From the NCBI GenBank assembly GCA_963744905.1, contig CAVUUV010000003.1:513503-577502 (forward strand): a DNA stretch of 64,000 nucleotides, read 5' to 3'. The translations under genes and the position numbers were made by a program. The notes below the pieces were generated by a model. That model was not told the DNA's origin. It ran no database searches and worked only from the letters and a program-made list of their open reading frames with translations. Shown here one piece after another: positions 1-64,000 of this stretch; positions within the stretch are counted from its first letter, which is position 1; every line of letters begins with the position of its first letter. Source of the DNA: an uncultured Acidimicrobiia bacterium. Lineage in GTDB: Bacteria > Actinomycetota > Acidimicrobiia > Spongiisociales > ZC4RG35.

Positions 1-60
1 GGACCCCTCACCTCGGTCCGAAAACGATCGATTGCGATCGCCTCGGCTCGTCGGCGTGGC

Positions 61-699
61 TCATACCCGGGCCCGGTAGCCCCATCGGCAACGTGTCATG
101 GGGTGTGGAGGGGTGGGTGCTCGAGAACTCGTCGGTCGGTACTCGACCAGTTGGAGCCCGCCATTGAAGGCGCGACTGTCGATCATCTCGAGCGCGACAT
201 CGGGGTAGCCGTCGTAGATGCGCTCCGTACCCGTGGCCCCCGTGATGACGGGGAACATCACGACCCGGAACCGGTCGACGAGACCGGCCGCCATCAGGGA
301 CCGACACAGGCTGAGACTGCCGATCGTGCTCAACAGGCCCGAGCCGTCTTCCTTCATCGCCCGCACCGCATCCACGACGTCGCCACGCACCAGCGTGGTG
401 TCGGGCCACGACAGCGGTTCGTCGAGCGTGGACGAGAACACGACTTTCGAAGCTCGAGTTAGTCCGTCGATCGCCGCCTGCTCGTCGTGGGAGAGCTCGT
501 CAGTGCCGTCGGGGTTATGACCCTCAGCCATCCTCGACATCAGACGGTAGGTGGTGGCGCCCATCAAAAGCGTGGCTTCGGGCTGCTCGCCAAGCCACCC
601 GAGGTACTCGGGGGACTCGAGACCCCACCATCCGGGCCAGCCCTCCCCCGACGCGTAGCCGTCGAGCGACGTGATGAAATCGACCATCAATTCACTCAT
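61..699 (-). CDS. Dihydrofolate reductase family protein (RibD C-terminal domain), paralog 1
   Basis: Translation starts MSELMVDFITSLDGY, the typical RibD_C N-terminus, and carries a conserved C-terminal VEYRP motif. Length and composition fit the family. Confidence 0.6.
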   Translation of the reverse strand: MSELMVDFITSLDGYASGEGWPGWWGLESPEYLGWLGEQPEATLLMGATTYRLMSRMAEGHNPDGTDELSHDEQAAIDGLTRASKVVFSSTLDEPLSWPDTTLVRGDVVDAVRAMKEDGSGLLSTIGSLSLCRSLMAAGLVDRFRVVMFPVITGATGTERIYDGYPDVALEMIDSRAFNGGLQLVEYRPTSSRAPTPPHPMTRCRWGYRARV

Positions 700-929
700 C
701 GCACTCGTCCTCCCGTGACCGGCGCTTTCGTGCCGGCGAGCAGGCCGTCGAGATGCTGCTGACCGTGATCATCGTGTCGCCTCGGCCGTCTCGCTCGTGG
801 GTGAAGCCTCATGCTGTCTCCTTCCGGTCGTTGCCGATGTGTCGACTCGAAGGCGAGGCGTGGTCGTTGACATCTTCGAGCGGGCCGACGAGTCGGTTGT
901 TGGGTTCTCGTCGAGTGATCATGTCCAGG

Positions 930-1475
930 TCAGTGGGCTGAGATGGGGTGGTAGGTGTGAACCACGGCACCGGTGGCAAAGACTTTCGTGTCCAGGAGCT
1001 CGAGAGTACCGGCGCTGGCGGGGCGAAACAGGGGCTCGCCTCCCCCCTTTATGACCGGGGACGTGCAGATCCGATACTCGTCCAGCAGACCGGCCCCGGC
1101 GAGGGCATCGGTCAGCCGTCCGGTACCCCAGGTGAAGATGTCGCCGCCTTCGACCCGCTTCAGGCGGCTGACTTCGTCGAGCAGGTCGGAGCCGGCGATG
1201 ACCACGCTCGGCTCCCATGCCGTGACATCGACCGGTTGAGAGGCGACGACATACTTGGTGATCGAGTTGACGTGGTCGGAGAATGGGTCACCGCTTCTGG
1301 AGGGCCAGGCCTGTGCCATCCCTTCATAGGTGATTCGGCCGAGCAGCAGCCCGTCGGCGTCAAGGTGCATCTCGAGCACGTAGTCCTGCAGGTCCTCATT
1401 GGAATGCTCCCACTCATGAGGCCTGTCGATGTAACCGTCGAGGGTGGCGTGGGTGAAGTTGATGATCTTGCGCAT
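930..1475 (-). CDS. Dihydrofolate reductase family protein (RibD C-terminal domain), paralog 2
   Basis: 181 aa starting MRKIINFTHATLDGYID and ending ...TYHPIS, with the same architecture as the neighbouring paralog. Confidence 0.65.
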   Translation of the reverse strand: MRKIINFTHATLDGYIDRPHEWEHSNEDLQDYVLEMHLDADGLLLGRITYEGMAQAWPSRSGDPFSDHVNSITKYVVASQPVDVTAWEPSVVIAGSDLLDEVSRLKRVEGGDIFTWGTGRLTDALAGAGLLDEYRICTSPVIKGGGEPLFRPASAGTLELLDTKVFATGAVVHTYHPISAH

Positions 1476-1706
1476 GGCTGACTTCTCCTGGTCGGTGTCG
1501 GTTGGGTTTCGGGAAAACTGGTTGCAGGCCGACGGTCACCGCCCTCTCTGGCTGCTGGCCTGTCTTGCGACGAAGCCGATGCCGCAATGTCGAGCGCAAA
1601 CGAGACCTGCCTTTCGTCCTCGAGTGCTGGGCGGGGAGAGGAACTGCGACTGATTGACCAGTCGGAGCACGGGCACGGTTGTGTCGCGAATCGACGGACA
1701 TCATCG

Positions 1707-2585
1707 CTAGTTCCTTGCCTGCAGATCGCCGACCGCCTCGATCGCACCACCGACTGTGGCTACCCGGGTGCTGTCCCACGGTCCGGGGGTGATCAACACG
1801 ACATGATCGATACCCCAATCGCAGAACAGCCGGCACCGGTCGACGAGGCTGGAGACGGGCTCGGAGGGTTCGAGGCGGGCGCTGACCGTGGCTTCGATCT
1901 CTGCGGGATCGCGGCCGACTTCATGACAGGCCCCAGCCAAGACGGCGAGCTTGTGCTGGATCGTCCTGCCTTCGTCGGGGATGTCGAACAGGTTGCAGGC
2001 GTCGGCGTGACGGGCCACGAGCGGCAGGGTCCGCTTCTCCCCCATCCCTCCGATCAATATCCGGGGCAGCGTGATCGGTTGTGGATGCGAGATCGGTCGC
2101 TGAACGTGGATCTGTCGACCGCAGAACTCGGATTCGTCTCCCGACCACATTTGCTTGGCCAGCTCGATGGTTTCTTCAACGACTTCGAACCGTTCCCGGG
2201 GTGACCCAAAAGGAAGACCCATCATCTTGGCCTCATCGCCCCGATAACCAGCTCCCAGCCCCAGCCAGGTGCGGCCCCCCGACAAGGCGTCGAGGGTGGT
2301 GACCGCCTTCACCAGCAATGCCGCCGGGCGAATTCCCGCCCAGGTGACCATCGTTCCCAAATTCAGTCTCGAAGTTCGGGCCGCGAGATAGCCCAGGGTC
2401 GTGTATGCCTCGAGCATCGGCTCATCCAGGCTGGCACTCGGGTCCGCCTGAACCAGATGATCCGCCACCCACAGGGTGTCGACACCCGCACCCTCGGCAG
2501 CAGTGGCGATGGTGTCGAGGTGTGAGGCCAGGCTCGCCCCGCCGACGGCCCACGAGTAATTGGTGACGCTGATGGAGATCTTCAT
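1707..2585 (-). CDS. LLM-class (luciferase-like) F420-dependent oxidoreductase
   Basis: 292 aa with a TIM-barrel LLM signature: GLGAGY, RILIGGMG, and N-terminal ...LWVADHL.... Confidence 0.7.
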   Translation of the reverse strand: MKISISVTNYSWAVGGASLASHLDTIATAAEGAGVDTLWVADHLVQADPSASLDEPMLEAYTTLGYLAARTSRLNLGTMVTWAGIRPAALLVKAVTTLDALSGGRTWLGLGAGYRGDEAKMMGLPFGSPRERFEVVEETIELAKQMWSGDESEFCGRQIHVQRPISHPQPITLPRILIGGMGEKRTLPLVARHADACNLFDIPDEGRTIQHKLAVLAGACHEVGRDPAEIEATVSARLEPSEPVSSLVDRCRLFCDWGIDHVVLITPGPWDSTRVATVGGAIEAVGDLQARN

Positions 2586-2952
2586 GTCTGCCTACTCCAA
2601 GTCTTCGGAGCCCCTTCGGCGTCGTGTCGGATCTGCTGCAATGGCGACAGGTTGCCTTCCACGTCGGTGAACTTGGCGAACCCCATGCAGCTGCTTCTTC
2701 CCCGGTTCACCCTCCGCCAACGACCGTCCATCATGTGAACGATCTGGCCGAGCTCGACGCCCAATCCGCCGAGCTCGTTTCAAGCCGCGGGGACGTCGTG
2801 ACCGCCAGATGCAGCCCTGGCCTGAAAGCCATGCGGGCCGTCACCCACAAGTCATAGGTCATCAGCCAGGCAGTCATCTCGCTGTCACCATTGCGCTCCG
2901 CCCGAAGCCACATGTCGAGAGATTCATCGAATCGGTTCATCGTGCACCTCAA
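2582..2952 (-). pseudogene. Small ORF apparently interrupted by a single frameshift; its stop overlaps the LLM start (ATGA)
   Basis: Two protein-like minus-strand ORFs in different frames overlap at 2731-2764: MNRFDESLDMWLRAERNGDSEMTAWLMTYDLW... and ...ELGGLGVELGQIVHMMDGRW...FAKFTDVEGNLSPLQQIRHDAEGAP. The stop codon of the 3' segment overlaps the LLM ATG. Confidence 0.3.
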
Positions 2953-3103
2953 ATCGTTGATTGCCTCCGGCAGTCATCCCCCCGGCCTGAGTGATCTAAC
3001 TCCGCCACGACGGGGCGAGCGTTCTTACATCGGCCGCGGATTGGCGCCGAAGGGCGCGATGTGAGCGATCGACGACGCTCGCCGGACGGACGGTCGGATG
3101 AAG

Positions 3104-3697
3104 TCATCGCTCGACCCGATAGTGCAGGTGGGTCACATCAGGCGCCGCTACCACGTCGACGATGCTGAGTCGCACGTGGTCGGCAAGGTCGTGGAAGAGT
3201 CGTCGACCGGCGCCGAGGAGGACCGGAACCTGGTGGACGACGATCTCATCGACAAAGCCGGCGGCCAGGGCTTCGGTGAGCACCCCGCCGCCCATCAGAT
3301 TGACGTCGAGGCCGGCGGCCGCGTTTCGAGCGGCCGCGAACGCCTCCTCGAGTGAGGAAGCAAAAGTCTGCGCCGGTGTCGCCTGGGGAGGAGCAGGCCG
3401 ATGGCTGACGACAAACAGCGGGGCCGTCGGATGCGGGCTGCGGCCAGCCCAGCCGTCGGCGTCGTCGTAGCTGTTGCGACCCGCCACCACCGCACCAGTG
3501 CGGGCGGCGAAGCTGTCGATGAAGCGACGGCTCGCCTCGGACATATGGAGGATGGGGACGACCGTACTCGGCGTATCACCATCGAAGTACCACTCGTGGA
3601 GAACGCTCCCGTCACCAAGCCCGCGTCCTGGGCCAGGATCCCGACCGGTGATGAAACCGTCGACGGAGGCGGCCATATTGCAGATGACCTTGGTCAT
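3104..3697 (-). CDS. Dihydrofolate reductase family protein (RibD C-terminal domain), paralog 3
   Basis: MTKVICNMAASVDGFITG... start and RibD_C-like length. An alternative upstream ATG lies at 3718. Confidence 0.6.
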   Translation of the reverse strand: MTKVICNMAASVDGFITGRDPGPGRGLGDGSVLHEWYFDGDTPSTVVPILHMSEASRRFIDSFAARTGAVVAGRNSYDDADGWAGRSPHPTAPLFVVSHRPAPPQATPAQTFASSLEEAFAAARNAAAGLDVNLMGGGVLTEALAAGFVDEIVVHQVPVLLGAGRRLFHDLADHVRLSIVDVVAAPDVTHLHYRVER

Positions 3698-3772
3698 TGT
3701 GTTTCGATCCCTTCTCATCGCAGCCCTACGACCAAAGAGGTCCCGTCCCGCTTCCTAGTGTCACGACCGCGA

Positions 3773-3788
3773 CTTGGGTCATCCCAAG
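3773..3788. promoter_or_regulatory. 16-bp perfect palindrome CTTGGGTCATCCCAAG in the divergent intergenic region between the DHFR-like paralog 3 and MocR genes
   Basis: Read directly from the sequence. More CTTGG/CCAAG-like repeats follow within 60 bp. Candidate MocR operator. Confidence 0.3.
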
Positions 3789-3882
3789 CTGTCCTCTTGC
3801 GACGCACGCTATCGATCACTTGGTCGGTGCAACAAGAGCCAAAACAGAGTATTATCACCAGTCCAAACCCTCGGTTCTCGAA

Positions 3883-5295
3883 ATGGATGTGATCCTCACA
3901 TCGGACGATCCTCGGAGCATGGTCGCCCAGATCTACGAGCAACTCCGCGACGCCATCGCCGACGGACTGCTGCCATCCGGGTATCGGCTCACACCCACCC
4001 GTGTCCTCGCCACCGAACTCGGCATCTCCCGCGCCACTGTCGCGGACGCCTACGGGCGCCTTGTCGCCGAGGGATACGCCCACGGACGCCGGGGCGGTGG
4101 CACCGTCATCGACACAGCACCGACCACACCCACCGCCCTCGACAGCGACGTCACCGCGGTGCGCTCAACGCCAGAGGCGACCAGATGGCGCCGATATGGC
4201 AGCGGTGTCACTACAGACGTCCGCTACGACATGACCCCAGGACGCGTGGATGCGAGCCTGTTCCCACTCCCAGCCTGGCGACGCTGCGTCCGAGCGTCCC
4301 TTGTAGACAGGAAGGGACTGGCCGCGTACGGCGATCTCGCCGGAAGCAGCCAACTCCGCATAGAGCTTGCTCGCTGGATCACCCAATCACGCGGCATTGT
4401 GGCCTCACCCGACCAGATCATTGCCACCCAGGGCGCCACCCAAGCCCTCGACCTGCTCACCCGTAGCCTGCTTCGCCCCGGCGACATCGCTGCAGTCGAG
4501 GAACCCGGCTATCCGCCGGCGGCGACCAACCTCGAAAGCCACGGCATCACCGTCGCCGGAGTACCGGTCGACCGGGACGGTCTCATCGTCGACCAAATCC
4601 CCACCGGAGCCAAACTCGTCTACGTCACCCCCTCGCACCAGTATCCGCTCGGTTACGTGCTCGCCCGCAGACGACGTCTCGCCCTGCTCGAATGGGCGGC
4701 TGCCAACGACGCCGTCATCGTCGAAGACGACTACGACAGCGAGTTCCGTCACGGACAAAGACCCCTCGAACCACTCCACCGCGTCGACCAGACTGGCCGC
4801 GTCATCTACATCGGCACCTTCAGCAAGGTCCTCAGCCCCACGCTGCGTCTCGGCTTCATGGTCGTACCCCGCCCACTCGTGCCGACACTGCTCACCCTCC
4901 GACAAGCAACGGACTTCGGGCCACCCCACCTCACCGACGCCGCCATGACCACCTTCATCGCCGAAGCCCACCTCCACCATCACCTACGCCGAGCGCGACG
5001 CGTCTACACCGAACGCCACACACGCCTCCGAGACGAACTAGACCGCCAGGCTCCCAAATCGGTCACGGTCCTACCAGGACACGCCGGCCTCCATCTCACC
5101 CTGCTCGCACCCAACGCCCCCACCGACAACGAAATCGTCTCGCGCGCAGGCGAACGCGACGTGTCCGTCTCGACGCTACGCCGAACCTATCGAACCACCG
5201 AACCACAGCCAGGACTCATCCTTGGCTTCGGAGCCCTCGCAACCGCCGACATCCCAAACGCCGTCCGGCTACTCATTGAATGCCTCGAACCCTGA
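3883..5295 (+). CDS. MocR/GabR-type transcriptional regulator (GntR wHTH fused to a fold-type I aminotransferase domain)
   Basis: N-terminal GntR HTH (IYEQLRDAIADGLL...LPSGYRLTPTRVLATELGISRATVADAY) followed by a long aminotransferase-like domain. The ORF track starts at 3697, but the first internal ATG at 3883 matches the family N-terminus. Confidence 0.7.
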   Translation: MDVILTSDDPRSMVAQIYEQLRDAIADGLLPSGYRLTPTRVLATELGISRATVADAYGRLVAEGYAHGRRGGGTVIDTAPTTPTALDSDVTAVRSTPEATRWRRYGSGVTTDVRYDMTPGRVDASLFPLPAWRRCVRASLVDRKGLAAYGDLAGSSQLRIELARWITQSRGIVASPDQIIATQGATQALDLLTRSLLRPGDIAAVEEPGYPPAATNLESHGITVAGVPVDRDGLIVDQIPTGAKLVYVTPSHQYPLGYVLARRRRLALLEWAAANDAVIVEDDYDSEFRHGQRPLEPLHRVDQTGRVIYIGTFSKVLSPTLRLGFMVVPRPLVPTLLTLRQATDFGPPHLTDAAMTTFIAEAHLHHHLRRARRVYTERHTRLRDELDRQAPKSVTVLPGHAGLHLTLLAPNAPTDNEIVSRAGERDVSVSTLRRTYRTTEPQPGLILGFGALATADIPNAVRLLIECLEP

Positions 5296-5507
5296 ACACC
5301 ACCGTGTCGTGGGATCGAGACCGATAATCGGAGAATCGCCCGGCGAACTCGTCGGTCCCACGCGATGGAGGTCCTATACACGCGAGTCGAGGTCCCATCG
5401 AGAATTAGAAGCCGGGCACCGCCGGATCAAAGACGAGGCTCTGGGACCCTCGATGGCTTGCGAGGCCGGAGGCAGGAAGCATGACACAACTCCTGTTTAT
5501 GGCGCGG

Positions 5508-6341
5508 TCATCGGGCGAGACGGAGGAGGCGACCGCCCGCCAGTGCGGCGAACACCACCCACGGCACCAACGAACCCAGGGCGAAGACCATCCCGATGGT
5601 CCCCGCCGTGGAAGGGACCATCATGAACGCTGCCGCGATCAAGCCCCAAACACCCGTGGCTCGGCTGAACCGCTCCGAGGCGAAGACTGCCCCGGCGAAT
5701 AGGAACAGGGTGATCCCGCCGAGGATGTAGTAGATGTCGAAAGCGGTCCCTTTGAACACAGCAAGCATCGCCTCCCCGGCGCCCATGAGGGCGACCTGCC
5801 CGGTGGCATCGGCGGCGGCAGAGGCGTTGGCCAGCGAGAGCATCTCGAATGCTGTGTTCGAAGCCATGTAGGCGGCCATCCCCATGGCCCCAAACAGCAG
5901 GCCAATGGTCACCGTGGACGGGTACCGGCGGCGGAGAACCAAGTACAGACCCAGATAGACGAGAAGTACCAGCAGGTTGTTCACGATGTAGAGAAGATCC
6001 AGGGAGAGCAGCCCCAGCAATGGGTTGTGGGCAAACCGCGCAAAAGAGCCCTCCACCGTTTCCGGGGGCGGCCACTGGGCCAATATCCATACCTGGACAA
6101 ACGTCAGAGCCACAGATGCCAATGCGGCCCACCCCGCCACGGTGAGCGCACCACGCCATCGACCCAGGTCGCCATCAACGTCAAGTCGATCGTTGGCTCG
6201 ACGCTGACTGCCTTCAGTTGTGGCGTCGGTATCTGGCAAAGAGATAATCACACACTCCTTTCGGCCTTGTCCGTCTGATACCCCGGCCAAAGGCTCAGGT
6301 CGTAGGGGCTTTCGCCCCTTTCCCCAGGCCACTATCGACAC
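5508..6341 (-). CDS. DUF4386-like multi-pass membrane protein (paralog of 9647-10402)
   Basis: Hydrophobic 277-aa protein. The RWRGALTVAGWAALASVALTF segment aligns with RWRRFYTIGGICAALYVLVAIF of the paralog. The roughly 60-aa hydrophilic N-terminus makes the start uncertain. Confidence 0.45.
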   Translation of the reverse strand: MSIVAWGKGRKPLRPEPLAGVSDGQGRKECVIISLPDTDATTEGSQRRANDRLDVDGDLGRWRGALTVAGWAALASVALTFVQVWILAQWPPPETVEGSFARFAHNPLLGLLSLDLLYIVNNLLVLLVYLGLYLVLRRRYPSTVTIGLLFGAMGMAAYMASNTAFEMLSLANASAAADATGQVALMGAGEAMLAVFKGTAFDIYYILGGITLFLFAGAVFASERFSRATGVWGLIAAAFMMVPSTAGTIGMVFALGSLVPWVVFAALAGGRLLRLAR

Positions 6342-7088
6342 CTACCCAGCACGGTGCTCCCCGGCATGCAGGCAGAAGCCGCCTTCACCTTCGAGACCAG
6401 AGACATGCGAAAGGCCTGTTCAGACGGTATTCCTGTTTCGCGTCACGTTGCGTTCTTCACCGTTTCATCGCACCCTCTGGCGCGATAAACGCGCCACGGA
6501 AAGTGACTGCTGCCCCATTTGGGCGATCCAGGGCCACACAGCCTCCCGGCGATCCATGCACAGTGATTCCCAGCGTGTACACCCATTTCGGATCAGGCAC
6601 CAACTCGTGGCCTGGAAGTCGATCACTTGCCTCTGTTCCTACCGTGCCCCACCGCAGCCGCCTCCGACCGATGAATGGGGTAGCGACCAGGTGCCATAGG
6701 ACCAGGGCGGCACCCTCAAGAGCGGCGACACAGCGGCACCGCTGGACCGGGCGCATGGACGTCGATCCCGTCTGATGTGCAAGCCCTTTGCCATGTGACC
6801 CTCGGTGGTGGTCTCTCATGGATCTTGCTGCACCGTGGGAGCTTCATCCAGGATCGAAGGTGCCGTGCTCTTCACCGTTGACCCGGAGAGTGGCTTGGTT
6901 GGCCGCCAAGATGTTCCGAACCCAGTCCGATTCAGGGCCGTACCTGCAAACGAGCACGTAACCGGTTTTGGTCGGGTAGGCGCCGAGGGGTGTCTGGTAG
7001 GTCTTCCCCTACGCCCTCCCTAATGAGATACAACAGGGTATTGCCCCTTTGTGATACTTCTTGGGTTGAACAGCCACCTGTTCGGTTG

Positions 7089-7376
7089 TCAATGACTGAC
7101 CAGGTCTCTGGTCCGCTCCTTCTCGTATCGGGCCTCGATCTTGTGCTCACCAAAGAGCGCGTAGATCCCATGACCTACGAGGCCGATGCCCCAGAAGAGG
7201 ATCAACCAGTAGGCCCAATCCAGACCGAGTACGGCATGGTCACCGACTCCGGCGCGGACATCCAAGATGACCAGCAGCCCGTTGACGAACATGAACACCA
7301 TCAAGTGGTACATGAAATCCCGGATGGCTTTGAGATGCTTCTTGGCGCTCTCCAGGGCAGGATCCATCTGCTCCAT
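7089..7376 (-). CDS. 2TM domain-containing small membrane protein
   Basis: 95 aa with two hydrophobic helices flanked by charged segments (KHLKAIRDFMYHLMVFMFVNGLLVILD...WAYWLILFWGIGLVGHGIYALFGEHKIE). Confidence 0.55.
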   Translation of the reverse strand: MEQMDPALESAKKHLKAIRDFMYHLMVFMFVNGLLVILDVRAGVGDHAVLGLDWAYWLILFWGIGLVGHGIYALFGEHKIEARYEKERTRDLVSH

Positions 7377-7593
7377 CGCTCCCTCCTTCGGGTCGGCTAT
7401 TCGATGGTGTCGGTGGATCTCTTGGGAGCGCCAGGGCCATAAGGCCTTTCGCCGCTCGCGTACCCCTGCGCGAAGCCGGGCGAGCTCACGAGCTGCTCGA
7501 ATCCGGGAGTCATGGCGGCAAGTTAGTGCTGATCACAAGACCGGATAGACAGCACCGATGGTTTGCCGTCGAGGGGCGACGAACGCCTATCCC

Positions 7594-8985
7594 TCACCCG
7601 TCATCGCCCCCTCCTGGAGAAAGGGCACCAGCCAGTTCGTCGAGGGAACGTCGTATCCCGTTTACGAAGACGCCGACGTCAGGGCATGCGTCATGGTCAG
7701 CAACGATCGTCAGGTTGAATTGACCCGCGTACGAAACGGCCCCTACCCCGATGGTTACGTTGCCGACCAGCGGAACCAACGGGAACAGTTCGTGAATTTG
7801 GGCCGGGCCGAGGAAGAAACGCATTGGAGGCCCCGGGAGATTGGCGACATAGAGGTTGGATACACGCTGCCGACCAGCCAACCAGGCTGACACTCGTTCC
7901 AGCGTGGGCGAACTGAGGATGCCGGCCTGGTCATATGACAACGGGTCGCTCTTTCTCAGGGCCGTCTCGCTCGCGATCCTCTGCAGCCTGCGGAAAGGAT
8001 CGGTCTCTCCGATGGGTAGGGGCACGATCATCCCGCTCACCGTGTTGTTGCCGGATTCAGTGTCCAAGCCTCCGGCCATCGGGACCACCGCCCGGGGCAG
8101 GAGTTCGTCGATGGGCTCACCCCGACTTATCAGGAGGTCGGCCACGCCACCTGCTACAACGTGGAGCAGCACATCGTTCACGGTGCCGCCAGCAGAGTGG
8201 GCTATCTGCCTGAATACGCCCAGCTCGCTGCGCACCAACCGGAATCTTCGTCGGTCGCCTATAAGACGGTTGAGACTTGTCCGTGGGGCTCTGGCTTCCC
8301 GGAGTATTCGCCTGATAGCCGTCACCGCGAGTCGGAGACTGTTGAATACCTCCGAGGGGTGACGAAGACTCTCGAGGCCGTGTCGGAGTCGGTTCCATCG
8401 ACGTCGCAGGTTGTCCGTTATGAGATCGACGCGGGTTGGCGCAGGGCTCGGGGTCCAATGGGAGGCAACAGGTGCGGTCGGATTGGGGGTTGGATCGAAG
8501 AAGGCGCTGAGTGCGGCCATGCCCGCCGCACCGTCTGCCAGTGTGTGGTGCACTCTCATATACATTCCGACTCGCCCGTCAGACAGCCCGATGAGGAACC
8601 AAAACTCCCACAGGGGATGAGACATGTCGAAAGGTCGTTGCCGGAGCATCTCGCAAGCTTCGAGAAGCTGGGCCTCGTTGCCCGGTGCGGACAATTGATG
8701 GAAACGTACGTGACGAGCGATGTCAAACGACGGGTCATCCGCCCAATACGGCCAACCCAGCCCGAAACCGGGCCTATGTAGACACCGCCTGAAGCGCGGA
8801 ACTAGATGTAGGCGACTGGCTATCCGCTCCTGCAAATCCCTGCGGGCGAAGTCAGCCGTCGGGTCGGACAAAGCCTCTCCATCCAGGATGGCGAGAGCGC
8901 CGAAATCTTGCGGCCAGCCCAGGTCATCAGGCCACAGCATGGCCAGATCAGCGCCCGTGAGCCGCTCCATCTTCACACCAGTCAT
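7594..8985 (-). CDS. Wax ester synthase/diacylglycerol acyltransferase (WS/DGAT) family protein
   Basis: MERLTGADLAMLW N-terminus and the catalytic HHxxxDG motif (VHHTLADGAA). The ATG at 8985 overlaps the stop of the upstream membrane-protein gene (ATGA). Confidence 0.7.
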   Translation of the reverse strand: MTGVKMERLTGADLAMLWPDDLGWPQDFGALAILDGEALSDPTADFARRDLQERIASRLHLVPRFRRCLHRPGFGLGWPYWADDPSFDIARHVRFHQLSAPGNEAQLLEACEMLRQRPFDMSHPLWEFWFLIGLSDGRVGMYMRVHHTLADGAAGMAALSAFFDPTPNPTAPVASHWTPSPAPTRVDLITDNLRRRWNRLRHGLESLRHPSEVFNSLRLAVTAIRRILREARAPRTSLNRLIGDRRRFRLVRSELGVFRQIAHSAGGTVNDVLLHVVAGGVADLLISRGEPIDELLPRAVVPMAGGLDTESGNNTVSGMIVPLPIGETDPFRRLQRIASETALRKSDPLSYDQAGILSSPTLERVSAWLAGRQRVSNLYVANLPGPPMRFFLGPAQIHELFPLVPLVGNVTIGVGAVSYAGQFNLTIVADHDACPDVGVFVNGIRRSLDELAGALSPGGGDDG

Positions 8986-9359
8986 CCTCCGATCCCGCCG
9001 GCCCACTCCGGGCGGATCACGGCGATGGCGATCAACGCCACGTCGATGAGCACTCCGAAGACCAGCGACCAGCTCCAGAACGCAGTGAGCAGAACCAGCG
9101 ATAGAACCGAAGCGACGATGGCGATCCCAGGCCAGACGTCAACCAGACCAGGAACACCCCAGACCGCCAACCCCAACAGCGCGAAACCCGCCACCGTGGT
9201 CCACATCAACACCATCGCCACCGGTCGGCTCGCCGAAGCAGGTATCAGCCAGGAGCCCTCCAGAGAGAACTCAGGAACATCGTCGGTCAAATAGAGGAGA
9301 TGCACCAGACCATGGGCGATCAACAACACACCGATCACGATGCGGAGCAGCGTGGTCAT
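8982..9359 (-). CDS. Small hydrophobic membrane protein, translationally coupled to the WS/DGAT gene
   Basis: Three or four predicted TM helices (MTTLLRIVIGVLLIAHGLVHLLYL...). An alternative start lies at 9425. Confidence 0.4.
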   Translation of the reverse strand: MTTLLRIVIGVLLIAHGLVHLLYLTDDVPEFSLEGSWLIPASASRPVAMVLMWTTVAGFALLGLAVWGVPGLVDVWPGIAIVASVLSLVLLTAFWSWSLVFGVLIDVALIAIAVIRPEWAGGIGG

Positions 9360-9646
9360 ATGACAGGAACTCCTGGTCGCCTGTTTCGACCATTCCCATC
9401 CCACGCCCCGATTGGCAAGGGTCAAACGTCACAAGATCGGTTTCTGTCGGATTCGTCGACAGCAGCGGACCGGCCCACGTTCGCTCCCGTCCTCGAGGTG
9501 TCACCCGGAAGGGACCATCGGCCGTAGATCCGGAGTTGTCACGATCCATACGGTTGGCACATGGCTCGAAGCCGGAGCGGCAGGCTCGTTCCGAGTCCAC
9601 GTGCGCGTAGTCCCGGGCCTGTCAGCCATGAGGAAAGGATTGCCCC

Positions 9647-10402
9647 ATGACCGCGATCGACACCGCCAGACCAGGACCGGCAACTGAGTCGGCTGAACCG
9701 GATCCAAGGTGGCGAAGGTTCTACACCATCGGAGGAATCTGCGCGGCTCTATACGTACTCGTCGCCATCTTCATTCCGGGTGTTATGGCCGCCGCCGTCA
9801 GCGACTTCTGGGACATCCTCGTCGACCCGCCTGCGCTGCTCGCCTTCATCGGCGACAACAAGCTGTACTGGCACATCGTCCAGGGAGGAGTCCTCGAAGC
9901 CAGCATCCTCCTGATCATCACCTTCGCCGCGCTCTATCTGACCTTGAAGCAAGTCGACCGGGTCTTTGCGGCCATCGGGGCGATCATCTCGATCACGACA
10001 CAACTCCTGTTCATGGCCTACTACCCGGTCCTGTTGGGTCTGGTCTACCTCAGCGACCAGTATGCAACGGCAGATGCAGCCCGCCAGGCCAGCCTGGAAT
10101 CGTCCGCCGAGGCGCTGATCGCGCAGAACAGCGCCTTCAACCCGACCTACGAGGCCTTGATGGGACTCGGGATCCTGTTCCTCTCCCTGGCCATGCTCAA
10201 AGGCGTCTTCCCCAGATTCGTCGCCTACCTCGGCATAGCGACCTGCGCCGCCGCCTTCGTCGGCCTATCCCTCTACCCGATCGTGGGACTCGGCTACTTC
10301 TTGTGGTGGGCCTTCGCCATCGCCTGGCTCCTCGCCGTCGGATGGCAGCTGTACAAGCTGGGGAGAACGCGTGAGACGGCCGGCCGCTCCGCCTCAGGCT
10401 GA
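9647..10402 (+). CDS. DUF4386-like multi-pass membrane protein
   Basis: 251-aa hydrophobic protein with the same topology and N-terminal motif as the ORF at 5508-6341. Confidence 0.5.
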   Translation: MTAIDTARPGPATESAEPDPRWRRFYTIGGICAALYVLVAIFIPGVMAAAVSDFWDILVDPPALLAFIGDNKLYWHIVQGGVLEASILLIITFAALYLTLKQVDRVFAAIGAIISITTQLLFMAYYPVLLGLVYLSDQYATADAARQASLESSAEALIAQNSAFNPTYEALMGLGILFLSLAMLKGVFPRFVAYLGIATCAAAFVGLSLYPIVGLGYFLWWAFAIAWLLAVGWQLYKLGRTRETAGRSASG

Positions 10403-10490
10403 GGCGCAGACGCCGGTAGAGGCGGGGTAGACGAACCGCATAACACGGCAGAATCCCCGGTCCACAATTCGCTGACCAGGGCTTTCAGTA

Positions 10491-10545
10491 GCGGGGACGC
10501 GACTTGAACCCTGACCTTCGGGCTATGAGCCCGAGTCCAGGGCAT
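10491..10545 (-). other. Degenerate copy of the 3' half of initiator tRNA-Met (about 45 of 51 nt identical to the anticodon-to-acceptor region of the tRNA at 13086-13162)
   Basis: Reverse complement reads ...TCGGGCTCATAGCCCGAAGGTCAGGGTTCAAGTCGCGTCCCCGCT. The T-stem no longer pairs and no 5' half is present. Confidence 0.35.
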
Positions 10546-10724
10546 CAGATGAGCAGGCGAAACTCGCGAAACGTCTGCTCAGATAGCGTTCTTGGTTCGC
10601 GTCAGTTCGCGTTCTTGACTGTCCCATCGCTGACATCACGATCGAGTTGAGGCGATCACAGCGCGTCTGCCGACCGGGTCGACTTCGGAGTCCCCGGATG
10701 GGCATTCATGAGACGGGAGGCGCA

Positions 10725-11210
10725 TTGAACCTCGACGAAGTCATGGCGACGCTCAAGGGCTCAGCAACGAGAAGACGCGCTCGCAGAACGCGAAGCGTGG
10801 CTTCGACGGCGCCCCGTTCGAAGTCAAGAGCGGGAACATCCGCAAGCTCGCGAACAAGGTCAAGCCGGATCACGAGCCAGCGCTGCAGCTTTTGGAGACG
10901 GCAACATCGACGTGCAGCTCCTTGCAATCCTGCCGATGAAGCCGAGGAAGCTCTCCGCCGAGGATGTGGACCGATGGTCAGGTCAACCGACGTCACTCAG
11001 TTATCGGAAGGTCTCTCGTCGTACTGGGAGATGGTCGGCGACTGCCCTCACTCGATGTCGCCCTGGATGCTGGGTGCGCATGTCATGGCTGAGATCGATC
11101 GCCACCACCCGACATCCGTGAGCTTCGAGCAACCGGCCTATCGAGCCGGTTCCTGCGGCGACATCGAGGACGAGGCTGTCAGATGCCAGCTTGTATCCCA
11201 CCAACCATGA
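10725..11210 (+). pseudogene. DNA alkylation repair enzyme (pfam08713-like HEAT-repeat glycosylase) pseudogene with at least two frameshifts
   Basis: Family-like peptide runs across three reading frames: LNLDEVMATLKG | LSNEKTRSQNAKRGFDGAPFEVKSGNIRKLANKVKPDHEPALQLLET | GNIDVQLLAILPMKPRKLSAEDVDRWSGQ. The annotated ORFs 10647.. and 10912.. are pieces of it. Confidence 0.5.
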
Positions 11211-11429
11211 GGCGCCGCCAACGCCCATCCTGGCCGAAGCTCAAGACCCGGGCCCAACGCTGATAGTCCCCGGCTATGTCCCGAAACAGCCGCGCCGCGG
11301 TCGCTTCGGGCTCCTCTTTGGAACGAACAGGTTCGATGAGCACATTCTGGTCGGGATACGAGCGAACTCACGGTGGTTCGAAACCAACCGAACCTGAGCG
11401 GATGGGAGCTGTCGAGCCTCTTCAGATGG

Positions 11430-12023
11430 CTAATACTCGGGAAGTGGCTCGGGCTCGACGAGCTCGGAGGGTCCTCGGGTTAGATACTCCTCGTACCGTC
11501 CCTCGTAGCCGAGGAGCCGCCCTATGGGTGTGATCAGGGCCGCCAGGGCACGCTGCACGAACAGCGGCGGTCCGGCGATCGCCATGACATCAGGGAACTC
11601 GTGGGCCATCACCATGATCTGCAAGAAACCGGGTCCCCTGGATCCCGCTTTGCCGTCCTGAAATAGCCCCATGAATTGTCGCCACATCTCCTCGAATCTG
11701 GCCCCGGGGCGAACTTCGACCAGCATGCGGACCTCTTCGCCGCCCACCGGGTGCCAGCCATGACCGGAGTTGGGCGGGACGTGCATGGTCTCGCCGGGTC
11801 CAAGAATCCTTTCTCCCCCGTCGGAAGACCAGGCGCTGACCTTGCCGCGAATGACCGTGAGCGTCTCTGCCATATTGGGGTGGATGTGGCGTGGAGTTCC
11901 CGGCGCGTCTGCCGGCACGTAAAGGTCGGCCACAAGTTCAGCGCCGTCCGTTTCGGCTGTCCCGACTCGTACTACGAGACGTTCGAAAGGATGCTCGTAT
12001 ACCTCACCGCTCCGCATTGCCAC
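11430..12023 (-). CDS. Cupin domain-containing protein
   Basis: 197 aa with cupin motifs (PRHIHPNMAETLTVIRGK...GETMHVPPNSGHGWH). Confidence 0.6.
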   Translation of the reverse strand: MAMRSGEVYEHPFERLVVRVGTAETDGAELVADLYVPADAPGTPRHIHPNMAETLTVIRGKVSAWSSDGGERILGPGETMHVPPNSGHGWHPVGGEEVRMLVEVRPGARFEEMWRQFMGLFQDGKAGSRGPGFLQIMVMAHEFPDVMAIAGPPLFVQRALAALITPIGRLLGYEGRYEEYLTRGPSELVEPEPLPEY

Positions 12024-12078
12024 CGCCGCCCTCCTCTTCTATTCATTCTGCAGGATCTTGAACATAGGTCGAGTCTTT

Positions 12079-12558
12079 CTAGGTCGTGGGCGACGGTCGG
12101 GTGAGGAGCTGTCTGCTGAATGGGGTCAGAGCTGCGGTGAGTAGACCGGCGATCAGCGAGGGGACGCCAATCGTGGTATCTCCGGTTGGTAGGAGGACGA
12201 GACCCCAGCCGGTCAACACGGCGGGGAGGATCCAGATGAGCGTCTTGGCCATCGGGCGTGCACGTTGGACCGCGCCGTAGGCGAGAACCGCCGCATAGAT
12301 TCCGAGGCCGGTCATGGTGACCGCAGCCACACGATCTGGGCCGCCACCATCGAGCTGGGCTGCCGCTTCTGGGTTGGCTGCCGCGAATGAATCCCATCCG
12401 ATACCGGCTGATTCAGCGAAGTTGTCTCGGTCGAATCCCATCAACAGAAGGAACCCGCCCTGGGCGATGATCAGTAGAGCGATGGCGAATGCCGTCCAGG
12501 CGGCGACCGCCTGTGTTTCGGTGCCACGCCGGGCAGGTTTGACTTCTTCATCTGTCAT
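12079..12558 (-). CDS. Hypothetical membrane protein
   Basis: 159 aa with four hydrophobic segments and no recognisable family. Confidence 0.4.
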   Translation of the reverse strand: MTDEEVKPARRGTETQAVAAWTAFAIALLIIAQGGFLLLMGFDRDNFAESAGIGWDSFAAANPEAAAQLDGGGPDRVAAVTMTGLGIYAAVLAYGAVQRARPMAKTLIWILPAVLTGWGLVLLPTGDTTIGVPSLIAGLLTAALTPFSRQLLTRPSPTT

Positions 12559-13056
12559 TTGATCATTTCCGCTCCGCCGCTGACTGGGGTGCCTTCTGTC
12601 TGATGACTGCGAGTCCGAGAACCACCCATGACAGGAAGTAGCCGCCCCGGAACAGGAAGTCGGCGGTCAGTCGGGCTCCCCCACTGCGTTGACCAGCGCG
12701 GTGTGACCGAAGACGAAAGTGAGGGGATATAACACCACGACCAGGGTGGACCGGGACGCAGCCCGCGACCACTCCGACGTCTCTCTCATTCCGATGCCGA
12801 CCAGACCTACGCCTGCCATGATGCGAAACGCCGATGCCTCGGCCCGAGCCTTCGAGATGGCGTCGGTAGGACGTCGAATACGCGGCAGGGGGGTTCGATC
12901 ACAGGGAAGATCCACGCTGTGAGACACGCGAGAACGCGCTGCGCATTCGCGATAGCGGACGATCATGGCGGTCACGGTACTAGAGGCGTCTGACGGAAAC
13001 GGGTGCACATACTGCACGGGCAAATTGTCATCAGTTCGCGCCCTCTCAGAATGCAG

Positions 13057-13082
13057 AAAACCCAGGCGCTGCCTGGGTTTTC
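13057..13082 (-). terminator. Hairpin plus U-tract terminator immediately 3' of the tRNA-fMet
   Basis: AAAACCCAGGC-GCT-GCCTGGGTTTT. On the minus strand the hairpin is followed by TTTTC. Confidence 0.5.
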
Positions 13083-13085
13083 CGA

Positions 13086-13162
<77 letters not shown>

Positions 13163-13220
13163 TCGTTGTGGAACAATCATTGTATCGGCTCTACCGAAGC
13201 TTCAGCAAGGTGGACCCGTC

Positions 13221-13484
13221 TCAGGCCCTCAGCTCTACCCATCGAAGGCCAGCCCAATTCACCCTCAGACCGCTCGGCGTACTGACCGCTACCAATAACA
13301 CGGACTCACATTTGGAGCAGCGCACCACATCTCCAGGGGCGTCACGGAACACCATCGCCGTGGCCAGGGCTGCCACGTTCCCGCAGTTGTCGCAGCATCC
13401 TCGCTGATCGGTCATCTCTCTCCCGAACATGTCATACCAGAGTGCACCGAGACAATTGCCGTCGAGATGGGTGTCGGTCGTCAC
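13221..13484 (-). CDS. DUF6510 family small cysteine-containing protein
   Basis: 87 aa, MFGREMT...CCDNCG...RCSKCESVLLV. Sits directly upstream of the ferredoxin reductase and sulfite-oxidase-like genes, a common partnership. Confidence 0.55.
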   Translation of the reverse strand: MTTDTHLDGNCLGALWYDMFGREMTDQRGCCDNCGNVAALATAMVFRDAPGDVVRCSKCESVLLVAVSTPSGLRVNWAGLRWVELRA

Positions 13485-13488
13485 TGCT

Positions 13489-14238
13489 TCAACCTCCTGA
13501 GGGCCCGAACCGCTCGGTCTTCACCCGACCAGGGTCATGGCCGAGACCGATCAGATGTGTTGCGACGGCTTCGACGAACCCGGTCGGCCCGCACACGAAC
13601 ACGTGCGGTTGCTCGGTCGGCGGCCAGGCCAGCTCCTCCAGCATGGCCCGGTCGACCCGTCCGGCGTAGCCTTCCCAACCGTCGGGCCGGGAGCGGGTCA
13701 GCGTCTCAAAGATCTCCACGGCGTCCCTCTCCACGGCCAGGCGATCCAGCTCGTCCCGATATAGGAGGTCGTCGACCGAGCGAGCCGAAACCAGCAGCCG
13801 GGTCGGTACCTCGGCGCCGGGCTTCTGGGCCCGAACCATCGCCATGAGCGGGACCAGCCCGCTGCCCCCGGCGATCAGTTGGAGTGGGCCACCGACCGAA
13901 GGTTCCCACACGAAGTATCCGCCGATCGGGCCCCGCAGCTCGAAGCGGTCCCGCACCCGGAGCTCCTCGACCAGGAAGGGCGAAACCTCCCCATCGGGCA
14001 CCAGCTCTACTGTGATGGTGATCCGCTCGCCGTCGGCCGGTGTGGCGATCGAATAGCTGCGCTGAGCCTGATAGCCGTCCTCGGCGGTGAGACGGAGGTC
14101 GACGTGTTGGCCGGGCCGGTGTTCGGCCCATCCAGGAACCTGTAGGAGGATGCTGCGGGCGCGGGCCGTCTCCGGTCGGGTCTCCTCGACCTCGGCCACC
14201 AACCAGTTCAGTCGCCCGAGTAACGCTGTTCCCGCCAC
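13489..14238 (-). CDS. Ferredoxin reductase-like FAD/NAD(P)-binding oxidoreductase
   Basis: LGRLNWLVAEVEETRPETARARSILLQVPGW...RSYSIATP...GGSGLVPLMAM.... The likely GTG start at 14238 overlaps the upstream gene by 31 nt (both are minus-strand; the upstream sulfite-oxidase-like gene ends at 14208). The annotated ORF continues to 14679, but that N-terminal 150 aa is not protein-like. Confidence 0.65.
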   Translation of the reverse strand: MAGTALLGRLNWLVAEVEETRPETARARSILLQVPGWAEHRPGQHVDLRLTAEDGYQAQRSYSIATPADGERITITVELVPDGEVSPFLVEELRVRDRFELRGPIGGYFVWEPSVGGPLQLIAGGSGLVPLMAMVRAQKPGAEVPTRLLVSARSVDDLLYRDELDRLAVERDAVEIFETLTRSRPDGWEGYAGRVDRAMLEELAWPPTEQPHVFVCGPTGFVEAVATHLIGLGHDPGRVKTERFGPSGG

Positions 14239-14816
14239 GGATCCCCGTAGTTGTGATAGCCCAGGCTCTCCCAGAACCCGGGTCGGTCCTGGATACGCAG
14301 ATCGAGGCCACGCACCCATTTGGCACTCTTCCAAAAGTACAGATGGGGCACCAGAAGGCGGGCCGGACCACCGTGCTCTGGGGCCAGCGGATGGCCCTCG
14401 TACCGATGGGCCACCCAGGCTCTGCCCCCGGTCAGGTCCGCCAATGGCAGATTCGTCGTGTAGCCACCGTAGGCGTCCACCAGGACGTGGTTTGTACCGG
14501 TCACATCGATGCCGTCCAGAAGGGAGTCGACCGACACCCCCTCCCACGAAGTGTCGAGTTTGGACCACTTGGTGACGCAGTGGATGTCGACGTTCACCTC
14601 TTCGGTCGGCAACATGGTGAACTCCTCCCAGGTCCAATCCGCCGCCTCGGCTCCCGCCGACGTGATCGTGAACCGCCACTCGTCCAGGCTGATCCTCGGT
14701 GTGGGGCCAGCCGAGAGGACCGGGAAGTCCCCGGTTACGTACTGGCCCGGCGGCACACGTTCGGGGGAGGCCTCGGCCCGGCGTCGCCCCCTGAAACCTC
14801 GCGTGACGAAGCTCAT
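14208..14816 (-). CDS. Sulfite oxidase-like molybdopterin oxidoreductase (YedY/MsrP-type Mo-binding domain)
   Basis: 202 aa: ...FTITSAGAEAADWTWEEFTMLPTEEVNVDIHCVTKWSKLDTSWEGVSV... Confidence 0.7.
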   Translation of the reverse strand: MSFVTRGFRGRRRAEASPERVPPGQYVTGDFPVLSAGPTPRISLDEWRFTITSAGAEAADWTWEEFTMLPTEEVNVDIHCVTKWSKLDTSWEGVSVDSLLDGIDVTGTNHVLVDAYGGYTTNLPLADLTGGRAWVAHRYEGHPLAPEHGGPARLLVPHLYFWKSAKWVRGLDLRIQDRPGFWESLGYHNYGDPWREQRYSGD

Positions 14817-14863
14817 CGTCTGGTAGATGCTACGGGGATCGAAGGCTACGTGAGACGAAAAGC

Positions 14864-14894
14864 CGGAGACCCGTCCAGGGGGGACGGGTCTCCG
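14864..14894 (-). terminator. Intrinsic terminator downstream of amt
   Basis: 13-bp perfect stem CGGAGACCCGTCC/GGACGGGTCTCCG with loop AGGGG. On the minus strand a CTTTTCG tract follows. Confidence 0.5.
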
Positions 14895-14933
14895 CTCCCC
14901 TTTGAATACGCCTGAGTCAGAGGAGTGCGAACC

Positions 14934-16343
14934 TCAGGCGTTCTCCCCGACATAACCCATCTGAGCGAACTCGGTCGCATCCAGGCCCAGCTCTTCGTCG
15001 GAATCCGACACCCTCAGCCCGATGGCCGAACGGATGAATCCGAAGATGACGAACGAGGTGAGAGCGGTCCAGGCCACCACCACGACCATGCTGATCAGCT
15101 GGGCGACGATCTGGCCCCCATCGCCTGAGATGAGGCCGCCCACCTCGCCATAGACACCGTTGGCGAAGATGCCCACCGAGAGCAGGCCCCACAGACCGCC
15201 CACCCCGTGGCAGGCAACGGCCCACACCGGGTCGTCCACCTTGAAGCGTCTCTCCAGGACTCCGGCCGCCCAGATAACCAGCCAGCCGGCCACGCCACCG
15301 ATCAAGACCGCCGCCCACGAGTCGACGAAGGCACAGGGGGCGGTGATGGCCACCAGGCCGGCGATGAGCCCCGAGCAGGTCACGGCGATGTCGGCCTTTC
15401 CGGTCCGCACCAGTGAGATGTAGTAAGCCACCACCGCCCCGGCCACGCCGGCCAGGAAGGTGTTGACCGCTATGACCGAGATACGCAGGTCGGTGGCCGC
15501 CAGGGTGCTGCCGGGGTTGAAACCGAACCAGCCGAACATGAGGATCATCGCCCCGATCACCACATAGCCCATGTTGTGGCCCGGGATTGAGTTCGGGGTC
15601 CCATCGGGCTCGAATTTGCCCTTGCGAGGACCAACCATCAGGGCACCGACCAGGGCCGCCACACCTCCCACGGCATGAACCACGCCCGAGCCGGCGAAGT
15701 CGACTGCTCCGGCCCCGAAGGGGAGGGTGGAGAGCCAGCCGCCACCCCACACCCAGTGCCCATAGATGGGATAGATGATGGCGCTGATCAGGAAGCTGTA
15801 GGCCATATAGGCATCGAGGCGGGCCCGCTCGGCCACCGCCCCTGACACGATCGTGGCTGCGGTGGCGGCGAACACCATCTGGAACAGCCACAGCTCGTTG
15901 GTGCCCACGTCGTTGGCGGCTCCACTCAGGAACCAGCCCGACAGGCCGACCAGGGGATTGCCCCGATCTAGACCCGAGGCGGCGTCGGAGCCCCCGAACA
16001 TGAGGGCGAACCCGAAAGCCCAGAAGGCCAGGCCGCACATGCAGAAGTCCATCAGGTTCTTCATGAACACCGAGCCGGCGTTGCGGGACCGGGTGGACCC
16101 GGCCTCGAGCAGGGCGAAACCTGCCTGCATCAGGAACACCAGGAAGGCTGCCACCAGGGTCCAGGTGAAGTTCACCGCGGTGGCGGCGGCGTTGCCGGGA
16201 TCGGTGGCCAGGTCGATGGTGGAGGCGCCGGTCGGGTCCGCCGCCATCGCCAGACCGGCCGGGATCATGCCGATCAACAGCAGGACGAGCGAAGCCCACA
16301 GTCGCTTCGATCTGAGCCAGGATCTGAGGATCGCCTTGTTCAT
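14934..16343 (-). CDS. amt: Ammonium transporter (Amt family)
   Basis: Signal-peptide-like N-terminus MNKAILRSWL...LAMAADP, then Amt signature helices (...LLEAGSTRSRNAGSVFMKNLMDF...), about 11 TM segments. No glnK/PII gene is adjacent. Confidence 0.85.
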   Translation of the reverse strand: MNKAILRSWLRSKRLWASLVLLLIGMIPAGLAMAADPTGASTIDLATDPGNAAATAVNFTWTLVAAFLVFLMQAGFALLEAGSTRSRNAGSVFMKNLMDFCMCGLAFWAFGFALMFGGSDAASGLDRGNPLVGLSGWFLSGAANDVGTNELWLFQMVFAATAATIVSGAVAERARLDAYMAYSFLISAIIYPIYGHWVWGGGWLSTLPFGAGAVDFAGSGVVHAVGGVAALVGALMVGPRKGKFEPDGTPNSIPGHNMGYVVIGAMILMFGWFGFNPGSTLAATDLRISVIAVNTFLAGVAGAVVAYYISLVRTGKADIAVTCSGLIAGLVAITAPCAFVDSWAAVLIGGVAGWLVIWAAGVLERRFKVDDPVWAVACHGVGGLWGLLSVGIFANGVYGEVGGLISGDGGQIVAQLISMVVVVAWTALTSFVIFGFIRSAIGLRVSDSDEELGLDATEFAQMGYVGENA

Positions 16344-16421
16344 GCCAGCTGCCTCCTTCGCGGGGTATGTCACCACGGGAGGTTGGAGCCGATGTGTTTC
16401 GGGAGGATTGCGGACCGGTTA

Positions 16422-16446
16422 CACCTGCGGCAAATGCCGGCAGGTG
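16422..16446. promoter_or_regulatory. 25-bp near-perfect palindrome CACCTGCGGCAAATGCCGGCAGGTG about 80 nt upstream of the amt start
   Basis: Read from the sequence. Candidate operator for a nitrogen-responsive regulator, or a terminator for the small upstream ORF. Confidence 0.3.
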
Positions 16447-16638
16447 TCAGGCGACTCGGGGCAGGTCTGCCTCGACCGACTCATCGCTTTCCAGGAGATC
16501 GTCCCATAGGAGCGACAACAGCGAGAACAGGCCCGCCGCCAATAGCACGATCCCCGCCAGTACCCCGGCGGCGGCCATCACGACGGTCATGAATGTGTCC
16601 ATGTCGACAAGATGCCTGAGGGGTGTGACAGGTTCCAT
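16447..16638 (-). CDS. Possible small single-TM protein with an acidic tail
   Basis: 63-aa ORF, MDTFMTVVMAAAGVLAGIVLLAAGLFSLLSLLWDDLLESDESVEADL, lying between UPF0182 and amt. No family recognised. Confidence 0.25.
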   Translation of the reverse strand: MEPVTPLRHLVDMDTFMTVVMAAAGVLAGIVLLAAGLFSLLSLLWDDLLESDESVEADLPRVA

Positions 16639-16674
16639 CGGGATCTTCCCGGGGAATGCCCGGGGCCGCCCAAC

Positions 16675-19596
16675 TCAGGGCAGCGAGGCGGACTGGCCCG
16701 CTTCCTGGCGGGCCTGGTCGATGAGTTGGGCGGCCTGGTCGACCAGCTCCTGGTACTTGCCCAGGTCGCCGGCCCGCAGGGCGGCATCGGCCTGGTTGAG
16801 GAGGTCGGCGGCCTGGTTCAACAAGTCCTGGACCGATCCGGGCACCGATCCCCCGTTCTGGCCGCCACCGCCATTGGTTCCTCCCCCACCGTTGGTTCCG
16901 CCCCCACCGCTGATGTTGAACACTTCGTCCATGGCCTCGTTGAGCGACGAAGCCCACTCGATCTGGTCGCCGTAGACCACCACCACCCGCCGGAACTCGG
17001 GGAAGCCTCCGCTCTGGGAGGACTGGAGGTAGATCGGCTCGATGTAGAGGATCGAATCCCCGATCGGCACCACCAGCAGGTCACCCTGGATCACGTTGGA
17101 GCCTTGCTGGCCCCACAGGGTGAACTGGGCGGAGATCTCGTCGTCCTGTTGGATACGGTCGCCGATCTGACCGGTCCCGCCCACCAGGATCCCCTGGGGC
17201 ATGCGGAAGTCGATCAGCCTCGATGGCTTACCCGGCTCGGGCGCGTCGGCCACCATGAACGAAGACATGTTGGGCTTGTCGCGGGGGTTGAACGGCTGCA
17301 ACAGGACATAGGAGAGGGCGTCCTCGCCCGGTAGTCGGGTCAACAGGTAGTAGGGAAGGATCTCCGGGAGGTACTGCACTCCCGATGTGCTCAGCCCATC
17401 CCCGTTCAGCAGCTCACTACCGGCCACCTCGCCCCGGCGGATGGTGGCCGGGTCGGGCGGGATGGACCAGGCGTCGTTGCGGCTGAAGAACTCGGAGGGC
17501 TGGTCAACGTGGTAATTGAGCCAGATCTCGCCCTGGACCCGGAACAGGTCCTGGGGGTAGCGGAGATGATCGACCAGCTCGGGGGACATGGCCGTGCCGG
17601 GTTCGAACAGGCCCGGATAGACCGCCTGCCAGGCCCGGATGACGGGGTCGGTGTTGTCCGTCACATAGAAATGGACACTGCCGTCGTAGGCATCGACCGT
17701 GGCCTTGACCGAGTTGGCGAGATAGTCCATGCCGTTGCGGACGTCGGTCGACCGGGCCAGCCGGGAGCGAATCTGGGGATTGACCGGCTGGGAGTAGGGG
17801 TAGTGATCGCTGGAGGTGTACAGGTCGACGACCCAGACAACCCGCCCGTCCATTACCACCGGGTAGGGGTCGGTGTCCACCGCCAGGAAGGGGGCCAGGT
17901 TCTTGACGATGCTGCGGACGTTTCGTTCCACCAGCACCCGGCTGTCCGGGCGGACCTGACCGGAGATCAACAGGTTGAGGTCGCGGTAGCGGAAGGCGAA
18001 GGCGATACGCCGCCACAGCGAGCCCAGGCCGACCCCGGCCGAGCCCTGGTACTCGTTGTTGGTTATTCCCTCGCCGCCACCCAACGGCATGTCCACTTCC
18101 TGGGGGCCGGTGCCGGTCTTGACGATCACCGGTCGGCCCGGGTCGTAGGACTCCCCGAAGTAGATGCGCGGCTCGCTCAGATCCAGGGTCGGGTCGTTGG
18201 TCACGGGAGGCAGATCGGAGAGGAGGAATACGGGCTGACCCTCGTCGGAGACGGCGTTTGCCTGGCTGACCACCGCCCCGATGCCATGGGTATAGATGAG
18301 GTGGGTGTTCATCCAGTCGTTACGCTCCAGGTTGGCCTCGTCCAGTTCGCGCACCGCCACCATGGTCTGGGTGGGTTTTCCATCCAGCACGTAACGGTCG
18401 GTGTCGACCCGATCCAGGGCGTAGTAGGGCCTGATCGACTGGAGGCTCTGGTAGGTGCGGGGAAGGACGCTGCTGTCCCAGAGACGCACGTTGTCGACGG
18501 TGAGGCGGTTGGCCTCGATGTCGGAGGCACTCAGGTCGTTGGCGGCCTTGAAGTCCCGCACCTCTACCTTGTCCAGTCCGTAGGCGGCCCGGGTGAACTC
18601 GATGTTGTGGGCAATGTACTCCGACTCCCGGGCCAGGGGCTGGGGCTGGACCTGGAGACGTTCCACGATGGCCGGGTAGATGAGAAGGGCGGCAATCGAA
18701 ACCAGGATCCAGGCCGCCACCGACACCAGCACCAGGATCCAGCCCCGGCGCCAGATGTTGACCACGAACACCACCGCCGTTACCACCGCCACCGCCATCA
18801 AAAGGCGCAACGCCGGCAGGCGAGCGGTGATGTCGGTGTAGCCGGGGCCGTAGAAGGAGTCCGCCTGGCTACCGGAGAAGAGCAGCGCCAGGGCATCCAT
18901 GCGGTACATCGCCGCCCGCACCAATGCCAGGAGGGCCAGGATCACCGAGAGATGGACCTTGGCCCTGCGAGTGATGCTGGGTGCCGAGCCCCGTCGGATG
19001 CGGATGCCGCCGTTGAGGTAATGGGCCAGCGTGACGATGACGGTCAGAGCGGCTCCCAGGTTGAACAGCCAGCTCAGGGCGGACTGGATGATGGGGTACT
19101 GGAAGACGTAGAACCCGGCATCGACGTTGAAGATCGGGTCGGCCACGCTGAACGTCTGGCGACCCAGGAACAGGAACAGGTCGTCACGCCAGGCCGCCAC
19201 CCCCAGACCGAGCAGGAGAGCAATGAGGATCGAGACCCAGAGCCGCAGCAGGTGCCCACGCCCCCGGGACCACTCGTGAAACCGCACCACCAGCTCCTCC
19301 TCCTCGCTCATGTCGGCGGGGAGATAGCGCGGTCCGAGCCGGTCGGCCAGGAACAGGTTGAGCCACACGAGCAGGAAGACGATGGCCAGACCCAGTGCCC
19401 CCAGGGCTATACCGACCAGCCAGCGCCTTTGCCAGACGGAGGCGAAGCCCAGCGAATCGAACCAGAGATAGTCGGTCCAAAGGGTCCCGAGGGCGGTGAG
19501 GACGAGATAGGCCAGGACGATGGCGGCGAATATCAGTGTCAGGCCCCGCCGGCGATCTCCTGAGGACCGGGCCGGCGGCGGCGTCCTGGTGAACAT
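16675..19596 (-). CDS. UPF0182 family membrane protein
   Basis: 973 aa with an N-terminal multi-TM region, the conserved UPF0182 core (...WLNYHVDQPSEFFSRNDAWSIPPD...), and a C-terminal Gly/Thr/Asn repeat plus coiled coil. Confidence 0.75.
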   Translation of the reverse strand: MFTRTPPPARSSGDRRRGLTLIFAAIVLAYLVLTALGTLWTDYLWFDSLGFASVWQRRWLVGIALGALGLAIVFLLVWLNLFLADRLGPRYLPADMSEEEELVVRFHEWSRGRGHLLRLWVSILIALLLGLGVAAWRDDLFLFLGRQTFSVADPIFNVDAGFYVFQYPIIQSALSWLFNLGAALTVIVTLAHYLNGGIRIRRGSAPSITRRAKVHLSVILALLALVRAAMYRMDALALLFSGSQADSFYGPGYTDITARLPALRLLMAVAVVTAVVFVVNIWRRGWILVLVSVAAWILVSIAALLIYPAIVERLQVQPQPLARESEYIAHNIEFTRAAYGLDKVEVRDFKAANDLSASDIEANRLTVDNVRLWDSSVLPRTYQSLQSIRPYYALDRVDTDRYVLDGKPTQTMVAVRELDEANLERNDWMNTHLIYTHGIGAVVSQANAVSDEGQPVFLLSDLPPVTNDPTLDLSEPRIYFGESYDPGRPVIVKTGTGPQEVDMPLGGGEGITNNEYQGSAGVGLGSLWRRIAFAFRYRDLNLLISGQVRPDSRVLVERNVRSIVKNLAPFLAVDTDPYPVVMDGRVVWVVDLYTSSDHYPYSQPVNPQIRSRLARSTDVRNGMDYLANSVKATVDAYDGSVHFYVTDNTDPVIRAWQAVYPGLFEPGTAMSPELVDHLRYPQDLFRVQGEIWLNYHVDQPSEFFSRNDAWSIPPDPATIRRGEVAGSELLNGDGLSTSGVQYLPEILPYYLLTRLPGEDALSYVLLQPFNPRDKPNMSSFMVADAPEPGKPSRLIDFRMPQGILVGGTGQIGDRIQQDDEISAQFTLWGQQGSNVIQGDLLVVPIGDSILYIEPIYLQSSQSGGFPEFRRVVVVYGDQIEWASSLNEAMDEVFNISGGGGTNGGGGTNGGGGQNGGSVPGSVQDLLNQAADLLNQADAALRAGDLGKYQELVDQAAQLIDQARQEAGQSASLP

Positions 19597-19657
19597 GGCG
19601 GCGATTGTACGGGGCCGGACCGCCTAGCCCTCAAACCGCCTGTTCAGAAGCCCGTGC

Positions 19658-21541
19658 TCAGACGGGGCTGATGGTGCAGCTGCAGTCCCGATGGGCGGGC
19701 GGAACCTCGTCGCCGGCTTCCGCCGCCGCCCGACAGGTCGGGCACAGTCGCCCCGAAGGTACCCAGTCCCAGCCACGGCGGTTGCGTTCCAGAGCAGACC
19801 GCAGCGCACCGTGATAGGAGGCCAGGGCCATGGAACGGATCCTTCGCTCCGCTTCGTCGGTGCGCCACCCCCGAAAGATGCGGGAGGCAGCGGCAGAGCG
19901 CTCCCGTGACCCGGCGCCCGACGCCTGCAGTGAGGCCTGCAGCGCCTGAGCCAGGTCGGCCCCCATCTCTTCCACGTCGGGCACCTCCTCCCCGGGACCG
20001 GTTCCAACGTTGCTCAGGCCCATCTCGGTGGCGGCTTCCCGTCCCGCTTCGGCCGATTCGGCCACCAGTGCCTCGAGATCGGAGCGGAACCCCGACTCCA
20101 GCTCTCCGGCATCGGGAACCCACTCTCCCTCGGTGAGCCGGATCTGTTCCAGGGCCTGATTCTGGGCGTCGGTCAAGGCCCGCTTGACCGTCCGCAACGC
20201 CTGATTGGTCAAAGGCAACAGGAGACGCTCCCGGATCTCGAAGACGTCGACGTTGCCGTTGCCGTCGACCGGCTCGATTGCTGGTTCGGACTGAGGCTCC
20301 TCCTCGCCCTCCCCGTCGGGGAGTGGAGCGGCGCTGTCCGGCTGTGGCTCGCCTCTGGGCGGGCGACGCAACCGGCGAAACAGTTCGGCCACGTGGTCGG
20401 GTTCCTGGCCCGACTCCGGCTCTGGCCCGGCCCGTGTCTCGGGTTCTTCCCGGGCAGGCCCGGACCCTGTCCTGTCCTCGGGCGGTGCCACGGGTTCGGG
20501 TTCGGGAGCCGACAGGAGCTCTTGGGCGTCAGGCCGGGGCGCCGCCTTACCCTCGGGCGGTGCCACGGGTTCGGGTTCGGAGGCTCTCGCTGTGGCCTCG
20601 TCAGCGCGGAGACGTGCTACCTCCTCGGCCAGGGCGTCGGCGTCGGCCTCCTCCTCCATCACCTGAGGCTCTCCAGGCTCCGCCCGGTTGGGCCTGATCA
20701 CTCGAACGGTGTGGCCGTCCTCCCAATCTTCTGAGTGTGGAATTCCGAATTCGTCGGCCACAACGGCCCGGCGGGGCAGGTCGGGAGGCTCGGTCAGGCC
20801 CAGACCGGACCGGCGCTCTTCTAGCTCGCCTTCGAACGCCGACAGGGCGGTGCGAACCGACTCCAGCTCGTCCATCAGCTCCTGGCGCCGCTGCTCGAGT
20901 GCTCTGGTCCGTTCCTGGGCCGCGTCCGCCTGGCGATGCGCCGAAGCGATGATGTCGTCGTGCTCGGCTCTGGCATCGGTCACCCACTTCTCCGACTCCA
21001 TCTTGGCGTTCCTTACGGTGTCCTCGGCCTCGCGACGGGCGCTGGAGGTGAGGCGGTGCGCTTCCCGCTCGGCCTCTCCCAGCACGGCCAGCGATTCGCG
21101 TTCGGCGGTCCTGGCCATCTCCTCGGTCTGGGCCCGGACCTGGTCCAGCATCTGGGAGCTGGTCGTCCAGGCATCGCTCCTCATCGCCTCGGCATCCTGG
21201 CGGGCCGCCTTGATCACAGCTTCGGCCTCGGCCGTGGCCTCGGTGCGCCAACGGGAGGCGTCGGCGGTAGCCCGGTCACGAATCGACTCGGCGGCGGTAC
21301 GGGCCGCCTCCAGGACCGAGGCGACTTCCCGGCCCACGTTCTCGAACTCGGACTTGAGGTCCTTGTCGGCGAATTCGCCCAGACGCGAGGACAGCCGGTC
21401 GCGTTGTTGAACCAGTTCTTCGACGGCAGCGGCCACCCGCTCCAGGAATTCGGCTACCTCCTCCGAGTCGTAACCTCGGAAGGCGGTCCGAAAGCTGGCG
21501 CGCCGTATCTCTTCTGGCGTCGGCTGGGTGGTCATGGGCAT
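19658..21541 (-). CDS. DivIVA-domain protein with a long Ala/Glu/Arg-rich coiled coil, a 25-aa internal duplication and a C-terminal Cys-rich tail
   Basis: N-terminal DivIVA motif (TPEEIRRASFRTAFRGYDSEEVAEFLERVA). A 30-bp repeat at 20476-20505 and 20551-20580 encodes EPEPVAPPE twice. C-terminus reads ...CPTC...CSC. Confidence 0.65.
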   Translation of the reverse strand: MPMTTQPTPEEIRRASFRTAFRGYDSEEVAEFLERVAAAVEELVQQRDRLSSRLGEFADKDLKSEFENVGREVASVLEAARTAAESIRDRATADASRWRTEATAEAEAVIKAARQDAEAMRSDAWTTSSQMLDQVRAQTEEMARTAERESLAVLGEAEREAHRLTSSARREAEDTVRNAKMESEKWVTDARAEHDDIIASAHRQADAAQERTRALEQRRQELMDELESVRTALSAFEGELEERRSGLGLTEPPDLPRRAVVADEFGIPHSEDWEDGHTVRVIRPNRAEPGEPQVMEEEADADALAEEVARLRADEATARASEPEPVAPPEGKAAPRPDAQELLSAPEPEPVAPPEDRTGSGPAREEPETRAGPEPESGQEPDHVAELFRRLRRPPRGEPQPDSAAPLPDGEGEEEPQSEPAIEPVDGNGNVDVFEIRERLLLPLTNQALRTVKRALTDAQNQALEQIRLTEGEWVPDAGELESGFRSDLEALVAESAEAGREAATEMGLSNVGTGPGEEVPDVEEMGADLAQALQASLQASGAGSRERSAAASRIFRGWRTDEAERRIRSMALASYHGALRSALERNRRGWDWVPSGRLCPTCRAAAEAGDEVPPAHRDCSCTISPV

Positions 21542-21619
21542 TTTCCAAGATACAGGCCAGGACCCGACAAACCCGACGTTTGCCCCCACGAGGGACGAGG
21601 CGGGCGGACCAGCCCCGGC

Positions 21620-21727
21620 TTCTTTGGACGCTGAGGAACGCCCCTCCCCTTCTTTGGACCGTCGCCGTCGCTATGCGTTCCTGGCGGTCCAAAGAAGCCG
21701 TAAACCGTTCCCCGGGGTCCAAAGAAC
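21620..21727. repeat. Palindromic repeat element, copy A: TTCTTTGGAC-N20-TTCTTTGGACCG-loop23-CGGTCCAAAGAA-N18-GGTCCAAAGAA
   Basis: Four 10-mers as two direct plus two inverted copies. The loop contains TCGCTATGCGTTC, which is also the core of copy B at 51174-51280. Lies between the 3' end of the Lon-PDZ gene and the 5' end of the DivIVA-like gene. Confidence 0.6.
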
Positions 21728-21753
21728 CATGTCGCTCGTCGCTCTCGGTCGGG

Positions 21754-22779
21754 CTAGGCCTCCGGCAGTGAGGCCAGGAAATCGAGGGCATCGTCGATGG
21801 TGGAGACCGGTTTCAGCTCCATCGAATGGCGGGGAGCGGTCATAGCGGCGTCATAGTTGGCCTGCGGCACCAACATGTACTCGGCCCCGGCGGCCTCCGC
21901 CGCCACCACCTTCTGGCGCACCCCGCCGATGGCGCCCACCTTCCCGTCGGGGGAGATGGTCCCGGTGCCTGCCACCACGTGGCCATGGGCCAGGTCCCCG
22001 TTGGAGAGGGTCTCGATGATGGCCAGCGTGTACATCATCCCCGCCGAGGGGCCCCCGACGATTCCCGGATTGACGTCGATCCAGAAGGGAAGCTGGCGGA
22101 TGAAGATCCCGATGAACGCCTGGCCCGGGGTATCGGGATTCTCGGCCAGTTCGATGTCGTAGGTGTGCTCCTCGCCACTCCGAAGCACGGTCAGCCGGAT
22201 CGTGTCCCCGGGCTTCTTGCCGGCCAGCGCCGGGGCCAGATCGTCCACACCGGTCACCTTCTTCCCTTCGATGGCGGTGATCTGATCGCCGATCCTCAGC
22301 ACCTTGCCGGCCGGCGTGGCAGCCGCGTACCCGGTGATGAACACCTTGTCGGCCTGGGCCTCCAGGTTCAACTTGGACAGGGCCACCGTGATTGCAGTGG
22401 CGGTCGACTGATCCATCATCTGCAGGTTGAGGCGCTGGTACTGCTCATCGGACACGCCAGGCTTTCTGACCCGGTTCCGGGCCAGGACATCGACGGTTGG
22501 ATCGATCCCGGCCACCACCGCCTCGAAGGCGTTGAGGGGTTGGCTCTCCACCGTCAGCATCAGCAGCTCGCCGTGGGGCTGTTGAACCGGATGGCCCTCG
22601 ACGATGACCGCTGCCGAGGCGTCGCCCACCGGCCCGGGAGACCATGCGACGAGCGGCAGAGGGATGTTCCAGGCCAGGACCACCAGGCCCAGTACGAAGA
22701 AGACGATGGCCGCGGCAGTGAGTGAACGCTGGGGCTTGGGTGGTGACTGGTCGCTCACCGGCCGGATCGTATCGCCCAC
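21754..22779 (-). CDS. PDZ domain-containing Lon-like (S16) protease, YlbL/SepM-like, membrane anchored
   Basis: N-terminal TM (LTAAAIVFFVLGLVVLAW), a PDZ region, and a C-terminal Lon protease domain with ...GPSAGMMYTLAIIETL.... Confidence 0.7.
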   Translation of the reverse strand: MGDTIRPVSDQSPPKPQRSLTAAAIVFFVLGLVVLAWNIPLPLVAWSPGPVGDASAAVIVEGHPVQQPHGELLMLTVESQPLNAFEAVVAGIDPTVDVLARNRVRKPGVSDEQYQRLNLQMMDQSTATAITVALSKLNLEAQADKVFITGYAAATPAGKVLRIGDQITAIEGKKVTGVDDLAPALAGKKPGDTIRLTVLRSGEEHTYDIELAENPDTPGQAFIGIFIRQLPFWIDVNPGIVGGPSAGMMYTLAIIETLSNGDLAHGHVVAGTGTISPDGKVGAIGGVRQKVVAAEAAGAEYMLVPQANYDAAMTAPRHSMELKPVSTIDDALDFLASLPEA

Positions 22780-22836
22780 GGGGCCATACCGGCCCTTCTA
22801 GACTCCGACGATCGCCCAGTCGGAAGGTGAAATCGA

Positions 22837-23406
22837 GTGACCTACGCCCCTTCAGTGATCGCGTCCCGAGTGGTGAGCCGGTCCCGGGCAACGACCCTGG
22901 TTCTGGTCGTGGCCACCGCCGCGCTAACCGCACTCGCCGCCCAGTGGCGGATTCCACTGTGGCCGGTACCCATCACGGGCCAGACCTTTGCCGTGCTGCT
23001 GGGCGGGGCGGCACTGGGCTGGCGGGCCGGAGGCGCCGCCCAGTTGCTCTATCTGGCCGTGGGGGCGATCGGGGTGCCTGTCTTCACCGAGGCGTCGGGG
23101 GGCCTGCACGTCTTCGCCGGACCCACCGTCGGCTACCTGATCGCCTTCCCAATCGCCGCCGCCCTGGTGGGGTGGATGGCCGAACGTCGTCACGATCGGC
23201 GGTTTTGGTCGATGGTCCTCGCCTTCGCCGCCGGCAGCGCCGTCATCTACCTGGGCGGGATGATCGGCCTGATGGCCACCCTGGGTTTCTCACCGGCCAC
23301 CGCCTTCACCGAAGGCGTAGCCCCCTTCCTGGTTGGCGACGCGGTCAAGGCCGCCGCCGCCGGCATCCTCCTCCCCGGCGCCTGGAAGCTAACCGGCGAG
23401 GGCTAG
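22837..23406 (+). CDS. bioY: Biotin transporter BioY (ECF transporter S component)
   Basis: 189-aa hydrophobic protein with ...GQTFAVLLGGAALGWRAGGAAQLLYLAVGAIGVPVF... and ...GPTVGYLIAFPIAA.... Confidence 0.75.
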   Translation: MTYAPSVIASRVVSRSRATTLVLVVATAALTALAAQWRIPLWPVPITGQTFAVLLGGAALGWRAGGAAQLLYLAVGAIGVPVFTEASGGLHVFAGPTVGYLIAFPIAAALVGWMAERRHDRRFWSMVLAFAAGSAVIYLGGMIGLMATLGFSPATAFTEGVAPFLVGDAVKAAAAGILLPGAWKLTGEG

Positions 23407-23416
23407 ACCCCTTTTC

Positions 23417-23452
23417 GCGCAACTGGTCGCGCCATGGCGCGACCAGTTGCGC
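23417..23452. terminator. Perfect 36-bp palindrome between the convergent bioY and livG genes; likely bidirectional terminator
   Basis: GCGCAACTGGTCGCGCCATGGCGCGACCAGTTGCGC, followed at 23458-23481 by a second G/C hairpin (GGGAGGGGGGTACCCCCTTCCCC). Confidence 0.45.
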
Positions 23453-23487
23453 CAGATGGGAGGGGGGTACCCCCTTCCCCCACACTC

Positions 23488-24279
23488 CTAGGCCGTTTGG
23501 GCGGATTCTTCGCCCAGGTAGGCCTTGATGACGTCGGGGTTGCGCTGGACCTCGGCGGGTAGGCCCTGGGCGATTTTGCGGCCGAAGTCGACCACCATGA
23601 CCCGGTCGGCGATGTCCATGACCAGGCCCATGTCGTGCTCGACCAGGATCATGGACACGCCCAGCTCGTCCTGGATATCGAGGATGAAGCGGGCCATGTC
23701 CTCTGTCTCCTCCAGGTTCATGCCTGCCACCGGCTCGTCCAGCAGCAACAGCTCCGGCTCCATGGCCAGAGCCCGGCCCAGCTCGACCCGCTTCTGGATC
23801 CCGTAGGGGAGGAGGCCCACCGGGTACTTGCGCCACTGCTCGATTTCGAGGAAGTCGACGATGTCTTCGACCTTGAACCGATTCTCCACCTCGGCCCGCT
23901 TGGCCCTGCCCCACCACACGGCTCCCGCCAGCCAACTCGTGTCCATGCGGATGTGACGCCCGGTGAGGATGTTCTCGATCACCGTCATGTGCGGGTACAG
24001 GGCGATGTTCTGGAAAGTGCGGGCGATGCCCAGGTCGGCGGTCTGGTTGGGTTTGAGGCCCATGATCGACTCTCCCTTCCAGCGGATGTCCCCGCTCTGG
24101 GGGTGATAGACCTGGTTGAGCGAGTTGAAGATCGAGGTCTTCCCCGCCCCGTTGGGACCGATGATGGCGAACAGCTCGCCATCGTGCACGGTGAAGGACA
24201 CCCCGTCGATGGCCTTGACCCCCTTGAACGAGAGCTCGATGTCATCCACCTCGAGAAGGGGCTCGCTCACGACAACCAC
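23488..24279 (-). CDS. livG: Branched-chain amino acid ABC transporter ATP-binding protein (LivG-like)
   Basis: Walker A GPNGAGKTS, LLLDEP Walker B, and a LivG-type insertion. Confidence 0.85.
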   Translation of the reverse strand: MVVVSEPLLEVDDIELSFKGVKAIDGVSFTVHDGELFAIIGPNGAGKTSIFNSLNQVYHPQSGDIRWKGESIMGLKPNQTADLGIARTFQNIALYPHMTVIENILTGRHIRMDTSWLAGAVWWGRAKRAEVENRFKVEDIVDFLEIEQWRKYPVGLLPYGIQKRVELGRALAMEPELLLLDEPVAGMNLEETEDMARFILDIQDELGVSMILVEHDMGLVMDIADRVMVVDFGRKIAQGLPAEVQRNPDVIKAYLGEESAQTA

Positions 24280-25061
24280 CTCTTGCGCCGCTTGTAGTGC
24301 TTGACGTCCCGGAACGACTTGCGCTCCCCACCCTCACCGTGCAGACCCAGGTAGAACTCCTGGACGTCCTCGTCCTGGAGGAGTTTCTCGGGCGAGCCGT
24401 CCATGACCATCTTCCCCGTCTCCATGATGTAACCGTGGTGGGCGATCGACAGCGCCATGTTGGCATTCTGCTCGATGAGCAGGACCGACGTCCCCTGACC
24501 GTTGATCTCGGTCACGACCTCCTTGACCTGTTGAACCAGCAGCGGCGCCAGGCCCAACGAAGGCTCGTCGAGGATCAACAGCCGGGGATGTTGCATCAGG
24601 GCCCGGGCAATGGCCAGCATCTGCTGTTCACCGCCCGAGAGGTATCCGGCCGTGGAGCGACGGCGATCCTTGAGCAGCGGGAACAGGGTCATGACCCGCT
24701 CGTAGGCGGAGGCGACGTCCTTCGGGTCCCGGTTGATGTAGGCGCCGGCCTTGAGGTTCTCGTCCACGGATAGCTCGGCGAACACCCGCCGCCCCTCCAT
24801 CACCTGGGAGATCCCTGCCCGTACCCGGTGGGCCGGGTCGGTGTGGGTGATGTCGTTGCCCTCGAAGTGGATCGACCCCTTGGTGATGTCTCCTTCGTGG
24901 ACGTCGAGAAGGCCGGTTATCGCTCGCAGGGTGGTCGTCTTGCCGGCCCCGTTGGCTCCGAGAAGGGCGACTATCTGGCCATCCGGGACCTCCAGTGAGA
25001 TCCCGCGCAGCACCAGCACGACGTCGTTGTAGACGACCTCGAGGTTCTCGACGGTCAGCAT
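24267..25061 (-). CDS. livF: Branched-chain amino acid ABC transporter ATP-binding protein (LivF-like)
   Basis: MLTVENLEVVY..., GANGAGKTT, LSGGEQQMLAIARAL, LILDEPSLGLAP. Confidence 0.85.
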   Translation of the reverse strand: MLTVENLEVVYNDVVLVLRGISLEVPDGQIVALLGANGAGKTTTLRAITGLLDVHEGDITKGSIHFEGNDITHTDPAHRVRAGISQVMEGRRVFAELSVDENLKAGAYINRDPKDVASAYERVMTLFPLLKDRRRSTAGYLSGGEQQMLAIARALMQHPRLLILDEPSLGLAPLLVQQVKEVVTEINGQGTSVLLIEQNANMALSIAHHGYIMETGKMVMDGSPEKLLQDEDVQEFYLGLHGEGGERKSFRDVKHYKRRKRWLS

Positions 25062-25127
25062 CGTCTGTCCCGTGTCACGGGTCCTGGACTCGGTCGGCCG
25101 AGCCCACGACTCGCGCCACACGACGGA

Positions 25128-25154
25128 GGTGGGCGGGGGGGCGCCCCGCCCACC
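25128..25154 (-). other. Intra-operon GC-rich stem-loop between the substrate-binding-protein gene and livF
   Basis: GGTGGGCGGGG-GGGCG-CCCCGCCCACC, an 11-bp perfect stem. Candidate mRNA stabiliser or partial terminator that could tune expression of the binding protein relative to the ATPase. Confidence 0.35.
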
Positions 25155-25166
25155 TCGTCTGTCAGC

Positions 25167-26534
25167 TCACTGCTCGAGCTTGTAGCAAGCTCCGTCGAAC
25201 TGATAGTCGGCGGTTATCTGGGCCGTGTAGTCGAACTCCGTGATCGAAGAACCGGTCGGCGAGTTCGGATCGGGCCGGGCCATGTTGGTCTTGCGCTGGA
25301 CCTGCTCGTTGGGGGCGCCAACGTAGGTCTCGGGCGCTGCCAGTCCCTTGAAGTCGACGCTCTCCAGCGACTTACCCGCCGCCAGCACGCCGGCTCGAGT
25401 CATATCACCGTTGTCGTAGGCCTTCAAGAGGGCCTGATGCAGGATCGTGGCCTCGACGTAGCCCTCGTTGTAGTAGTCGAGAGGCGGGGCGTCGGGCTTG
25501 AGCTCCTTCATCAGCGCGGTCATGTCCTGGCTGCCCTCGGAGTCTCCGTCCCAGGTGTCCACGTAGGTGCTGATGTACACGTCGCGGGTCACTGCATCGG
25601 CGATCTCCGACTGCATGAAAGCCGGGCTCCAGGACGGTGACGTCCCGGTCCACTTGCCCTCATATCCCTGGGCCACGGCCTGGCCGAAGACGGACGAGAA
25701 CGCGGCCGGGGTGGCCGAGAAGAACACCAGGTCCGGGGACGCCGCAGCGATCCCGTTGGCGATCTCGGTCAGGCTGGCGTCATCACCGGGAATCGCCTTG
25801 CCGGTGGCGTCGTACACCACTTCCAGGCCCAGCGCCTCGGCCGCCTTGGCGGCACCGGTGGCACCGTCGAGACCGTAGTCACCAGGGATCGAAGCGATGG
25901 CGATGGTGGAGGCTCCGCCGATGTCGTTCGACATGTAGTCGATGGAGTTCATGGCCTCCAGGCAGTAGGGCGACCCGTGATGCAACAGGTTGGCGTTGAG
26001 GGCCGGGTCGGTCCAGCCCGAGTACCAGGTCAGGGGGATGGCCAGCATGTCGTCCTCGGCCAGGTTGGGCAGGATCGCCACCGTGTGAGGAGACCCCGTC
26101 GAGTGACCGATGGCCACCACGTCGTTGTGGATCTTCTCGTACTTCTGGATCTGAGTCGGCACGTCGTAGGCGTTGTCCTCGATAACGAGGTTGACCTTGA
26201 GGCCGTTGATCCCGCCATTGTTGTTGACGTTCTCCCAGTAGACCTCGTGACCCGACACGATGGCCGAGACCAGCGGTGCGAAAGGCCCGCTCAGGTCGGA
26301 CAGAAGCCCGACGTTGATCGTGCCCGCCTCGATATCGACCCCGTGGTCGGTCTTGATCTCGCCGCCCGGGGCCATGGTCGTAGCCGTGCTCCCTCCGGTG
26401 GTCGTCTCGCTCATGGCAGTGGTCGACGACGAAGCCGGCGCGGCCGTCGTCTCCGTGGTGCCGTTGCCGCCGCAGGCGGCCAGCACCATGGCCAGTACCG
26501 CCGCGAGCGCAAGCGCTCTGCTCCAATGTCTCAT
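25167..26534 (-). CDS. ABC transporter substrate-binding lipoprotein (Leu/Ile/Val-binding family)
   Basis: Signal peptide with lipobox MRHWSRALALAAVLAMVLAACGG, a Ser/Thr-rich linker, then a periplasmic binding domain. The 916-aa ORF in the track merges this gene with out-of-frame sequence. Confidence 0.8.
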   Translation of the reverse strand: MRHWSRALALAAVLAMVLAACGGNGTTETTAAPASSSTTAMSETTTGGSTATTMAPGGEIKTDHGVDIEAGTINVGLLSDLSGPFAPLVSAIVSGHEVYWENVNNNGGINGLKVNLVIEDNAYDVPTQIQKYEKIHNDVVAIGHSTGSPHTVAILPNLAEDDMLAIPLTWYSGWTDPALNANLLHHGSPYCLEAMNSIDYMSNDIGGASTIAIASIPGDYGLDGATGAAKAAEALGLEVVYDATGKAIPGDDASLTEIANGIAAASPDLVFFSATPAAFSSVFGQAVAQGYEGKWTGTSPSWSPAFMQSEIADAVTRDVYISTYVDTWDGDSEGSQDMTALMKELKPDAPPLDYYNEGYVEATILHQALLKAYDNGDMTRAGVLAAGKSLESVDFKGLAAPETYVGAPNEQVQRKTNMARPDPNSPTGSSITEFDYTAQITADYQFDGACYKLEQ

Positions 26535-26620
26535 TCGTTCTCCTCCTGTATCCGTATCCCGGTCCCGTCCTGGGGACGGAACCCCGCCGGACCCTGATGG
26601 GCCCGGACGCTCGTGTGAAC

Positions 26621-27883
26621 TCAATATGTGAATGGCCAGCCCTTCCAGTAATTGCGGATCCGGAGCCATATACCGTACAGGCCCAGCGGCTCGAAGATCA
26701 GAAAAACGACGATCAAAAGGCCATAGATAACAAGGTTGAGCTGCTGGGTACTGAGTCCCGGTGCCACCCCGGCCGAGGTGTTGACCAGGCCGAAGTCGCC
26801 CGAGCCGGTCGAGATCAGCGGATCGAGGATCGTGGCCCAGAACCCCCCGCCGGCGACCGCTCTCTGTAACAGGGCGGTGAAGTCGTCGACCAGACGGGGC
26901 AGGAGGATCACGAAGGCGGCGCCCAGCGTGGCCCCGGAGATGGTCCCGATCCCACCGATGAGAATTATGGCGATGAATTCCACCGACAAGAGCAGGTCCC
27001 ACTGCTCGGGAATGGTGCGACCGATGAACACCGCCAGCAAGGCACCGGCGATCCCCGCATAGAACGAGGAGATGGCGAACGCCATGGTCTTGGTCTTGAA
27101 CTCGTTGACGCCCATGATCTCGGCGGCAACGTCCCGGTCCCGGATCGACATGAAGGCCCGGCCGATACGGGTGCGCTGGAGGTTCTTGGCCACCACCGTG
27201 AGCAGGACCGCCAGCAGGGCAACGAAGAGGTAGGTCTTGGCGGTGGAGCTGAGATGGAGAAATCCGAACCAGGGATTGTCGTTGTCCAGGCTGAAGAAGG
27301 GTGTCTCTTCCTTCCAGAAACGAAAATCGAAGGCGGGGAAAGTTCGCCCGGACTGCGACCCGCCGGTGATGAAGTCCAGGTTGATCCACAAGTACTGGCC
27401 GATGAACACCAGACCCAGGGTCACGATGGCCAGGTACAGACCGCGCACCCGTACCGCCGTGGGTGCGATCACCACCCCCAGCAAGGCGGGCACGATCCCG
27501 GCCAGGGGCAGCCACACCCAGATGGGCAGGCCCAGGCCCCATAGGGCCCCCTGAGCGGAGCCGAAGATGGCGGCGGTGTAGGCGCCCACGGCCATGAAGA
27601 AGGCATGACCCAGCGACACCTGGCCGGCCAGACCGGTGAGGAGGTTGAGCCCCTGGGCACCGATCACGAAGATCCCCAGGGTGACCAGCAGACGAAGCCA
27701 GTCGTCGGACGCCAGGAAATCGGGGCCGGGCAACGAGCCGCTCTCCCCGAGAGTGCCGGGCCGGAACAGCGGAATCGCCACCAGAAGCACCAGGAAGATC
27801 GTCATCATCACTCGCTGGGTAACGGTGGGGAACAGAGCTTGATCGGCCTCGTACGAGGTCCGTAGCAAGGGACGGCCCCTCAT
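26621..27883 (-). CDS. livM: Branched-chain amino acid ABC transporter permease (LivM-like)
   Basis: 420-aa polytopic permease with the motif ...QVSLGHAFFMAVGAYTAAI.... Confidence 0.8.
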   Translation of the reverse strand: MRGRPLLRTSYEADQALFPTVTQRVMMTIFLVLLVAIPLFRPGTLGESGSLPGPDFLASDDWLRLLVTLGIFVIGAQGLNLLTGLAGQVSLGHAFFMAVGAYTAAIFGSAQGALWGLGLPIWVWLPLAGIVPALLGVVIAPTAVRVRGLYLAIVTLGLVFIGQYLWINLDFITGGSQSGRTFPAFDFRFWKEETPFFSLDNDNPWFGFLHLSSTAKTYLFVALLAVLLTVVAKNLQRTRIGRAFMSIRDRDVAAEIMGVNEFKTKTMAFAISSFYAGIAGALLAVFIGRTIPEQWDLLLSVEFIAIILIGGIGTISGATLGAAFVILLPRLVDDFTALLQRAVAGGGFWATILDPLISTGSGDFGLVNTSAGVAPGLSTQQLNLVIYGLLIVVFLIFEPLGLYGIWLRIRNYWKGWPFTY

Positions 27884-28836
27884 ACCCGTCGTATCTCCTC
27901 GGAGCCGAAGAAGCCATAGGGCTTGACCAGCAGCACGATCAGCATCACCAGATAGGGCACCACCCCGCCGAATCCGGTCCCCAGGAAGCCGACCCCGCTC
28001 AGGTAGGCGGTAGCCAGCGCCTGGGCCAATCCGATGACGAAGCCACCGACGACCGCTCCCACTACCGAATCCAGACCGCCGAGAATGATGGCGGGGAAGG
28101 CGGCGAAGGCGAAGAAGGCGGTCGAGTTGTCCACCCCGGAGGCGTGGCGGGGGAAGACGGCCAGGAAGATGCCCGCCACCGCGGCCAGTCCCGCACCGAT
28201 GCCCCAGGCGATGGCGAACACCCGGCCCACGTCGATGCCCTGGGCCCGGGCCGCCTCCTGGTCGAAGGCGGTGGCCTGCATGGCGATCCCCATCCGGCTG
28301 CGGAAGAACAGGGCCACCAACACCACGAGGACGCCGGTCACTGCCACCTGGGCGATCACCGAGTAGGGAATATTCACGAAGGAGGTGTTGATCAACTGAC
28401 TCCCGAAGGGATCCCCCAGGGGGCGGGCCTGGTTGCCGATGAAATCGTTGGTGAAGGTCCGGATGACCACATCGAGGCCCAGCGTGACGATGGCCACGGC
28501 GAAGAGCTCTTCGCCCACCATGGGACGTATGAAGACTCTCTCCAGGAGCATCCCGATCGCCACCGCCACCGCCAGGGCGAGAAGCACCGAAAGGGTCCAG
28601 GTGAGCCAGCGGGGAGCATCTCCCATCCAGCGTCCCGGGATGTCGACCAGGGTGGCGAAGGACGCCACCAGGAAAGCACCCAGGGCGGCCAGGGCGCCGT
28701 GGGCGAAATTGAGCACCTGGGTGGCCTTGAAGATGATCACGAAGCCCATCGCCAACAGGGCATAGATCGAGCCCAGCGAGGCGGCGTCGACCAGCATCCT
28801 CCCGAAGGTGGTTCCGCTCGCCTGGGCGAAGATCAC
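27880..28836 (-). CDS. livH: Branched-chain amino acid ABC transporter permease (LivH-like)
   Basis: 318-aa polytopic permease with a 4-nt overlap with the livM-like gene. Confidence 0.8.
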   Translation of the reverse strand: MIFAQASGTTFGRMLVDAASLGSIYALLAMGFVIIFKATQVLNFAHGALAALGAFLVASFATLVDIPGRWMGDAPRWLTWTLSVLLALAVAVAIGMLLERVFIRPMVGEELFAVAIVTLGLDVVIRTFTNDFIGNQARPLGDPFGSQLINTSFVNIPYSVIAQVAVTGVLVVLVALFFRSRMGIAMQATAFDQEAARAQGIDVGRVFAIAWGIGAGLAAVAGIFLAVFPRHASGVDNSTAFFAFAAFPAIILGGLDSVVGAVVGGFVIGLAQALATAYLSGVGFLGTGFGGVVPYLVMLIVLLVKPYGFFGSEEIRRV

Positions 28837-28849
28837 CGTATAGACCGTC

Positions 28850-30727
28850 TCACGCGCCGTACATGTCGGCGATCAGATCGCCGAACTGGCCTTCCATGGC
28901 GTTGCGCTTGACCTTTTGGGTGGCGGTCAGCTCGCCGTCCTCGTGGTCGAGTTCCTTGGGGAGGAGGCGGAACTTGCGGATGTTCTCCACCCGGGCGAAC
29001 TTCTCGTTGGTCTCGTCGACGATCCTCTGGACCAGGTCGATCACCTCCGGCTTCTCCGACAGATCCCGGTAGGTGGTGTAGGGAATGCCCTGGTGGGTGG
29101 CCCAGTCGCCCACGTTGTCGAACTCGATCCCGATCAAGGCGGTCAGGTACTTGCGACCGTCCCCGATCACCATCGCCTCCTTGATGTAGGGCGAGGTCTT
29201 GAGGCTGTTCTCGATCTCGGAAGGAGAAACGTTCTTGCCGCCCGAGGTGATGATGATGTGCTTGATCCGGTCGACGATCTTGACGTGGGTACCGTCCACC
29301 CACTCGCCCACGTCCCCGGTCTTGAGCCAACCATCCTCGGTGAAGGTGGCCTCCGTCGCCTCCGGCTTGTTCCAGTATCCCTTGAAGACGCCGGGATGCT
29401 TGGTCTGCACCTCCCCGGTCTCTGGGTCGATGCGAAGGCCGATGTTGGGGTAGGGCTCACCGACCGTCCCCACCTTGTTGCGGCCCCAGAAGTTGATCGT
29501 GGCCACGGCCGCGTTCTCGGTCATCCCGTACAACTCGTAGACGGGGACGCCGAAGCCGATCAGGTCCCGGATCACCTCGGGAGCGATGGCTGCGGCACCG
29601 GTACCGGCCCAGCGCACCCGGCGCATGCCGATCCGCTCCTTCAGCGCCCGGAACACCAGCGGGGTGAACACCCAGTTGAGTAGTCGGGACTTCACGGTGT
29701 CGAGGCCGCCGTTGGCGACCCGTTCCCGGCCGATCACGGCCGCCGCCTTCATGCCCAACCCGAACAGCAGGCGCTTGAAGAAGGTGGCGTCCCGGCCCTT
29801 GATGAAGACGGTGGCGTGGATCTTCTCCCAGATGCGGGGAACGGCGAAGAACAGGGTGGGTTGAATCTCGCGCAGGTTCTGCTGCACCGTGTCGATCGAC
29901 TCGGCGAAGTTGAGGACGGTGCCCTGGGCGGCCAAATGCCAGGCAGAGAAGATCCGCTCCGCCACGTGACACAGAGGAAGATAGGTGAGAATCTGATCCT
30001 CGGGCCCGGGCTTGGCGTCGCCCCCCAGACGCCCATCGACGTTGATGACCTGTTCGACGCAGAACTCGAAGTTCGAATTGGTGAGCATGGCGCCCTTGGG
30101 TGGCCCCGTGGTGCCCGAGGTGTACACGAGGGTTATCACGTCCTCGGGCTGGGCCTGGGCCATGATACGCTCCACCGCCCCCGGGTGCTCCTCGGCGTGG
30201 CGACGTCCCAGATCGAGGAAGTCATCCCAAAAGATGAAGCGTTCGTCGTCCCGGTACTCGCGGAACCCGCGCGGCTCGACGTGAATGATCGTCTCGATGT
30301 TGGGCAGGCGCCCGATGACCGCCATCACCTTGTCGGCCTGCTCCTGGTCTTCGGCCAGGTGGACCTTGGCACCGGAGTCCTGGAGTAAGTACTCCACCTC
30401 AGCGGATGGGTTGGTGGGATAGAGGCCGACCGTTATCCCCCGCACTGCCACGGTGGCAAAGTCGAGGATGATCCATTCGGGGCGATCCTCGGAGTGAATC
30501 GAGACCCGGTCACCTGGCTCGACTCCGAGAGCGAGGAGGCCGTGGGCGACCAGACGAATCCTCTCCCACAGGTCTGCCCACGTGATCTCCTGCCAGATCC
30601 CGTAGTCCTTCTCCCGCATCGCCACCGCATCGGGTCTCCGCTCCGCCCAGGAGCGGACCAGGGCGGCCACTGTCGGGAACCCCGATCCAACCGGGGGCAC
30701 ATCTCGTCTGTCAGCAAGGGTGGTCAT
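28850..30727 (-). CDS. Long-chain fatty acid-CoA ligase (AMP-dependent synthetase/ligase)
   Basis: AMP-binding motif TSGTTGPPKGAML and ...YGMTE.... First gene of the operon with the Liv transporter. Confidence 0.8.
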   Translation of the reverse strand: MTTLADRRDVPPVGSGFPTVAALVRSWAERRPDAVAMREKDYGIWQEITWADLWERIRLVAHGLLALGVEPGDRVSIHSEDRPEWIILDFATVAVRGITVGLYPTNPSAEVEYLLQDSGAKVHLAEDQEQADKVMAVIGRLPNIETIIHVEPRGFREYRDDERFIFWDDFLDLGRRHAEEHPGAVERIMAQAQPEDVITLVYTSGTTGPPKGAMLTNSNFEFCVEQVINVDGRLGGDAKPGPEDQILTYLPLCHVAERIFSAWHLAAQGTVLNFAESIDTVQQNLREIQPTLFFAVPRIWEKIHATVFIKGRDATFFKRLLFGLGMKAAAVIGRERVANGGLDTVKSRLLNWVFTPLVFRALKERIGMRRVRWAGTGAAAIAPEVIRDLIGFGVPVYELYGMTENAAVATINFWGRNKVGTVGEPYPNIGLRIDPETGEVQTKHPGVFKGYWNKPEATEATFTEDGWLKTGDVGEWVDGTHVKIVDRIKHIIITSGGKNVSPSEIENSLKTSPYIKEAMVIGDGRKYLTALIGIEFDNVGDWATHQGIPYTTYRDLSEKPEVIDLVQRIVDETNEKFARVENIRKFRLLPKELDHEDGELTATQKVKRNAMEGQFGDLIADMYGA

Positions 30728-30865
30728 GTTTTCGTCTCCTCAGGTCCGCCGGACCGGTGGTGCGCGCACAATAGAGGATCGTCGCCTTCCCTGCCCTCTG
30801 ATCCCGGCAAAGTTGCTCGAAACTTGCCCGGCCAGATCCGGGCAATCCGGGCCGCTCGGGCGCGG

Positions 30866-31300
30866 TCAGGCTCCCTCGACCCATTCGGCTCCCCCGCTCC
30901 AGTGCTCCTTCTTCCACAGGGGGGCCCGGGCCTTCAACTCGTCGATCAGATATCGGGCCGCCGCGAAAGCGTCGGCCCGATGGGCCGACGACACGGCCAC
31001 TACCACCGACGGCTCCCCCACCTCCACCCGACCCACCCGGTGCTCCACCACACCGGCGAGGATCGGCCAGCGTTCCAGCGCCTCGGTCACGATGGCCCCG
31101 ATCGAGCTGGCGACCCGCTCCTCGAACGCCTCGTACTCGAGGTGGGTGACTCCGGGCCGGTCCGCAGAGTGATCGCGCACCGTGCCCACGAAGAGCGCCA
31201 CCGCCCCGGCGTCGGCGCGTCCCACCTCATCGAGGGCGTCGGACGGGACCAGCGGACGGTCCACTACGGCGATCCGGACCGGTTGGTGGTCATGCTCCAT
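30866..31300 (-). CDS. moaE: Molybdopterin synthase catalytic subunit MoaE
   Basis: ...ALFVGTVRDHSADRPGVTHLEYEAFEE...PLWKKEH.... The ATG at 31300 (MEHDHQP) is preferred over the ORF-track start. Confidence 0.7.
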   Translation of the reverse strand: MEHDHQPVRIAVVDRPLVPSDALDEVGRADAGAVALFVGTVRDHSADRPGVTHLEYEAFEERVASSIGAIVTEALERWPILAGVVEHRVGRVEVGEPSVVVAVSSAHRADAFAAARYLIDELKARAPLWKKEHWSGGAEWVEGA

Positions 31301-31314
31301 ACAATCACCAGTGT

Positions 31315-32535
31315 ATGGAACAGTCCCCGACCTCACCCCGGCACCGAGGCTCACACGAGGTGCCAGACCCGGTGTGGCCCGTAATCGATTGGCCGGCGGG
31401 GCCGATTCAACGCCCCAGCGGCCCGCTGACCGAGCCCAGACCTCGTCGCCGCCGGGACCGCTGGACCATGGTCCTCACCATCCTGGGCGGAGTCCTGTTG
31501 GGAACCGGTCTGACCCTGGGGGCTCTCGGTGTCCTCGGCCTACTGGCCCCGGCCGACGTGACCAGCGCCGCCGACACCGTCGACACCACCACTACCTCCA
31601 CCACAGCTGCGGTGCAGGCAGCATCCGCCCCGGCTTCGGTCAGTCAGGTGGCAGCGGCGGCCATCCCCTCCATAGCCGCCGTCGACACGACCGACAGCAC
31701 CGGACTGCTCGTGTCGGGCTCGGCGGTCGTTTACGGCGACGGGGGCTATCTGATCACCAACAATCACGTGGTCCAGGACGCCGTCAGCATCTTCGTCACC
31801 TTCGCCGACGGGGTGGGTTACAGGGGGGAGCTGGTCGGGACCGACCCCCTGACCGACATCGCCGTCATCTCCACCCATCGCCCCGACCTGACCCCGATCG
31901 AGCTGGGATCGGAGGACAAACTGCAGATCGGCCAGCCCGCCGTTGCGGTCGGTAACCCGCTCGGCCTGCTGGGGGGGCCCTCGGTGACGACCGGGATCAT
32001 CTCCGCCCTGGGCCGCTCTCTGACCGTCGAGGGCGAGACACGCCTGTATGGGCTGCTGCAGACCGACGCTCCCATTACGCGCGGTTCAAGCGGAGGGGCT
32101 CTGCTCGACGAGCGGGCCCATCTGATCGGGATCACCACCGCCATCGGCGTATCCGACGTCGGCGCCGAAGGCCTCGGGTTCGCGGTACCGGTCGATCTCG
32201 CAACAGGCGTGGCCGACGACCTGATCCACGACGGCACGGTCCACCACGCTCAGCTGGGCATCTCGGGCAACTCGTTCACCGACACCCGGGACGAGGCCGA
32301 AGTGCCGGTCGGGGTAGGAGTGGTCAACCTGACCCAGGACTCGGCTTACGGGGCGGCCGGCGGGCAGGTCCAGGACGTGATCGTCAGCCTCGACGGCCAG
32401 CCGGTCACCACCATCGACCAGCTCATCGCCCGCCTGCGCAAACGGCGGGCAGGTGATGAGATCTCGGTCCAGGCCGTGCGAGGCAGCCAGCATGTCGACC
32501 TGGCCGTGACCCTGGGAGAGTGGACCAGTGGCTGA
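31315..32535 (+). CDS. htrA: HtrA/DegP-family serine protease (trypsin-like domain plus PDZ)
   Basis: Catalytic triad context (YLITNNHVV, DIAVI, GSSGGAL) and a C-terminal PDZ domain. Pro/Arg-rich N-terminus then a TM segment. The start could instead be the internal Met at 31468. Confidence 0.75.
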   Translation: MEQSPTSPRHRGSHEVPDPVWPVIDWPAGPIQRPSGPLTEPRPRRRRDRWTMVLTILGGVLLGTGLTLGALGVLGLLAPADVTSAADTVDTTTTSTTAAVQAASAPASVSQVAAAAIPSIAAVDTTDSTGLLVSGSAVVYGDGGYLITNNHVVQDAVSIFVTFADGVGYRGELVGTDPLTDIAVISTHRPDLTPIELGSEDKLQIGQPAVAVGNPLGLLGGPSVTTGIISALGRSLTVEGETRLYGLLQTDAPITRGSSGGALLDERAHLIGITTAIGVSDVGAEGLGFAVPVDLATGVADDLIHDGTVHHAQLGISGNSFTDTRDEAEVPVGVGVVNLTQDSAYGAAGGQVQDVIVSLDGQPVTTIDQLIARLRKRRAGDEISVQAVRGSQHVDLAVTLGEWTSG

Positions 32536-33580
32536 CGACGATCTCTTCGCCCGGCTCTTCGAGCTCTTCAACCAGCCCGGACCGATCAACTGGAAGCTAG
32601 CCGCCGAGGTCTCCCATCATTTGACAGGCGAACGCACACCCGTCGAGCCCTGGACGGCTGAGGAATACCGGGAGCTGACCCGTCTGGCCGAGTACCGGGT
32701 GGAGCAAACCACGGGTCTGGCGGTGGTTCCCGCCTCCGACGTGCTACCGGTGGACTCCCGGGAGTGGGCGGACCGCCATCTGGAGGCCTACGGATATTTG
32801 GCCGAACCCTTCTCCGATATGGGAGGCGCCGTCGGTGGCCCCATGGCCCAGCTGGCCCCTGCCATGTTGGGGATGCAGGTCGGCTCCCTGGTCGGCGGCC
32901 TGGCCACCTGGGTCATGGCCACCTTCGACGCCGGCCTCCCCACCGACCGCCCCCTGCCCATGGCCATAGTCGTGCCCCAGATCGAGCGTTTCACCACCGA
33001 GCACGGCTTCGAGCCCAGCTCAGTCCGGCTGTGGGTCGTGTCCGAGGAGGTGGCGTACCGGACGGTCTCGGCGGTGCCCTTCACCAGCGATCACCTGCGT
33101 CAACTGCTGGAGGCGGAGGCCGCCACGGTGGACTTCGACCCGGCCTCCCTGACCGGCCTGGTGGGACTCTCCGACCCCGCCGAGATCCAGAACGCGGTGG
33201 CCGATCAGCTGGGCGGCATGTTCGACAAGGAGGAAACGGCCCGGGCCCGATCGGAGACGGAGGCTTTCCTCGGGCTCCTGGGCGGCTACGCCCGGCTGCT
33301 GGCGGAGCGGTCGGTGGCCGAATTGCTCCCCGATCGTGACCGCATCCTCATCGCCCGGGACCGAGAGCGACCCGCACCCGAGTTGCAGATCCCATTTGGC
33401 CCCGCCCCTCCCTCCACCGAGGCCATCGTACGAGGGCACGACTTCTGTCTGGAGATCGAGCGTCGCTACGGACCCGAGGAGCTGTCACGTCTGTGGACCT
33501 CGCCCGGACGCATCCCCACCGCCGCGGAGATGGAAGACCCGGTCGCCTGGGCGGCCAGGGTGCTGCTGGAGGACTTCTGA
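32528..33580 (+). CDS. Zinc-dependent metalloprotease-like protein (DUF2342 family)
   Basis: 350 aa; the GTG start overlaps the htrA stop. The family assignment comes from overall similarity to actinobacterial DUF2342 proteins and is tentative. Confidence 0.5.
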   Translation: MADDDLFARLFELFNQPGPINWKLAAEVSHHLTGERTPVEPWTAEEYRELTRLAEYRVEQTTGLAVVPASDVLPVDSREWADRHLEAYGYLAEPFSDMGGAVGGPMAQLAPAMLGMQVGSLVGGLATWVMATFDAGLPTDRPLPMAIVVPQIERFTTEHGFEPSSVRLWVVSEEVAYRTVSAVPFTSDHLRQLLEAEAATVDFDPASLTGLVGLSDPAEIQNAVADQLGGMFDKEETARARSETEAFLGLLGGYARLLAERSVAELLPDRDRILIARDRERPAPELQIPFGPAPPSTEAIVRGHDFCLEIERRYGPEELSRLWTSPGRIPTAAEMEDPVAWAARVLLEDF

Positions 33581-33582
33581 CC

Positions 33583-34038
33583 ATGCCCAAACCGGGCCAG
33601 CCTGCCCCACCCTTCTCGCTCCGCAACCAGCATTCCGAGGAAATGAGCCTGGACCACCTGAAGGGTGAGCCGGGGCTGATCGTATTCATGCCCCTGGCCT
33701 TCACCAGGGTGTGCAGTGGCGAGATGGGCGAATTCCGCGACAACCTGGCCACACTCGGCAAAGCGGGCCTGGTCGTCATCACCTGCGACAACGTCCCCGC
33801 CAACCGGGCCTGGGCCGAGTCATCGGGCTTCGAATTCCCCATTCTCTCCGACTTCTGGCCCCACGGCGAGGTGACCCGTGCCTACGGCTGTTTCGACGAG
33901 CGAATCGGAGTGGCGCGCCGTTCCACGTTCGTGATCGACGACAGGGCCATCATCACAGACGTGATATCCACCGACCACCTCCGTGAGCCCCGACCTTTCG
34001 ACGCTTATGTCGAGGCGCTCTCGGCCCTGGGCTGTTAG
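33583..34038 (+). CDS. Peroxiredoxin (AhpC/TSA-Bcp-like redoxin)
   Basis: PAPPFSLRNQHSEEMSLDHLKGEPGLIVFMPLAFTRVCSGEM, with the peroxidatic Cys in an FTxVC context. Confidence 0.65.
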   Translation: MPKPGQPAPPFSLRNQHSEEMSLDHLKGEPGLIVFMPLAFTRVCSGEMGEFRDNLATLGKAGLVVITCDNVPANRAWAESSGFEFPILSDFWPHGEVTRAYGCFDERIGVARRSTFVIDDRAIITDVISTDHLREPRPFDAYVEALSALGC

Positions 34039-34961
34039 CCGAACAGACGGCTCCAGATCCTCCCTAAGAAGCCGTGCCGGACGGGGGTGGGGAGGGACTT
34101 CAGCACGGAATCGAGCAGGTCCGGCGGCATGTCGCCGATCACCGTGAGATAGACCCCCCCGGCCTCCCAGGTCACGGTCACCCGGCCGGCCTCGAAGCTC
34201 CGCTGGTATGTTCCCGTGCCGGCCGCCACGTCCACGACCTCGGCGTCGTCGGCAAAGCCGACCGGCCCATCGGTCACGGCCACCCCCAGGGAGAAGAAGC
34301 CGTCCGAGTAATAGGAGAGGGTTCCCTCCTGGAGGGGGTAGGTGTCGAGGAGGCGGAATCCCTCCATCGCTGCCGGCAGTTGTGAGGGCGCCCGGTCGAG
34401 AGGAGGGGTCTTTTCCACATCCAGCGTCGGAGCCGAGGCGGGGAGGGGTGACGGCCCGGGCTGAAAGGCCACCATGCGACGGTCGCAGTACACGGAGCCG
34501 TCTTCGGTGAGAGTTGTGACCCTCACCAGGGCCCGAGTTTCGGTATCGACGGTCAGCCTGGCCCGCTCGACATCCTTCCTGGAGACAGACACCTGGACGG
34601 CAGGGCGGCCCAGGTAGGTGAGATCAGACCGATCCCCCACCTCGTATAGAGGGGAACCATCCTGACTCGTGGTTCCTTCCACCGCCGCAGCTTCGATCTT
34701 GTCGCCCGAGATGGTGGCGGCCATGCCGGGGGCGGCCGTCGCCAGGGGACGGCCGGGGTCGCTCGACCAGGCCACCACCGAGCCATGGTCCTGGGCCATC
34801 TCGAAGATCGAGTCACGGGGACCGTCCGGGGTCTCGCATGTGACCAGCTGCTCCCCAGAGAACTGGGCATCGGCGGAGCGCTCCAGATAGTTGCCCAGAT
34901 CACCGGTGAGAGCGGAGGGGACCACCAGGCTGGCGATGGTCAGGATGACCGCCAGAGTCAC
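34035..34961 (-). CDS. MucB/RseB-like periplasmic protein, translationally coupled to rseA
   Basis: The GTG start at 34961 overlaps the rseA stop (GTGA). N-terminal TM. The C-terminal region (LPAAMEGFRLLDTYPLQEGTLSYYSDGFFSLGVAV...GGVYLTVIGDMPPDLLDSVLKSL) resembles the RseB C-terminal domain. Confidence 0.5.
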   Translation of the reverse strand: MTLAVILTIASLVVPSALTGDLGNYLERSADAQFSGEQLVTCETPDGPRDSIFEMAQDHGSVVAWSSDPGRPLATAAPGMAATISGDKIEAAAVEGTTSQDGSPLYEVGDRSDLTYLGRPAVQVSVSRKDVERARLTVDTETRALVRVTTLTEDGSVYCDRRMVAFQPGPSPLPASAPTLDVEKTPPLDRAPSQLPAAMEGFRLLDTYPLQEGTLSYYSDGFFSLGVAVTDGPVGFADDAEVVDVAAGTGTYQRSFEAGRVTVTWEAGGVYLTVIGDMPPDLLDSVLKSLPTPVRHGFLGRIWSRLFG

Positions 34962-35359
34962 GGCAGCTCCACCTCCCTGGGCACCACCAGTTTCATCGAT
35001 GCCGACCCCGCATCCAGGGAAGCCCTGGCCCCGAACTGCCGGCTGATATCGGACACCGCGATGGGTCGGGGAGTGGCAACCAGCGTGGCGACCGCAATTA
35101 CTGCTGCCGCTACCGCGGCCACGGCGCCCAGCCATAGCGAGCGCCGGCTTCGATGGCCTTCGTCCACGCGGGCGGGAATCAGCCCGGCAGGCATTTCGAG
35201 CATGGGCAGAGACCGCACCGCGGCCCGCATCTCGTTGATCTGATAGAGCTGTCGGCGGCAATAGGCACAGTCGGCCATGTGAGACCGGAGCCTTCGGGAC
35301 TCGGCCGGGGTGGTCTCGCCGTCGAGGTAGGCGGACAGGAGCCCTTCGGGATGGTTCAT
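34958..35359 (-). CDS. rseA: Anti-sigma factor, ZAS-type (HxxxCxxC) with a C-terminal transmembrane segment (RseA/RsrA-like)
   Basis: HMADCAYCRR zinc-binding motif and the hydrophobic segment LWLGAVAAVAAAVIAVATLV. 4-nt overlap with sigE. Confidence 0.65.
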   Translation of the reverse strand: MNHPEGLLSAYLDGETTPAESRRLRSHMADCAYCRRQLYQINEMRAAVRSLPMLEMPAGLIPARVDEGHRSRRSLWLGAVAAVAAAVIAVATLVATPRPIAVSDISRQFGARASLDAGSASMKLVVPREVELP

Positions 35360-35874
35360 CCGGCCCGCTCCTGGGCCAGCGAGAGACGAAGCAGCTTTCG
35401 TCCGCGGTGGATACGACTGCGGATCGTGCCGACGGGAACCGCCACCGCGGTGGCGATCTCCTCGTAACTCAAGCCCACCACGTCACACATCACGACTGCC
35501 TCCCGGAACTCGTAGGGAAGCTCGAGAAGGGCCGCCTGGATGTCCTCACCGAGGCGCACGGCAGCGAGCTCCTCGTCGGCGGCCGGAGAAGACTCGGTGT
35601 CCCAGCGATCGATCTCTTCGGGTAGGGAGGCGGTGGGACGACGCTGACGACGTCGCACCTCATCGATGAAGGCGTTGCGGGTGATGCGCCACAGCCATCC
35701 GTCGAAGGATCCGGGGCGGTAAGAGGCCAGGCCCCGCCTGACACGGAGGAGCACCTCCTGGGCCAGATCGGAGGCGTCGTCGGGGTTGCCGCACAGGCGG
35801 TAGGCGAAGTTGTAGATCTTGCGCCCATGGACTCGCGCCACTTCTTCCCACGACATCGGGACGGTGTCACTCAC
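35356..35874 (-). CDS. sigE: ECF RNA polymerase sigma factor (SigE-like, sigma-70 regions 2 and 4)
   Basis: Region 2 (IYNFAYRLCGNPDDASDLAQEVLLRVRRGL...FDGWLWRITRNAFIDEVRR) and region 4 (YEEIATAVAVPVGTIRSRIHRGRKLL). Confidence 0.85.
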   Translation of the reverse strand: MSDTVPMSWEEVARVHGRKIYNFAYRLCGNPDDASDLAQEVLLRVRRGLASYRPGSFDGWLWRITRNAFIDEVRRRQRRPTASLPEEIDRWDTESSPAADEELAAVRLGEDIQAALLELPYEFREAVVMCDVVGLSYEEIATAVAVPVGTIRSRIHRGRKLLRLSLAQERAG

Positions 35875-35943
35875 GGAGCATCCTTGTGTGCGACAACGAC
35901 GATGGGCAACAACTAGTTCCCGGTGCGCCCGGGAACCCCCTGA

Positions 35944-36159
35944 TCAGGACTTGGGTTCGCCCGTCTCGGACTTGGCTTCGCCCGTTTCGGACTTGGCGTC
36001 ATCTGGTGAGTCTGAGCTGCCCTCGGAGAGGCCCTTGCGGAACTCCTTGGCCGAGGCGCCGATGGAACGGGCCAGCTCGGGCAGCTTCTTGGCACCAAAC
36101 AGCAGGGCGACGATCACCAGAATGATCAGCCACTCACTGCCTCTCAGGCCACTAAACAT
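35944..36159 (-). CDS. tatA: Twin-arginine translocase subunit TatA/E, copy 1, with an acidic repetitive tail
   Basis: MFSGLRGSEWLIILVIVALLFGAKKLPELARSIGASAKEFRKG.... The tail carries KSETGEAKSETGEPKS, encoded by a 24-bp tandem repeat. Confidence 0.8.
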   Translation of the reverse strand: MFSGLRGSEWLIILVIVALLFGAKKLPELARSIGASAKEFRKGLSEGSSDSPDDAKSETGEAKSETGEPKS

Positions 36160-36244
36160 GATGGAGACCTCCTTACCCGACCGATGATAACCCCTACCTG
36201 GGGAGAACCGCCATTGACCGGAGGCCTCTCAGTGCGGCTCTGGG

Positions 36245-36412
36245 TCAGGACTCGGTTTCGTCCGGCTCGCTGCCCTCGGAGAGGCCCTTGCGGAACTCCT
36301 TGGCCGAGGCGCCGACGGAACGGGCCAGCTCGGGCAGCTTCTTGGCACCAAACAGCAGGGCGACGATCACCAGAATGACCAGCCACTCACTGCCTCTCAA
36401 GCCATCCAGCAT
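36245..36412 (-). CDS. tatA: Twin-arginine translocase subunit TatA/E, copy 2 (55 aa; below the ORF-track length cut-off)
   Basis: MLDGLRGSEWLVILVIVALLFGAKKLPELARSVGASAKEFRKGLSEGSEPDETES. The N-terminal roughly 40 aa are near-identical to copy 1 (about 87% nt identity) and the tails diverge. Confidence 0.7.
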   Translation of the reverse strand: MLDGLRGSEWLVILVIVALLFGAKKLPELARSVGASAKEFRKGLSEGSEPDETES

Positions 36413-36512
36413 GTGGAAAACCTCCTTCTGAGGAGATCATACGACCGAATTGAAATTACGGGTCCTCATGGGGAGGAGCTTGCCCCCTGAGGCAACGGGG
36501 CCATCGAGACTC

Positions 36513-37463
36513 CTAGGCGAGGGACATGGAGTCGACGAACTTCTGCAGCCGCTCCCGGGTGACGAAACGGATCCGGGGATCGCGACGTTCACGGTCGTAG
36601 ATGGAGAACGGGGCGAACTTCTCCGACACCAGCATCCCTCGATCCTGGCCCGACTGCTCGAAGGAAAGCACGAACGACCTGATAGTGCGGTCCTCCACCT
36701 GGGGGTAGTCGCCCGGTTCGTAGGGATCGACCATGACGAAGGTGGACTGCCCGGCCCGGGTGGCGGTGTAGATCCCTGGAGCCACGCCGGGCGTGACCGT
36801 GTACCCGAACAAAGCGAGGATGCCGGTCACCATTTCCCCTGCCGTCATATCCTCCGGATCCACTCCCTGAGCACGCAGCCCGGTGTCGACCGCCTTGGGC
36901 AGACGTATCTGGTCGGACAGGGGAGCGAGCTCATCCGATGTGCTCGGCTCAACGGTCTCGGGGATGACGGGAGGGCCGGTCTCGAATTCCGCCGCCAGAG
37001 GGTCGGCACCGATCGAGTGCAGTTGGAGCATCTCGGTCATGCGGCTGGGTGGAGGCAGGATTCCCGGAGTCTCGAGGGACTTGCGACCGACCTCTCGTTT
37101 CTCGCCCTTTCCCGCCAGGGCCACGACCTGGGTCACGTCGTCGATAGGGAGACTGTGACGCTTCTCCCTGACCACCTCGATCGCCTCACCCACCAGGAGG
37201 TCTGCCAGCACCTCGTCGCCGTCCGCCGGAAAGGGGACGTTGAACGCCACCCGCGCCTCGTTCTCGTGAACGTGGAAACTCTCGACTTCGGGACGGGGAT
37301 GAACGAAGTCCGGCATTGGTGGAGGAGCCTGGCCCCGGCGGCCGCGAGCCTGGCGCTGCGGCTTCTCGATGCCGATCTGCTTGCGACGCCGCTCGATGTA
37401 CCAGTTGGCTGCAAGCAAGAGTACGGCCAGCAAGATGAGGAGGATCCCCAGATTCTTCAACAA
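36513..37463 (-). CDS. Hypothetical N-terminally membrane-anchored protein
   Basis: 316 aa with TM MLKNLGILLILLAVLLLAANWY and a Pro-rich linker. The C-terminal globular domain matches no confident family. Its start overlaps the ClC gene by 7 nt. Confidence 0.45.
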   Translation of the reverse strand: MLKNLGILLILLAVLLLAANWYIERRRKQIGIEKPQRQARGRRGQAPPPMPDFVHPRPEVESFHVHENEARVAFNVPFPADGDEVLADLLVGEAIEVVREKRHSLPIDDVTQVVALAGKGEKREVGRKSLETPGILPPPSRMTEMLQLHSIGADPLAAEFETGPPVIPETVEPSTSDELAPLSDQIRLPKAVDTGLRAQGVDPEDMTAGEMVTGILALFGYTVTPGVAPGIYTATRAGQSTFVMVDPYEPGDYPQVEDRTIRSFVLSFEQSGQDRGMLVSEKFAPFSIYDRERRDPRIRFVTRERLQKFVDSMSLA

Positions 37464-39622
37464 CTCTCTTCTCCCGAATCGGTGGCTTCTCCGATACTAG
37501 AAGGACCACCGCCGGCTCCGGCTTCAACCACCATCGTCTCGATCTCCGCGGTGGGCTCGTCGGCACCCGCATTGAGGCGTTCGATCATGGCCTTCCGAGA
37601 CGACTCGCTCCCGAATGCGGTGACCAGGTCGCCGGCGACCAGCACCGTGTCACCCACCGGAACGAGGACCTCGGTACCCCGTCGCACCGAGACCAGCGTG
37701 GAGCCTTCCGGCCATCGCACCTCACGCACTGCCCTGCCGTCGGCGATGGAGCCGGAAGGAACCCGGAAGTCGAAGTAGCTGGCGCCCGGGTCGGTGCGCT
37801 GGTCGAGACGGGCCCGCTGCAGGTTGTGGTCGGTACGGGAGCCCAGGGCGAGGTGATAGGCGCGTACCGCATCCTCGCGCCGGAACATGCCGACCAGCTT
37901 GGTCGGGTCGTCATTGGAGACGACCGGGAGACGCCCGATCCCCAGGGCGGCCATCCGCTCCATGGCATGGGAAACGGGGGTACTCGGCGTCACCGTCACC
38001 GGACGCCTGGTCATGACCGACTTGACCGCGTCGATAGACGGGTCAGCACTGGTGGTGGCGTCGGTGATGCTGACGATCCCCACCAGCTCGCCCGCGTCGT
38101 CCACCACCGGAGCGCCGTGCGCCCGGAAGCTGTCCAGGCGATCGATGAGCTCTTCGAGCGGTGTGTCGGGGTTGACGACCAGGCGGGGAGGAGCCATGAC
38201 GTTGGAGACGCTGATGGTGTCCATGATGTCGACCTCGCCATGCTTGGTGGGAGAGATGCCCCGCAAGGCGAGGGGCATGGTGTAGACGCTCTCCTTGGAG
38301 AAACGCTCGGTGAGGAAGGTGGCCAGGATCGCAGTCAGCATGAGGGGAACGATCAGTCCGTACTCCTTGGTCCCTGTGACCTCGAACACGAGGAGGATGG
38401 CGGTCAGCGGGGCCCTGGCCATGGCGGCGAACATGGCCGCCATCCCCACCACCGCGTAGGGTCCCGTCTGCAGGGCGGTCAGATGCCAGAAGGGCCCGAT
38501 CAGCTTGGCGAAGGCCGTTCCGACCATGGCCCCGATGAACAGCGAGGGCATGAAGGCGCCCCCAGACCCACCCGACCCGAGGGTGAAAGAGGTGGCCAGG
38601 ATCTTGCCCAGGGCCAGGAGGCCCAGCACCCACCACAACTGCGAGAGACCACCGACGGGGGTAGTGGCACCGGTGGCAGTGGCCAGGAGGCCATTGGTGA
38701 CGGCCTGACCCGTCCCTGCCAAACGCGCCTGTCCCGTTCCGAGGATGGCCGGCTCGAGGAACAGAAGCCCGGCGGTCAGGAGCCCCATCGACACCGGCCG
38801 GGCCCACGAGCGAGCCCGGTTGCCCTCGTGGAAGTATTCCTCCACCCGCCGAAGGATCTTCAGGAAAAGCACGGCCGTGACCACGATCACCAGGGCCAGT
38901 GCCACGTACAGGATCAGCTCTCGGTAGTCCGGCTGATCGAACTTATCCGGACTCAGCGTGAAGTTCTCGTGGATGAGCGAACGAGTGGTGATGGCCGCCG
39001 CGACCGAAGCCACCACGATGGCCGACATGTGCCGCACGGCGAAACTGGACAGGATCACCTCCAGAGCGAAAAGCATGCCGGCGATCGGAGCATTGAATGT
39101 GGCACCGATACCAGCTCCGGCACCCGCTGCCACCAGTGATATGACCTGGTCCTCACCCAGATGGAACGTACGGGCGAGTTTCGATCCCAGCGAGGCGCCT
39201 ACCAGCACGATCGGCCCCTCACGACCGGCAGATCCACCCAGTCCCACGGTGAAGGCCGTGGCCAACACTTTGAAAGGCGCCACGCGGCCTCGGATCAAAC
39301 CTCCGCGCACGGTGAGCGAGGCGATGGCCTCGGGCACGCCGTCACCGGCCACCTCCGGCGCTATGTACCTGGCGGTCGCCCAGGCAATGAAGAATCCGAT
39401 CGGGACGAGCACGAAGACCCAAAAGCTGCCTTTGCCCGCAGCCTCACCCAGAACCGAGGTTTCGAACAGACGCAAGACCTCGATCAGAGCGGCGGTACCC
39501 AGGCCGACCGCCACTCCGGTGGCGGCGGAGAGAAGCAAGAACCGGCCACCGACGCGATCGGTGGCACTCACCGCAGAAGGAAGCCTTTTCCAGGCCCGGG
39601 CAATCGAAGTCACCAGGCCCAC
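37457..39622 (-). CDS. ClC-family voltage-gated chloride channel/transporter with C-terminal CBS pair and TrkA-C-like domain
   Basis: GSGIP-like GREGP motif, GxFxP (GAFMPSL), and about 10 TM helices followed by CBS domains. Confidence 0.8.
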   Translation of the reverse strand: MGLVTSIARAWKRLPSAVSATDRVGGRFLLLSAATGVAVGLGTAALIEVLRLFETSVLGEAAGKGSFWVFVLVPIGFFIAWATARYIAPEVAGDGVPEAIASLTVRGGLIRGRVAPFKVLATAFTVGLGGSAGREGPIVLVGASLGSKLARTFHLGEDQVISLVAAGAGAGIGATFNAPIAGMLFALEVILSSFAVRHMSAIVVASVAAAITTRSLIHENFTLSPDKFDQPDYRELILYVALALVIVVTAVLFLKILRRVEEYFHEGNRARSWARPVSMGLLTAGLLFLEPAILGTGQARLAGTGQAVTNGLLATATGATTPVGGLSQLWWVLGLLALGKILATSFTLGSGGSGGAFMPSLFIGAMVGTAFAKLIGPFWHLTALQTGPYAVVGMAAMFAAMARAPLTAILLVFEVTGTKEYGLIVPLMLTAILATFLTERFSKESVYTMPLALRGISPTKHGEVDIMDTISVSNVMAPPRLVVNPDTPLEELIDRLDSFRAHGAPVVDDAGELVGIVSITDATTSADPSIDAVKSVMTRRPVTVTPSTPVSHAMERMAALGIGRLPVVSNDDPTKLVGMFRREDAVRAYHLALGSRTDHNLQRARLDQRTDPGASYFDFRVPSGSIADGRAVREVRWPEGSTLVSVRRGTEVLVPVGDTVLVAGDLVTAFGSESSRKAMIERLNAGADEPTAEIETMVVEAGAGGGPSSIGEATDSGEESC

Positions 39623-39660
39623 AGTATCGTCGCATTCAGGACATCCCTAGCCTGGCCTTC

Positions 39661-40110
39661 ATGGTGCCGATCATGCGTGTCCTGGAAGGCGAATGGGAGG
39701 GTCGTGGGCATGGGAGCTACCCCACCATCGAGGATTTCGATTACCTCGAAACCGTGGTCCTGGCCCGGCTGCCCGACAAGCCCATCCTGGCCTACACCCA
39801 GCGCACCCGCTCACCTTCCGGCGCACCCCTCCATGCCGAGTCGGGCTTCTATCGCTTCGACGGAGACGGGGGCGTCGAACTGGTCATCGCCCAGCCCACC
39901 GGGATCGCCGAGACCCATAGGGGCGAGATCACGGACACGGGGCTGAAGCTGGTCATGACCGGGCTGGTCACCACGCCCACCGCGGTCGAGGTGCGTGAGG
40001 TGCGAAGGCGACTGTCGGTTGTGGGCGACAGTTTGACCTATCGGTTGGACATGGCGGCCGTCGGCCAGGACCTGACCCTGCATTTGGAGGGTGAGCTGGG
40101 CCGGGTGTGA
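39661..40110 (+). CDS. Nitrobindin/peroxynitrite-isomerase-like FABP-fold protein (DUF1794/THAP4-like heme-binding beta-barrel)
   Basis: LEGEWEGRGHGSYPTIEDFDYLETVVL...PILAYTQRTRSPSGAPLHAESGFYRF...VELVIAQPTGIAETHRG matches the nitrobindin pattern. Confidence 0.6.
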   Translation: MVPIMRVLEGEWEGRGHGSYPTIEDFDYLETVVLARLPDKPILAYTQRTRSPSGAPLHAESGFYRFDGDGGVELVIAQPTGIAETHRGEITDTGLKLVMTGLVTTPTAVEVREVRRRLSVVGDSLTYRLDMAAVGQDLTLHLEGELGRV

Positions 40111-40949
40111 CCACCCGGTTAGCGTCGAGCGCCGTGAAGCCAGTCAGTCACGTCGGCAGGAGGATCGACCTCTCCTACCCATCCAACCGCTGGGCGGTGG
40201 GCCTTACCCTTGTCGCGGGCCTGGCGGGTCTCATCCATCCCGAGGGCCGCAACTCCTTCTGGGCCGCCTTCCAGAGCGGGGGAACGGTCATTCTCACCTG
40301 GGCACTGACTCGGGAGCTCGACCCGGACCGGCCCGCCACCTCGGTGGTGGCGGCCGTCGCCGCCGGCGTGGTGGCGGTGTGGACCGGCGACGCCAGCCTC
40401 ATCGCCCTGGGTGGGCTGGTGGCGGCGGCCCGGATCCTGACCAGATCGACCGGTTCGTGGCCCCTCCTCACCGACATCGTGGTGATCGGAGCCGGAGTGG
40501 GCATCTTCGCCCGCAGCCCGCTGACCTGGGCATCGGGATTGGCCGTGGCGGCGGCGGTGGCCCTCGACACGGCCATGATCCATCCCGCCCCGCGCTATCA
40601 CGTCTGGCTGGCGGGAGCGATAGGAGTGGCGGTCACCCTGTCCGCCGTCATCTCCGACGCCCTCCCCCGGGACTGGTCCCCACCCAGCATCGCCACCATC
40701 GTCATCGCCATCCTCGGAACTCTGGCCGGCCTCCTCACCCCGGTCCTCCCCCTCAACTCCTTCAGCGACTTCCGCAACACCCGCCTCGACCCCAGCCGCC
40801 TCCGGGTGGCTCGCCGCCTCGTCGTCGCCACCCTCGCCCTCGGCGTCGTGGCCGGTGGCGCCGCCACCGGCGCCACCTCCTGGCCCGCCTGGCTGACCCT
40901 CATCCTGGCAGCACTGTTCCGCGTTTTTATCAGCGAAACGGGCCCCTGA
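40107..40949 (+). CDS. Hypothetical polytopic membrane protein (GTG start overlapping the nitrobindin stop, GTGA)
   Basis: 280-aa Ala/Gly/Val-rich protein with 7-8 hydrophobic helices. Confidence 0.45.
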   Translation: MTTRLASSAVKPVSHVGRRIDLSYPSNRWAVGLTLVAGLAGLIHPEGRNSFWAAFQSGGTVILTWALTRELDPDRPATSVVAAVAAGVVAVWTGDASLIALGGLVAAARILTRSTGSWPLLTDIVVIGAGVGIFARSPLTWASGLAVAAAVALDTAMIHPAPRYHVWLAGAIGVAVTLSAVISDALPRDWSPPSIATIVIAILGTLAGLLTPVLPLNSFSDFRNTRLDPSRLRVARRLVVATLALGVVAGGAATGATSWPAWLTLILAALFRVFISETGP

Positions 40950-41096
40950 GGGGGCCGTTTCGTAGGGGAGAACGCGCTACGAAACCGCCCTTTAGTCCCC
41001 AAGACGGGCCTGATGCGGCCATTGGAACACGCAACCAGGGATTTTCTCCCCTACGGATCGGCCCCTCACAGGGGCCGATCTGCTGATAAAAACGCG
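40920..41096. repeat. Nested inverted-repeat element: outer IR CGCGTTTTTATCAGC / GCTGATAAAAACGCG enclosing two G/C hairpins
   Basis: Outer arms at 40920-40934 and 41082-41096. Hairpin 1 is GAAACGGGCCCCTGAGGGGGCCGTTTC (40935-40961). Hairpin 2 is GATCGGCCCCTCACAGGGGCCGATC (41056-41080). The left outer arm encodes the last codons of the upstream gene. The whole lies between convergent genes. Confidence 0.45.
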
Positions 41097-41098
41097 GA

Positions 41099-41968
41099 TC
41101 AGATCCGGGTTCCTACTCCGCGTCGCTCGGCTTCTTCGAGGGCGGCGGCGGCGGCGGTGATGTCCTGGCTGGCGATTCCGACGGACTTGAAGAAGGTGAA
41201 ATCGGAGATGATGTCGGGGACGCCGTCTTCGAGCAGGTCGGTCAGGGTGGCATCCGGGCCTCGCTCGGCGGTCAGGAGATCGCCCGCCTCGGCAGCGGCG
41301 GCGTCACGGTCGTCCACCACCACGAAGGAGTGGAGCGTGACCTCGACCGGCACCTCGATCATGCCGGGACGGAAGGCGCCGATGGCGTTGATGTGGGTGC
41401 CCGCCTGAATCGCATCCGGCGAGAACAGGGCCGCGGTAGAGGGAGTGGCACAGGAGACGACGTCGGCAACACCCACGGCCTCATCGGCGGCATCGACCGC
41501 CTCGCCGCCGACCCGTTCCGCCAGGTCTTCGGCTCGGTTGCGGGTCCGCGACCAGACCAGCACCCGTTGGATGGGGCGCACCGTCCGCACCGCCTCGATT
41601 TGATCGAAGGCCATCGCTCCCGCCCCCAGCATGACGAGGACCGAAGCATCTTCTCGCGCCAGTAGCCGTGTGGCCAGGCCGGCACCGGCACCGGTGCGGA
41701 TGGCAGTCAGGGTGGGCCCGTCCACCATCCCCATCGGCGAACCGGATTCGTCCATGACCAAAACTAGCCCGACTGGATTTCCGGGCACGGTCGAGACGAT
41801 CTTGATCCCCGATCTCTCCCCCACCCTGCCCGGCATGTAGAGAGAACCAGCCAGCTCCCGTCGCAATGGCACCTGGCGATCGCTGGAAAAGGCCGCCACC
41901 TGTGACTCAACGGCCAGGTCCATCGGTAGACACTCACGGGTCTGCTGGGCGTCCAGGACCAGCATCAC
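41099..41968 (-). CDS. Ornithine cyclodeaminase/mu-crystallin family protein
   Basis: NAD-binding Rossmann signature VLGAGAMA. Family-typical ...GTHINAIGA... and an N-terminal substrate-domain motif. Confidence 0.7.
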   Translation of the reverse strand: MMLVLDAQQTRECLPMDLAVESQVAAFSSDRQVPLRRELAGSLYMPGRVGERSGIKIVSTVPGNPVGLVLVMDESGSPMGMVDGPTLTAIRTGAGAGLATRLLAREDASVLVMLGAGAMAFDQIEAVRTVRPIQRVLVWSRTRNRAEDLAERVGGEAVDAADEAVGVADVVSCATPSTAALFSPDAIQAGTHINAIGAFRPGMIEVPVEVTLHSFVVVDDRDAAAAEAGDLLTAERGPDATLTDLLEDGVPDIISDFTFFKSVGIASQDITAAAAALEEAERRGVGTRI

Positions 41969-42984
41969 GCAACCGTGACCCGGTAGTCACCCGCTTTCTG
42001 GTCGAATTCCAGGTCGATCAGGCCCCGACGGGCAGCAGCCCGGCAGAACTGAAGAAACCCGCTGTATCCGAACTTCTTCTCCGAGAAGTCGGCCTGGCGC
42101 TTTCGCACTTCATTCTTGAGCCCGGACAGGAACGGCTTGCCGTTGCGCTTCTGAACGTCGGACACGACGCTGACCAGCAGGTCGAAGGCCTGGGCCTCCT
42201 CGGCCCCTCCGGCCGCGATCTGCACCACCGGATCCCCCCGTGCCGGACCTTCGCTCAGCTCGATCACTCCCTGCGACTGCAGGTCGGCCAGCAACTCGCC
42301 GAAGCCCCGATATCCGTAGTCGGCCTCCGAAAAGGTGGAATCCTTGCGCAGAAGGGCTCGTTTGAGCGAAGAAGCAAGCACCGTATCGCCCGAGCTGCGC
42401 TGCAGTCCTGCCAGGGTGCGGGTGATAAGCGACTCGATCGTCTCCTCACCGCTTTCGGCGGGCGGGGCCTCGGCCTGGGTCTTCTTGGTCTCCTCCGAGG
42501 CCCGGCGTGGCTCCACCCCCTCCAGGTTCTCGTAGAAGAGGAACTCGTCGCAGGCCGGGGGGAGCAGCTTGGAAGTGGAGCCCTTCACGCCCACCCCGAT
42601 AACCCGCTTGTTCAGCTCGCGCAACTTGTAGACCAGGGGCGTGAAGTCCGAGTCGCCGGTGCAGATGACGAAGGTAGTGACGTAGCCTCGCTCGAAGGCC
42701 TGTTCCAGGGCATCCACCGCCATCTTGATGTCGGCGGCGTTCTTGCGCACCATGCCCAGACGCTGGGGAATCTCGATCAACTCGACATGGTGACGGGTGA
42801 GCATGCGCCGGTCCTCGTCGAACATGGACCAGTCGGCATATGCCCGCCGCGACACCACCCGCCCCCGTTCGGCCAGGGCGTCGGCAATGGGGCCAAAATC
42901 GAATTGCATCCCCCCGAGGGAGTCCCGGGCGCCAATGGCCAGGTTCTCGTAGTCCAGATAGAGGGCGATGCGTTCTTCATCCAT
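41965..42984 (-). CDS. NYN (LabA-like PIN-fold) nuclease domain protein with two C-terminal OST-HTH/LOTUS domains
   Basis: IALYLDYENLAIGA...VICTGDSDFTPLVYKLRELNKRVIGVG forms the NYN core. Two repeats end ...YGYRGFGELL... and ...FGYSGFLQF..., the OST-HTH motifs. ATGA overlap with the downstream OCD-family gene. Confidence 0.65.
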   Translation of the reverse strand: MDEERIALYLDYENLAIGARDSLGGMQFDFGPIADALAERGRVVSRRAYADWSMFDEDRRMLTRHHVELIEIPQRLGMVRKNAADIKMAVDALEQAFERGYVTTFVICTGDSDFTPLVYKLRELNKRVIGVGVKGSTSKLLPPACDEFLFYENLEGVEPRRASEETKKTQAEAPPAESGEETIESLITRTLAGLQRSSGDTVLASSLKRALLRKDSTFSEADYGYRGFGELLADLQSQGVIELSEGPARGDPVVQIAAGGAEEAQAFDLLVSVVSDVQKRNGKPFLSGLKNEVRKRQADFSEKKFGYSGFLQFCRAAARRGLIDLEFDQKAGDYRVTVA

Positions 42985-43146
42985 CCCCTGGAGGGTAGGA
43001 CGTCCCGGTAGTCTCCATGAGCATGGGCGATGACGCTTGCTGGCTCAGCCGGGTATGCCTCGAATGCGGGCGCTTCCTCGACGACGACCGTTCAGAGGAG
43101 GAGACCTGTCCACACTGCGGGGCGGAACTGGTTGCCAACGAACCCG

Positions 43147-44514
43147 CTAGCGGTACGACTCGCACGTGAGCCGGTATTCGCAGCCCCCGCACCAGGGACC
43201 GACGGAATATGGGGGCTGGAGCGGGTCTTCCCAATCCCAGCTGTGAGCCACAGACACCCGTTGGCGAAGTCGGTGATAGGCGGCGGACCGCTCCCCCGGT
43301 GAGACCATGACCACCTCACATTGGGGTGGATCCTGGCGCACGTAGTGACGGTGAATCACTATGGGCCGGTCCGGATCGATCCATCTCCCCATGCCAATGG
43401 TGTAGAGGTCGTCCTCGATCCCGGTCTCTCCGTACCCACCTGTCTTCAGCTCAACTGCTACCGGGGCCGCGGCAGCATCCCGGGCTGTTAGGTCGACGAA
43501 CCCGATCACGGTGACTCCGCGGGTCTCGGCCCGCTCCCCCTCGAGCAGTGTCGCCCCGATCGGGAACTCGGTGGCTCGCACGCTCAGGCCTTCCGACTCG
43601 AGCAGGCTCCTGTGTCGTTCCCACATTGTCTGCAGATCGGCCAACTCGGAGGGAGGAACGCCGCCCAGGAAGTCGGCGGCCGCTGCCTCGGGATCGTCGG
43701 CTTCTTCCGCCGCGGCCACCAGAGCGTGGAACAGTCTTCCCTGAGACAGAGGAGCAGCAGCCTCGACTTCGTCACCATCGTCCCGCGGGACCCCGTGCAC
43801 CCGGCGCCACGCCACTCGCCGCTGGCACCTCTCCACATCCTCGATGTCGGTCTTGGTAAGGCTGAGGGTACGGGCGTTGGTGGGCACCACGCGGTCGGCA
43901 GGGAAGGCCCCGCACAGTGCGCTTCGCTCGCACCACACGCAGGTCGGACCGGGTCGAACCCCGGAACGGTGGAGCACCGGAGCTTCCTCGACCAGGCAGT
44001 GGAGCCTTTGCTCCAGATCGGATGGTGGCGTGATCGGCTCCACTTCGCCCGGCCACGCCATCAGATCCGAGAAGCTCTCACCGTCGTCGGCCGATCGCCA
44101 CAGGACCGCGGCTTCATCGGATGTGGTCGAAGACCTCCCGGTCTTGAGGCGGATGTGCTCCATGGCGCCGTCGGGGTGCTCGAGGGACAAGGTGAGATAC
44201 ACACCGGTACTCACGCCCGCCTCCTCCGCATCGAAGGTGACGGTGCGCCCCTCCAGATCGGCCCGGACGTCGGGAGGAATGGGGAGGACCCGGAGTGCAT
44301 TGAGGAACATCCGTCGGATCAGGTCGCGTTCGAGGGGGCTGAGCGCCTCTAGATGGCGCCGACCGACTTCGTCGCGGTCCTGGTCGGGGTTGGACCAGGC
44401 GTCCACCAGCAAGTCGCGCAGGATCTTCCACCGATCCAGTGCCGCCCGGGGACGTTTGGTTCGCGAACGCCCCCCCGCCTCGGGACAGGGATGCCCCAGC
44501 TGAGAAAGCGACAT
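43147..44514 (-). CDS. PD-(D/E)XK nuclease superfamily protein with C-terminal Cas4/AddB-like Fe-S cysteine cluster
   Basis: Motifs GFVDLTARD...VELKTG (D...ELK) and C-terminal C...WCGGCEYRLTC (C-x2-C-x5-C), plus an upstream Cys. The ORF track extends it to 45126, but that part overlaps the GH15 gene; the ATG at 44514 is chosen. Confidence 0.55.
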   Translation of the reverse strand: MSLSQLGHPCPEAGGRSRTKRPRAALDRWKILRDLLVDAWSNPDQDRDEVGRRHLEALSPLERDLIRRMFLNALRVLPIPPDVRADLEGRTVTFDAEEAGVSTGVYLTLSLEHPDGAMEHIRLKTGRSSTTSDEAAVLWRSADDGESFSDLMAWPGEVEPITPPSDLEQRLHCLVEEAPVLHRSGVRPGPTCVWCERSALCGAFPADRVVPTNARTLSLTKTDIEDVERCQRRVAWRRVHGVPRDDGDEVEAAAPLSQGRLFHALVAAAEEADDPEAAAADFLGGVPPSELADLQTMWERHRSLLESEGLSVRATEFPIGATLLEGERAETRGVTVIGFVDLTARDAAAAPVAVELKTGGYGETGIEDDLYTIGMGRWIDPDRPIVIHRHYVRQDPPQCEVVMVSPGERSAAYHRLRQRVSVAHSWDWEDPLQPPYSVGPWCGGCEYRLTCESYR

Positions 44515-44667
44515 CTTGCGGAGATTGGCCGTCGGGCGAAACGTCACTGCGGCCCAAGGTAGCCGGGAAGACATCGACGATGGTGACATCGCACGACCAT
44601 CGCCCCCTCTAGCCTTGGGGGCTGCCACCCGAGGAAAGGGGCGCCAATAATCCGCCCAGATCGTTAT

Positions 44668-46458
44668 CTGCCCATCGAGGACTACGCCTTCCTGTCCGAC
44701 TGCCACTCGACCGCTCTGGTCAGCAAGGAGGGTTCCATCGATTGGGCATGCTCCCGCCGATTCGACCACGGCAGCGTTTTCGGGCGTCTTCTCGACTTCG
44801 ATCGAGGCGGCTACTTTTCCATCCGCCCCTCCGGCAACATAGAAGAAGTCTCCCGACGCTATCTCCCCTCGACCCTGGTTCTGGAAACCACCATGAAGAC
44901 CAGGACGGGAACCATCCGCCTGATCGACGCCTTCGCCATGCGCAGTGGAGGAGCCGCCAACCCGAGAGCACAACTGATGCGCCGGATCGAAGGGGTGCAG
45001 GGAGAAGTCGAGGTGACGGTGGACATCGAACCCCGATTCGAATACGGATCGGTGCAGCCCTGGCTTCGTGACCATGGGAACGGGACGTTCAGCGCCGTGG
45101 GTGGTGAGGATGCGCTCGTCATCCACACCGACATCGACCTGGCGTTGGACCGAGAGAGTTTCTCGTTGAGCGCCACCACAACGGTAGGAGAGGGGGAATC
45201 CAGGACGGTGACGGCGGTGTCACAACCCGCCCACCTGATCGACATCTCCCAGGCCGACGCGAGCGCAGTGGCCGAATACCTGCAAGAAACCGTCGAGTGG
45301 TGGGAACAGTGGTCAGAGGCCACCGACGTCTCGGGGCCTTTCTCGGACCTGCTGTCGAGATCGGCGGTAGTTCTGAAGGGACTGTGCTGTGCCCCCACCG
45401 GAGCCGTGATCGCTGCCCCCACCACCTCGCTCCCGGAGGTGGTGGGCGGATCCTGGAACTGGGATTATCGCTACTGCTGGATTCGGGATGCCACCCTCAC
45501 CCTCGAGGCCCTGAGCGAGGTGGGTCATCTCGAGGTGGCCCAGGGGTTTCGCGACTTCGTGATGAGGTCGTCGGCCGGGCACGGCCGGGAGCTGCAGGTG
45601 CTGTTCGGGCCCTATGGCGAGAGACGCCTGACCGAGGTCGAGCTCGACCTGGAAGGTTGGCGGGAATCGCGTCCGGTTCGCATCGGCAACCGGGCCGCCG
45701 GCCAGACCCAGCTCGACGTGTACGGGCACCTACTGGACGCGGCTCATCTCTGGCAGCGCCGCGATACCGCAATCGACCCGGACGAATGGCGCTTTCTGGC
45801 CACGGTCGTGGGTGAGGCGGTGAGACGCCGGGAGGAGCCGGATCAGGGTGTCTGGGAGCTTCGGGGAGCCCCCCGCCAGTACGTCCATTCCAAGGTGATG
45901 GTGTGGGTGGCAATCGATCGGGGCATCCGCATCGTGGAGGAGAACGACCTCGAAGATCCCGGAGTCGATCTTGGCTCGTGGCGCCGGGCTCGGGACGAGG
46001 TTCGTCACGCGGTGGAGACCCGCGGTATCGATCCGGACCGCGGCAACTTCGTCCAGCATTTCGGGGCGACGGAAGTGGACGCCAGCCTGCTCAAGCTACC
46101 CCTGGTGGGCTTCGTCGACGCCAACGACGAACGCATGATCACCACCGTCGACGCCATAAGGAAGGAACTCGCCGTGGAGCCGACCGGATTCCTGCGTCGC
46201 TACCGCAGCGACGACGAGGAAGGCGTGTTCCTGCTGTGCTCGTTCTGGCTGGTCGAGATCCTCGCCTTGCAGGGGAAGGTCGATGAGGCCCGAGAGCTGT
46301 TCGAGAGACTGACCTCGGTCGGAAACGACCTCGGCCTGTTCGCCGAAGAGTACGACGTGCCCCGGAGTGAACTGGTGGGCAACTTCCCCCAGGCCTACAC
46401 CCATCTTGGACTGATAGCAGCCGAGAAACGACTCCGAAAGGCGACGGCCAACGGATAG
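44668..46458 (+). CDS. Glycoside hydrolase family 15 (glucoamylase/trehalase-like) protein
   Basis: The conserved GH15 N-terminus (P)IEDYAFLSDCHSTALVSKEGSIDWACSRRFDHGSVFGRLLD lies in frame upstream of the first ATG at 44893. No ATG/GTG/TTG occurs between the upstream stop (44584) and this motif, so the start is assigned provisionally to CTG 44668. Confidence 0.6.
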   Translation: MPIEDYAFLSDCHSTALVSKEGSIDWACSRRFDHGSVFGRLLDFDRGGYFSIRPSGNIEEVSRRYLPSTLVLETTMKTRTGTIRLIDAFAMRSGGAANPRAQLMRRIEGVQGEVEVTVDIEPRFEYGSVQPWLRDHGNGTFSAVGGEDALVIHTDIDLALDRESFSLSATTTVGEGESRTVTAVSQPAHLIDISQADASAVAEYLQETVEWWEQWSEATDVSGPFSDLLSRSAVVLKGLCCAPTGAVIAAPTTSLPEVVGGSWNWDYRYCWIRDATLTLEALSEVGHLEVAQGFRDFVMRSSAGHGRELQVLFGPYGERRLTEVELDLEGWRESRPVRIGNRAAGQTQLDVYGHLLDAAHLWQRRDTAIDPDEWRFLATVVGEAVRRREEPDQGVWELRGAPRQYVHSKVMVWVAIDRGIRIVEENDLEDPGVDLGSWRRARDEVRHAVETRGIDPDRGNFVQHFGATEVDASLLKLPLVGFVDANDERMITTVDAIRKELAVEPTGFLRRYRSDDEEGVFLLCSFWLVEILALQGKVDEARELFERLTSVGNDLGLFAEEYDVPRSELVGNFPQAYTHLGLIAAEKRLRKATANG

Positions 46459-46570
46459 CCGTCCGTCACATAGGCCAAGCGACCCATGCGGTTACCGGCT
46501 TACCAACACGGGAATGATTAGTTTCGTACTCAGGGGGTAGATAAGTTAGCGACTGGCCCGAGGACAAGAC

Positions 46571-46915
46571 GTGCCGAGCGAGGAATTCATCGCCAAACCG
46601 GAATCGGTGGTTGCCGTGCGCACATTTGTCAGAGACTTCCTCGGTGAGGCACCATACGTCGACGACGTGACCTTGGTCGCATCGGAACTGGCCACGAATG
46701 TCGTCAACCACGCCCACACCGACTTCACGGTCGAGATCGCACAAAACACCCACGTCACGCTTACGGTTTCCGATGGCTCCTCCATCATCCCCGCCGTAGA
46801 GGACCTGACCTCCGACCAGCGTGGTCTCAAGATCGTGGAGCGGATCAGCTCGGAATGGGGTATCGAGACCACTCCGACCGGCAAGGCCATCTGGGCCAAG
46901 TTCCCAACACGTTGA
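46571..46915 (+). CDS. Anti-sigma regulatory factor-like ATP-binding protein (RsbW/SpoIIAB-type HATPase_c)
   Basis: GTG start. ...VRTFVRDFLGEAPYVDDVTLVASELATNVVNHA...GLKIVERISSEWG.... No anti-anti-sigma partner is adjacent. Confidence 0.55.
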   Translation: MPSEEFIAKPESVVAVRTFVRDFLGEAPYVDDVTLVASELATNVVNHAHTDFTVEIAQNTHVTLTVSDGSSIIPAVEDLTSDQRGLKIVERISSEWGIETTPTGKAIWAKFPTR

Positions 46916-46960
46916 GGCGCCACGGTCCGTCTCAAGGTTTTATTGGACGACAACCGTCAC

Positions 46961-47497
46961 TCAGCCCGGAGCCTCGGCCTTATCCACGGATTCCAGCCAC
47001 TCGAGGTGTTCGGTCTTCAGTGCCCGAATCGCCTCCAGCATGTCGGGAGCCTGCTTGGAGGCTGAGGCGGGATCGAAACGCCGCGCCACCTTCCCATGGC
47101 GATCTACGACGAACGTGACCCTGTGCACTGCACCGTCTGGATCGGCCACCCCGAACCGGCGAGCCATATCGCCCCCGGCGTCCGCCAGCAGGGGTAACGA
47201 CAGGTCCATCTCGTCCGAGAGATCGCGCGCCTGTCGGGCCGTGATCCTGGCAACTCCCATTACCTGGGAGGTTTCCTGGCCGAAGTCTTTCAGAAGCCGG
47301 TCGTACCCGGCAAGCAGCGACCTGTCGGTCTCGGACTCCGGGTCGGGCAGGAAGAAGATGACCATGGGCATCTTGCCCAGGTATGCGTCTCGATCGAGAG
47401 TCTGCCCGGTGCTGGCGGGCAGACTGAAGGGCGGGATCATTTCTCCGGTTTCAACACTCATCTCACCGGGTTCCCTACCCGGTCTCAGAATCGGCAA
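46961..47497 (-). CDS. Redoxin-fold (thioredoxin-like, AhpC/TSA-related) protein lacking the usual peroxidatic cysteine
   Basis: ...IPPFSLPASTGQTLDRDAYLGKMPMVIFFLPD... with no Cys in the active-site position. Confidence 0.5.
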   Translation of the reverse strand: MPILRPGREPGEMSVETGEMIPPFSLPASTGQTLDRDAYLGKMPMVIFFLPDPESETDRSLLAGYDRLLKDFGQETSQVMGVARITARQARDLSDEMDLSLPLLADAGGDMARRFGVADPDGAVHRVTFVVDRHGKVARRFDPASASKQAPDMLEAIRALKTEHLEWLESVDKAEAPG

Positions 47498-47540
47498 ACC
47501 GGACGGGTCGGCGCCGGGTCCTACGATCGGGTGAAGGACG

Positions 47541-48401
47541 ATGAGTCGGATCAGGATCGGGCTGTCGGGCTGGAGTTACGACGAATGGCGAGGAGACTTC
47601 TATCCAGAGGGATTGGCCAAGAGCAAGGAACTGGGCTTTGCGGCCGGTCGCTTCGACACCCTCGAGATCAACGGAACCTTCTACGGGTTGACCACTCCCC
47701 GCGCCTCTCGTAGCTGGTACGAGGCAGCTCCGTCCGACTTCCAGTACGCGGTCAAGGCCAGCCGCTACATCACCCACAACAAGAAGCTGGTCGATTGCGA
47801 TTCGGCAGTTGCCAACTTCTTCGCTTCGGGGATCCTCGAGCTGGATGACAAGCTGGGGCCGATCCTGTGGCAGCTACCCCCAACCCTGCACTTTCATCCG
47901 GCGAACGTGGACGAATTCCTCCAGCTGTTGCCGAAGGACACCTATGGGGCGGCCGGCCGGGCCCGCCACCATGATGATCGAGTCAAGTCGACCTCATTTG
48001 GCCCCGGCACCAACCATCGCCTTCGACACGTGCTCGAACTGCGGCACGAGAGCTTCTTCGTCCCCGAGATGGTGACCCTGGCCCACCGCCACGGCGTGGC
48101 CCTGGCCTTTTCCCATGCCTCCGATTTCCCCTTCACCGAACAGGTCACGGCCGGATTCGTCTACATCCGTCTTCACGGCCCGGGACAGGCCTACGCCAGC
48201 CCCTACGACGATGCCCAGATACGCCGTTGGGCAGACCGGGCCCGGACCTGGCATAAAGGGGAAGAGCCGTCCGACGCCGTCCGGATCAGCGACCGCCGCC
48301 CCCCGGCGCGGAAAGGGAGGGATGTCTACGTCTACTTCGACAACGACGTCGGTGGCCACGCCCCCCGCCAAGCGCGCCGGCTGCGTGAGCTGATCGAATA
48401 A
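47541..48401 (+). CDS. DUF72 (UPF0759) family protein
   Basis: MSRIRIGLSGWSYDEWRGDFYP...FDTLEINGTFYG...ILWQLPP... matches DUF72 motifs. Confidence 0.7.
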   Translation: MSRIRIGLSGWSYDEWRGDFYPEGLAKSKELGFAAGRFDTLEINGTFYGLTTPRASRSWYEAAPSDFQYAVKASRYITHNKKLVDCDSAVANFFASGILELDDKLGPILWQLPPTLHFHPANVDEFLQLLPKDTYGAAGRARHHDDRVKSTSFGPGTNHRLRHVLELRHESFFVPEMVTLAHRHGVALAFSHASDFPFTEQVTAGFVYIRLHGPGQAYASPYDDAQIRRWADRARTWHKGEEPSDAVRISDRRPPARKGRDVYVYFDNDVGGHAPRQARRLRELIE

Positions 48402-48464
48402 CCCGGGATCCGCCGGCTTCTTGGTGGGTGGTGCGATTCGTCCGAAGCGCCCGAATGGGCGAAT

Positions 48465-48740
48465 CTAGGAACGTGAGCCGCTGCGCAGAGCCTTGATCAG
48501 CTCCCGCTTGGACATCTTCGAGCGTCCTTCGATCCCGACGTCTTTGGCCTTGTCGTACAGCTCCTGCTTGGTCCACTCCTCGTACGAGCCCCCACGTTCC
48601 CGTCGTCGGGCTGCCTGCTTGGGGGGGGTATTGGCGATACGAGCCGCCTTCTCCTTGCTCATCCCCTCGCGACGAAGGGCTTCGTAGCGATCGGGATCCT
48701 TGACACTGGGGCCGGGCCCAGACTTCTTGGGCATTGACAA
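48465..48740 (-). CDS. Small basic protein with C-terminal Rho-N/SAP-like motif
   Basis: 91-aa Lys/Arg/Glu-rich protein. The C-terminal EGRSKMSKRELIKALR resembles the Rho termination factor N-terminal helix-turn-helix. Confidence 0.45.
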   Translation of the reverse strand: MSMPKKSGPGPSVKDPDRYEALRREGMSKEKAARIANTPPKQAARRRERGGSYEEWTKQELYDKAKDVGIEGRSKMSKRELIKALRSGSRS

Positions 48741-48892
48741 CCTCCTTCTTGAGTCGGCGGGATCTACCCGTCCTGTGTCAACTCAATCCAACCTTCGGAG
48801 TTGATCGGGCCTCGATGGGACTCGACTCCAGTAATCCTGTTTGACATTCTGGTGACAGGGGTAGAGCAGCGTCACGAGAAAAGGAGACTGTC

Positions 48893-49042
48893 ATCAACGC
48901 TGCCCTTATTATCCTGCTAATCGCTCTGCTCCTCGGCGGAGTCGGCTTGTTCGTCGAGGCTCTGCGCTGGGTCCTCATTATCGCACTGGTTCTGCTCGTT
49001 ATATCAGCCTTTACCGGTTATCGGAGCCGGCGCGTCGTCTGA
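48893..49042 (+). CDS. Possible about 50-aa two-TM peptide (UPF0391/DUF1328-like) with no canonical start codon
   Basis: VINAALIILLIALLLGGVGLFVEALRWVLIIALVLLVISAFTGYRSRRVV lies in an AT-richer island. An AAAGGAG Shine-Dalgarno sits 5-8 nt upstream of GTC/ATC codons, and no ATG/GTG/TTG is in frame. Confidence 0.3.
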   Translation: MNAALIILLIALLLGGVGLFVEALRWVLIIALVLLVISAFTGYRSRRVV

Positions 49043-49153
49043 CCCAACACAGCACAACCTGCCAAATACACCAACAAGCCCGGATCCGGCCGAAGATCTT
49101 CGACCGCTTTCCGGGCTTGTTGGCGCCCCACGAAGGACAACCGACGAACGCCT

Positions 49154-49621
49154 ATGTCTGAGAACGCCCACCACGACAGCTCCGAGGATCGACAACGCTA
49201 TGAGGAGCTGCTCTCCGAAATCCGGGTGATGTTGCCCGGGGTGGAGGTGCTGTTCGCCTTCCTCCTCACCTCGGTATTCTCGAGTCGCTTCGAGTTGGTG
49301 GATGACGTCGGACAGATCCTCTACCTGGTGGCATTGATCGCCGCAGCTCTGACCATTCTCCTTCTCACCGTTCCGGCATTTCTCCACAGGCTGTCGGCCG
49401 TCTCGAGGGAGACGAGAGTCAGCCTGGCTACCAACTTCCAGCTGATCGGCTCGATCTCGCTCGGGGTCAGCGTCTGTGCGGGTCTCTTCGTGGTCGTCAG
49501 ATTCGTCTTCAGCCAACCCTTCGCCATCTGGGTAACAGCATTCGTAGGCCTGGCCTGGGTCATTCTCTGGTACGTGATCCCTTTCGCGATGGGTCGTTCG
49601 CCAAACGGCACCAGGGCGTGA
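49154..49621 (+). CDS. DUF6328 family membrane protein
   Basis: ...RYEELLSEIRVMLPGVEVLFAFLLTSVFSSRF..., a family typical of actinobacteria, with three TM helices. Confidence 0.5.
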   Translation: MSENAHHDSSEDRQRYEELLSEIRVMLPGVEVLFAFLLTSVFSSRFELVDDVGQILYLVALIAAALTILLLTVPAFLHRLSAVSRETRVSLATNFQLIGSISLGVSVCAGLFVVVRFVFSQPFAIWVTAFVGLAWVILWYVIPFAMGRSPNGTRA

Positions 49622-49719
49622 CGGGGTTCTCTCTGCCGACGTTTGAAACGGGCGGGCAGCGGGTATCGGTGGGTCTATCACCAACCAATTCGGGTACCTG
49701 TGCCCAGGAAAGGAGCAAA

Positions 49720-49779
49720 ATGTACATCGGTATAGGCACGCTGATACTGATCATCCTCGTCGCTCTCCTTCTCTTCTGA
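49720..49779 (+). CDS. Candidate 19-aa hydrophobic micropeptide MYIGIGTLILIILVALLLF
   Basis: Strong Shine-Dalgarno GGAAAGGAG 6 nt upstream of the ATG. Entirely hydrophobic and located in an AT-richer island. Below ORF-track cut-offs. Confidence 0.3.
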   Translation: MYIGIGTLILIILVALLLF

Positions 49780-49831
49780 GCGGCGATCAGAGAATCGAGA
49801 AAGAGGATTATTGAAGGAATTTTGATTTGAT

Positions 49832-50461
49832 ATGACCAACAAGACCTACATCCATGGGGCCGAGGTAAGCACGGCTTCCGTCCGGGAGAGGTTCGGCGGG
49901 GTAGACACCCCGTCCGCCATCCTCGGCATGCTCACCGCATTGGGGGTCCTGGTGTTCCTCGGTGCATTGATAACGGCAGGGGCAGGAAACATGCCCTACC
50001 AGCTCAATGCCTACGACATCCAGGGCAACCTGCAGGCGCTGACCATCGGCGGAGTCGCCGTAGCGATCGTCGTGGTCTTCGTATCCTTCTTCGTCGGCGG
50101 TTGGTCCGCCGGCCGAATGGCCCGATACGACGGAGGAATCAACGGCATAGGCGTGGCGCTATGGGCCCTGCTCCTGGTGGCGATATTCGCTGCCCTCGGA
50201 GCCTGGGCGGGGAGCGAATACAACGCCTTCCAGCAGGTCGGCCTGCCCGACTGGTTCTCCCAGATCCGGGGAGACGACATCACCCTCATCGCAGTCATCT
50301 CGGCGGCGGTGGCGGTCGTCGTCATGTTCGTGGGCGCCTACCTAGGGGGGCGAATGGGCGAGCTGTATCACCGCAAGGCGGATGCCGCCCTGGCCGACCA
50401 GGTCATGGCGTCGGCCGTCACGAACCGGGGCCGGGCTCCTGTCAGCGAGGTGCAGTCATGA
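49832..50461 (+). CDS. Hypothetical membrane protein with an internally duplicated TM pair
   Basis: 209 aa. Two similar halves each contain GGWSAGRMA / GAYLGGRMG after paired TM helices. Confidence 0.5.
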   Translation: MTNKTYIHGAEVSTASVRERFGGVDTPSAILGMLTALGVLVFLGALITAGAGNMPYQLNAYDIQGNLQALTIGGVAVAIVVVFVSFFVGGWSAGRMARYDGGINGIGVALWALLLVAIFAALGAWAGSEYNAFQQVGLPDWFSQIRGDDITLIAVISAAVAVVVMFVGAYLGGRMGELYHRKADAALADQVMASAVTNRGRAPVSEVQS

Positions 50462-50823
50462 CACCCGCCGTGTTATCCAGCTCGACCCTGAAAGGTGACG
50501 ACATCGTCAACACCGCCGGGCACAAGCTCGGCACGCTCGAGGAGATCATGATCGACCTCACCAGCGGCGGGGTGGCGTACGCAGTCCTGGCCCGTGGCGG
50601 AATCGCGGGCATGGGACGCAAGCTCTTCGCCGTTCCCTGGCAGCTGATCAGCGTGGACGGCGACAACAAGCGCCTCGTCCTCGATGTCGAGGAGCGAGAG
50701 ATAGACGATGCCCCGGGATTCGATCCAGACAACTGGCCCACACTTGACGACGACTGGCATGGTGCCGTGCACCGCCACTACGGAGTCAGTCCGGGCTGGG
50801 ATCCGGCTCCGCCACTGACCTGA
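50458..50823 (+). CDS. PRC-barrel domain protein
   Basis: MTPAVLSSSTLKGDDIVNTAGHKLGTLEEIMIDLTSGGVAYAVLARGG...KLFAVPWQLI. ATGA overlap with the upstream membrane protein gene. Confidence 0.6.
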   Translation: MTPAVLSSSTLKGDDIVNTAGHKLGTLEEIMIDLTSGGVAYAVLARGGIAGMGRKLFAVPWQLISVDGDNKRLVLDVEEREIDDAPGFDPDNWPTLDDDWHGAVHRHYGVSPGWDPAPPLT

Positions 50824-50897
50824 GACGTCCCGGATCCACATATAGAGAGGGCCGGCCCATCTGGGCCGGCCCTCTCGTTCGATCGAAGCCTTCAGGC

Positions 50898-51089
50898 TCA
50901 CACGTCGAGACGATCCTTGATCTTCTCGGCACTCTCGCCGGTTCGCTCCTTGATCCGTCCCACGAGCTCGTCGTAGTTGCCCTCGGCAACGTCGAGGTCG
51001 TCGTCGGTCAGGTTGCCCCAGGCCTGCTTGGCACGGCCTTTGAGCTGGTCCCAGCGACCTTCCCACTTGGTCTGTTTGGCGTCGGTCAT
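50898..51089 (-). CDS. CsbD-family general stress protein
   Basis: MTDAKQTKWEGRWDQLKGRAKQAWGNLTDDDLDVAEGNYDELVGRIKERTGESAEKIKDRL. Confidence 0.6.
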   Translation of the reverse strand: MTDAKQTKWEGRWDQLKGRAKQAWGNLTDDDLDVAEGNYDELVGRIKERTGESAEKIKDRLDV

Positions 51090-51173
51090 GACACTCCTTC
51101 TGTGTCGCGTTCGACCCTGAACTACCCCGCTAGGTCCCGGTTCAAACCGCTCACAACCCCGGCCGGGCGTCGT

Positions 51174-51280
51174 TTCTTTGGACACTCACGAACGCTTCCC
51201 AGCTTCTTTGGACCGTGACTATCGCTATGCGTTCGCCACGGTCCAAAGAAGGGGAGGGGCGTTCCCCACGGTCCAAAGAA
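51174..51280. repeat. Palindromic repeat element, copy B (same architecture as 21620-21727)
   Basis: TTCTTTGGAC at 51174 and 51204; GTCCAAAGAA at 51241 and 51271; loop contains TCGCTATGCGTTC. Lies between the 3' end of qcrB and the CsbD gene. Confidence 0.6.
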
Positions 51281-51333
51281 AGGGGTGCAAGTAGCCCTCC
51301 CCCGACGTCCGGCGCGGGGAACGCCCCTCGGGG

Positions 51334-52686
51334 TCAGGTCTGGCGGCGGAACCAGCGCAGCACTGCTCCGGCCGGCATCTCGGAGAGGCGTTCGGCATCG
51401 GAGCCGGCCAGGCTCTTGAGAAGGACGTAGGTGATCACCCCCACCACCACCGGCAGGATCACCACCAGCCACCGGAATGTGAGGGTGATGTCGTGAACGT
51501 CGGCCCGGAACCATCTGGCGATCAGGTCGTTGGAGCCCGCGAAGAAGAGCACCGCGTAGAAGACGAGGGTGGTGAGACCGAGCGAGGTCCGCACCGGCCG
51601 ATCCCGGGGCCGGTCCAACAAGTTGTGCATGGCGCGGTCGCCGGTCAGGCGCGCCTCCAGGAACGGCCACGCATACAACAGCAGGAAGGTGATCCCGGGA
51701 AGGAGGACACCGGGAAAGAAGGGGTTGGGTATCTCGTGCCCGAACATGGTGATGTCCCAAGAGGGAAAGATCCGCAGCGCCCCCTCCAGCCAGCCCAGGT
51801 ACCAGTCGGGCTGGGCGGGTGACGTGACCTGGGCCGGGTTGTAGGGCCCGTACAGCCACACCGGGTTGATCTGGACCAGACCGCCCAGGGTCATCACCAC
51901 GGCCGCCACCATGAAGAACAGGCCCACCGACTTGACGGCGTAGGAGGGCCACAACCGGGAGCCCACCACGTTGTCCTCGGTCCGGCCCTCCTCCGGAAAC
52001 TGGGTGTGCTTCTGGTGCCAGACCAGGGCCAGATGGATGGAGAGGAGGATGCCGATGGCGATCGGCACCAGCATGATGTGGATCGAGTAGAGGCGGGGAA
52101 TGATTCCCTCGGCCGGGTACTCACCCCCGAAAACGAGGTAGGCGACCCAGGGTCCCACAACCGGAATGGACAGGGCGATCGAGTAGAAGACTCGTAATCC
52201 TGTGCCCGACAGGATGTCATCAGGGAGCGAATAGCCGGTGAAGCCGTTGAAGATGGCGGCCAGCAACAGGGTCACGCCCACCAGCCAGTTGATATCGCGT
52301 GGACGGCGGAACGCCCCCGTGAAGAAGATCCGGGTCAGGTGGACGACGATGGCAGCCACGAAAACGAGCGCCGCCCAATGGTGGGCCTGGCGCATCACCA
52401 ATCCGGCCCGGGTCTTGAAGCTGATGTCCAGCACCGACCGATAGGCCTGTGAAACCTCCACCCCGTGCAGCGGGGCGTAAGAGCCCCGGTAGACGACTTC
52501 GGTCTGGCTGGGATCGAAGAAGAAGGTCAGGAACACACCGGTGAGGACCAGCACGATGAATGCATAGAGGGCCACCTCGCCCAGCATGAACGACCAGTGG
52601 TCGGGAAACACCTTGTCCAGGGTGCGACGGGCGAAGGATGAGGCGTCGAGGCGGTCGTCGATCCCCTCCATCCAACGCTCAATCAT
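51334..52686 (-). CDS. qcrB: Cytochrome bc1 complex cytochrome b subunit
   Basis: 450 aa with the cytochrome b helices and conserved His ligands (...RQAHHWAALVFV..., ...YSIHIMLVPIAIGILLSIHLALV...). Confidence 0.85.
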   Translation of the reverse strand: MIERWMEGIDDRLDASSFARRTLDKVFPDHWSFMLGEVALYAFIVLVLTGVFLTFFFDPSQTEVVYRGSYAPLHGVEVSQAYRSVLDISFKTRAGLVMRQAHHWAALVFVAAIVVHLTRIFFTGAFRRPRDINWLVGVTLLLAAIFNGFTGYSLPDDILSGTGLRVFYSIALSIPVVGPWVAYLVFGGEYPAEGIIPRLYSIHIMLVPIAIGILLSIHLALVWHQKHTQFPEEGRTEDNVVGSRLWPSYAVKSVGLFFMVAAVVMTLGGLVQINPVWLYGPYNPAQVTSPAQPDWYLGWLEGALRIFPSWDITMFGHEIPNPFFPGVLLPGITFLLLYAWPFLEARLTGDRAMHNLLDRPRDRPVRTSLGLTTLVFYAVLFFAGSNDLIARWFRADVHDITLTFRWLVVILPVVVGVITYVLLKSLAGSDAERLSEMPAGAVLRWFRRQT

Positions 52687-53527
52687 GACCCGGCCTCCAC
52701 CAGAAGCCAGGGCCCGGAGCCTCTGAGAATTCGCCCTCGGCGATCAGATAGCCCTCGCCGTCGGTGCCGAGCGGGAGCTGGGGCAAAGCCCGGGTGGCCG
52801 GCCCGCCGGTCGGGCGGGCCCCGTCGGGGACGTCGAACACGGACTGATGGCAGGGACAGAAGAGCCGCATCGCCGTCGGCTCATAAAGGCCGACCGGGCA
52901 GCCGACATGGGTACACAGTTTGGAATAGGCGACCAGCCCACGCTCCGACCAGCTCTCCCGGCCGGGGAGGGGGTGATTGGCGTTGGGAGGTAGCCCGATC
53001 AGCAGGGTGACCGCATCGGCCTCACCCAGATAGCCCTCGGGGTAGACCGTTATCACCTGGCCCGTGGCAACCTGATCGGCCGCCACGGCTCTGCCGTCCG
53101 AGTCGACCAGGCGAACACCCTTCTTCCACGGTGTTTCGACCAGCTCCCGGCCGGGACGTCCGCCGAGCGACCGAATCGGGAACAGAAAAGCGACGCCCAG
53201 AGAGCCCAGGGCTGCTGCCGCCATCTTGACCAGGAAGCTGCGGCGACCGATCTCCTCGGCGCCCTCCTCGAGCGCCTCCTCGGCCGACTCCCGCTCGGCC
53301 GGCGTCGGCTGGAGCGACTCCCGCTGCTGCACGGCACCTCCGATGGGTAGGAACGCCTTGGCCCAGACGATGAGAGCCACGCCGAGCGACCCCAACGCCA
53401 CCCCCAGCAGAGCCCCCTCGATCTGCGTCTGGCCCCCCAGGGCATACACCACGGCCAGGGAGAGAGAACACACCACCGTCAGGGCCAGGGCGCCGGCCAC
53501 CACGTGAGCAGAACGGTCTCCGTTCAT
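52679..53527 (-). CDS. qcrA: Cytochrome bc1 complex Rieske iron-sulfur subunit
   Basis: Rieske boxes CTHVGCPV and CPCHQSVF, with N-terminal TM helices. Confidence 0.8.
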   Translation of the reverse strand: MNGDRSAHVVAGALALTVVCSLSLAVVYALGGQTQIEGALLGVALGSLGVALIVWAKAFLPIGGAVQQRESLQPTPAERESAEEALEEGAEEIGRRSFLVKMAAAALGSLGVAFLFPIRSLGGRPGRELVETPWKKGVRLVDSDGRAVAADQVATGQVITVYPEGYLGEADAVTLLIGLPPNANHPLPGRESWSERGLVAYSKLCTHVGCPVGLYEPTAMRLFCPCHQSVFDVPDGARPTGGPATRALPQLPLGTDGEGYLIAEGEFSEAPGPGFWWRPGHD

Positions 53528-54315
53528 TTCTCCTCCCCGACTCGGGTTCCGATCCAGCGGCCCACGACCAGCATCGCTCCCAGGCCGATCAACCAGGCCA
53601 CCGCCCCTTCGGTGACCGGCCCCACCCGTGCGATCGCCCAGCCGCCCTTGTCGCCTTGCCCGGTCTGGAGGAAGGAGACGAATGCGGTGATGTCATCGAC
53701 CTCCTGTTGGGTGAAGTCGAACCGTGGCATTGCCCCCGACCCCCGGCCGCAGTCGGGGTCGTCGTTGGAGCAACCGGGTCCGACCGCCATGGCCTCGGCG
53801 ATCTGGGTCGGGGTGATGTCGGGATTGGTCAGGGGAGGAGCCGCCCTCCCCGAGGTCAGTGCCCCGCCGACGCCGGTCGACGAGTGGCAGGCAGAGCAGT
53901 TGGTGAGATAGAGCTCCAGGCCGCGGGAGCGGTCTCCGGCGGCAGGGTCCGGCTCGAGCACGGGTGGGCCTGTGCCGCCGAACCCCTCGACATAGGCCAC
54001 GATCTGGTTGATCTGACTTTCTGTGAAGGGGGACGGCTTGCGCACCGCGTTGGTGGTGGGTGAGGCGAGCGGCATCCGGCCGCTGCTGAGCATGAAGTGG
54101 GTGTATGCGCCGCCGTCGAGCTCCCCGTCGAGATTCGGGCCTCTCACCGTGCCGCGCCCGTCCGCACCGTGGCACCAGGCGCAGTCCCTCGCAAAGAGCA
54201 CTGCGCCGTTATCAGAGGGCACCTGCTCGACCGGGGGTCGATAGGGCATCGGAGCGGCCGAATAGGCACAGGCACCCAACGCCAGGCCCAGGACGATGAG
54301 CACGAGCCTACGCAT
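53524..54315 (-). CDS. qcrC: Cytochrome bc1 complex diheme cytochrome c subunit
   Basis: Two CxxCH motifs (CAWCHG, CSACHS), a signal peptide and a C-terminal TM anchor. Confidence 0.8.
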   Translation of the reverse strand: MRRLVLIVLGLALGACAYSAAPMPYRPPVEQVPSDNGAVLFARDCAWCHGADGRGTVRGPNLDGELDGGAYTHFMLSSGRMPLASPTTNAVRKPSPFTESQINQIVAYVEGFGGTGPPVLEPDPAAGDRSRGLELYLTNCSACHSSTGVGGALTSGRAAPPLTNPDITPTQIAEAMAVGPGCSNDDPDCGRGSGAMPRFDFTQQEVDDITAFVSFLQTGQGDKGGWAIARVGPVTEGAVAWLIGLGAMLVVGRWIGTRVGEEK

Positions 54316-55114
54316 CGAGGGCCTGCCTCACCTCCGACTGGCCCAGGCCCCGCAACATGAGTCCGGCCAGCGTGCCCATGAACACGGCTCCCATCGGGAT
54401 CCACATGATCAGCCCGGCCAACTCCTGATCGGTCAGCGGCGTGATGGAAAGCAGGGTTTGATGGAGATGAACGCTGTAGAGGGGAGCGGGAGCAAACACG
54501 AGGATGGCTCCGAGCAAGCCTGTGTGGAAGGCGGTGGCGAACACGAGCATGCTCCGGCGCAGGAACCCCCGCCGCCGGTCCAGGACGTTTCCCCAGAACA
54601 GCAGGGCCACAGACAGGAACATGGCGTGCTCGGTCAGGTGGACGAAGTCATTTCGGACTGCGACGTCGTAGAGGGCGGGCACATGCCAGGCCCACAGCAC
54701 CGCCGCAAACGTCACCGTCACCACCGGCATCCGGTTCAGCAACGACATGGCCCTGCCTCCCAAGCGTCGGGGTGGAATCGACACCCGCCGCCATGACCGG
54801 GGAAGCCCCATCATCATGCAGCGACCGGTGTGGCCGTAGAGGAAGAGAAGTGGCACCACCACCAGCAGGGCCAGATGCTGGACCATGTGAGCGGAAAAGA
54901 GGGCGTCGGCGGCTCGTTCCGCCGGCGGGGAGAAGATCGTGATGAGGACGATGACGCCGCCGGCGAAGGCGGCGGTGCGGCGGCCGCGATTGCTGGCGCC
55001 GGGCAGGCGGGCCGAGCCCCGGGCATACAACCAGGCGACGGCGATCGCAGCCAACCATCCCAGGCTGGAGAAGGTGAGTTCTCCCCAGGGAAACGGGCCG
55101 ATGTGGGCGATCAT
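54308..55114 (-). CDS. ctaG: Cytochrome c oxidase assembly factor CtaG (caa3-type)
   Basis: Polytopic membrane protein with HMVQHLALLVVVPLLF and WHVPALYD. The ATG at 55114 overlaps the stop of the upstream small membrane gene. Confidence 0.6.
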   Translation of the reverse strand: MIAHIGPFPWGELTFSSLGWLAAIAVAWLYARGSARLPGASNRGRRTAAFAGGVIVLITIFSPPAERAADALFSAHMVQHLALLVVVPLLFLYGHTGRCMMMGLPRSWRRVSIPPRRLGGRAMSLLNRMPVVTVTFAAVLWAWHVPALYDVAVRNDFVHLTEHAMFLSVALLFWGNVLDRRRGFLRRSMLVFATAFHTGLLGAILVFAPAPLYSVHLHQTLLSITPLTDQELAGLIMWIPMGAVFMGTLAGLMLRGLGQSEVRQALDA

Positions 55115-55518
55115 GGCGAGCACCCACTGGACGTGAACGGGATGGCGACATAGCTGGCGGCGATGACGACCGCAAAGGTGATGCTGATCAGTATCCCGCT
55201 CAGGGCCATCCACTCCGCACGCTGACCCGGCGTATCGTCAACGCCTCCCCGGATCGACACCAGGCACCCTCTCGCCACCCAGCCCGAAGCGATCGTCGCC
55301 AGGAGCAGAACACCATTGAGGACCCCGGTCACCAAGTGGAGAGAGGCACCCCCGACGGTGCCGTATACGGAAGAGCCCGGGGAACAGGCGACAACCTCAG
55401 CCAGGTACCAGTCCGCCCCCAGCTGGACCGCCCAGGCGATCGGCCCGACCAGTATCCCCATCCACAGACGCGCCGACCCGCCGGTCTCTTGCTGGGTGAT
55501 GGCCTCGGGCGTGCTCAT
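55111..55518 (-). CDS. ctaF: Small 3-4 TM membrane protein, probable cytochrome c oxidase subunit IV (CtaF-like) by position
   Basis: 135 aa, MSTPEAITQQETGGSARLWMGILVGPIAWAVQLGADWYLAEVVA.... It is the C-terminal part of the 55111-56058 ORF. ATGA overlaps with ctaE upstream and ctaG downstream. Confidence 0.45.
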   Translation of the reverse strand: MSTPEAITQQETGGSARLWMGILVGPIAWAVQLGADWYLAEVVACSPGSSVYGTVGGASLHLVTGVLNGVLLLATIASGWVARGCLVSIRGGVDDTPGQRAEWMALSGILISITFAVVIAASYVAIPFTSSGCSP

Positions 55519-56120
55519 AGTCGGGGAGAGATGTAGACGGTCAGGAGTACGAACAGCCACACCACGTCCACGAAGTGCCAGTACATGGCGAAGACCTGGA
55601 CGGTGAGATGGCGACGGGAGTCGAAGGCACCCTGAGAGGCCCGGAACTGGGTCCACAGGCTGAACAGGAGCCCCACCAGCACGTGGAAGCCATGGAATCC
55701 GGTGATGACGAAGAACAGGGAGCCGTAGGCGTTGGTCTGGGGGGTGAATTCGCGCAGTATCTCGGGGTATTCGATGCCCAACTGCATACCCAGGAAGACG
55801 GCGCCGAGGACGAAACCCACCGCCAGTCCCCACCGCAACCAGACGGTCGAGCCCCGGCGGATCCCCCGATCGGCCAGATGAACGGGGAGACTGGAAGACC
55901 AGAGGATGGCGGTCATGATCAGAGGCAGGGTCAGTTCCGGGTCGGAGATCCCGTCGGGCGGCCACACCGGGTGCTGGAAGCGGATGAAGAAGTAGGAGAA
56001 GATGAGCATGGCGAAAAGCGCCGACTCGGTCATGATCAGCCACACCATGCCCCACCACCCGAAGGCGCGGGGCCCGGTGGAAACCTCCTGGAGGGCGACG
56101 GGCTCGGACTCGGCGGTCAT
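55515..56120 (-). CDS. ctaE: Cytochrome c oxidase subunit III
   Basis: 201 aa: ...GWWGMVWLIMTESALFAMLIFSYF...FVITGFHGFHVLVGLLF...WHFVDVVWLFVLLTVYI. Start ATG 56120 overlaps the ctaD stop. Confidence 0.8.
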   Translation of the reverse strand: MTAESEPVALQEVSTGPRAFGWWGMVWLIMTESALFAMLIFSYFFIRFQHPVWPPDGISDPELTLPLIMTAILWSSSLPVHLADRGIRRGSTVWLRWGLAVGFVLGAVFLGMQLGIEYPEILREFTPQTNAYGSLFFVITGFHGFHVLVGLLFSLWTQFRASQGAFDSRRHLTVQVFAMYWHFVDVVWLFVLLTVYISPRL

Positions 56121-58000
56121 GTCTCTTGCGTCTCCCCCCGCGGCCAGAACCAGCCGATCATCGCTGCGGTCATCGCCCCTGCCCCGATACCGGCCAGCAG
56201 AACACTCCCCAGCAACAGCCCGTAGGCGGTGACCGTGATGGCCACCACGAGTAACAGAGGCCAGGGGGTGGCGTGTGGCATGTGTGCCTCGGCCTGGGGG
56301 GCGGCATCGAGAGCACTGGTGGCCAGCGTGATGTGACCACCGGTGAGGGCGCGGCCTCCCATCTCCTCGGGCTGGTAGCCGTCCCGCAGCTCCGGTTGAT
56401 CCCAGACCGGCTCCCGCGATCGCACTTCGGGCACCGTTATGAAGTTGTACTCCGGCGGCGGGGAGGTGGTCGCCCACTCCAGTGTCTCGCCCCGCCAGGG
56501 GTCGTTGCCGGCCGGACGTCCGGAACGACGGGCCCAGAACCAGTTGACGACGGTGATCAGGATCCCCAGAGCGAGGATGAAGGCACCGACGGTGGCAATC
56601 AGGTTGGGGGCATCCCAGCCCAGCCCGGCGTCGTAGGTGTAGGTCCGGCGGGGCTGGCCCAACAGACCGGCGATGTGCATCGGGAAGAAGGTGATGTTGA
56701 AGCCGATGAACATCAGCCAGAAGCTGGTCTTGCCCCACTTCTCCGACATCAGCCGGCCGGTCATCTTGGGCCCCCAGTAGTACAGGCCGGCGAACATGGG
56801 GAAGACGGCTCCTCCGGCCAGCACGTAGTGGAAGTGGGCCACCACGAAGTAGGAGTCGGTTATGGCCTGATCAAAGGGCACCGCACTGAACATGGCGCCG
56901 GTCACACCTCCCACCACGAAGAGGATGATGAACCCGTAGATGAACAGCAGCGGGGTGTCGAGACGCGGTCGCCCGGCGATCGAGGTGGCGATCCAGGCGA
57001 ACACCTGCACCGCCGAGGGGATGACAACCATGAAGCTGGCCGCCGAGATGAAGGCCAGGGCTACGTCCGGAATCCCCACCGCGAACATGTGGTGGACCCA
57101 CACGCCGAAGCTGATCAGCGCCACGGCGATCTCGGCCAGGACGATGTAGGTGTACCCGATCATCCGCTGGCGGGTGAAGGTGGGGATGATGGCCGAGGCC
57201 AGGCCGAAGGCGGGAAGCACCACCAGATAGACCTCGGGATGACCGAAGATCCAGAACAGGTGTTGCCACAGGACCGGGTCGCCGCCGGCGGCAGCATCGA
57301 AGAAGTGGAATCCGAACCGGCGCTCCAGGAACAAGAACAGGTTGGCCACCGTGAGCGGGGGCAGGGCGAATATCACCGTGAGGGCGAAGGCGACCTCGCC
57401 CCAGACGAAGATGGGGATCCGATTCAGGCTCATGCCGGGCGCCCGCTGCTTGAAGGCGGTTACCAGGAAGTTGATCGCTCCAACGGTGGTCGAAACCCCC
57501 ACGAAGACGATGCCGAGGGTGTAGAAGTCGATGTTCAGGCCGGGGGTGAAGGTGGCGTCGGATAGGGGCACGTAATTGAACCAGCCGGCATCGGGTGCCT
57601 GGCCGACCAGAAAGGCGGAGTGGAGGAAGAGTCCCGCCGCCAGATAGACCCAGTAGCTGAAGGCATTGAGGCGGGGGAAGGCCATGTCCCGCGCCCCGAT
57701 CATGAGGGGGATGAAGTAGTTCCCGAATCCCGACAGCACCGGTGTGGCGGCGAGGAACATCATCGTCACACCGTGCATGGAGAAGAGCTGGTTGTAGGTC
57801 TCGGGATCAACCACCTGCAGGTTCGACCCGGCCAACTGGGTTCGAATGATCAGCGCTTCGATCCCGGCCAGGATCATGAAGGCGAAGCCGGTATACAGGT
57901 AGCGCAGCCCGATCACCTTGTGGTCTGTGCTTCCGATCGACCCGGCGATCCCACGCCGGCCTTCCCACACCTCGGACAGCCTCTCCTGCAGGGCGGTCAC
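56117..58000 (-). CDS. ctaD: Cytochrome c oxidase subunit I
   Basis: 627 aa with canonical heme-copper oxidase subunit I motifs (WFFGHPEVY-like FWIFGHPEVYLVVLPAFG, HHMF, the copper-B histidines). Confidence 0.9.
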   Translation of the reverse strand: MTALQERLSEVWEGRRGIAGSIGSTDHKVIGLRYLYTGFAFMILAGIEALIIRTQLAGSNLQVVDPETYNQLFSMHGVTMMFLAATPVLSGFGNYFIPLMIGARDMAFPRLNAFSYWVYLAAGLFLHSAFLVGQAPDAGWFNYVPLSDATFTPGLNIDFYTLGIVFVGVSTTVGAINFLVTAFKQRAPGMSLNRIPIFVWGEVAFALTVIFALPPLTVANLFLFLERRFGFHFFDAAAGGDPVLWQHLFWIFGHPEVYLVVLPAFGLASAIIPTFTRQRMIGYTYIVLAEIAVALISFGVWVHHMFAVGIPDVALAFISAASFMVVIPSAVQVFAWIATSIAGRPRLDTPLLFIYGFIILFVVGGVTGAMFSAVPFDQAITDSYFVVAHFHYVLAGGAVFPMFAGLYYWGPKMTGRLMSEKWGKTSFWLMFIGFNITFFPMHIAGLLGQPRRTYTYDAGLGWDAPNLIATVGAFILALGILITVVNWFWARRSGRPAGNDPWRGETLEWATTSPPPEYNFITVPEVRSREPVWDQPELRDGYQPEEMGGRALTGGHITLATSALDAAPQAEAHMPHATPWPLLLVVAITVTAYGLLLGSVLLAGIGAGAMTAAMIGWFWPRGETQET

Positions 58001-59082
58001 TTCAGGCTTCCCAGATAGTCCAGCAGGGCATCGAGGTCTTCGGCACTCAACGAGGTGGGAGGCATCGCCACTCCGGGCTTGACCGATTGGGGATCGGTGA
58101 TCACCGTGGCCAGGTTCTCCCGGGTATTGTCGAGCTTGGCGGCGAAGATCGTCTGTCTGGATGCCAGGTGGGTCAGATCAGGCCCCACCTTGGCATCGGC
58201 CGAGGTGCCCCTGATGGTGTGACAGCCCACACAGGTCGAATTCAAGAAGACCTCTTCGCCCCGCCCGCCGGTCGCGGCCGGCTCCTGCTCGTGCGCCAGC
58301 CACTGGTCGAAGTTGGAGTCGGCCACCACGTACAGGCCCATGTTGGCGTGCTGGAGTCCGCAGAACTCGGCGCACATGCCCCGGTATCGGCCGGCCTCGT
58401 CCGCCTGCAGGGTCATGGTGTTGACCCGTCCGGGGATCATGTCCCGCTTGGGGTGGAGCGACGGGATCCAGAGACTGTGGATCACGTCGTCGGTGGTAAG
58501 CGAGAACTCGACCTGCTTCCCGACCGGGATGTGGATCTCGTTGGCGGTCACCGCTCCCCCGTCGTATCGGGCCTCCCACCACCACATGTGTCCCACCACC
58601 CCCACCTGAGTGGCGGAGTCGTCCGTGCGGCCCAGGGCAGCCAAATCCACCAACGAGATGGCGAAGACGACTACCAGGATGACGGCGGGGATGATGAACC
58701 CCGACCACACCACGAAACGGTTTCCCCAGGCCGGCACATCAGCCGGATCGTCGTCGTCCCCCTCGGACTTCGCACGCCGGCGCAGCGAGTAGGCCATCAG
58801 GACGGCCACCACGACCACCACCACCGCCGAGATCCAGAACAGGAGCCACCACAGCCCCTTCACCCTCCGGGCGCCGGGTCCGAACGTATCGAGCATCGAG
58901 GCGGGACCGGAACATGCGGCCAGCAAGACGAGGGGCAGGAGCAGGAAAAGCGGCCGCGAACGCCGACGACCAGGTCGGCCGGCGGCCGAGTCGTCGGTGG
59001 GGCTGGCTGGGACCTTGGACAACTCCCCAACCTCTCCTTCCTCGGGCAACGGTAATGGCGGGAGACGCTTCGTGGGGACCAT
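57997..59082 (-). CDS. ctaC: Cytochrome c oxidase subunit II with fused C-terminal cytochrome c domain (caa3-type)
   Basis: CuA site (HSLWIPSL...CAEFCGLQHANM) plus a C-terminal CVGCHT heme c motif. N-terminal signal and two TM helices. Confidence 0.85.
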   Translation of the reverse strand: MVPTKRLPPLPLPEEGEVGELSKVPASPTDDSAAGRPGRRRSRPLFLLLPLVLLAACSGPASMLDTFGPGARRVKGLWWLLFWISAVVVVVVAVLMAYSLRRRAKSEGDDDDPADVPAWGNRFVVWSGFIIPAVILVVVFAISLVDLAALGRTDDSATQVGVVGHMWWWEARYDGGAVTANEIHIPVGKQVEFSLTTDDVIHSLWIPSLHPKRDMIPGRVNTMTLQADEAGRYRGMCAEFCGLQHANMGLYVVADSNFDQWLAHEQEPAATGGRGEEVFLNSTCVGCHTIRGTSADAKVGPDLTHLASRQTIFAAKLDNTRENLATVITDPQSVKPGVAMPPTSLSAEDLDALLDYLGSLK

Positions 59083-59209
59083 AGCATTGCCTGTGTAGCC
59101 AAACCGGACAGGCCGTCGACGCCCCGATCATCCAGGAAACGCTGGGCCAGACGCGGGAAGGGGCCGGCCTCGAGCCGGTCCCTCCGAGTCGCTAGGTTGT
59201 TGTCGTGGG

Positions 59210-59860
59210 TCAGCGCATAATGCTGCCGACACGGGCCATCAGCGCTCCACCGCCCAGAACCATGCCGGCCCCGACCGTCAGCAGGCCGATGGTGGTCAGT
59301 GTCATCGTGCCCAGTGCCAGGGCGAGAATGCCCAGGGTCACTCCGGCCAGACCGACCAGCACTTCACCGCCGGCTCCGGTCTGCACCACTGTGTCGGGCA
59401 CAGACGATCCGCGTCCAACCGAGGCCAAACGCGCCTCGGTGCCGGATCCGAACAGGAGCGCGCCACCAAAAGCGATGGCCGACACACCCAGCAGGATCTC
59501 CGGCAGGACGCCCAGCAACGCCAGGATGCCGAGCGTGACTCCGCCCACACCACCGATCATCTCGGCGGTGAGGCCGCCACCCATCTCGACTTCCTGGTTC
59601 AGCGTGTTCGTGTCGGTGGCGACGCGCAGACTCTGCCACTTGGCAGCAACTGTGAACGCCTCGATCAGTAGCCCACCACCGATGGCAATGGTCGCAACAG
59701 CCGTCAGGGCTGTTGGCGCCATTCCAATCAGAGCCAGGATGGTCAATACCACCGCACCTGCTCCGGCGATGGCCTCTGTTCCGGCACCACCAAACACATA
59801 CGGGGCGCTGCGGGACTCGGCCCGATAGTCGGTTCTCGTTGTTTCGGCCGTAGCCGCCAT
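59210..59860 (-). CDS. Hypothetical Gly/Ala-rich repetitive membrane protein
   Basis: 216 aa with at least three repeats of a GxxGVTLGILALxG-type TM motif. No family recognised. Confidence 0.4.
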   Translation of the reverse strand: MAATAETTRTDYRAESRSAPYVFGGAGTEAIAGAGAVVLTILALIGMAPTALTAVATIAIGGGLLIEAFTVAAKWQSLRVATDTNTLNQEVEMGGGLTAEMIGGVGGVTLGILALLGVLPEILLGVSAIAFGGALLFGSGTEARLASVGRGSSVPDTVVQTGAGGEVLVGLAGVTLGILALALGTMTLTTIGLLTVGAGMVLGGGALMARVGSIMR

Positions 59861-60020
59861 CTTGAACCTCCTTCGTTCTCGATGTCAGTCAATATCTGCC
59901 CGTCACCTAGATGAGCAAAACAGTCATTTTTCGAATTTGACCTTCGAATTCGGCCTTCGAAGATCTCGTTGCGAAACCCCCGCCAGGCAGGCCGATCGAC
60001 GGGTTGTGTAGGGTCCGGAC

Positions 60021-61055
60021 ATGGAACCACGCCTGCTCCCCGCCACCATTTCCGGCAGCCTGCCGAAGCCGCACTGGCTGGCCTCACCCGATCAGTTGTG
60101 GGCAGCCTGGAGGCAGAACGATGACGAACTCGCCGAAGCAAAGCGGGACGCAATCAGGGTGGCGGTACACCTACAGGAGTCGGCCGGACTCGACATAGTC
60201 TCCGACGGCGAGCAGACCCGACGCCACTTCGTGACCACGTTCACAGAGGGTCTGGAGGGAGTCGACGCCCACCAACGCGACACCGTGCAGATACGTCGCC
60301 GGTACGACGCCTCGGTTCCCCGGGTGGTGGGCCCGGTGTCGAGACCGAGGCCGGTCTTCGTCGAGGACGCCCGCTATTTGCGCTCTCTCACCCCCCGGGC
60401 AACCAAGTACACCCTTCCCGGCCCGATGACGGTGGTGGACACTCTCTCCGACCACCACTATGGAGATCGCCAAACCCTGGCCATGGAGATGGCCACCCTG
60501 CTCAACCAGGAGGCACGTGAGCTGGCAGAGGCGGGGATCGACGTGGTTCAGTTCGACGAGCCCGCCTTCAACGTCTTCTTCGATGAAGTGGAAGATTGGG
60601 GGATCGATGCCCTGGAGAGGGCGGCGGCCGGTGTGGACGCCATCGTGGCGGTCCACATCTGCTACGGCTACGGCATCGCCGCCAACATCGAGTGGAAGCA
60701 CGGCCTGGGTGCGGAGTGGCGCCAGTACGAGCTCACCTTCCCGTTGCTGGCCCGATCCAACATCGACCAGGTATCGATCGAGATCGCCGGCTCCCGGGTC
60801 CCACTGGAAGTCCTGGACCTGCTGGGCGACAAGGTCGTCCAGGCGGGGGTGATCGATGTGGCCACCAACGAGGTGGAAACCCCCGAGATGGTGGCCGAAA
60901 CGCTGAGCCGCGTCCTGGAGCACCTGCCCGTCGAGCGTCTGGTTGCCTCGACCAATTGCGGAATGGTGCCCCTGGCCCGCGACACAGCCGAAGCAAAGCT
61001 GGCAGCTCTCGGAGCGGGGACCGAGCTGGCTCGGCGCGCCGTTCAAGACGGTTGA
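60021..61055 (+). CDS. Cobalamin-independent methionine synthase II (MetE C-terminal-domain-like) family protein
   Basis: LPATISGSLPKPHWL N-terminus and C-terminal zinc-ligand context ...VHICYGY... and ...STNCGM.... Confidence 0.65.
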   Translation: MEPRLLPATISGSLPKPHWLASPDQLWAAWRQNDDELAEAKRDAIRVAVHLQESAGLDIVSDGEQTRRHFVTTFTEGLEGVDAHQRDTVQIRRRYDASVPRVVGPVSRPRPVFVEDARYLRSLTPRATKYTLPGPMTVVDTLSDHHYGDRQTLAMEMATLLNQEARELAEAGIDVVQFDEPAFNVFFDEVEDWGIDALERAAAGVDAIVAVHICYGYGIAANIEWKHGLGAEWRQYELTFPLLARSNIDQVSIEIAGSRVPLEVLDLLGDKVVQAGVIDVATNEVETPEMVAETLSRVLEHLPVERLVASTNCGMVPLARDTAEAKLAALGAGTELARRAVQDG

Positions 61056-61131
61056 CCACAATCGACTCGCACCCCCGTTTGAGGGCCGGGCGGGCCGGGT
61101 AAGCCTCACCACCCGAAGCGAGAGGGAGCTA

Positions 61132-61536
61132 ATGAAACGCACCATGTTCGTCACTGCCATCACTGCTGCGATGTGTCTGACGCTTGCGGCCTGTACCGGC
61201 ACCACCCAGTCGAGCCTGACAAGCCTGAGCTCTGACACCGCCAACGCCATATCCGAAATCCAGTCCTCGGTGTCTCAGCTGTCGGATCAGATCGACGCCT
61301 CGGCCCTGTCCGCCGACCTGAAATCCACCTGGAACGATCAGAAGGCAGAAATCAGCCAGGCCATCGACGACATCATGGCGGGGCGATCAATCGACACGGC
61401 CCAGCTGCAACAGTCGATGCAGGACTTCCGCTCCGCAATCGAGTCGAGTGGCGCCGAACAGAACCTGAAGGACGTCTGGACGAAACTGCAAAACGACGTC
61501 GAGTCGGTCCTGAATCAGGTCCAGAGCACAGGCTGA
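61132..61536 (+). CDS. Hypothetical lipoprotein (helical, Ser/Gln-rich)
   Basis: Lipobox MKRTMFVTAITAAMCLTLAACTG, then low-complexity helical sequence. Lower GC than its surroundings. Confidence 0.45.
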   Translation: MKRTMFVTAITAAMCLTLAACTGTTQSSLTSLSSDTANAISEIQSSVSQLSDQIDASALSADLKSTWNDQKAEISQAIDDIMAGRSIDTAQLQQSMQDFRSAIESSGAEQNLKDVWTKLQNDVESVLNQVQSTG

Positions 61537-61645
61537 CGCCGGCCACTGGATTCCAACGGGACCTCCGGCCCTTCCCGGCCCGGCCGCTGAGTCGGATCCT
61601 GGAGTCTGACCCAGCCGGGTCGCGAATCCAGGAAAGGACCGTTAT

Positions 61646-62173
61646 ATGGGAGACATCGACAAAGAGCCCACAGGAGTTCTGGTGGCGGCTGCTTCCAAGC
61701 ACGGCTCGACTGCTGAGATCGCCGAACGAATCGGCCAAGTCCTCTCAGATCGAGGCCTGAACGTGACCGTCACCGCTCCTGAGGCCGTGGGAGCTCTGGA
61801 CGGCTTCCGAGCAGTAGTGCTGGGCAGCGGCGTATACGCAGGCCACTGGCTCAAAGAGGCAAAGGAACTGGCGAACAGGATCGCCCTGTTCGAACCGGCA
61901 CCGGAGGTATGGCTGTTCTCGAGCGGACCGCTGGGCGACCCGCCCAAGCCGGAAGAGGATCCGGTCGACGTGGCCGACATCGAGGAAGCCACGTCGGCAC
62001 GAGAGCACGCCGTCTTCGCCGGCAAGATCGACAAGTCGAAGCTGGGTTTCGGGGAGAGGGCGATAATGGTCGCCGTTCGGGCACCGGAAGGCGACTTCCG
62101 GGATTGGGACGAAATCGCCGTCTGGGCCGAGGGGATCGCCACTGCCCTGACCAGCCAGGCTCGTTCCGGCTGA
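61646..62173 (+). CDS. Flavodoxin-like fold protein
   Basis: GVLVAAASKHGSTAEIAERIG...VVLGSGVYAGHW... matches the flavodoxin FMN-binding pattern. Confidence 0.55.
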   Translation: MGDIDKEPTGVLVAAASKHGSTAEIAERIGQVLSDRGLNVTVTAPEAVGALDGFRAVVLGSGVYAGHWLKEAKELANRIALFEPAPEVWLFSSGPLGDPPKPEEDPVDVADIEEATSAREHAVFAGKIDKSKLGFGERAIMVAVRAPEGDFRDWDEIAVWAEGIATALTSQARSG

Positions 62174-62218
62174 TCCCGCTCCGACAGCGACGCCGACCCG
62201 CCCGGGTGAATCGGTAGG

Positions 62219-63295
62219 GTGGCCTCCAAGGCCACACGAGAGAAGAAGGTGCGGGCGGCGGTCCTGACAGGTCACGGAGGCCCAGATCGACTCGTTCTGC
62301 GTGACGATGTTGACGTGCCCGCACCGGGGCCAGGCGAGGTGCGGGTGTCGGTGACGGCGGCGGCGGTGAACAACACCGACATCTGGACCCGGGAAGGGGC
62401 GTACGGCAAGCCCGACGACCCCGACGCGGTGGCAGGCTGGAAGGGGGTGCCGCTCGATTTCCCCCGCATCCAGGGAGCCGACATCGTCGGGAGGGTGGAC
62501 CAAGTCGGGGAAGAAATCGACCCCGGATGGATAGGCCGTAGGGTGTTGATCGATCCGGCTACCTACGACACCGCGGCGCCCGATGCCACCCCCATCGAGA
62601 TTCTCGGCTCGGAATCGGACGGCGGGTTCGCCGAGTACGTGGTGACGTCGGCCGGGCAGGCCCATGACGTGTCTGCCAGCCCGCTCCCGGACCAACAGCT
62701 CGCCGCACTTCCCATCGCCTACGGGACCGCCATGGGAATGCTCGATCGAGCCGGGCTCGCATCGGGAGAGACGGTCGTGGTCACCGGCGCCTCGGGGGGA
62801 GTGGGGACCGCTCTGGTTCAGCTGTCGGCGGCGATGGGGGCCGGGGTCATAGCCGTCTCCACCTCCGACAAGGCGGAGGCCCTCCGCTCCATCGGGGCTC
62901 GATCTGTGGTCGATCGCCATGCCTCGAATCTCCCAGATCTGGTTCGAGCCGCAGCTGCCGATGGTGTCGATGTGGTCGCCGACGTGGTGGGTGGTGAGAT
63001 GTTCTCTCTCTGGCCGGGGCTGGTGGCGCTGCACGGGCGGATGGTGGTCGCCGGGGCCATCGCCGGCCCGTTGGTCAGACTGGACCTGCGTCAGCTGTAC
63101 CTGGGCCAGCGTCGCATCATCGGTTCGACGATGCACACCCCCGCCCAGTTTCAGAGGCTGGTGCAAATGGCCGTGTCCGGAGAGATCTCCCCACTCATCG
63201 CCGGGGTGTTTCCCCTCTCCCGGATCCATGAGGCCCAACAGGCGCTGCGCGATCCCGCCACGATCGGCAAGGTCATCATCCAGATCGGACACTAG
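62219..63295 (+). CDS. Zinc-binding alcohol dehydrogenase / NADPH:quinone oxidoreductase (MDR superfamily)
   Basis: GxGxxG-like TGASGGVGTALVQLSAAMGAGVIAV, with a GroES-like N-terminal domain. Confidence 0.75.
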   Translation: MASKATREKKVRAAVLTGHGGPDRLVLRDDVDVPAPGPGEVRVSVTAAAVNNTDIWTREGAYGKPDDPDAVAGWKGVPLDFPRIQGADIVGRVDQVGEEIDPGWIGRRVLIDPATYDTAAPDATPIEILGSESDGGFAEYVVTSAGQAHDVSASPLPDQQLAALPIAYGTAMGMLDRAGLASGETVVVTGASGGVGTALVQLSAAMGAGVIAVSTSDKAEALRSIGARSVVDRHASNLPDLVRAAAADGVDVVADVVGGEMFSLWPGLVALHGRMVVAGAIAGPLVRLDLRQLYLGQRRIIGSTMHTPAQFQRLVQMAVSGEISPLIAGVFPLSRIHEAQQALRDPATIGKVIIQIGH

Positions 63296-63373
63296 AGGCG
63301 CCGGTAGCGCCACACCGATACCGGCCTCGTCCCCGATCGGCTAACCGACCGAATCCGGTACCGTCGAAACGCA

Positions 63374-63952
63374 ATGACTTTCGACCCCGAGTCATTCGAG
63401 GCCGCCCTGGCCGCATACCACTTCGAAGAGGCCGAAGAACTCCTGAGCCATGCCCCCCCGGACCGGGTCGGCGGTCTTCGGTCGGAGCTGGAGAGCAGGC
63501 GCATCCAGGCGGAGGAGAGCGGCCGCAGCAGATATCAGCGAATTCTCGACCTGGGTGCCAGCGGCTCCTATGACGAGCTCCTGGAGCTTCACCGGGACCC
63601 CGTCACCCCGCGCCTGCTGGCAACCCTGAGCGACGCCGAGCGGCAGCGGGTCGACCTCCACCTCCGGGGAGCTCAACGGTGGGAGGAGTCAAAGCGCGAA
63701 ACCAACCGTCGGCGGATGGCCGAGGCCCGGAAGGCACTGGACGGGCTCGACCTCCAGCTGGCCCGGGGACTCATCGCCCGGGTGGACGGGCGCTATCTCG
63801 ACGAGGGGGATGCGGCAGACCGGGATGACCTGCTCTTGGAGCTGTCGGCTCGCTCGATGGAGTTGGAAGAGCTGAGCCGCCTCGACGAGCAGTTCAACAA
63901 TGATCGGGCAGGGAAACGGCAGCCGTGGTGGCGCAGGAAGAAGGAGCCCTGA
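63374..63952 (+). CDS. Hypothetical charged helical protein
   Basis: 192-aa Glu/Arg/Leu-rich ORF with a basic C-terminal tail. No family recognised. Confidence 0.35.
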   Translation: MTFDPESFEAALAAYHFEEAEELLSHAPPDRVGGLRSELESRRIQAEESGRSRYQRILDLGASGSYDELLELHRDPVTPRLLATLSDAERQRVDLHLRGAQRWEESKRETNRRRMAEARKALDGLDLQLARGLIARVDGRYLDEGDAADRDDLLLELSARSMELEELSRLDEQFNNDRAGKRQPWWRRKKEP

Positions 63953-64000
63953 TCCCCAGCGGGCCTTCTCAGACTCCGGCCGGCTCCGCAATGTCGGTGG

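Follow-up and report, generated by a model that had tools for sequence, protein, structure and literature searches.

The question raised by this locus is why a long palindrome built from one repeated half-site should occur twice in one stretch of the genome of an uncultured Acidimicrobiia bacterium. The DNA under study, called here the window, is the whole stretch of 64,000 nucleotides (64 kb). An imperfect palindrome of ~108 bp with four half-sites had been predicted from its sequence, and three candidates had been put forward to explain it: an operator for a multimeric regulator, a structured RNA in an untranslated region (UTR), and a MITE-like mobile element. Among them, the MITE-like element is now the best supported, the operator is disfavored, and the UTR RNA is the remaining rival. 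The two copies, A and B, are probably, if by no great measure, small palindromic insertion elements of the MITE/REPIN type, members of a low-copy family of deep-branching Actinomycetota (Acidimicrobiia and Thermoleophilia/Solirubrobacterales). The family is previously undescribed. The best reading of the two copies is that they were inserted recently between housekeeping genes and are not conserved regulatory sites.

Both copies have the same layout, TTCTTTGGAC-N20-TTCTTTGGAC-N27-GTCCAAAGAA-N20-GTCCAAAGAA, with a fixed half-site spacing of 30/37/30 bp and perfect 10-nt inverted repeats at the two ends (Table 1). The predicted palindrome is real and all its half-sites are perfect, but it measures 107 nt; the second copy, at 51174-51280, is confirmed with the same architecture. 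Two details had been misread. The right outer spacer, given as N18-GGTCCAAAGAA, is N20 followed by GTCCAAAGAA, and the “conserved 23-nt core” is an interior of 27 nt, identical between A and B at 19/27 positions, in which only TCGCTATGCGTTC (13 nt) is a contiguous match. Overall, A and B are identical at 82 of 107 positions (77%), and all 40 of the 40 arm bases are the same.

Table 1. Elements A and B, their parts, and the adjoining genes (positions in the window).
Feature	Position	Strand	Remarks
Element copy A	21620-21726	.	107 nt; four half-sites; between Lon_C/PDZ stop and DivIVA-like start
A, outer left half-site	21620-21629	+	TTCTTTGGAC; then N6 and GAACG at 21636-21640
A, inner left half-site	21650-21659	+	TTCTTTGGAC
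A, interior	21660-21686	.	27 nt; apical mini-hairpin CGC-TAT-GCG; 13-mer TCGCTATGCGTTC common to B at 21668-21680
A, inner right half-site	21687-21696	-	N6, then GAACG on the minus strand
A, outer right half-site	21717-21726	-	CGTTC at 21706-21710, 6 nt inside
Element copy B	51174-51280	.	107 nt; four half-sites; between qcrB stop and csbD promoter
B, outer left half-site	51174-51183	+	then N6 and GAACG
B, inner left half-site	51204-51213	+	
B, interior	51214-51240	.	27 nt; common 13-mer at 51222-51234
B, inner right half-site	51241-51250	-	
B, outer right half-site	51271-51280	-	
Upstream gene of A: Lon_C + PDZ (YlbL-like) protease	21754-22779	-	stop 27 nt from element; Pfam
Downstream gene of A: DivIVA/Scy-domain protein	19658-21535	-	start codon 84 nt from element; Pfam
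Upstream gene of B: cytochrome b (qcrB)	51334-52686	-	stop 53 nt from element; Pfam
Downstream gene of B: csbD	50898-51089	-	63 aa; start codon 84 nt from element; Pfam

When at most one mismatch is allowed, the 10-mer half-site occurs exactly eight times in the window; all eight sites are perfect and all lie within A and B. Shuffled windows contain a mean of 1.5 such sites, and 0/100 shuffles reach eight. At two mismatches, the additional matches in the window are at chance level. A relaxed pattern, CTTTGG-N27-37-CCAAAG, matches the window only at A and B, against 0.02 matches expected. Neither nhmmer with an A/B profile nor a covariance model finds degenerate copies in the window. The motif GGGAACGCCCC was also considered as a separate genome-wide repeat and was rejected, as it occurs in the window at chance level. 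Chance palindromes or an assembly artefact can be given practically no credence. Some low-GC matches with the same arms, in gut-phage coding sequence and giant-virus tandem repeats, are indeed chance or unrelated, but this explanation is refuted by the eight perfect sites, by the presence of the same elements in an independent assembly (GCA_049579045.1), and by the recurrence of the architecture in other genomes.

The half-site is not the only conserved word of the element. In each copy, three of the four half-sites are accompanied, 6 nt further in, by a pentamer, GAACG/CGTTC. The repeated unit can be described as a 21-nt bipartite motif, TTCTTTGGAC-N6-GAACG, which looks like a putative protein-binding site; each 107-nt element carries three of these bipartite sites and one arm without the pentamer. 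Short ORFs that run across A and B fall outside the called genes, and the members of the wider family differ in sequence there. As regards known sites, we know of no match for the half-site among LexA, HAIR, CIRCE, ClgR, DosR, GlnR, NrdR, parS, the DnaA box, dif, and the ECF −35/−10 elements.

A and B are each located between co-directional genes of the minus strand. The predicted context, 27-54 nt past the Lon-PDZ and qcrB stops and before the DivIVA-like and CsbD genes, agrees with the measured distances of 27 and 53 nt. On the other side, exactly 84 nt separate each copy from the start codon of the following gene. This stretch contains conserved promoter-like sequences, and at both sites it is conserved in the sister species. 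In front of csbD it includes GGTTT-N15-GGGTAG, which looks like a sigma-B/F-type promoter; the promoter scan gave no sigma-70-like sites. Among the ORFs listed for the window, inspected by eye, none resembles a transposase. In the operator reading, an array of half-sites bound by a multimeric regulator would wrap or loop DNA and control the DivIVA-like gene and csbD. Such an array would account for the fixed spacing, for 8/8 perfect half-sites between diverging spacers, for the resemblance of the 21-bp bipartite unit to a protein-binding site, and for the common distance of 84 nt.

The comparison with related genomes is difficult to reconcile with an operator. QcrB of the window is identical to a protein from an Acidimicrobiia metagenome-assembled genome (MAG). 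A second MAG of the same species, GCA_049579045.1, contains both copies: copy B (locus L061) is unchanged, and copy A (locus L075) differs by two substitutions, one of them within an inner arm, which it damages (TTCCTTGGAC). In the sister species, where QcrB is 91% and Lon-PDZ 87% identical and the gene order is kept at both sites, the element is missing at both orthologous positions. The spacers are shorter by about the length of one element: the qcrB-csbD spacer has 138 nt in the sister species and 244 nt in the window (a difference of 106 nt), and the Lon-DivIVA spacer has 108 and 218 nt, respectively (110 nt). No half-site with up to one mismatch is found in 42 kb of syntenic DNA of the sister species. 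The same promoters in the sister species and in the outgroups have no sites, even though the promoter-proximal sequence is conserved, and the 107 nt came as one block and did not evolve in place.

The direction of the change can be read from two outgroup lineages (Lon-PDZ 62-63% identical), in which BioY, Lon, and a next gene follow in the same order. The spacers between Lon and the next gene measure 88 and 75 nt, and copy A is absent. Since these spacers are too short for the element, copy A was, by parsimony, gained in the lineage of the window. In the outgroups the next gene has no recorded Pfam hit and encodes 658 aa in one lineage; UPF0182 comes next in the outgroup lineage whose contigs reach that far. 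Copy B has no syntenic outgroup, and its gain is assumed by analogy with copy A. The two copies are best read as unit insertions, present as a whole or absent with synteny otherwise intact, and polarised by outgroups for A only. No direct repeat that could be a target-site duplication flanks A, B, or the family loci L035, L041, and L057; the filled and empty spacers are too diverged for the insertion junctions to be placed to the base. The two copies are only 77% identical to each other, yet both are missing in the sister species, and neither is thus a fresh copy of the other.

The wider family was sought with the pattern TTCTTTGGAC-N23-31-GTCCAAAGAA, with exact arms, in representative genomes and metagenome contigs, where it gave 16 and 44 loci, respectively. 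About 20 further members are recognized in Acidimicrobiia and Solirubrobacterales MAGs and in soil and other metagenomes: five Acidimicrobiales/Microthrixaceae and two Solirubrobacterales MAG loci and ~15 high-GC metagenome contigs. The interior measures 27 nt in all high-GC members except L001 and L011 (28 nt). The low-GC matches have interiors of 23-31 nt and are chance or unrelated sequences. The four-arm layout, with the same N20 and the same placement of GAACG/CGTTC, recurs in L035, L041/L048, and L057; L041 and L048 are one locus in two samples. L006 has three arms. Part of the arm conservation seen across classes is due to ascertainment, since only exact arms were accepted in the scans; the outer arms of L035, L041/L048, and L057 lay outside the search pattern and are independent evidence of arm conservation.

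The interiors differ widely between lineages. Within one MAG or dataset, they are held in common by A and B, by L006 and L011, by L030 and L040, and by L026, L038, and L047 together with the copies in TrmH genes described below. Common interiors are what copying within a genome predicts, the dataset groups being not necessarily one organism. The original prediction had taken the conservation of the loop as an argument for a sequence-specific function, an argument that is weak because common descent of the copies fits equally well.

The neighbors of the family members are diverse and include ndk/mreB, ruvB/queA, tsaD, an AMP-ligase, an SDR, a HAD gene, SBP56/DUF488, and uvrD, among others; a further pair consists of an SDR gene (FabG-like by eye) with a PP-binding (ACP-like) gene. 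Since no functional theme is shared among them, the proposed link of the element to stress or cell division is coincidental. Most members lie 5-55 nt past a stop codon between co-directional genes, and L006 sits between divergent genes. The gap is often tight, with ~17-25 nt from a stop to the element and 30-35 nt from there to the next start codon; other members sit within a coding sequence. The search of related genomes revealed a family in unrelated gene contexts and empty orthologous sites in the sister species. The operator fails on these grounds, as there is neither conservation at orthologous promoters nor a coherent set of targets. Members adjoin unrelated housekeeping genes, occupy tight intergenic gaps, or sit in a coding region, and their interiors are common to the copies of one genome. 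We consider an operator improbable. Block-wise presence and absence, scatter among unrelated genes, and common interiors favor instead a mobile palindromic element over a regulon operator.

The copies are sparse. There are two in the 64-kb window, two in the MAG JAVKSQ01, and one or two matches per representative genome. With a covariance model of the 47-nt core, no additional copies came up in ~240 kb of other element-bearing or related loci, nor in the 302 kb of sequence scanned, which indicates a low copy density. The related loci, like the window, contain no half-sites beyond those described. The original prediction had expected a MITE to show dozens of copies with target-site duplications; the density is low and no duplication is visible. 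A blastn search of the PLSDB plasmids gave no match, and in viral contigs the only matches, all outside the high-GC range, were the gut-phage coding palindrome (N26), the giant-virus tandem repeats, and some chance 15-mers. No RAYT was found among the scanned neighbors of family members, and no integrase was seen in the element loci. In the searchable literature, the 10-mer matches only primers and unrelated sequences, and a search of REP and MITE publications gave no actinobacterial match.

The folding of the element gives rise to the strongest competing explanation. On both strands, A and B form a long interrupted hairpin of three segments, well beyond shuffled controls, both as RNA (−62 to −68 kcal/mol, z −4.7 to −8.6) and as DNA (z −5.2 to −8.9). 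The apical stem of 5 bp covaries, with double changes in 5/5 pairs among 22 cores; 32 covariation cells are counted against 12.3 in shuffles, 0/500 shuffles reach 32, and slid controls collapse. The two loop-closing pairs are formed in 20/20 distinct cores, and the loop always has 5 nt. Covariation of this kind is not needed by a regulator that binds duplex DNA. It is consistent with a structured RNA selected by the host, namely, a hairpin in the 3′-UTR or between cistrons that acts on the transcript, mobility being incidental. Its role might be to block exonucleases, to offer an RNase III-type processing site, to act as a factor-dependent attenuator, or to be bound by a protein that recognises RNA. 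The very stable folds on both strands, the covarying stem with its invariably formed loop-closing pairs, and the usual position shortly past a stop between co-directional genes are all in its favor.

Other features of the fold do not point to RNA. In the “middle helix” of GAACG/CGTTC, one-sided changes occur without compensation (L057, L041, L035), and the GAACG of the inner-left arm has no pairing partner; the pentamer is thus a sequence motif and not a helix. On the sense strand, 9 G-U are counted against 18 A-C, so that G-U wobble is not enriched. Relative to the upstream gene, the element is forward in A and B and reverse in L041/L048 and L057. This variable orientation and the lack of a G-U excess leave no sign of one functional RNA strand. 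No U-tract or T-run directly follows the hairpin on either strand of A or B, in keeping with the earlier statement that the element is not a plain terminator. The only terminator-scan match inside an element is a spacer hairpin followed by TTCTTT in copy B; another match falls outside copy A. In the scan of the whole window against Rfam at the gathering threshold, one tRNA passes and nothing is found at the elements, and E-value scans of both element types gave sub-threshold chance matches only. No Rfam family reaches the threshold there, and the earlier statement that the element matches no known actinobacterial operator motif also holds.

The copies inside TrmH genes bear on the same problem. 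Four Solirubrobacterales contigs have the 47-nt module embedded, in frame, in a gene of the TrmH methyltransferase family whose neighbors are rplT and pheS. The module is translated as VLWT-x9-SKE, corresponds to a variable surface loop, and uses atypical AT-ending codons (GTT CTT ... AAA GAA); the GC3 of the gene is ~0.8-0.86. A clean in-frame insertion of 47 nt was considered and rejected, because solved TrmH structures align through the segment; compared with short-loop orthologues, the gain in length is only ~6-8 aa. Among 120 orthologues, the length of the loop is hypervariable, and the LWT/SKE signature is kept in ~4-8. Close relatives have decayed arms, and many more distant ones have “ELW...AK”. 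In L156 (69% protein identity, DNA from one distant orthologue), a hairpin is found at the same place with the arms GAACTTTGGC/GCCAAAGTTC. Compared with the family arms, two pairs are flipped from T-A to A-T and one is changed from A-T to C-G; the apical stem of this hairpin has 4 bp and its loop 5 nt. These arm variants imply that the exact-arm scans catch only part of the wider family. Pairing is maintained at the TrmH site while the arms drift, and this could reflect structural selection or the correction of a quasi-palindrome by template switching.

The compensatory changes in the arms of the orthologous TrmH hairpin add to the case for a structured RNA, but template switching in quasi-palindromes can mimic such changes. 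An invariant arm of 10 nt and an uncompensated GAACG are not needed by a purely structural RNA. The inconstant orientation of the element (A and B versus L041/L048 and L057), the lack of a sense-strand G-U excess, the position of L006 between divergent genes, the two empty sites in the sister species, the lack of an Rfam match, and the missing U-tract after the hairpin are likewise unfavorable to it. An RNA selected by the host is, on balance, rather unlikely.

Another view of the fold starts from the relative orientation of its parts. The left spacer of A matches a spacer of B at 17/20 positions when reverse-complemented and at 12/20 in the same orientation, whereas for the interiors the same orientation gives the better match (19/27 versus 15/27 when flipped). 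L048 and L057 differ from each other in the same manner. In both pairs, A/B and L048/L057, the core may have been inverted with respect to the outer spacers; the spacers are short, and the indication is suggestive only. Inversion would be expected of a site for structure-specific recombination or linked to replication (attC, dif, or hairpin resolution), at which folded arms are cut and rejoined and the core is inverted. The succession of a stem, an unpaired 6×6 spacer, a variable stem, and a variable loop also recalls the attC plan. However, the arms TTCTTTGGAC/GTCCAAAGAA contain no GTTRRRY/RYYYAAC core, no cassette arrays are found, the copies are isolated in core-genome operons, the loci show no integrase, and the flip depends on spacers short enough that 17/20 is set against 12/20. 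A recombination site of this type is very improbable.

The mobile palindromic element remains the preferred reading, and a mechanism can be outlined for it. The basic module is a hairpin unit of 47 nt that consists of TTCTTTGGAC, 6 nt, a variable stem of 5 bp, a loop of 5 nt, the other strand of that stem, 6 nt, and GTCCAAAGAA. Members of the Acidimicrobiia sub-family, such as A and B, have this module nested in a second pair of the same arms, 20 nt further out. The element would be moved in trans by a DNA transposase or recombinase that binds either the repeated bipartite sites, by analogy with transposases that act on multiple sub-terminal repeats, or the folded single strand, as RAYT/IS200-type enzymes do on hairpins. 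Between co-directional genes, the element would be co-transcribed and would form a hairpin of about −60 kcal/mol. As with REP sequences, this hairpin could buffer 3′ ends or attenuate read-through, which would be a side effect and not the cause of its presence. The weaknesses of the mobile reading are that no duplication was seen, that no transposase or autonomous parent was found in the sequence examined, that the copy density is low, and that A and B have diverged.

The retention of the TrmH hairpin down to 69% protein identity suggests that the structure is maintained and does not reflect selfish spread only. In a bolder form of the proposal, which is conceivable but unlikely, the 47-nt module is the substrate of a dedicated protein system common to Acidimicrobiia and Thermoleophilia. 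Candidates for this system would be a domesticated hairpin-binding transposase or recombinase, RAYT-REPIN-like but unrelated in sequence, or structure-specific recombination. It would maintain the arms, flip the core against the outer arms, and seed new copies, and resident copies such as that in TrmH would then have a function for the host.

Few small dispersed palindromic repeats of Actinobacteria are described in the searchable literature, and none for uncultured Acidimicrobiia and Thermoleophilia. The family is useful in several respects: recent insertion can be read cleanly at two sites, with outgroups giving the direction at one of them; the four arms are arranged with unusual regularity, and their bipartite site would suit protein pull-down; and a resident copy is embedded in a conserved gene. 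The element may serve as a strain-level marker in metagenomes and may point the way to a new enzyme that recognises hairpins. Regulation of DivIVA or CsbD is apparently not explained by it, and an RNA-level effect is a plausible consequence of co-transcribing the hairpin. Caution is needed in the prediction of regulons: the perfect multi-site palindrome that lies here in front of stress genes is most likely mobile DNA.

Compared with known systems, the element resembles REP/REPIN sequences or MITEs but lacks the features that define REP, namely, the copy number and the GTAG/CGTC tag. REP, BIME, and REPIN sequences with their RAYT enzymes in Proteobacteria (PMC2817692, PMC3116915, PMC3337134) are, like A and B, short extragenic palindromes that form hairpins, are composites of inverted units, lie just past stops between co-directional genes, constitute a lineage-specific sequence class, and presumably depend for their mobility on a single-copy enzyme that acts in trans through recognition of folded DNA. 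REPs usually number >100 per genome, whereas the density of the A/B family is low. In the definition of one REP survey, a conserved GTAG or CGTC tag stands at one end of a palindrome of 20-40 nt (PMC3733652); the A/B arms start with TTCTTTGGAC and carry no such tag. A term search of that survey (PMC3733652) gave no mention of Actinobacteria. A further difference from REP is that the repeated unit TTCTTTGGAC-N6-GAACG is not itself palindromic and that the interior is almost always 27 nt long.

Bacterial MITEs (Correia/NEMIS, RUP, ERIC, and Nezha; PMC3184786, PMC10969869) are likewise non-coding elements of ~100 nt with terminal inverted repeats, show insertion polymorphism among close relatives, and are intergenic and co-transcribed, with long RNA hairpins possible. 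A and B differ from them in that no target-site duplication is detectable and no parent IS is known to share their ends, and in that their inverted repeat is doubled internally to give four arms. In contrast to a deletion remnant, the center of the family is structurally constrained across two classes.

Multiple sub-terminal repeats that bind a transposase are found at the ends of Mu, Tn7, IS21, and the IR/DR Tc1-like elements. As in A and B, each end has two direct sites, the two ends are inverted, and the site is bipartite and of ~21 bp. A and B differ from these ends by the lack of TG/CA termini, by a total length of 107 nt, and by having no cognate transposase identified.

Palindromic repeats inside genes are represented by the RPE of Rickettsia and the enterobacterial RU/ERIC elements (PMC2759123), to which the in-frame copy inside the conserved TrmH gene is similar. 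Unlike RPE, the TrmH copy adds only ~6-8 aa, is not a clean 47-nt insertion, and shows compensatory changes in its arms. The attC sites of integrons follow a plan of R-box, unpaired spacer, L-box, and variable loop. Although the A/B family belongs to a different phylum and has no R′/R″ consensus, cassette arrays, or IntI, it resembles attC in its plan: the basal stem is conserved, a central spacer is left unpaired, a short second stem follows, and the loop varies, an organization in which the structure prevails over the interior sequence.

The two palindromic elements of the window, copies A and B, appear from alignment to be put together in different ways. The left outer spacer of A matches the reverse complement of an outer spacer of B at 17 of 20 positions, and the cores of the two copies match in the same orientation, as though the asymmetric 27-nt core had been flipped with respect to the spacers outside it. 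The same apparent inversion is found between two loci from other sources (L048 versus L057). The arrangement of A and B thus has the appearance of a flip-flop-like mosaic. Copy A as it occurs in the second MAG of this species (L075) differs at two places: an inner arm is TTCCTTGGAC, and CGTTT replaces CGTTC in the right spacer. Because of these changes, the arms of the element cannot be considered immune to mutation.

The 47-nt module, composed of the core and its inner arms, is also held in frame within a Solirubrobacterales gene for a TrmH-family methyltransferase, located between rplT and pheS. Here it encodes the peptide VLWT..SKE through AT-ending codons. In an orthologue with 69% identity (L156) a hairpin occupies the equivalent position, and its arms, GAACTTTGGC/GCCAAAGTTC, show compensatory changes. 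Among the TrmH orthologues, many display an 'ELW...AK' signature, and in others the loop is short.

Coordinates of the features described (window positions unless a locus is named)
Feature	Location	Strand
Outer spacer of A compared	21630-21649	
Outer spacer of B compared	51251-51270	
Altered inner arm of copy A, second MAG	L075:1352-1361	
47-nt module in TrmH-family gene	L005:3262-3308, L007:2697-2743, L019:710-756, L044:1089-1135	
Hairpin in TrmH orthologue	L156:3523-3571	
Nested palindromes, Eubacteriales	L009:5170-5310, L010:3520-3650	
tRNA gene	13089-13162	minus
Tandem 7-nt duplication	21731-21744	minus
End of A to start codon	21535-21620	
End of B to start codon	51089-51174	
14-nt GGGGAACGCCCCTC, outside element B	51314-51327	
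GTCCGGAGAA at empty site B	L062:11390-11410	
Contig end past qcrB stop	L063:7916-7943	
GGTTT-N15-GGGTAG upstream of csbD	51120-51148	minus

Three other groups of palindromes or repeats were set apart from the family. Low-GC Eubacteriales MAGs surround the same 10-mer with GTCCAAA(T/G)GGGGACAACC-like units in a different nested palindrome, which is unrelated to the actinobacterial element. An identical N26 palindrome with the arms of the element (L018, L021, L022, L032, L056, L058, L059, L083-L087) lies within apparent coding sequence of a human-gut phage recurring across many samples and fits the search pattern by chance. In giant-virus contigs (L088-L096, GC 0.18-0.41) TTCTTTGGAC is repeated in tandem at periods of 11-30 nt; these arrays, too, are unrelated. 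Rfam gave a single above-threshold match in the window, a tRNA gene.

A tandem duplication, GAGCGAC GAGCGAC, lies some 4 nt away from element A; no counterpart was found in the sister species, where the spacer aligns unreliably. In A and B alike, exactly 84 nt separate the end of the element from the start codon of the gene downstream. The shared distance is probably coincidental and due to how little neutral sequence there is from a stop codon to the promoter that follows.

At site B, the GGGGAACGCCCCTC adjoining the qcrB stop is identical to a spacer motif within B and nearly identical to that within A; a genome-wide repeat was ruled out, its occurrence in the window being at chance level. 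In the sister species, whose site B is empty, GGAGAACGTCCCTCC stands at this place, and GTCCGGAGAA, an 8/10 match, where the outermost arm of B lies in the window. The latter could be a remnant or reflect similarity of the target to the element end. On another contig, whose encoded QcrB is 86% identical, the sequence breaks off 27 nt past the qcrB stop, so that the state of site B is unreadable there. Downstream of element B, 25 nt from its end, lies GGTTT-N15-GGGTAG, which precedes csbD, is conserved in the sister species (L062) and, in its sequence, resembles an actinobacterial sigma-B/F-type promoter, for which it is a candidate.

Follow-up and report, generated by a model that had tools for sequence, protein, structure and literature searches.

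The DNA analysed, referred to below as the window, is a stretch of 64,000 nucleotides from a metagenome-assembled genome (MAG) of an Acidimicrobiia bacterium. On its minus strand lie three ORFs: a nuclease gene (43147-44547), a gene for a NYN domain with two LOTUS domains (NYN-LOTUS, 41965-42984), and a gene of the ornithine cyclodeaminase/mu-crystallin family (OCD, 41099-41968). The original prediction took these for one nuclease-rich module, of the kind in which new defence, stress or RNA-processing systems are found. The domain identities that it gave hold for all three genes, each of which scores above its own Pfam gathering cut-off. The tight coupling of the NYN and OCD genes likewise holds. 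Their overlap is not the ATGA first read there: the junction sequence is GCG TGA TGC; therefore, the overlap is GTGA (with a GTG start) or TGATG (with an ATG start). The flanks carry genes for a GH15 hydrolase, for AhpC, for a CLC channel and for a THAP4-like haem-binding protein; no mobile-element gene was called between about 36.5 and 50.8 kb.

The NYN-LOTUS protein (339 aa) combines a PIN-like nuclease domain of the LabA/DUF88 type with two OST-HTH/LOTUS domains, as seen in Pfam, in invariant residues, and in profile and fold matches. The NYN domain (minus strand, ~42532-42972) scores 111.1 bits with PF01936 (cut-off 24.2), residues 5-151 covering model positions 1-144 of 145. OST-HTH (PF12872) reaches 32.6 bits for the whole protein, against a cut-off of 23.8; scanned one by one, the copies LOTUS-1 (~42217-42438) and LOTUS-2 (~41971-42204), both also on the minus strand, score 20.1 and 19.4 bits, each below that cut-off. 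The structural model contains two winged-helix modules, and the TDRD7 LOTUS domain (3rco/2lh9) is matched with a TMt of 0.77-0.79 and an rmsd of 2.0-2.5. Residues D11, N14, D85, D111, S112 and D113 of the NYN domain are invariant in 16 homologues, and the acidic ones among them, D11, D85, D111 and D113, would be the catalytic positions. Structure 2qip is matched both by the NYN sequence profile (E = 2.6e-11) and by the NYN fold (E = 4.7e-7, TMt 0.64), the latter from a part of the model that has low confidence (pLDDT ~50).

The architecture of NYN with one or two OST-HTH domains was described in 2010 by Anantharaman, Zhang & Aravind (PMC2848206). The present protein resembles the bacterial LK-nuclease + OST-HTH proteins, MARF1/limkain-b1 and 2qip (VPA0982) in its N-terminal NYN domain followed by LOTUS, here apparently duplicated. 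It is a bacterial MARF1-like LK-nuclease + OST-HTH protein and a putative metal-dependent endoribonuclease, with two LOTUS winged-helix domains that may recruit G-rich or structured RNA. What the literature reports on RNase activity and on binding of G-rich or G4 RNA concerns other NYN+LOTUS members (PMC7498356, PMC6217404); of two bacterial LOTUS domains tried, TP0894 bound G-quadruplex RNA and NE0665 did not (PMC7498356). No activity report for an actinobacterial member was found in the literature searched. Three features set the actinobacterial group apart from the other LK-nuclease + OST-HTH proteins: orthologues are unusually conserved, with 62-64% identity across classes (the value between the present protein and Micromonospora); they share a conserved predicted leaderless promoter; and in one Acidimicrobiia clade the gene heads an operon with an FAD amino-acid oxidase (DAO) gene, an OCD gene or both.

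At least 568 relatives of NYN-LOTUS are present in species-representative genomes, and the best 120 matches listed are all at least 70% identical. Loci from Micromonospora and related Actinomycetes group together on a neighbor-joining (NJ) tree. The gene appears to be vertically inherited, strongly constrained and housekeeping-like in Actinomycetota, where its product would act as an RNA-turnover or processing factor. Across 45 loci outside the Acidimicrobiia clade it has no conserved neighbour; the lack of a conserved neighbourhood for bacterial NYN + OST-HTH genes had already been stated in 2010 (PMC2848206). What does persist is a short upstream motif. In the window it is TACCCT, a -10-like hexamer at 42992-42997 (minus strand), 7 nt before the NYN ATG. 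In 76 of 83 loci TANNNT is found 6-9 nt (mostly 6-7) 5' of the start codon, with none at four control offsets, and it is kept whatever gene lies upstream. From this position and frequency, a leaderless promoter belonging to the NYN gene itself is predicted; motif and spacing agree with the -10 box of Mycobacterium tuberculosis (PMC3898074). The promoter would drive a leaderless mRNA for NYN-LOTUS and the translationally coupled OCD.

The OCD gene (41099-41968, minus strand) encodes a 289-aa NAD(P)-dependent enzyme, identified through Pfam, NCBIfam and structures; it matches OCD_Mu_crystall (PF02423) with 139.5 bits against a cut-off of 24. The top NCBIfam model is PRK06141, for Pyr2C/Pip2C reductase (181.8 bits, below its cut-off of 322). 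Scores are lower still for ornithine cyclodeaminase (PRK07589, 80.4 bits against 350) and for alanine dehydrogenase (120.9 bits against 409). No equivalog-level match exceeds its cut-off among models for ornithine cyclodeaminase, Pyr2C/Pip2C reductase, archaeal alanine dehydrogenase, SbnB, EutC and BhcD; the substrate is therefore a guess. The nearest solved structures are ketimine reductase, mu-crystallin and the Pyr2C reductase 6t3e. In other genomes the partner of OCD is DAO or, at loci without NYN, AcnX; the FAD amino-acid oxidase and AcnX make cyclic imino acids (PMC5144071). From the ranking of models and the gene context, OCD is probably a reductase of cyclic imino acids, of the Pyr2C/Pip2C type. 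It would use NAD(P)H to reduce delta-1-pyrroline-2-carboxylate or piperideine-2-carboxylate to L-proline or L-pipecolate. It shares Pfam family and Rossmann core with the Pyr2C/Pip2C reductases (6t3e; PRK06141, NF045512) and with the ketimine reductase CRYM (4bv8, 2i99). It differs from known imine reductases of the family in being shorter (288-290 aa, against 310-350), in scoring far below every equivalog cut-off, which leaves substrate and reaction direction putative, and in lacking an oxidase partner in this genome.

The palindrome said to bound the locus is real. It is long and imperfect, and lies between OCD and a convergent 280-aa ORF (40107-40949, plus strand). It spans 40914-41102, with arms of 59 nt (40914-40972 and 41044-41102) that are 80% complementary and each contain a GC-rich hairpin of their own; its fold z is -9.0. 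The closest relative, L005, has a long hairpin of similar kind (fold z = -6.05), whose outer and inner repeat boxes are the same. None was seen in the other fetched loci, and no Rfam family reaches threshold for it. Folding and this comparison suggest that the palindrome is probably a bidirectional, I-shaped transcription stop, at which NYN-OCD transcription would end.

The original prediction left to be seen whether an OCD partner is widespread for NYN-OST-HTH genes. The pairing is recurrent and not a one-off; it is limited to one clade of Acidimicrobiia. OCD is downstream of NYN in 26 of the 33 clade loci that have enough downstream sequence, and in three more found through other queries (L085, L090, L091). 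DAO lies between the two genes in 15 of the 26, so that the ancestral order in the clade was probably NYN-DAO-OCD; in three further loci DAO immediately follows NYN (L019, L020, L031). There have been repeated losses of DAO, OCD or both, from which NYN and the downstream CLC channel were spared. The NJ topology implies at least four independent deletions of DAO, and each time OCD remained beside NYN. Where the two are directly adjacent, they overlap or are at most 70 nt apart in 10 of 11 loci, and the tight junction is kept down to 54% OCD identity. In L036 an inverted DAO-OCD pair is still within 1.6 kb of NYN.

One way to understand this persistence is to suppose a true functional unit of two or three components: NYN-LOTUS, OCD and, in loci that have it, DAO. 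An imino-acid or NAD(P)H signal might, for example, adjust the activity or targets of the RNase, or the RNase might control proline/hydroxyproline or osmolyte metabolism post-transcriptionally. The same-strand overlap or near-overlap in the 26 clade loci and the three additional ones speaks for such a unit, as does the DAO-OCD pair near NYN despite inversion; the position of OCD beside NYN after several independent losses of DAO may be due to selection for co-expression and not to inertia. In the literature searched there was no published linkage of NYN-LOTUS with DAO and/or OCD, and no paper naming both families; the unit would therefore be new.

A functional unit of this kind is nonetheless rather unlikely. 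The 45 loci with neither OCD nor DAO nearby have a NYN-LOTUS gene that is just as conserved and carries the same promoter, and seven clade loci have lost OCD and kept NYN. The CLC channel, whose function has no obvious connection with NYN, also persists in loci without OCD (L012, L015, L029, L020); class-level synteny alone could thus explain the adjacency of NYN and OCD. Moreover, OCD homologues pair with AcnX where there is no NYN, and DAO+OCD and AcnX+OCD each make metabolic sense alone. OCD seems to be what is left of a DAO-OCD metabolic pair: the clade ancestor would have combined OCD with an FAD amino-acid oxidase as NYN-DAO-OCD, and the present lineage would have lost DAO. Given that order and that loss, the link between NYN and OCD is one of co-expression in a lineage-specific operon and most probably not one of shared biochemical mechanism.

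The third gene is the newest item of the locus: a tandem-duplicated nuclease of a very small family (30 clusters at 90% identity; 86 representatives at 50% identity among 1.84 billion). It encodes a stand-alone Cas4/RecB-like Fe-S PD-(D/E)XK nuclease (43147-44547, minus strand), recognised by Pfam, family alignment, public annotation and Foldseek. Its length, given before as 456 aa, is 466 aa, with a GTG start at 44547 that both the family alignment and public annotation favour. PDDEXK_1 matches residues 219-451 with 40.4 bits (cut-off 22). The C-x2-C-x5-C motif reported near the C-terminus is present (43162-43191) and invariant, and there is a second one in mid-protein (C192, C195, C201; 43912-43941). 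The two belong to two copies of the same module. In the C-terminal copy (43150-43893), presumably the active one, the residues invariant in 17 homologues are D341, E355, K357 and Y371 together with four Fe-S cysteines, C230, C442, C445 and C451. The N-terminal copy (43894-44547) keeps four invariant cysteines (the three of mid-protein and C10) and is otherwise degenerate: RLKTGR stands in place of the ELKTG of the active copy, and a Leu replaces the motif-II Asp. HHalign pairs the N half with the C half over 173 columns (probability 82%, E = 1e-5), Cys and LKTG motifs aligned. Judged from its sequence, the protein consists of a Cas4-like Fe-S module duplicated in tandem, the N copy being inactive.

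The best PDB matches of the nuclease by Foldseek are the AdnA nuclease domain, ACE1, RecE, MGME1 and Cas4 (probability 1.0); the Cas4 structures 4ic1 and 8d3l are both matched by fold, and the AdnA nuclease domain is also a weak profile match. The motifs of Cas4, D...ExK and a predicted four-Cys Fe-S cluster, are there and invariant in the 17 homologues. The Cas4 profile of PADLOC gives 17.7 bits (E = 9e-4), with no stretch passing, and there are no cas genes in any of seven neighbourhoods. An AddB or AdnAB identity was rejected for want of a UvrD-like helicase motor, fused or neighbouring: Pfam finds PDDEXK_1 alone in the protein, and no helicase gene lies beside it in any context. The protein thus shares with Cas4 and the RecB-family nucleases (AdnA/AdnB nuclease domains, 6ppr and 9np6; the Argonaute-associated ACE1, 9iab; Cas4 SSO0001, 4ic1; Exo5, MGME1, RecE) the PD-(D/E)XK core, the upstream Cys and the C-terminal C-x2-C-x5-C. 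It differs from them in the doubling of the module, with a degenerate N copy that retains its own four Cys, and from Cas4, AdnAB and ACE1 in its setting, which has no helicase, cas, CRISPR or Argonaute context.

A -10-like hexamer, TACCTT (44556-44561, minus strand), 8 nt before the GTG start, is a predicted promoter for a leaderless mRNA. Each of the eight nuclease loci examined has TANNNT 6-9 nt before the start, also where the neighbours are unrelated. The nuclease adjoins NYN in about five close relatives only; homologues of 53-60% identity lie in unrelated contexts without NYN or OCD (L086-L089). The nuclease would be a separate, monocistronic gene. The protein may be pseudo-dimeric and process DNA ends or single-stranded DNA as do AdnAB nuclease domains, Exo5 or Cas4, in a role unconnected to CRISPR or to NYN/OCD.

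In the spacer of about 160 bp that parts nuclease from NYN there is a plus-strand ORF (43017-43169) of 50 aa, or 48 aa from the ATG at 43023, with the sequence MGDDACWLSRVCLECGRFLDD...CPHCGA and weak matches to zinc-ribbon Pfam families. The ORF is preceded by a -10-like box, TAGTCT (43009-43014, plus strand). It diverges from NYN and converges on the nuclease, overlapping its 3' end by 23 nt. Its amino acids are conserved in L005, L006 and L008, and by eye the changes look third-position. These are the three closest relatives with the nuclease beside NYN, and this retention, with the convergent overlap, would fit a pair of nuclease and zinc-ribbon protein, the latter a DNA-binding partner or regulator, independent of NYN/OCD. 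Such a pair is very unlikely: five loci have the nuclease without the ORF, which is absent from L085, where the gap between nuclease and NYN is 44 nt, while no comparable small gene is called beside the nuclease in L086-L089; and the ORF is equally well placed as a divergent partner of NYN. It would be a further transcription unit, on the opposite strand and diverging from NYN.

NYN and Cas4-like domains are known from some defence systems. PADLOC has no system-level match for the three genes or their ten neighbours; PADLOC-DB 2.0 gives weak single-domain matches only (NYN 25.1 bits, and the Cas4 match above), with none in the ten flanking proteins, and the stretch from 30 to 56 kb is free of CRISPR-like repeat arrays. 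The trio is not confined to this genome: it recurs in L005, L006, L008 and L085. A soil-metagenome contig probably has it too, since the proteins P0138, P0015 and P0277 all come with a longest contig of 35,100 bp and two of them bear consecutive locus tags. In L085 nuclease and NYN share a strand, the nuclease 44 nt upstream and no ORF between the two, so that read-through co-transcription is possible there. Despite this co-location and the domain-level matches, a single novel defence, stress or RNA-processing system made of nuclease, NYN RNase and OCD is very unlikely, and the neighbourhood data largely refute it: the nuclease stands alone in L086-L089 and has a -10-like box before its start in all eight loci, an opposite-strand ORF parts it from NYN here, NYN is distributed like a housekeeping gene rather than patchily, and the surroundings show no PADLOC matches in the ten neighbours, no CRISPR-like array and no mobile-element genes.

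Taken together, the domain identities, conservation, synteny and promoter-motif statistics and internal duplication make it fairly probable that the locus is three or four independent transcription units rather than one system. We infer the enzymatic activities, leaderless transcription and termination at the hairpin that complete this account.

A larger claim, quite unlikely as it stands, is that the clade has tied its MARF1-like RNase to an oxidase/reductase pair and that, separately, the Cas4-like protein represents a new class of pseudo-dimeric, stand-alone nucleases acting on DNA ends. If true, the tie between RNase and oxidase/reductase would mean that RNA decay is gated by a metabolite or by redox state, or that an RNase controls proline-type osmolyte metabolism.

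The genes for a Cas4/RecB-like Fe-S PD-(D/E)XK protein (the nuclease; 43147-44547), an NYN nuclease-like protein with two OST-HTH/LOTUS domains (NYN-LOTUS; 41965-42984) and an OCD/mu-crystallin enzyme (OCD; 41099-41968) are ORFs on the minus strand, and had been proposed to form a module of three activities. The sequence observations behind the original prediction were accurate overall: all three domain calls are confirmed by Pfam, well over gathering cut-offs. The module itself is not supported. The nuclease stands as a gene of its own; NYN-LOTUS has an architecture already described and is conserved in the manner of a housekeeping gene; and OCD most likely rides as a metabolic passenger in an operon specific to one clade.

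The idea of a new defence or stress system is not supported either. PADLOC, run on the three genes and ten neighbors, returned weak domain-level matches only, and Tandem Repeats Finder found no CRISPR-like array; a defense island was rejected on both results. The flanking genes are ordinary. A GH15/TREH_N hydrolase, an HATPase_c_2 protein, AhpC and DUF72 are encoded upstream, divergently; on the downstream side, a THAP4-like heme-binding protein and an unknown of 280 aa are convergent, and beyond them come a CLC channel (CBS and TrkA_C domains) and a second unknown, of 316 aa. GC content of the window is 60-68%, and scans for canonical terminators and sigma-70 promoters gave counts not over shuffled background. 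The 280-aa ORF (40107-40949, plus strand) has no family match and shares 4 nt with the stop-codon end of the THAP4-like gene (39661-40110); L085, a related locus in another genome, has a 268-aa ORF without Pfam match at the corresponding position, the two being compared by position alone. The ~316-aa protein (36513-37463, minus strand) is a conserved unknown: it has no Pfam or NCBIfam match, and its homologs (cluster 11, in 18 loci) always lie 3' of the CLC channel gene, followed across Acidimicrobiia by TatA and a sigma/anti-sigma pair.

NYN-LOTUS is the most conserved of the three. Its NYN domain scores 111 bits with Pfam; OST-HTH is above cut-off for the whole protein, at ~20 bits for each of the two C-terminal modules scanned singly. 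The AlphaFold model has two confident winged-helix modules and a weak NYN domain (pLDDT about 50); with a model of such low confidence, the Foldseek search is informative for two matches only, 2qip (E = 4.7e-7) and the TDRD7 LOTUS domain (TMt 0.79, rmsd 2.0-2.5), the others being noise. The first, the DUF88/LabA-type NYN protein by which the family was defined, is also matched by sequence, using the NYN family profile. D11, N14, D85, D111, S112 and D113 are invariant. Bacterial NYN-LOTUS (MARF1-like) proteins have been in the literature since 2010 and, to our knowledge, are still functionally uncharacterized; nothing relevant was found in the literature on actinobacterial NYN proteins, or on NYN together with OCD. 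The architecture is that of the LK-nuclease proteins with one or two OST-HTH domains described by Anantharaman et al. 2010 (PMC2848206), which lack a conserved neighborhood and were proposed to be stand-alone RNA-degrading enzymes. LOTUS domains bind G-rich/G4 RNA (Ding et al. 2020, PMC7498356); of two bacterial LOTUS domains tested there, TP0894 bound and NE0665 did not.

The window protein has an identical copy in the Acidimicrobiia MAG GCA_049579045.1, and each of its best 120 database matches shares at least 70% identity with it. Scanning species-representative genomes gave at least 568 relatives, of which 80 loci, from Acidimicrobiia, Egibacteraceae and Actinomycetes, were kept. NYN-LOTUS of Micromonospora is 62-64% identical, and within the same genomes NYN identity is higher than that of both OCD (54-85%) and the nuclease (58-84%); in a neighbor-joining tree, the Micromonospora and related Actinomycetes loci group together. 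On these comparisons, NYN-LOTUS behaves as would a vertically inherited core gene, not a defense gene.

A conserved promoter is also predicted. A TANNNT hexamer (TACGCT, TACCCT, TACATT, TAGGCT and similar) lies 6-9 nt, mostly 6-7 nt, 5' of the NYN start codon in 76 of 83 loci, as against none at four control offsets; in the window the -10-like hexamer reads TACCCT (42992-42997). TANNNT is the -10 box 5' of most mapped Mycobacterium tuberculosis transcription start sites, many of which yield leaderless mRNAs (PMC3898074). From this match and the frequency of the hexamer, we predict a promoter belonging to NYN itself and a leaderless NYN mRNA, whichever gene lies upstream; such a conserved, predicted leaderless promoter of the NYN-LOTUS gene appears undescribed, as far as could be found.

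The nuclease had been placed 160 bp away on the same strand; the strand is right, but the gap is not empty. It holds an unannotated plus-strand ORF of 50 aa (43017-43169; 48 aa from 43023) with the zinc-ribbon pattern C...C-x2-C...C-x2-C, so that here an opposite-strand gene parts the nuclease from NYN. The ORF is divergent from NYN, back-to-back with the NYN promoter (32-38 nt between start codons), and converges on the nuclease, whose 3' end it overlaps by 23 nt. Its amino-acid sequence is conserved in the related loci L005, L006 and L008, where nucleotide differences fall by eye mostly at third codon positions, and where, as read, a TANNNT of its own precedes the ATG by 6-8 nt in each. L085 has no such ORF, and its nuclease-NYN gap is only 44 nt. 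The nuclease, the zinc-ribbon ORF and NYN each have TANNNT 6-9 nt before the start codon, which suggests heavy use of leaderless mRNA in this Acidimicrobiia lineage.

The original prediction had NYN and OCD translationally coupled by an ATGA overlap; the overlap and the coupling stand, but the junction reads GCG TGA TGC TGG, so that coupling is via GTGA or TGATG. Across 82 related loci, compared by tblastn with the window proteins and by all-against-all clustering of ORFs, OCD 3' of NYN is confined to one Acidimicrobiia clade of the NYN tree. As a partner it holds up within that clade (26 of the 33 loci with enough downstream sequence) and fails in all 45 loci outside it, the nearest approach being an inverted DAO-OCD pair 1.6 kb upstream of NYN in L036. 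Clustering revealed no other conserved neighbor of NYN in those 45 loci; a conserved partner in distant Actinomycetota was looked for among the ORFs of the 82 loci and not found.

In 15 of the 26, a 411-aa FAD oxidoreductase of the DAO family, with best NCBIfam similarities to N-methyltryptophan/sarcosine-type oxidases and D-amino-acid dehydrogenase, sits between NYN and OCD, with gaps of 0-17 nt on each side; in 11 loci and the window, OCD directly abuts NYN. Three more loci have NYN-DAO: OCD is absent in two, and the contig of the third (L019) ends before the OCD position. NYN-OCD also occurs in L085, reached via the nuclease, and in L090 and L091, reached via OCD. The NYN tree implies that NYN-DAO-OCD would be the ancestral order, with DAO then lost independently at least four times and OCD several times. 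NYN would be co-expressed with the DAO/OCD genes in this clade. The NYN-(DAO)-OCD operon appears undescribed, as far as could be found.

Does the operon reflect a functional link between NYN and OCD? For it speak the tightness of the junction and its persistence through repeated DAO loss. Loci lacking OCD still keep NYN and the downstream block of CLC, 316-aa protein, TatA and sigma factor; general synteny is therefore conserved at least as well as the NYN-OCD adjacency. A functional link seems unlikely. For OCD itself, no NCBIfam equivalog matches at its cut-off, the top match being PRK06141, a Pyr2C/Pip2C reductase model (181.8 bits against a cut-off of 322); among solved structures OCD lies nearest to ketimine reductase/mu-crystallin, Pyr2C reductase 6t3e and archaeal alanine dehydrogenase. 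A 62%-identical homolog adjoins AcnX genes, without NYN. Acting on proline- or pipecolate-type substrates, a FAD amino-acid oxidase is expected to yield a cyclic imino acid. Most economically, OCD would be the imino-acid reductase of a small metabolic cassette that joined the transcription unit of NYN within a single lineage. Locus L092 (3234-5867) offers useful context for assigning the OCD substrate.

The nuclease belongs to a tiny family: 30 clusters at 90% identity among 5.8 billion proteins, and 86 representatives at 50% identity among 1.84 billion in a profile search. Members with contigs are mostly about 465-500 aa; homolog alignment and the public gene call place the start of the nuclease in the window better at GTG 44547, giving 466 aa, not 456. 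The C-terminal module is classical, with D341, E355-x-K357 and Y371 invariant in the alignment, as are C230 and C442-x2-C445-x5-C451. The N-terminal region has a second invariant set, C10 and C192-x2-C195-x5-C201. HHalign matches the two halves (82% probability, E = 1e-5, 173 columns), with RLKTGR on ELKTG and Cys motif on Cys motif. This makes the nuclease an internal tandem duplication; its N-terminal copy lacks the catalytic Asp and Glu and, judged by these residues, is dead. The structural model (pLDDT 72.5) resembles the AdnA nuclease domain, Argonaute-associated Cas4-family ACE1, RecE, MGME1, Cas4 SSO0001, Exo5 and Dna2; the family profile matches AdnA weakly.

The trio is kept in L005, L006, L008 and L085, and probably also in a soil-metagenome contig (database matches P0138, P0015 and P0277, for all of which the longest contig measures 35,100 bp, two of them with consecutive locus tags). 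Nuclease homologs of 53-60% identity stand alone amid unrelated genes, with FGase/MATCAP/GSH-S, SpoIIE/STAS, adh_short and DUF6798 among them. The surroundings of the nuclease hold no helicase, cas gene, Argonaute or CRISPR array. TANNNT precedes its start codon by 6-9 nt in all eight loci checked (window 44556-44561, minus strand; also L005, L006, L008, L085, L086, L088 and L089).

The long nested palindrome (40914-41102) lies between the convergent OCD and 280-aa ORF, overlapping the final 36 nt of the latter. Its 59-nt arms, each with its own GC-rich hairpin, show 80% complementarity, and the fold of the palindrome as RNA has an energy of -118.8 kcal/mol (z = -9.0). Only the closest relative, L005, has a comparable hairpin among the loci, in the same place (9885-10066; z = -6.05); the repeat boxes, outer and inner, are conserved there, but the sequence of one inner hairpin differs. 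We infer a lineage-specific bidirectional transcription stop without U-tails. A known structured RNA is dismissed, as no Rfam family fits: at the gathering threshold the window gave only a tRNA, away from the palindrome, and at an E-value threshold the palindrome drew only miRNA-precursor models, all sub-threshold and of a kind that fits any long hairpin. A repeated mobile element is likewise set aside: in the window and L005 alike, the outer 16-mer is present nowhere except in the two arms, and nothing points to a MITE family. Elsewhere in the window, a ~110-nt element occurs twice (21616-21726 and 51173-51281), each copy with four TTCTTTGGAC boxes, two direct and two inverted; TTCTTTGGAC matches number 10 in the window, where chance would give about 4. 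The element may represent a repeated operator region or a small family of repeat elements.

Neither the NYN-LOTUS nor the nuclease finding changes the current paradigm. For the study of the actinobacterial NYN-LOTUS ortholog, its core-gene-like conservation and predicted leaderless mRNA should be useful, and the clade with NYN and DAO/OCD provides a defined operon with testable partners. The nuclease family, small, previously unremarked and, it appears, undescribed as far as could be found, combines a tandem-duplicated Cas4-like Fe-S module with one putatively dead copy, and would offer a natural pseudo-dimer for the study of DNA-end engagement by such nucleases.

What the first reader, a model, noticed from the sequence alone, without database searches (positions are those of the whole stretch)
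48465..51089. Cluster of small and micro-proteins in AT-richer islands: Rho-N-like, UPF0391-like without a start codon, DUF6328, 19-aa hydrophobic peptide, duplicated-TM protein, PRC-barrel, CsbD
Local GC drops around 48780-49100 and 49690-49830, where strong Shine-Dalgarno sites precede very small hydrophobic ORFs. One is a roughly 50-aa two-TM peptide whose frame contains no ATG/GTG/TTG after the SD. The other is a 19-aa all-hydrophobic peptide, MYIGIGTLILIILVALLLF. Together with the PRC-barrel (ATGA-coupled to a membrane protein), CsbD and DUF6328, this resembles a general-stress or dormancy membrane-protein islet. The micropeptides could be proteolipid-like regulators or type I toxin-like peptides; none would be annotated automatically.
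Basis: partly seen in the sequence, partly recalled or inferred. Interest (0 to 1): 0.55.

Follow-up and report, generated by a model that had tools for sequence, protein, structure and literature searches.

The report
Hidden stress-regulon membrane microprotein genes
This stretch of an Acidimicrobiia genome is a cluster of small stress-response genes that hides two real but unannotated membrane peptide genes: a 19-residue one conserved letter-for-letter across distant bacteria, and a 49-residue one that starts at the rare codon ATC.

Summary
All five annotated-type genes are present: DUF7218/Rho_N, DUF6328, a 4-helix membrane protein "M209", an ATGA-coupled PRC-barrel, and CsbD. Both micro-ORFs are genuine coding genes.

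ORF B (49720-49779, MYIGIGTLILIILVALLLF) is exactly 19 codons in 51 of 53 related genomes and in 81 of 82 copies found by an ORF-B-first metagenome scan. Y2, I3, G6 and L17 are invariant despite free synonymous change, and all three stop codons occur. It always lies next to M209/PRC in Acidimicrobiia, in five different gene orders. It also occurs alone in other high-GC lineages and in Sphingomonadaceae-like contigs.

ORF A (48893-49042) belongs to a family of about 190 clusters of roughly 49-aa hydrophobic proteins. Here, and in two other lineages, it starts at ATC, 5-6 nt after AAGGAG, with its N-terminal helix under purifying selection.

ORF A, ORF B and csbD each sit behind GTTT-N16-GGGTA, the SigF/SigB-type stress promoter. 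That motif occurs 5 times in the window against 0.38 expected, and about 100-fold above expectation in related loci. The Sphingomonad-like ORF B copies sit behind GGAAC-N18-GTT, an EcfG-type motif.

The UPF0391 label, the TatA resemblance, the type I toxin reading and the leader-peptide reading are not supported. Biochemical function is inferred only.

The parts
48465..48734 (-). DUF7218 + Rho_N small soluble protein (89 aa). SD GGAGG lies 6 nt before the ATG. Only a degenerate stress-promoter match upstream (GTTG-N19-GGGTA).
   Evidence: Pfam DUF7218 64.9 bits and Rho_N 28.5 bits. Recurs next to DUF6328/M209 in many loci. Absent at this position in the close relative L002.
48839..48863 (+). 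SigF/SigB-type promoter motif GTTTGA-N14-GGGTA (GTTT-N16-GGGTA), 29 nt upstream of the ORF A start.
   Evidence: the same motif lies at the same place in L002, and a GTTT-N15-GGGTA in L004. The consensus is taken from PMC4694148.
48881..48886 (+). Shine-Dalgarno AAGGAG of ORF A.
   Evidence: Sequence. Conserved in L002 and L004, 5-6 nt before ATC.
48893..49042 (+). ORF A: a 49-codon hydrophobic protein (I/fMet-NAALIILLIALLLGGVGLFVEALRWVLIIALVLLVISAFTGYRSRRVV) initiating at ATC.
   Evidence: Family of 456 hits, mostly 49 aa, with M/V at the position of our ATC, and 191 50%-identity clusters. ATC is shared by L002/L003 and by L004/L005. For codons 2-18, window vs L002 shows 7 synonymous and 1 non-synonymous difference, and there is no conserved internal canonical start. 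AF2 pLDDT is 89, all-helical.
49071..49123 (+). Strong hairpin after ORF A, a probable terminator without a U-tract.
   Evidence: -37 kcal/mol, z = -6.8. A different-sequence hairpin of -46 kcal/mol lies at the same place in L002.
49154..49621 (+). DUF6328 integral membrane protein (155 aa).
   Evidence: Pfam 99.1 bits. Recurs as DUF7218(-)/DUF6328(+)/[ORF A]/M209/ORF B blocks.
49641..49665 (+). SigF/SigB-type promoter motif GTTT-N16-GGGTA, 54 nt upstream of ORF B.
   Evidence: The same motif lies 25-62 nt upstream of ORF B in 25 genome loci. 93 of 125 ORF B modules carry it within 160 nt upstream of their first gene.
49710..49715 (+). Shine-Dalgarno AAGGAG of ORF B.
   Evidence: A GGAG-type SD is present upstream of nearly all of the 56 copies listed.
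49720..49779 (+). ORF B: a 19-residue all-hydrophobic single-helix microprotein, MYIGIGTLILIILVALLLF.
   Evidence: Exactly 19 codons in 51/53 genome loci and in 81/82 metagenome copies. M1, Y2, I3, G6 and L17 are invariant with multiple synonymous codons, all three stop codons are used, and pN/pS is 0.32. In L002 the peptide is identical with 5 synonymous changes. No Pfam or NCBIfam model matches it.
49832..50461 (+). M209: a 209-aa, 4-TM membrane protein of an Actinomycetota family with no curated model. It is co-transcribed with ORF B.
   Evidence: 411 homologues. TIGR04086 scores only 19.5 bits against a cutoff of 30. AF2 pLDDT 79 with 4 TM helices plus a C-terminal helix. No PDB fold match. 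The 52-nt ORF B-M209 spacer is unstructured.
50458..50823 (+). PRC-barrel protein (121 aa), translationally coupled to M209 by an ATGA overlap.
   Evidence: Pfam PRC 48.9 bits. Adjacent to M209/ORF B in 32/53 genome loci.
50845..50876 (.). 14-bp GC-rich hairpin between the convergent PRC and csbD genes, a probable bidirectional terminator.
   Evidence: -39.6 kcal/mol, z = -4.8.
50898..51089 (-). CsbD-family protein (63 aa).
   Evidence: Pfam CsbD 59.7 bits. Recurs within 4 kb of M209 in many loci.
51123..51147 (-). SigF/SigB-type promoter motif GTTT-N16-GGGTA, 33 nt upstream of csbD.
47476..47499 (-). Context: a fourth GTTT-N15-GGGTA motif in front of an AhpC/TSA peroxiredoxin (46961-47461, -). 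An RsbW-like anti-sigma kinase gene lies at 46571-46915(+).

Best explanation
The window carries a conserved general-stress gene neighbourhood of an Acidimicrobiia bacterium. It is organised as several short transcription units, each driven by a group-3 SigB/SigF-type stress sigma promoter (GTTT-N16-GGGTA).

Two of these units encode genuine, unannotated membrane microproteins.

(1) ORF A is monocistronic: promoter, AAGGAG, ATC start, 49 codons, terminator hairpin. It belongs to an uncurated actinobacterial family of about 49-aa hydrophobic proteins with the motif LLGGVGLFVEALRW. In this lineage the ancestral ATG/GTG has become ATC. The near-cognate AUC is read by initiator tRNA at low efficiency, so output is throttled but the protein is still made.

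(2) ORF B is the first cistron of an ORF B-M209-PRC operon. It encodes a 19-residue peptide just long enough to span a bilayer. Its invariant small-residue N-terminal motif, M-Y-I-G/S-x-G-T/G, offers a helix-packing face.

Inferred mechanism: under stress the sigma factor switches on the set. ORF B inserts as a single transmembrane helix and packs, through its Gly face, against itself or against the 4-TM M209 protein. M209 in turn works with the soluble PRC-barrel protein. Together with ORF A, DUF6328 and CsbD this remodels or protects the membrane.

Shown: coding status, conservation, gene linkage, the promoter motif and its enrichment, and ATC conservation.

Inferred: sigma-factor dependence, actual initiation at AUC, membrane insertion, the ORF B-M209 contact, and the physiological role.
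For: Coding status of ORF B:
- 51/53 M209-anchored genome loci carry a 19-codon ORF with an SD.
- An independent ORF-B-first scan gave 81 loci, with 81/82 copies 19 codons long.
- Invariant residues use 2-5 synonymous codons each, and all three stop codons occur.
- The peptide MYIGIGGLILLILILILIF is identical in an Acidimicrobiia MAG, a GC-0.69 contig and a Sphingomonad-like contig, at only 45-51/60 nt identity.

Linkage:
- Five gene orders all keep ORF B co-oriented and within about 200 nt of M209 or PRC.
- 57/81 metagenome copies are adjacent to M209.
- There is no RNA structure between ORF B and M209.

Coding status of ORF A:
- 456 homologues, about 103 of the top 120 starting exactly at the aligned position.
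- ATC plus AAGGAG is conserved in three assemblies and lineages.
- Codons 2-18 are under purifying selection: 7 synonymous and 1 non-synonymous codon differences.
- The in-frame TTG at codon 19 is CTA in L002 and CTG in L004.
- AUC initiates at 1-2% of AUG with N-terminal Met in E. coli (10.1101/063800).

Regulon:
- The motif occurs 5 times in the window against 0.38 expected, 4 of them within 47.4-51.2 kb.
- 168 observed against 1.6 expected in genome loci, and 245 against 2.5 in metagenome loci. Spacing is N16 in 293/419.
- 93/125 ORF B modules carry the motif upstream of their first gene.
- The motif equals the M. smegmatis SigF consensus (PMC4694148) and resembles the B. subtilis/Streptomyces SigB consensus (PMC8346170).
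- An RsbW-like kinase gene lies 2 kb away.
- The seven Sphingomonad-like ORF B copies carry GGAAC-N18-GTT. This fits the S. melonis EcfG motif GGAAC-N17-20-GTT, and that regulon includes a PRC-barrel gene (PMC6599016).
Against: - There is no expression, Ribo-seq or proteomic data. Sigma dependence rests on a motif only.
- DUF6328 and DUF7218 lack a clean motif in this window.
- ORF B occurs without any detectable M209 neighbour in 21/81 metagenome loci, including alphaproteobacterial ones where M209 homologues were not seen. An obligate ORF B-M209 complex therefore cannot be general.
- No ORF B-M209 fusion exists among the 120 listed M209 homologues.
- ORF B is absent at the syntenic site of named Sphingomicrobium/Sphingomonas genomes, so its distribution is patchy.
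- AF2 models ORF A as one continuous helix, so the two-TM hairpin topology is unverified.
- AUC is a weak start, so ORF A could be poorly expressed here.
Confidence: 0.72

Rival explanations
1. ORF B is an autonomous stress proteolipid that needs no M209. It homo-oligomerises in the membrane and changes its permeability, packing or potential by itself. Its adjacency to M209/PRC in Acidimicrobiia reflects only co-regulation.
For: It stands alone in 21/81 loci, with its own stress-type promoter and often its own hairpin. These include Sphingomonad-like contigs. The sequence is extremely conserved across phyla. No fusion with M209 was found.
Against: In Acidimicrobiia, adjacency survives five different gene orders in 51/53 genomes. 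That is the classical signature of a functional, usually physical, partnership. This rival overlaps with the best explanation rather than excluding it.
Confidence: 0.3
2. ORF A is a decaying pseudogene in this lineage: the start codon was lost (ATG to ATC) and the ORF is no longer translated.
For: There is no canonical start between the SD and codon 19. AUC gives only about 1-2% of AUG in E. coli. Most family members use ATG/GTG.
Against: The same ATC plus SD persists in three diverged lineages at 86-96% aa identity, in different genomic contexts. Synonymous changes outnumber non-synonymous ones 7:1 to 19:1, and there are no frameshifts or stops. The promoter and terminator are retained.
Confidence: 0.1
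3. ORF B (and/or ORF A) is a type I toxin held in check by an antisense RNA.
For: The peptides are tiny and purely hydrophobic. 3/40 ORF A family members give sub-threshold Pfam Ibs_toxin hits, best E = 0.067.
Against: No SigF-like or sigma-70-like promoter lies antisense within or up to 250 nt downstream of any of 136 ORF B copies. There is no Rfam hit. ORF B is a fixed operon partner of M209/PRC, has a strong SD, is conserved across phyla, and has no viral copies. None of this is typical of type I toxins.
Confidence: 0.04
4. ORF B is a cis-acting leader peptide (uORF) whose translation or membrane targeting controls the downstream gene. The peptide itself has no function.
For: In the window it precedes M209 by 52 nt, and in many loci it precedes M209 or PRC.
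Against: It is the last gene of the module in 10 of the 53 genome loci (M209>ORF B) and in further metagenome loci with the same order, and it stands alone with a downstream hairpin in others. Spacer length varies from -5 to 197 nt and has no structure. Selection acts on every residue, including exact length.
Confidence: 0.05
5. ORF B is a TatA-derived transmembrane fragment that modulates the Tat translocase.
For: The best library hit is to the TatA N-terminal helix: NCBIfam PRK14861 at E = 0.0011, 18.4 bits, and Pfam TatA_B_E at E = 0.25. The peptide ends where TatA has its F-G hinge.
Against: The score is far below the cutoff of 62 bits. F19 is not invariant (F 40, T 10, A 5 of 55). There is no hinge Gly and no amphipathic helix. 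The similarity can be explained by hydrophobic composition.
Confidence: 0.03

Closest known systems
Small hydrophobic stress proteins of general-stress regulons: UPF0391/YtjA (DUF1328), DUF3309, Pmp3/YqaE (UPF0057), GlsB/YeaQ/YmgE
   Same: These are 50-80-aa, almost purely hydrophobic membrane proteins. They are co-regulated with CsbD and PRC-barrel proteins by SigB-, SigF- or EcfG-type stress sigma factors, and their biochemical role is largely unknown. ORF A matches them in size and context.
   Different: No statistical homology. ORF A scores 14 bits against a cutoff of 52 for UPF0391, and only 5/40 family members give weak DUF3309 hits. ORF B is less than half their size, has a single helix and matches no curated model.
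Single-helix accessory microproteins of membrane complexes (KdpF, CydX, AcrZ, MgtR; Prli42 of the Listeria stressosome)
   Same: A tiny single-TM peptide encoded in the same operon as its membrane partner and usually missed by annotation. Prli42 is also tied to the SigB stress pathway. This comparison rests on my own knowledge of these proteins.
   Different: Those peptides are 29-49 aa, carry charged termini and are narrowly distributed. ORF B is 19 aa with no charged residue, is conserved across phyla, and also occurs without its putative partner. No interaction has been demonstrated.
Mycobacterial SigF / Bacillus and Streptomyces SigB regulons; alphaproteobacterial EcfG regulon
   Same: The promoter architecture GTTT-N15-17-GGGTA (PMC4694148) and GGAAC-N17-20-GTT (PMC6599016). 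The regulon content, including CsbD, PRC-barrel, peroxiredoxin and small hypothetical membrane proteins. An RsbW-like kinase gene lies nearby.
   Different: The sigma factor of this Acidimicrobiia MAG is not identified in the window. Dependence is inferred from the motif alone.
Genes with near-cognate AUU/AUC start codons (infC and pcnB in E. coli)
   Same: A conserved non-AUG/GUG/UUG start at optimal distance from a strong SD, which lowers or conditions translation.
   Different: Here the codon is AUC and the gene is a hydrophobic microprotein. No IF3-linked autoregulatory logic is evident. Only a sub-clade of the family has it.
TIGR04086 / DUF3792 (YrzE-like) membrane proteins, as the nearest model for M209
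   Same: A multi-helix small membrane protein. The weak local match covers TM2-TM3 (E = 8e-4).
   Different: Below the cutoff (19.5 against 30 bits). M209 is longer, with a conserved cytoplasmic N-terminal motif (RERFGGxD) and a C-terminal helix. It has no solved structural relative.

Membership tests
CsbD (PF05532) | Profile match above the gathering score over the whole ~53-residue domain | tested here: met
   59.7 bits against 40, covering profile positions 2-53/53.
PRC-barrel (PF05239) | Profile match above the gathering score | tested here: met
   48.9 bits against 21.2.
DUF6328 (PF19853) | Profile match above the gathering score | tested here: met
   99.1 bits against 26.3.
DUF7218 + Rho_N | Both domain profiles above their gathering scores | tested here: met
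   64.9 against 27 bits, and 28.5 against 24.9 bits.
UPF0391 / DUF1328 (YtjA), for ORF A | Match to the family profile (NCBIfam PRK13682, Pfam PF07043) | tested here: not met
   14 bits against a cutoff of 52. None of 40 family members hits PF07043 at E<=0.1.
ORF A family ('hydrophobic protein', LLGGVGLFVEALRW motif; uncurated) | Full-length similarity, length of about 49 aa, and invariant G15, G16, E22, W26, G42, R46 | tested here: met
   E down to 4e-16, 80-97% identity over the aligned part, all invariant columns present.
ORF A family | Canonical ATG/GTG start at the aligned first codon | tested here: not met
   The window has ATC, as do L002/L003 and L004/L005. About 103/120 relatives have M or V there.
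TatA/TatE (for ORF B) | Profile match; an N-terminal TM helix followed by an F-G hinge and an amphipathic helix | tested here: not met
   18.4 bits against a cutoff of 62. The peptide ends at residue 19, with no hinge Gly or amphipathic helix, and F19 is variable.
Type I toxin-antitoxin | An antisense or overlapping sRNA gene paired with the toxin ORF | tested here: not met
   No Rfam hit. No SigF-like or sigma-70-like antisense promoter in 136 copies. Other promoter types were not excluded.
Type I toxin-antitoxin | Toxicity on overexpression | not testable with these tools
   Needs an experiment.
SigF/SigB-type (group 3) stress promoter | -35 GTTT and -10 GGGTA separated by 14-17 nt, at a suitable distance upstream of the gene | tested here: met
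   The motif lies 29, 54 and 33 nt upstream of ORF A, ORF B and csbD. It is about 100-fold enriched, with spacing peaking at N16, in related loci.
SigF/SigB-type (group 3) stress promoter | Transcription dependent on the sigma factor and induced by stress | not testable with these tools
   No transcript data. An RsbW-like kinase gene is nearby.
Cis-acting leader peptide / uORF | Always immediately upstream of the regulated gene, coupled to an RNA switch | tested here: not met
   It is the last gene in 10 of the 53 genome loci and in further metagenome loci, and stands alone in 21 of the 81 metagenome loci. The spacer is unstructured.
TIGR04086 / DUF3792 (for M209) | Profile match above the cutoff | tested here: not met
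   19.5 against 30 bits for TIGR04086, and 13 against 31.3 bits for DUF3792.

The most novel reading that the evidence does not exclude
ORF B defines an unrecognised family of 19-residue transmembrane microproteins, among the shortest conserved bacterial proteins. The family is a shared effector of the general stress response in unrelated phyla. It is driven by SigB/SigF-type promoters in Actinomycetota and by EcfG-type promoters in Sphingomonadaceae. Its sequence is so constrained that identical peptides persist across phyla despite saturated synonymous change. This implies a universal membrane target or a self-assembling structure, not a lineage-specific partner.
Probability: 0.45. Interest if true: 0.75.

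Novelty: new variant of a known kind. Interest (0 to 1): 0.62.

Why it matters
General stress regulons are full of small hydrophobic proteins of unknown function, and the smallest ones are invisible to gene callers.

This is a 19-codon gene with near-perfect conservation, fixed operon partners (a 4-TM protein and a PRC-barrel protein) and recognisable stress promoters in two phyla. That makes a tractable entry point. The peptide can be synthesised chemically, tagged and deleted, and its partners are named.

It also shows that annotation pipelines miss conserved genes shorter than 30 codons and genes with ATC starts. The ORF A case adds a phylogenetically conserved AUC initiation codon in Actinomycetota. 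That could be used to study near-cognate initiation under stress.

Tried and rejected
- Protein-database search with ORF B is impossible: the minimum query is 40 aa. It was replaced by a degenerate-DNA scan of metagenomes.
- The AFDB fold library was unavailable. The Foldseek/PDB search with the M209 model gave nothing (best E = 1.1).
- Internal duplication of M209: BLASTP E = 62. hhalign of the two halves gave probability 12% over 17 columns. The result is too weak to claim.
- Homology between ORF A and ORF B: none (hhalign).
- ORF B fused to M209 homologues: none among the 120 listed homologues.
- Rfam at gathering and at E<=1: only a tRNA elsewhere and a chance miRNA-like hit on the palindromic repeat.
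- The simple sigma-70 promoter scan found nothing in the region.
- Viral contigs: no ORF B.
- Literature string searches for the peptide sequences: no paper.
- I looked for ORF B in named Sphingomonas mesophila, Sphingomicrobium and Sphingomonas sp. genomes at the syntenic SLT/radical-SAM site. It is absent there.
- The 31-aa TTG-initiated version of ORF A was rejected, because that TTG is not conserved and the upstream helix is under selection.
- The upstream ATG starts chosen by gene callers (L002, 69 aa; L004, 58 aa) were also rejected. The L002 ATG lies inside the -35 box, and the extensions vary non-synonymously between close relatives. A leaderless ATG start cannot be fully excluded for L004.

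Full report
**What is there**

The window comes from an Acidimicrobiia MAG. The 209-aa membrane protein is 100% identical to NCBI "MAG: Acidimicrobiia bacterium" WB239_08750 on a 1.09-Mb contig. Reading 48000-51600, listing ORFs and scanning Pfam/NCBIfam confirm the following genes:
- DUF7218 + Rho_N, 48465-48734(-)
- DUF6328, 49154-49621(+)
- a 209-aa membrane protein, "M209", 49832-50461(+)
- a PRC-barrel protein, 50458-50823(+), overlapping M209 in ATGA
- CsbD, 50898-51089(-)

GC does dip, to 0.53-0.58 around 48750-49100 and to 0.43-0.52 around 49700-49850. These stretches are promoter/intergenic DNA plus Leu/Ile-rich codons.

**ORF B, the 19-aa peptide (49720-49779)**

*Conservation near M209.* I retrieved relatives through the neighbouring M209 protein, not through the peptide. 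That gave 53 loci from GTDB genomes, almost all Acidimicrobiia MAGs. A mechanical scan found a 19-codon ORF of pattern MYI[G/S]xG[T/G/A]... in 51 of the 53. One of the two exceptions is truncated at the contig end. Almost every copy has a GGAG-type SD 4-9 nt upstream.

*Selection on the peptide.* Across 55 copies, M1, Y2, I3, G6 and L17 are invariant while using 2-5 synonymous codons each. All three stop codons occur. Length never varies. pN/pS is 0.32 with saturated pS. The closest relative, L002, whose neighbouring proteins are 81-87% identical, has the identical peptide with five synonymous codon changes and diverged flanks.

*Gene order.* ORF B is always co-oriented with, and within about 200 nt of, M209 or PRC, yet in five different orders: M209>B>PRC 15, B>M209>PRC 10, B>M209 10, M209>B 10, and B>PRC>M209 4, plus two-copy variants. 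Adjacency that survives rearrangement argues for a functional partnership. Being last in the operon, or alone, argues against a cis-acting leader peptide.

*Independent search from the peptide.* A degenerate DNA pattern for the first 14 codons was scanned through JGI metagenomes and returned 81 loci. Length was not imposed, yet 81 of 82 copies are 19 codons. Of these loci, 57 have M209 adjacent and 3 are cut next to PRC. A block DUF7218(-)/DUF6328(+)/[ORF A]/M209/ORF B recurs, which is the window's own gene set.

*Copies without M209.* Twenty-one loci have ORF B with no M209 nearby. Seven of them share the synteny SLT transglycosylase - ORF B - PA0069 radical-SAM protein. The radical-SAM protein of L134 is 84-86% identical to Sphingomicrobium/Sphingomonas proteins, so these are Sphingomonadaceae-like Alphaproteobacteria. 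The peptide MYIGIGGLILLILILILIF is identical in an Acidimicrobiia MAG (L034), a GC-0.69 contig (L061) and a Sphingomonad-like contig (L066), with only 45-51 of 60 nucleotides shared. This reflects protein-level constraint, not recently transferred DNA. The distribution is patchy, because named Sphingomonas mesophila, Sphingomicrobium and Sphingomonas sp. genomes lack it at that site.

*Database and literature status.*
- No Pfam or NCBIfam model covers it. The best hit is the TatA N-terminal helix at 18 bits against a cutoff of 62.
- No paper in the library contains the peptide strings.
- No viral contig carries it.

**ORF A, the ~50-aa peptide (48893-49042)**

The frame is open from the TGA at 48842. 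It contains no ATG/GTG/TTG before codon 19 of the conserved protein. The translated sequence hits 456 proteins, mostly exactly 49 aa, with the motif LLGGVGLFVEALRW. An exhaustive profile search gives 191 clusters at 50% identity.

About 103 of the top 120 relatives start with M or V at exactly the position where the window has ATC. The residue is I only in the window's nearest relatives, P0001 and P0006-8, and in one further cluster, P0384.

The DNA shows ATC 5-6 nt after AAGGAG in L002/L003 and in L004/L005. The latter pair is from different samples and a different genomic context, so this is not a sequencing error.

Between window and L002, codons 2-18 differ at 7 synonymous and 1 non-synonymous codon, and codons 19-49 at 19 and 1. 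The window's TTG at codon 19 is CTA in L002 and CTG in L004. The N-terminal helix is therefore translated, and the only conserved candidate start is ATC. AUC supports initiation at 1-2% of AUG, with N-terminal Met, in E. coli (10.1101/063800).

A strong hairpin follows the ORF (-37 kcal/mol, z = -6.8). L002 has a different-sequence hairpin at the same place (-46 kcal/mol). ORF A is thus a monocistronic promoter-SD-ORF-terminator unit.

It is not UPF0391: 14 bits against 52, and no DUF1328 hit in 40 members. AF2 gives a confident all-helical model but a single continuous helix, so the two-TM hairpin remains an inference from the two hydrophobic runs.

**Regulation**

GTTT-N16-GGGTA lies 29 nt before ORF A, 54 nt before ORF B and 33 nt before csbD. 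A fourth copy precedes an AhpC/TSA peroxiredoxin at 47.4 kb and a fifth precedes a lipoprotein at 61.1 kb. That is 5 matches against 0.38 expected.

The motif is the experimentally derived M. smegmatis SigF consensus GTTT-N(14-19)-GGGTA (PMC4694148). It is close to the B. subtilis/Streptomyces SigB consensus (PMC8346170).

In related loci the motif occurs 168 times against 1.6 expected (genomes) and 245 against 2.5 (metagenomes). Spacing is N16 in 293 of 419. 93 of 125 ORF B modules carry it within 160 nt upstream of their first gene.

An RsbW-like anti-sigma kinase gene sits at 46571-46915.

All seven Sphingomonad-like ORF B copies instead carry GGGAAC-N18-GTT about 70 nt upstream. This fits the S. 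melonis EcfG motif GGAAC-N17-20-GTT, whose regulon also contains a PRC-barrel gene (PMC6599016). Sigma dependence is inferred from these motifs and has not been shown.

**M209 and PRC**

M209 has 411 homologues and only sub-threshold TIGR04086/DUF3792 similarity. Its AF2 model shows four TM helices and a C-terminal helix (pLDDT 79), and it has no solved structural relative. The suggested internal duplication is weak. The 52-nt ORF B-M209 spacer is unstructured. A 14-bp hairpin after PRC serves the convergent csbD as well.

**Interpretation**

Both micropeptides are real genes that pipelines miss: on the identical contig L001 neither is called, and on L002 ORF A is mis-started and ORF B is absent.

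The type I toxin idea is not supported. No antisense promoter motif appears in 136 copies, there is no Rfam hit, and the peptide has a fixed operon context and cross-phylum conservation. The TatA resemblance does not meet the family's defining features.

The most likely mechanism is as follows, and it is inferred. Stress-sigma-driven expression produces a single-helix microprotein. It packs through its invariant small-residue N-terminal face, either with itself or with the 4-TM M209/PRC module. The ATC-throttled ORF A, DUF6328 and CsbD act alongside it to protect or remodel the membrane.

**Novelty**

The kind is known: small hydrophobic proteins of general stress regulons, and microprotein subunits. 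ORF B, however, is a new, uncurated family of unusual brevity and conservation, with apparent dual-phylum stress control. ORF A adds a conserved AUC start.

Noticed in passing
window 51173-51281 and 21620-21726: A ~110-nt palindromic element made of two 30-nt direct units (TTCTTTGGAC + 20 nt) followed by their inverted copies (...GTCCAAAGAA). The GGTCCAAAGAA core occurs 8 times in the window against 0.66 expected, always in this 2+2 arrangement. It looks like a REP/MITE-like intergenic repeat. Here it sits between the csbD promoter and the 3' end of the cytochrome b gene.
   Followed up: partly
window 46571-46915 (+) and 46961-47461 (-): An RsbW-like anti-sigma serine kinase (HATPase_c_2, 36.8 bits) lies next to an AhpC/TSA peroxiredoxin. 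The peroxiredoxin has its own GTTT-N15-GGGTA motif (47499-47476, -). No sigma factor gene is adjacent.
   Followed up: partly
window 61077-61101 (+), gene 61132-61536 (+): A fifth SigF/SigB-type promoter motif precedes a 134-aa lipoprotein-like protein (signal peptide + Cys) with weak apolipophorin-III-like helical repeats.
   Followed up: partly
L002 1212-1417 versus window 48401-48893: The DUF7218/Rho_N gene is absent between DUF72 and ORF A in the closest relative L002. It is therefore a lineage-specific insertion or deletion within the islet.
   Followed up: no
L026, L052, L091, L132; L100 6495-6620: Some loci carry two ORF B copies, tandem or divergent. They often pair one 'IGIGT' type with one 'ISIGG/IGLGG' type. 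L100 (GC 0.74) has a 20-aa variant ending in R, followed by a second small hydrophobic ORF (MIYIPVGLILLI...).
   Followed up: no
related loci L006-L139: The neighbourhoods of M209/ORF B are extraordinarily dense in GTTT-N16-GGGTA motifs, up to 12 in 8.5 kb (for example L046 and L031). This suggests large stress-regulon islands in Acidimicrobiia genomes.
   Followed up: partly
window 48893-49042 (model m44541f57b0a8): AlphaFold2 predicts ORF A as one uninterrupted 46-residue helix (pLDDT 89) and not as a hairpin, despite the invariant GGxG and E22/R25/W26 between the two hydrophobic runs. The topology is unresolved.
   Followed up: partly
window 44893-46458 (+): A GH15 glucoamylase/trehalase-type glycosyl hydrolase lies immediately upstream of the RsbW-like gene. 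It may belong to the same stress neighbourhood.
   Followed up: no
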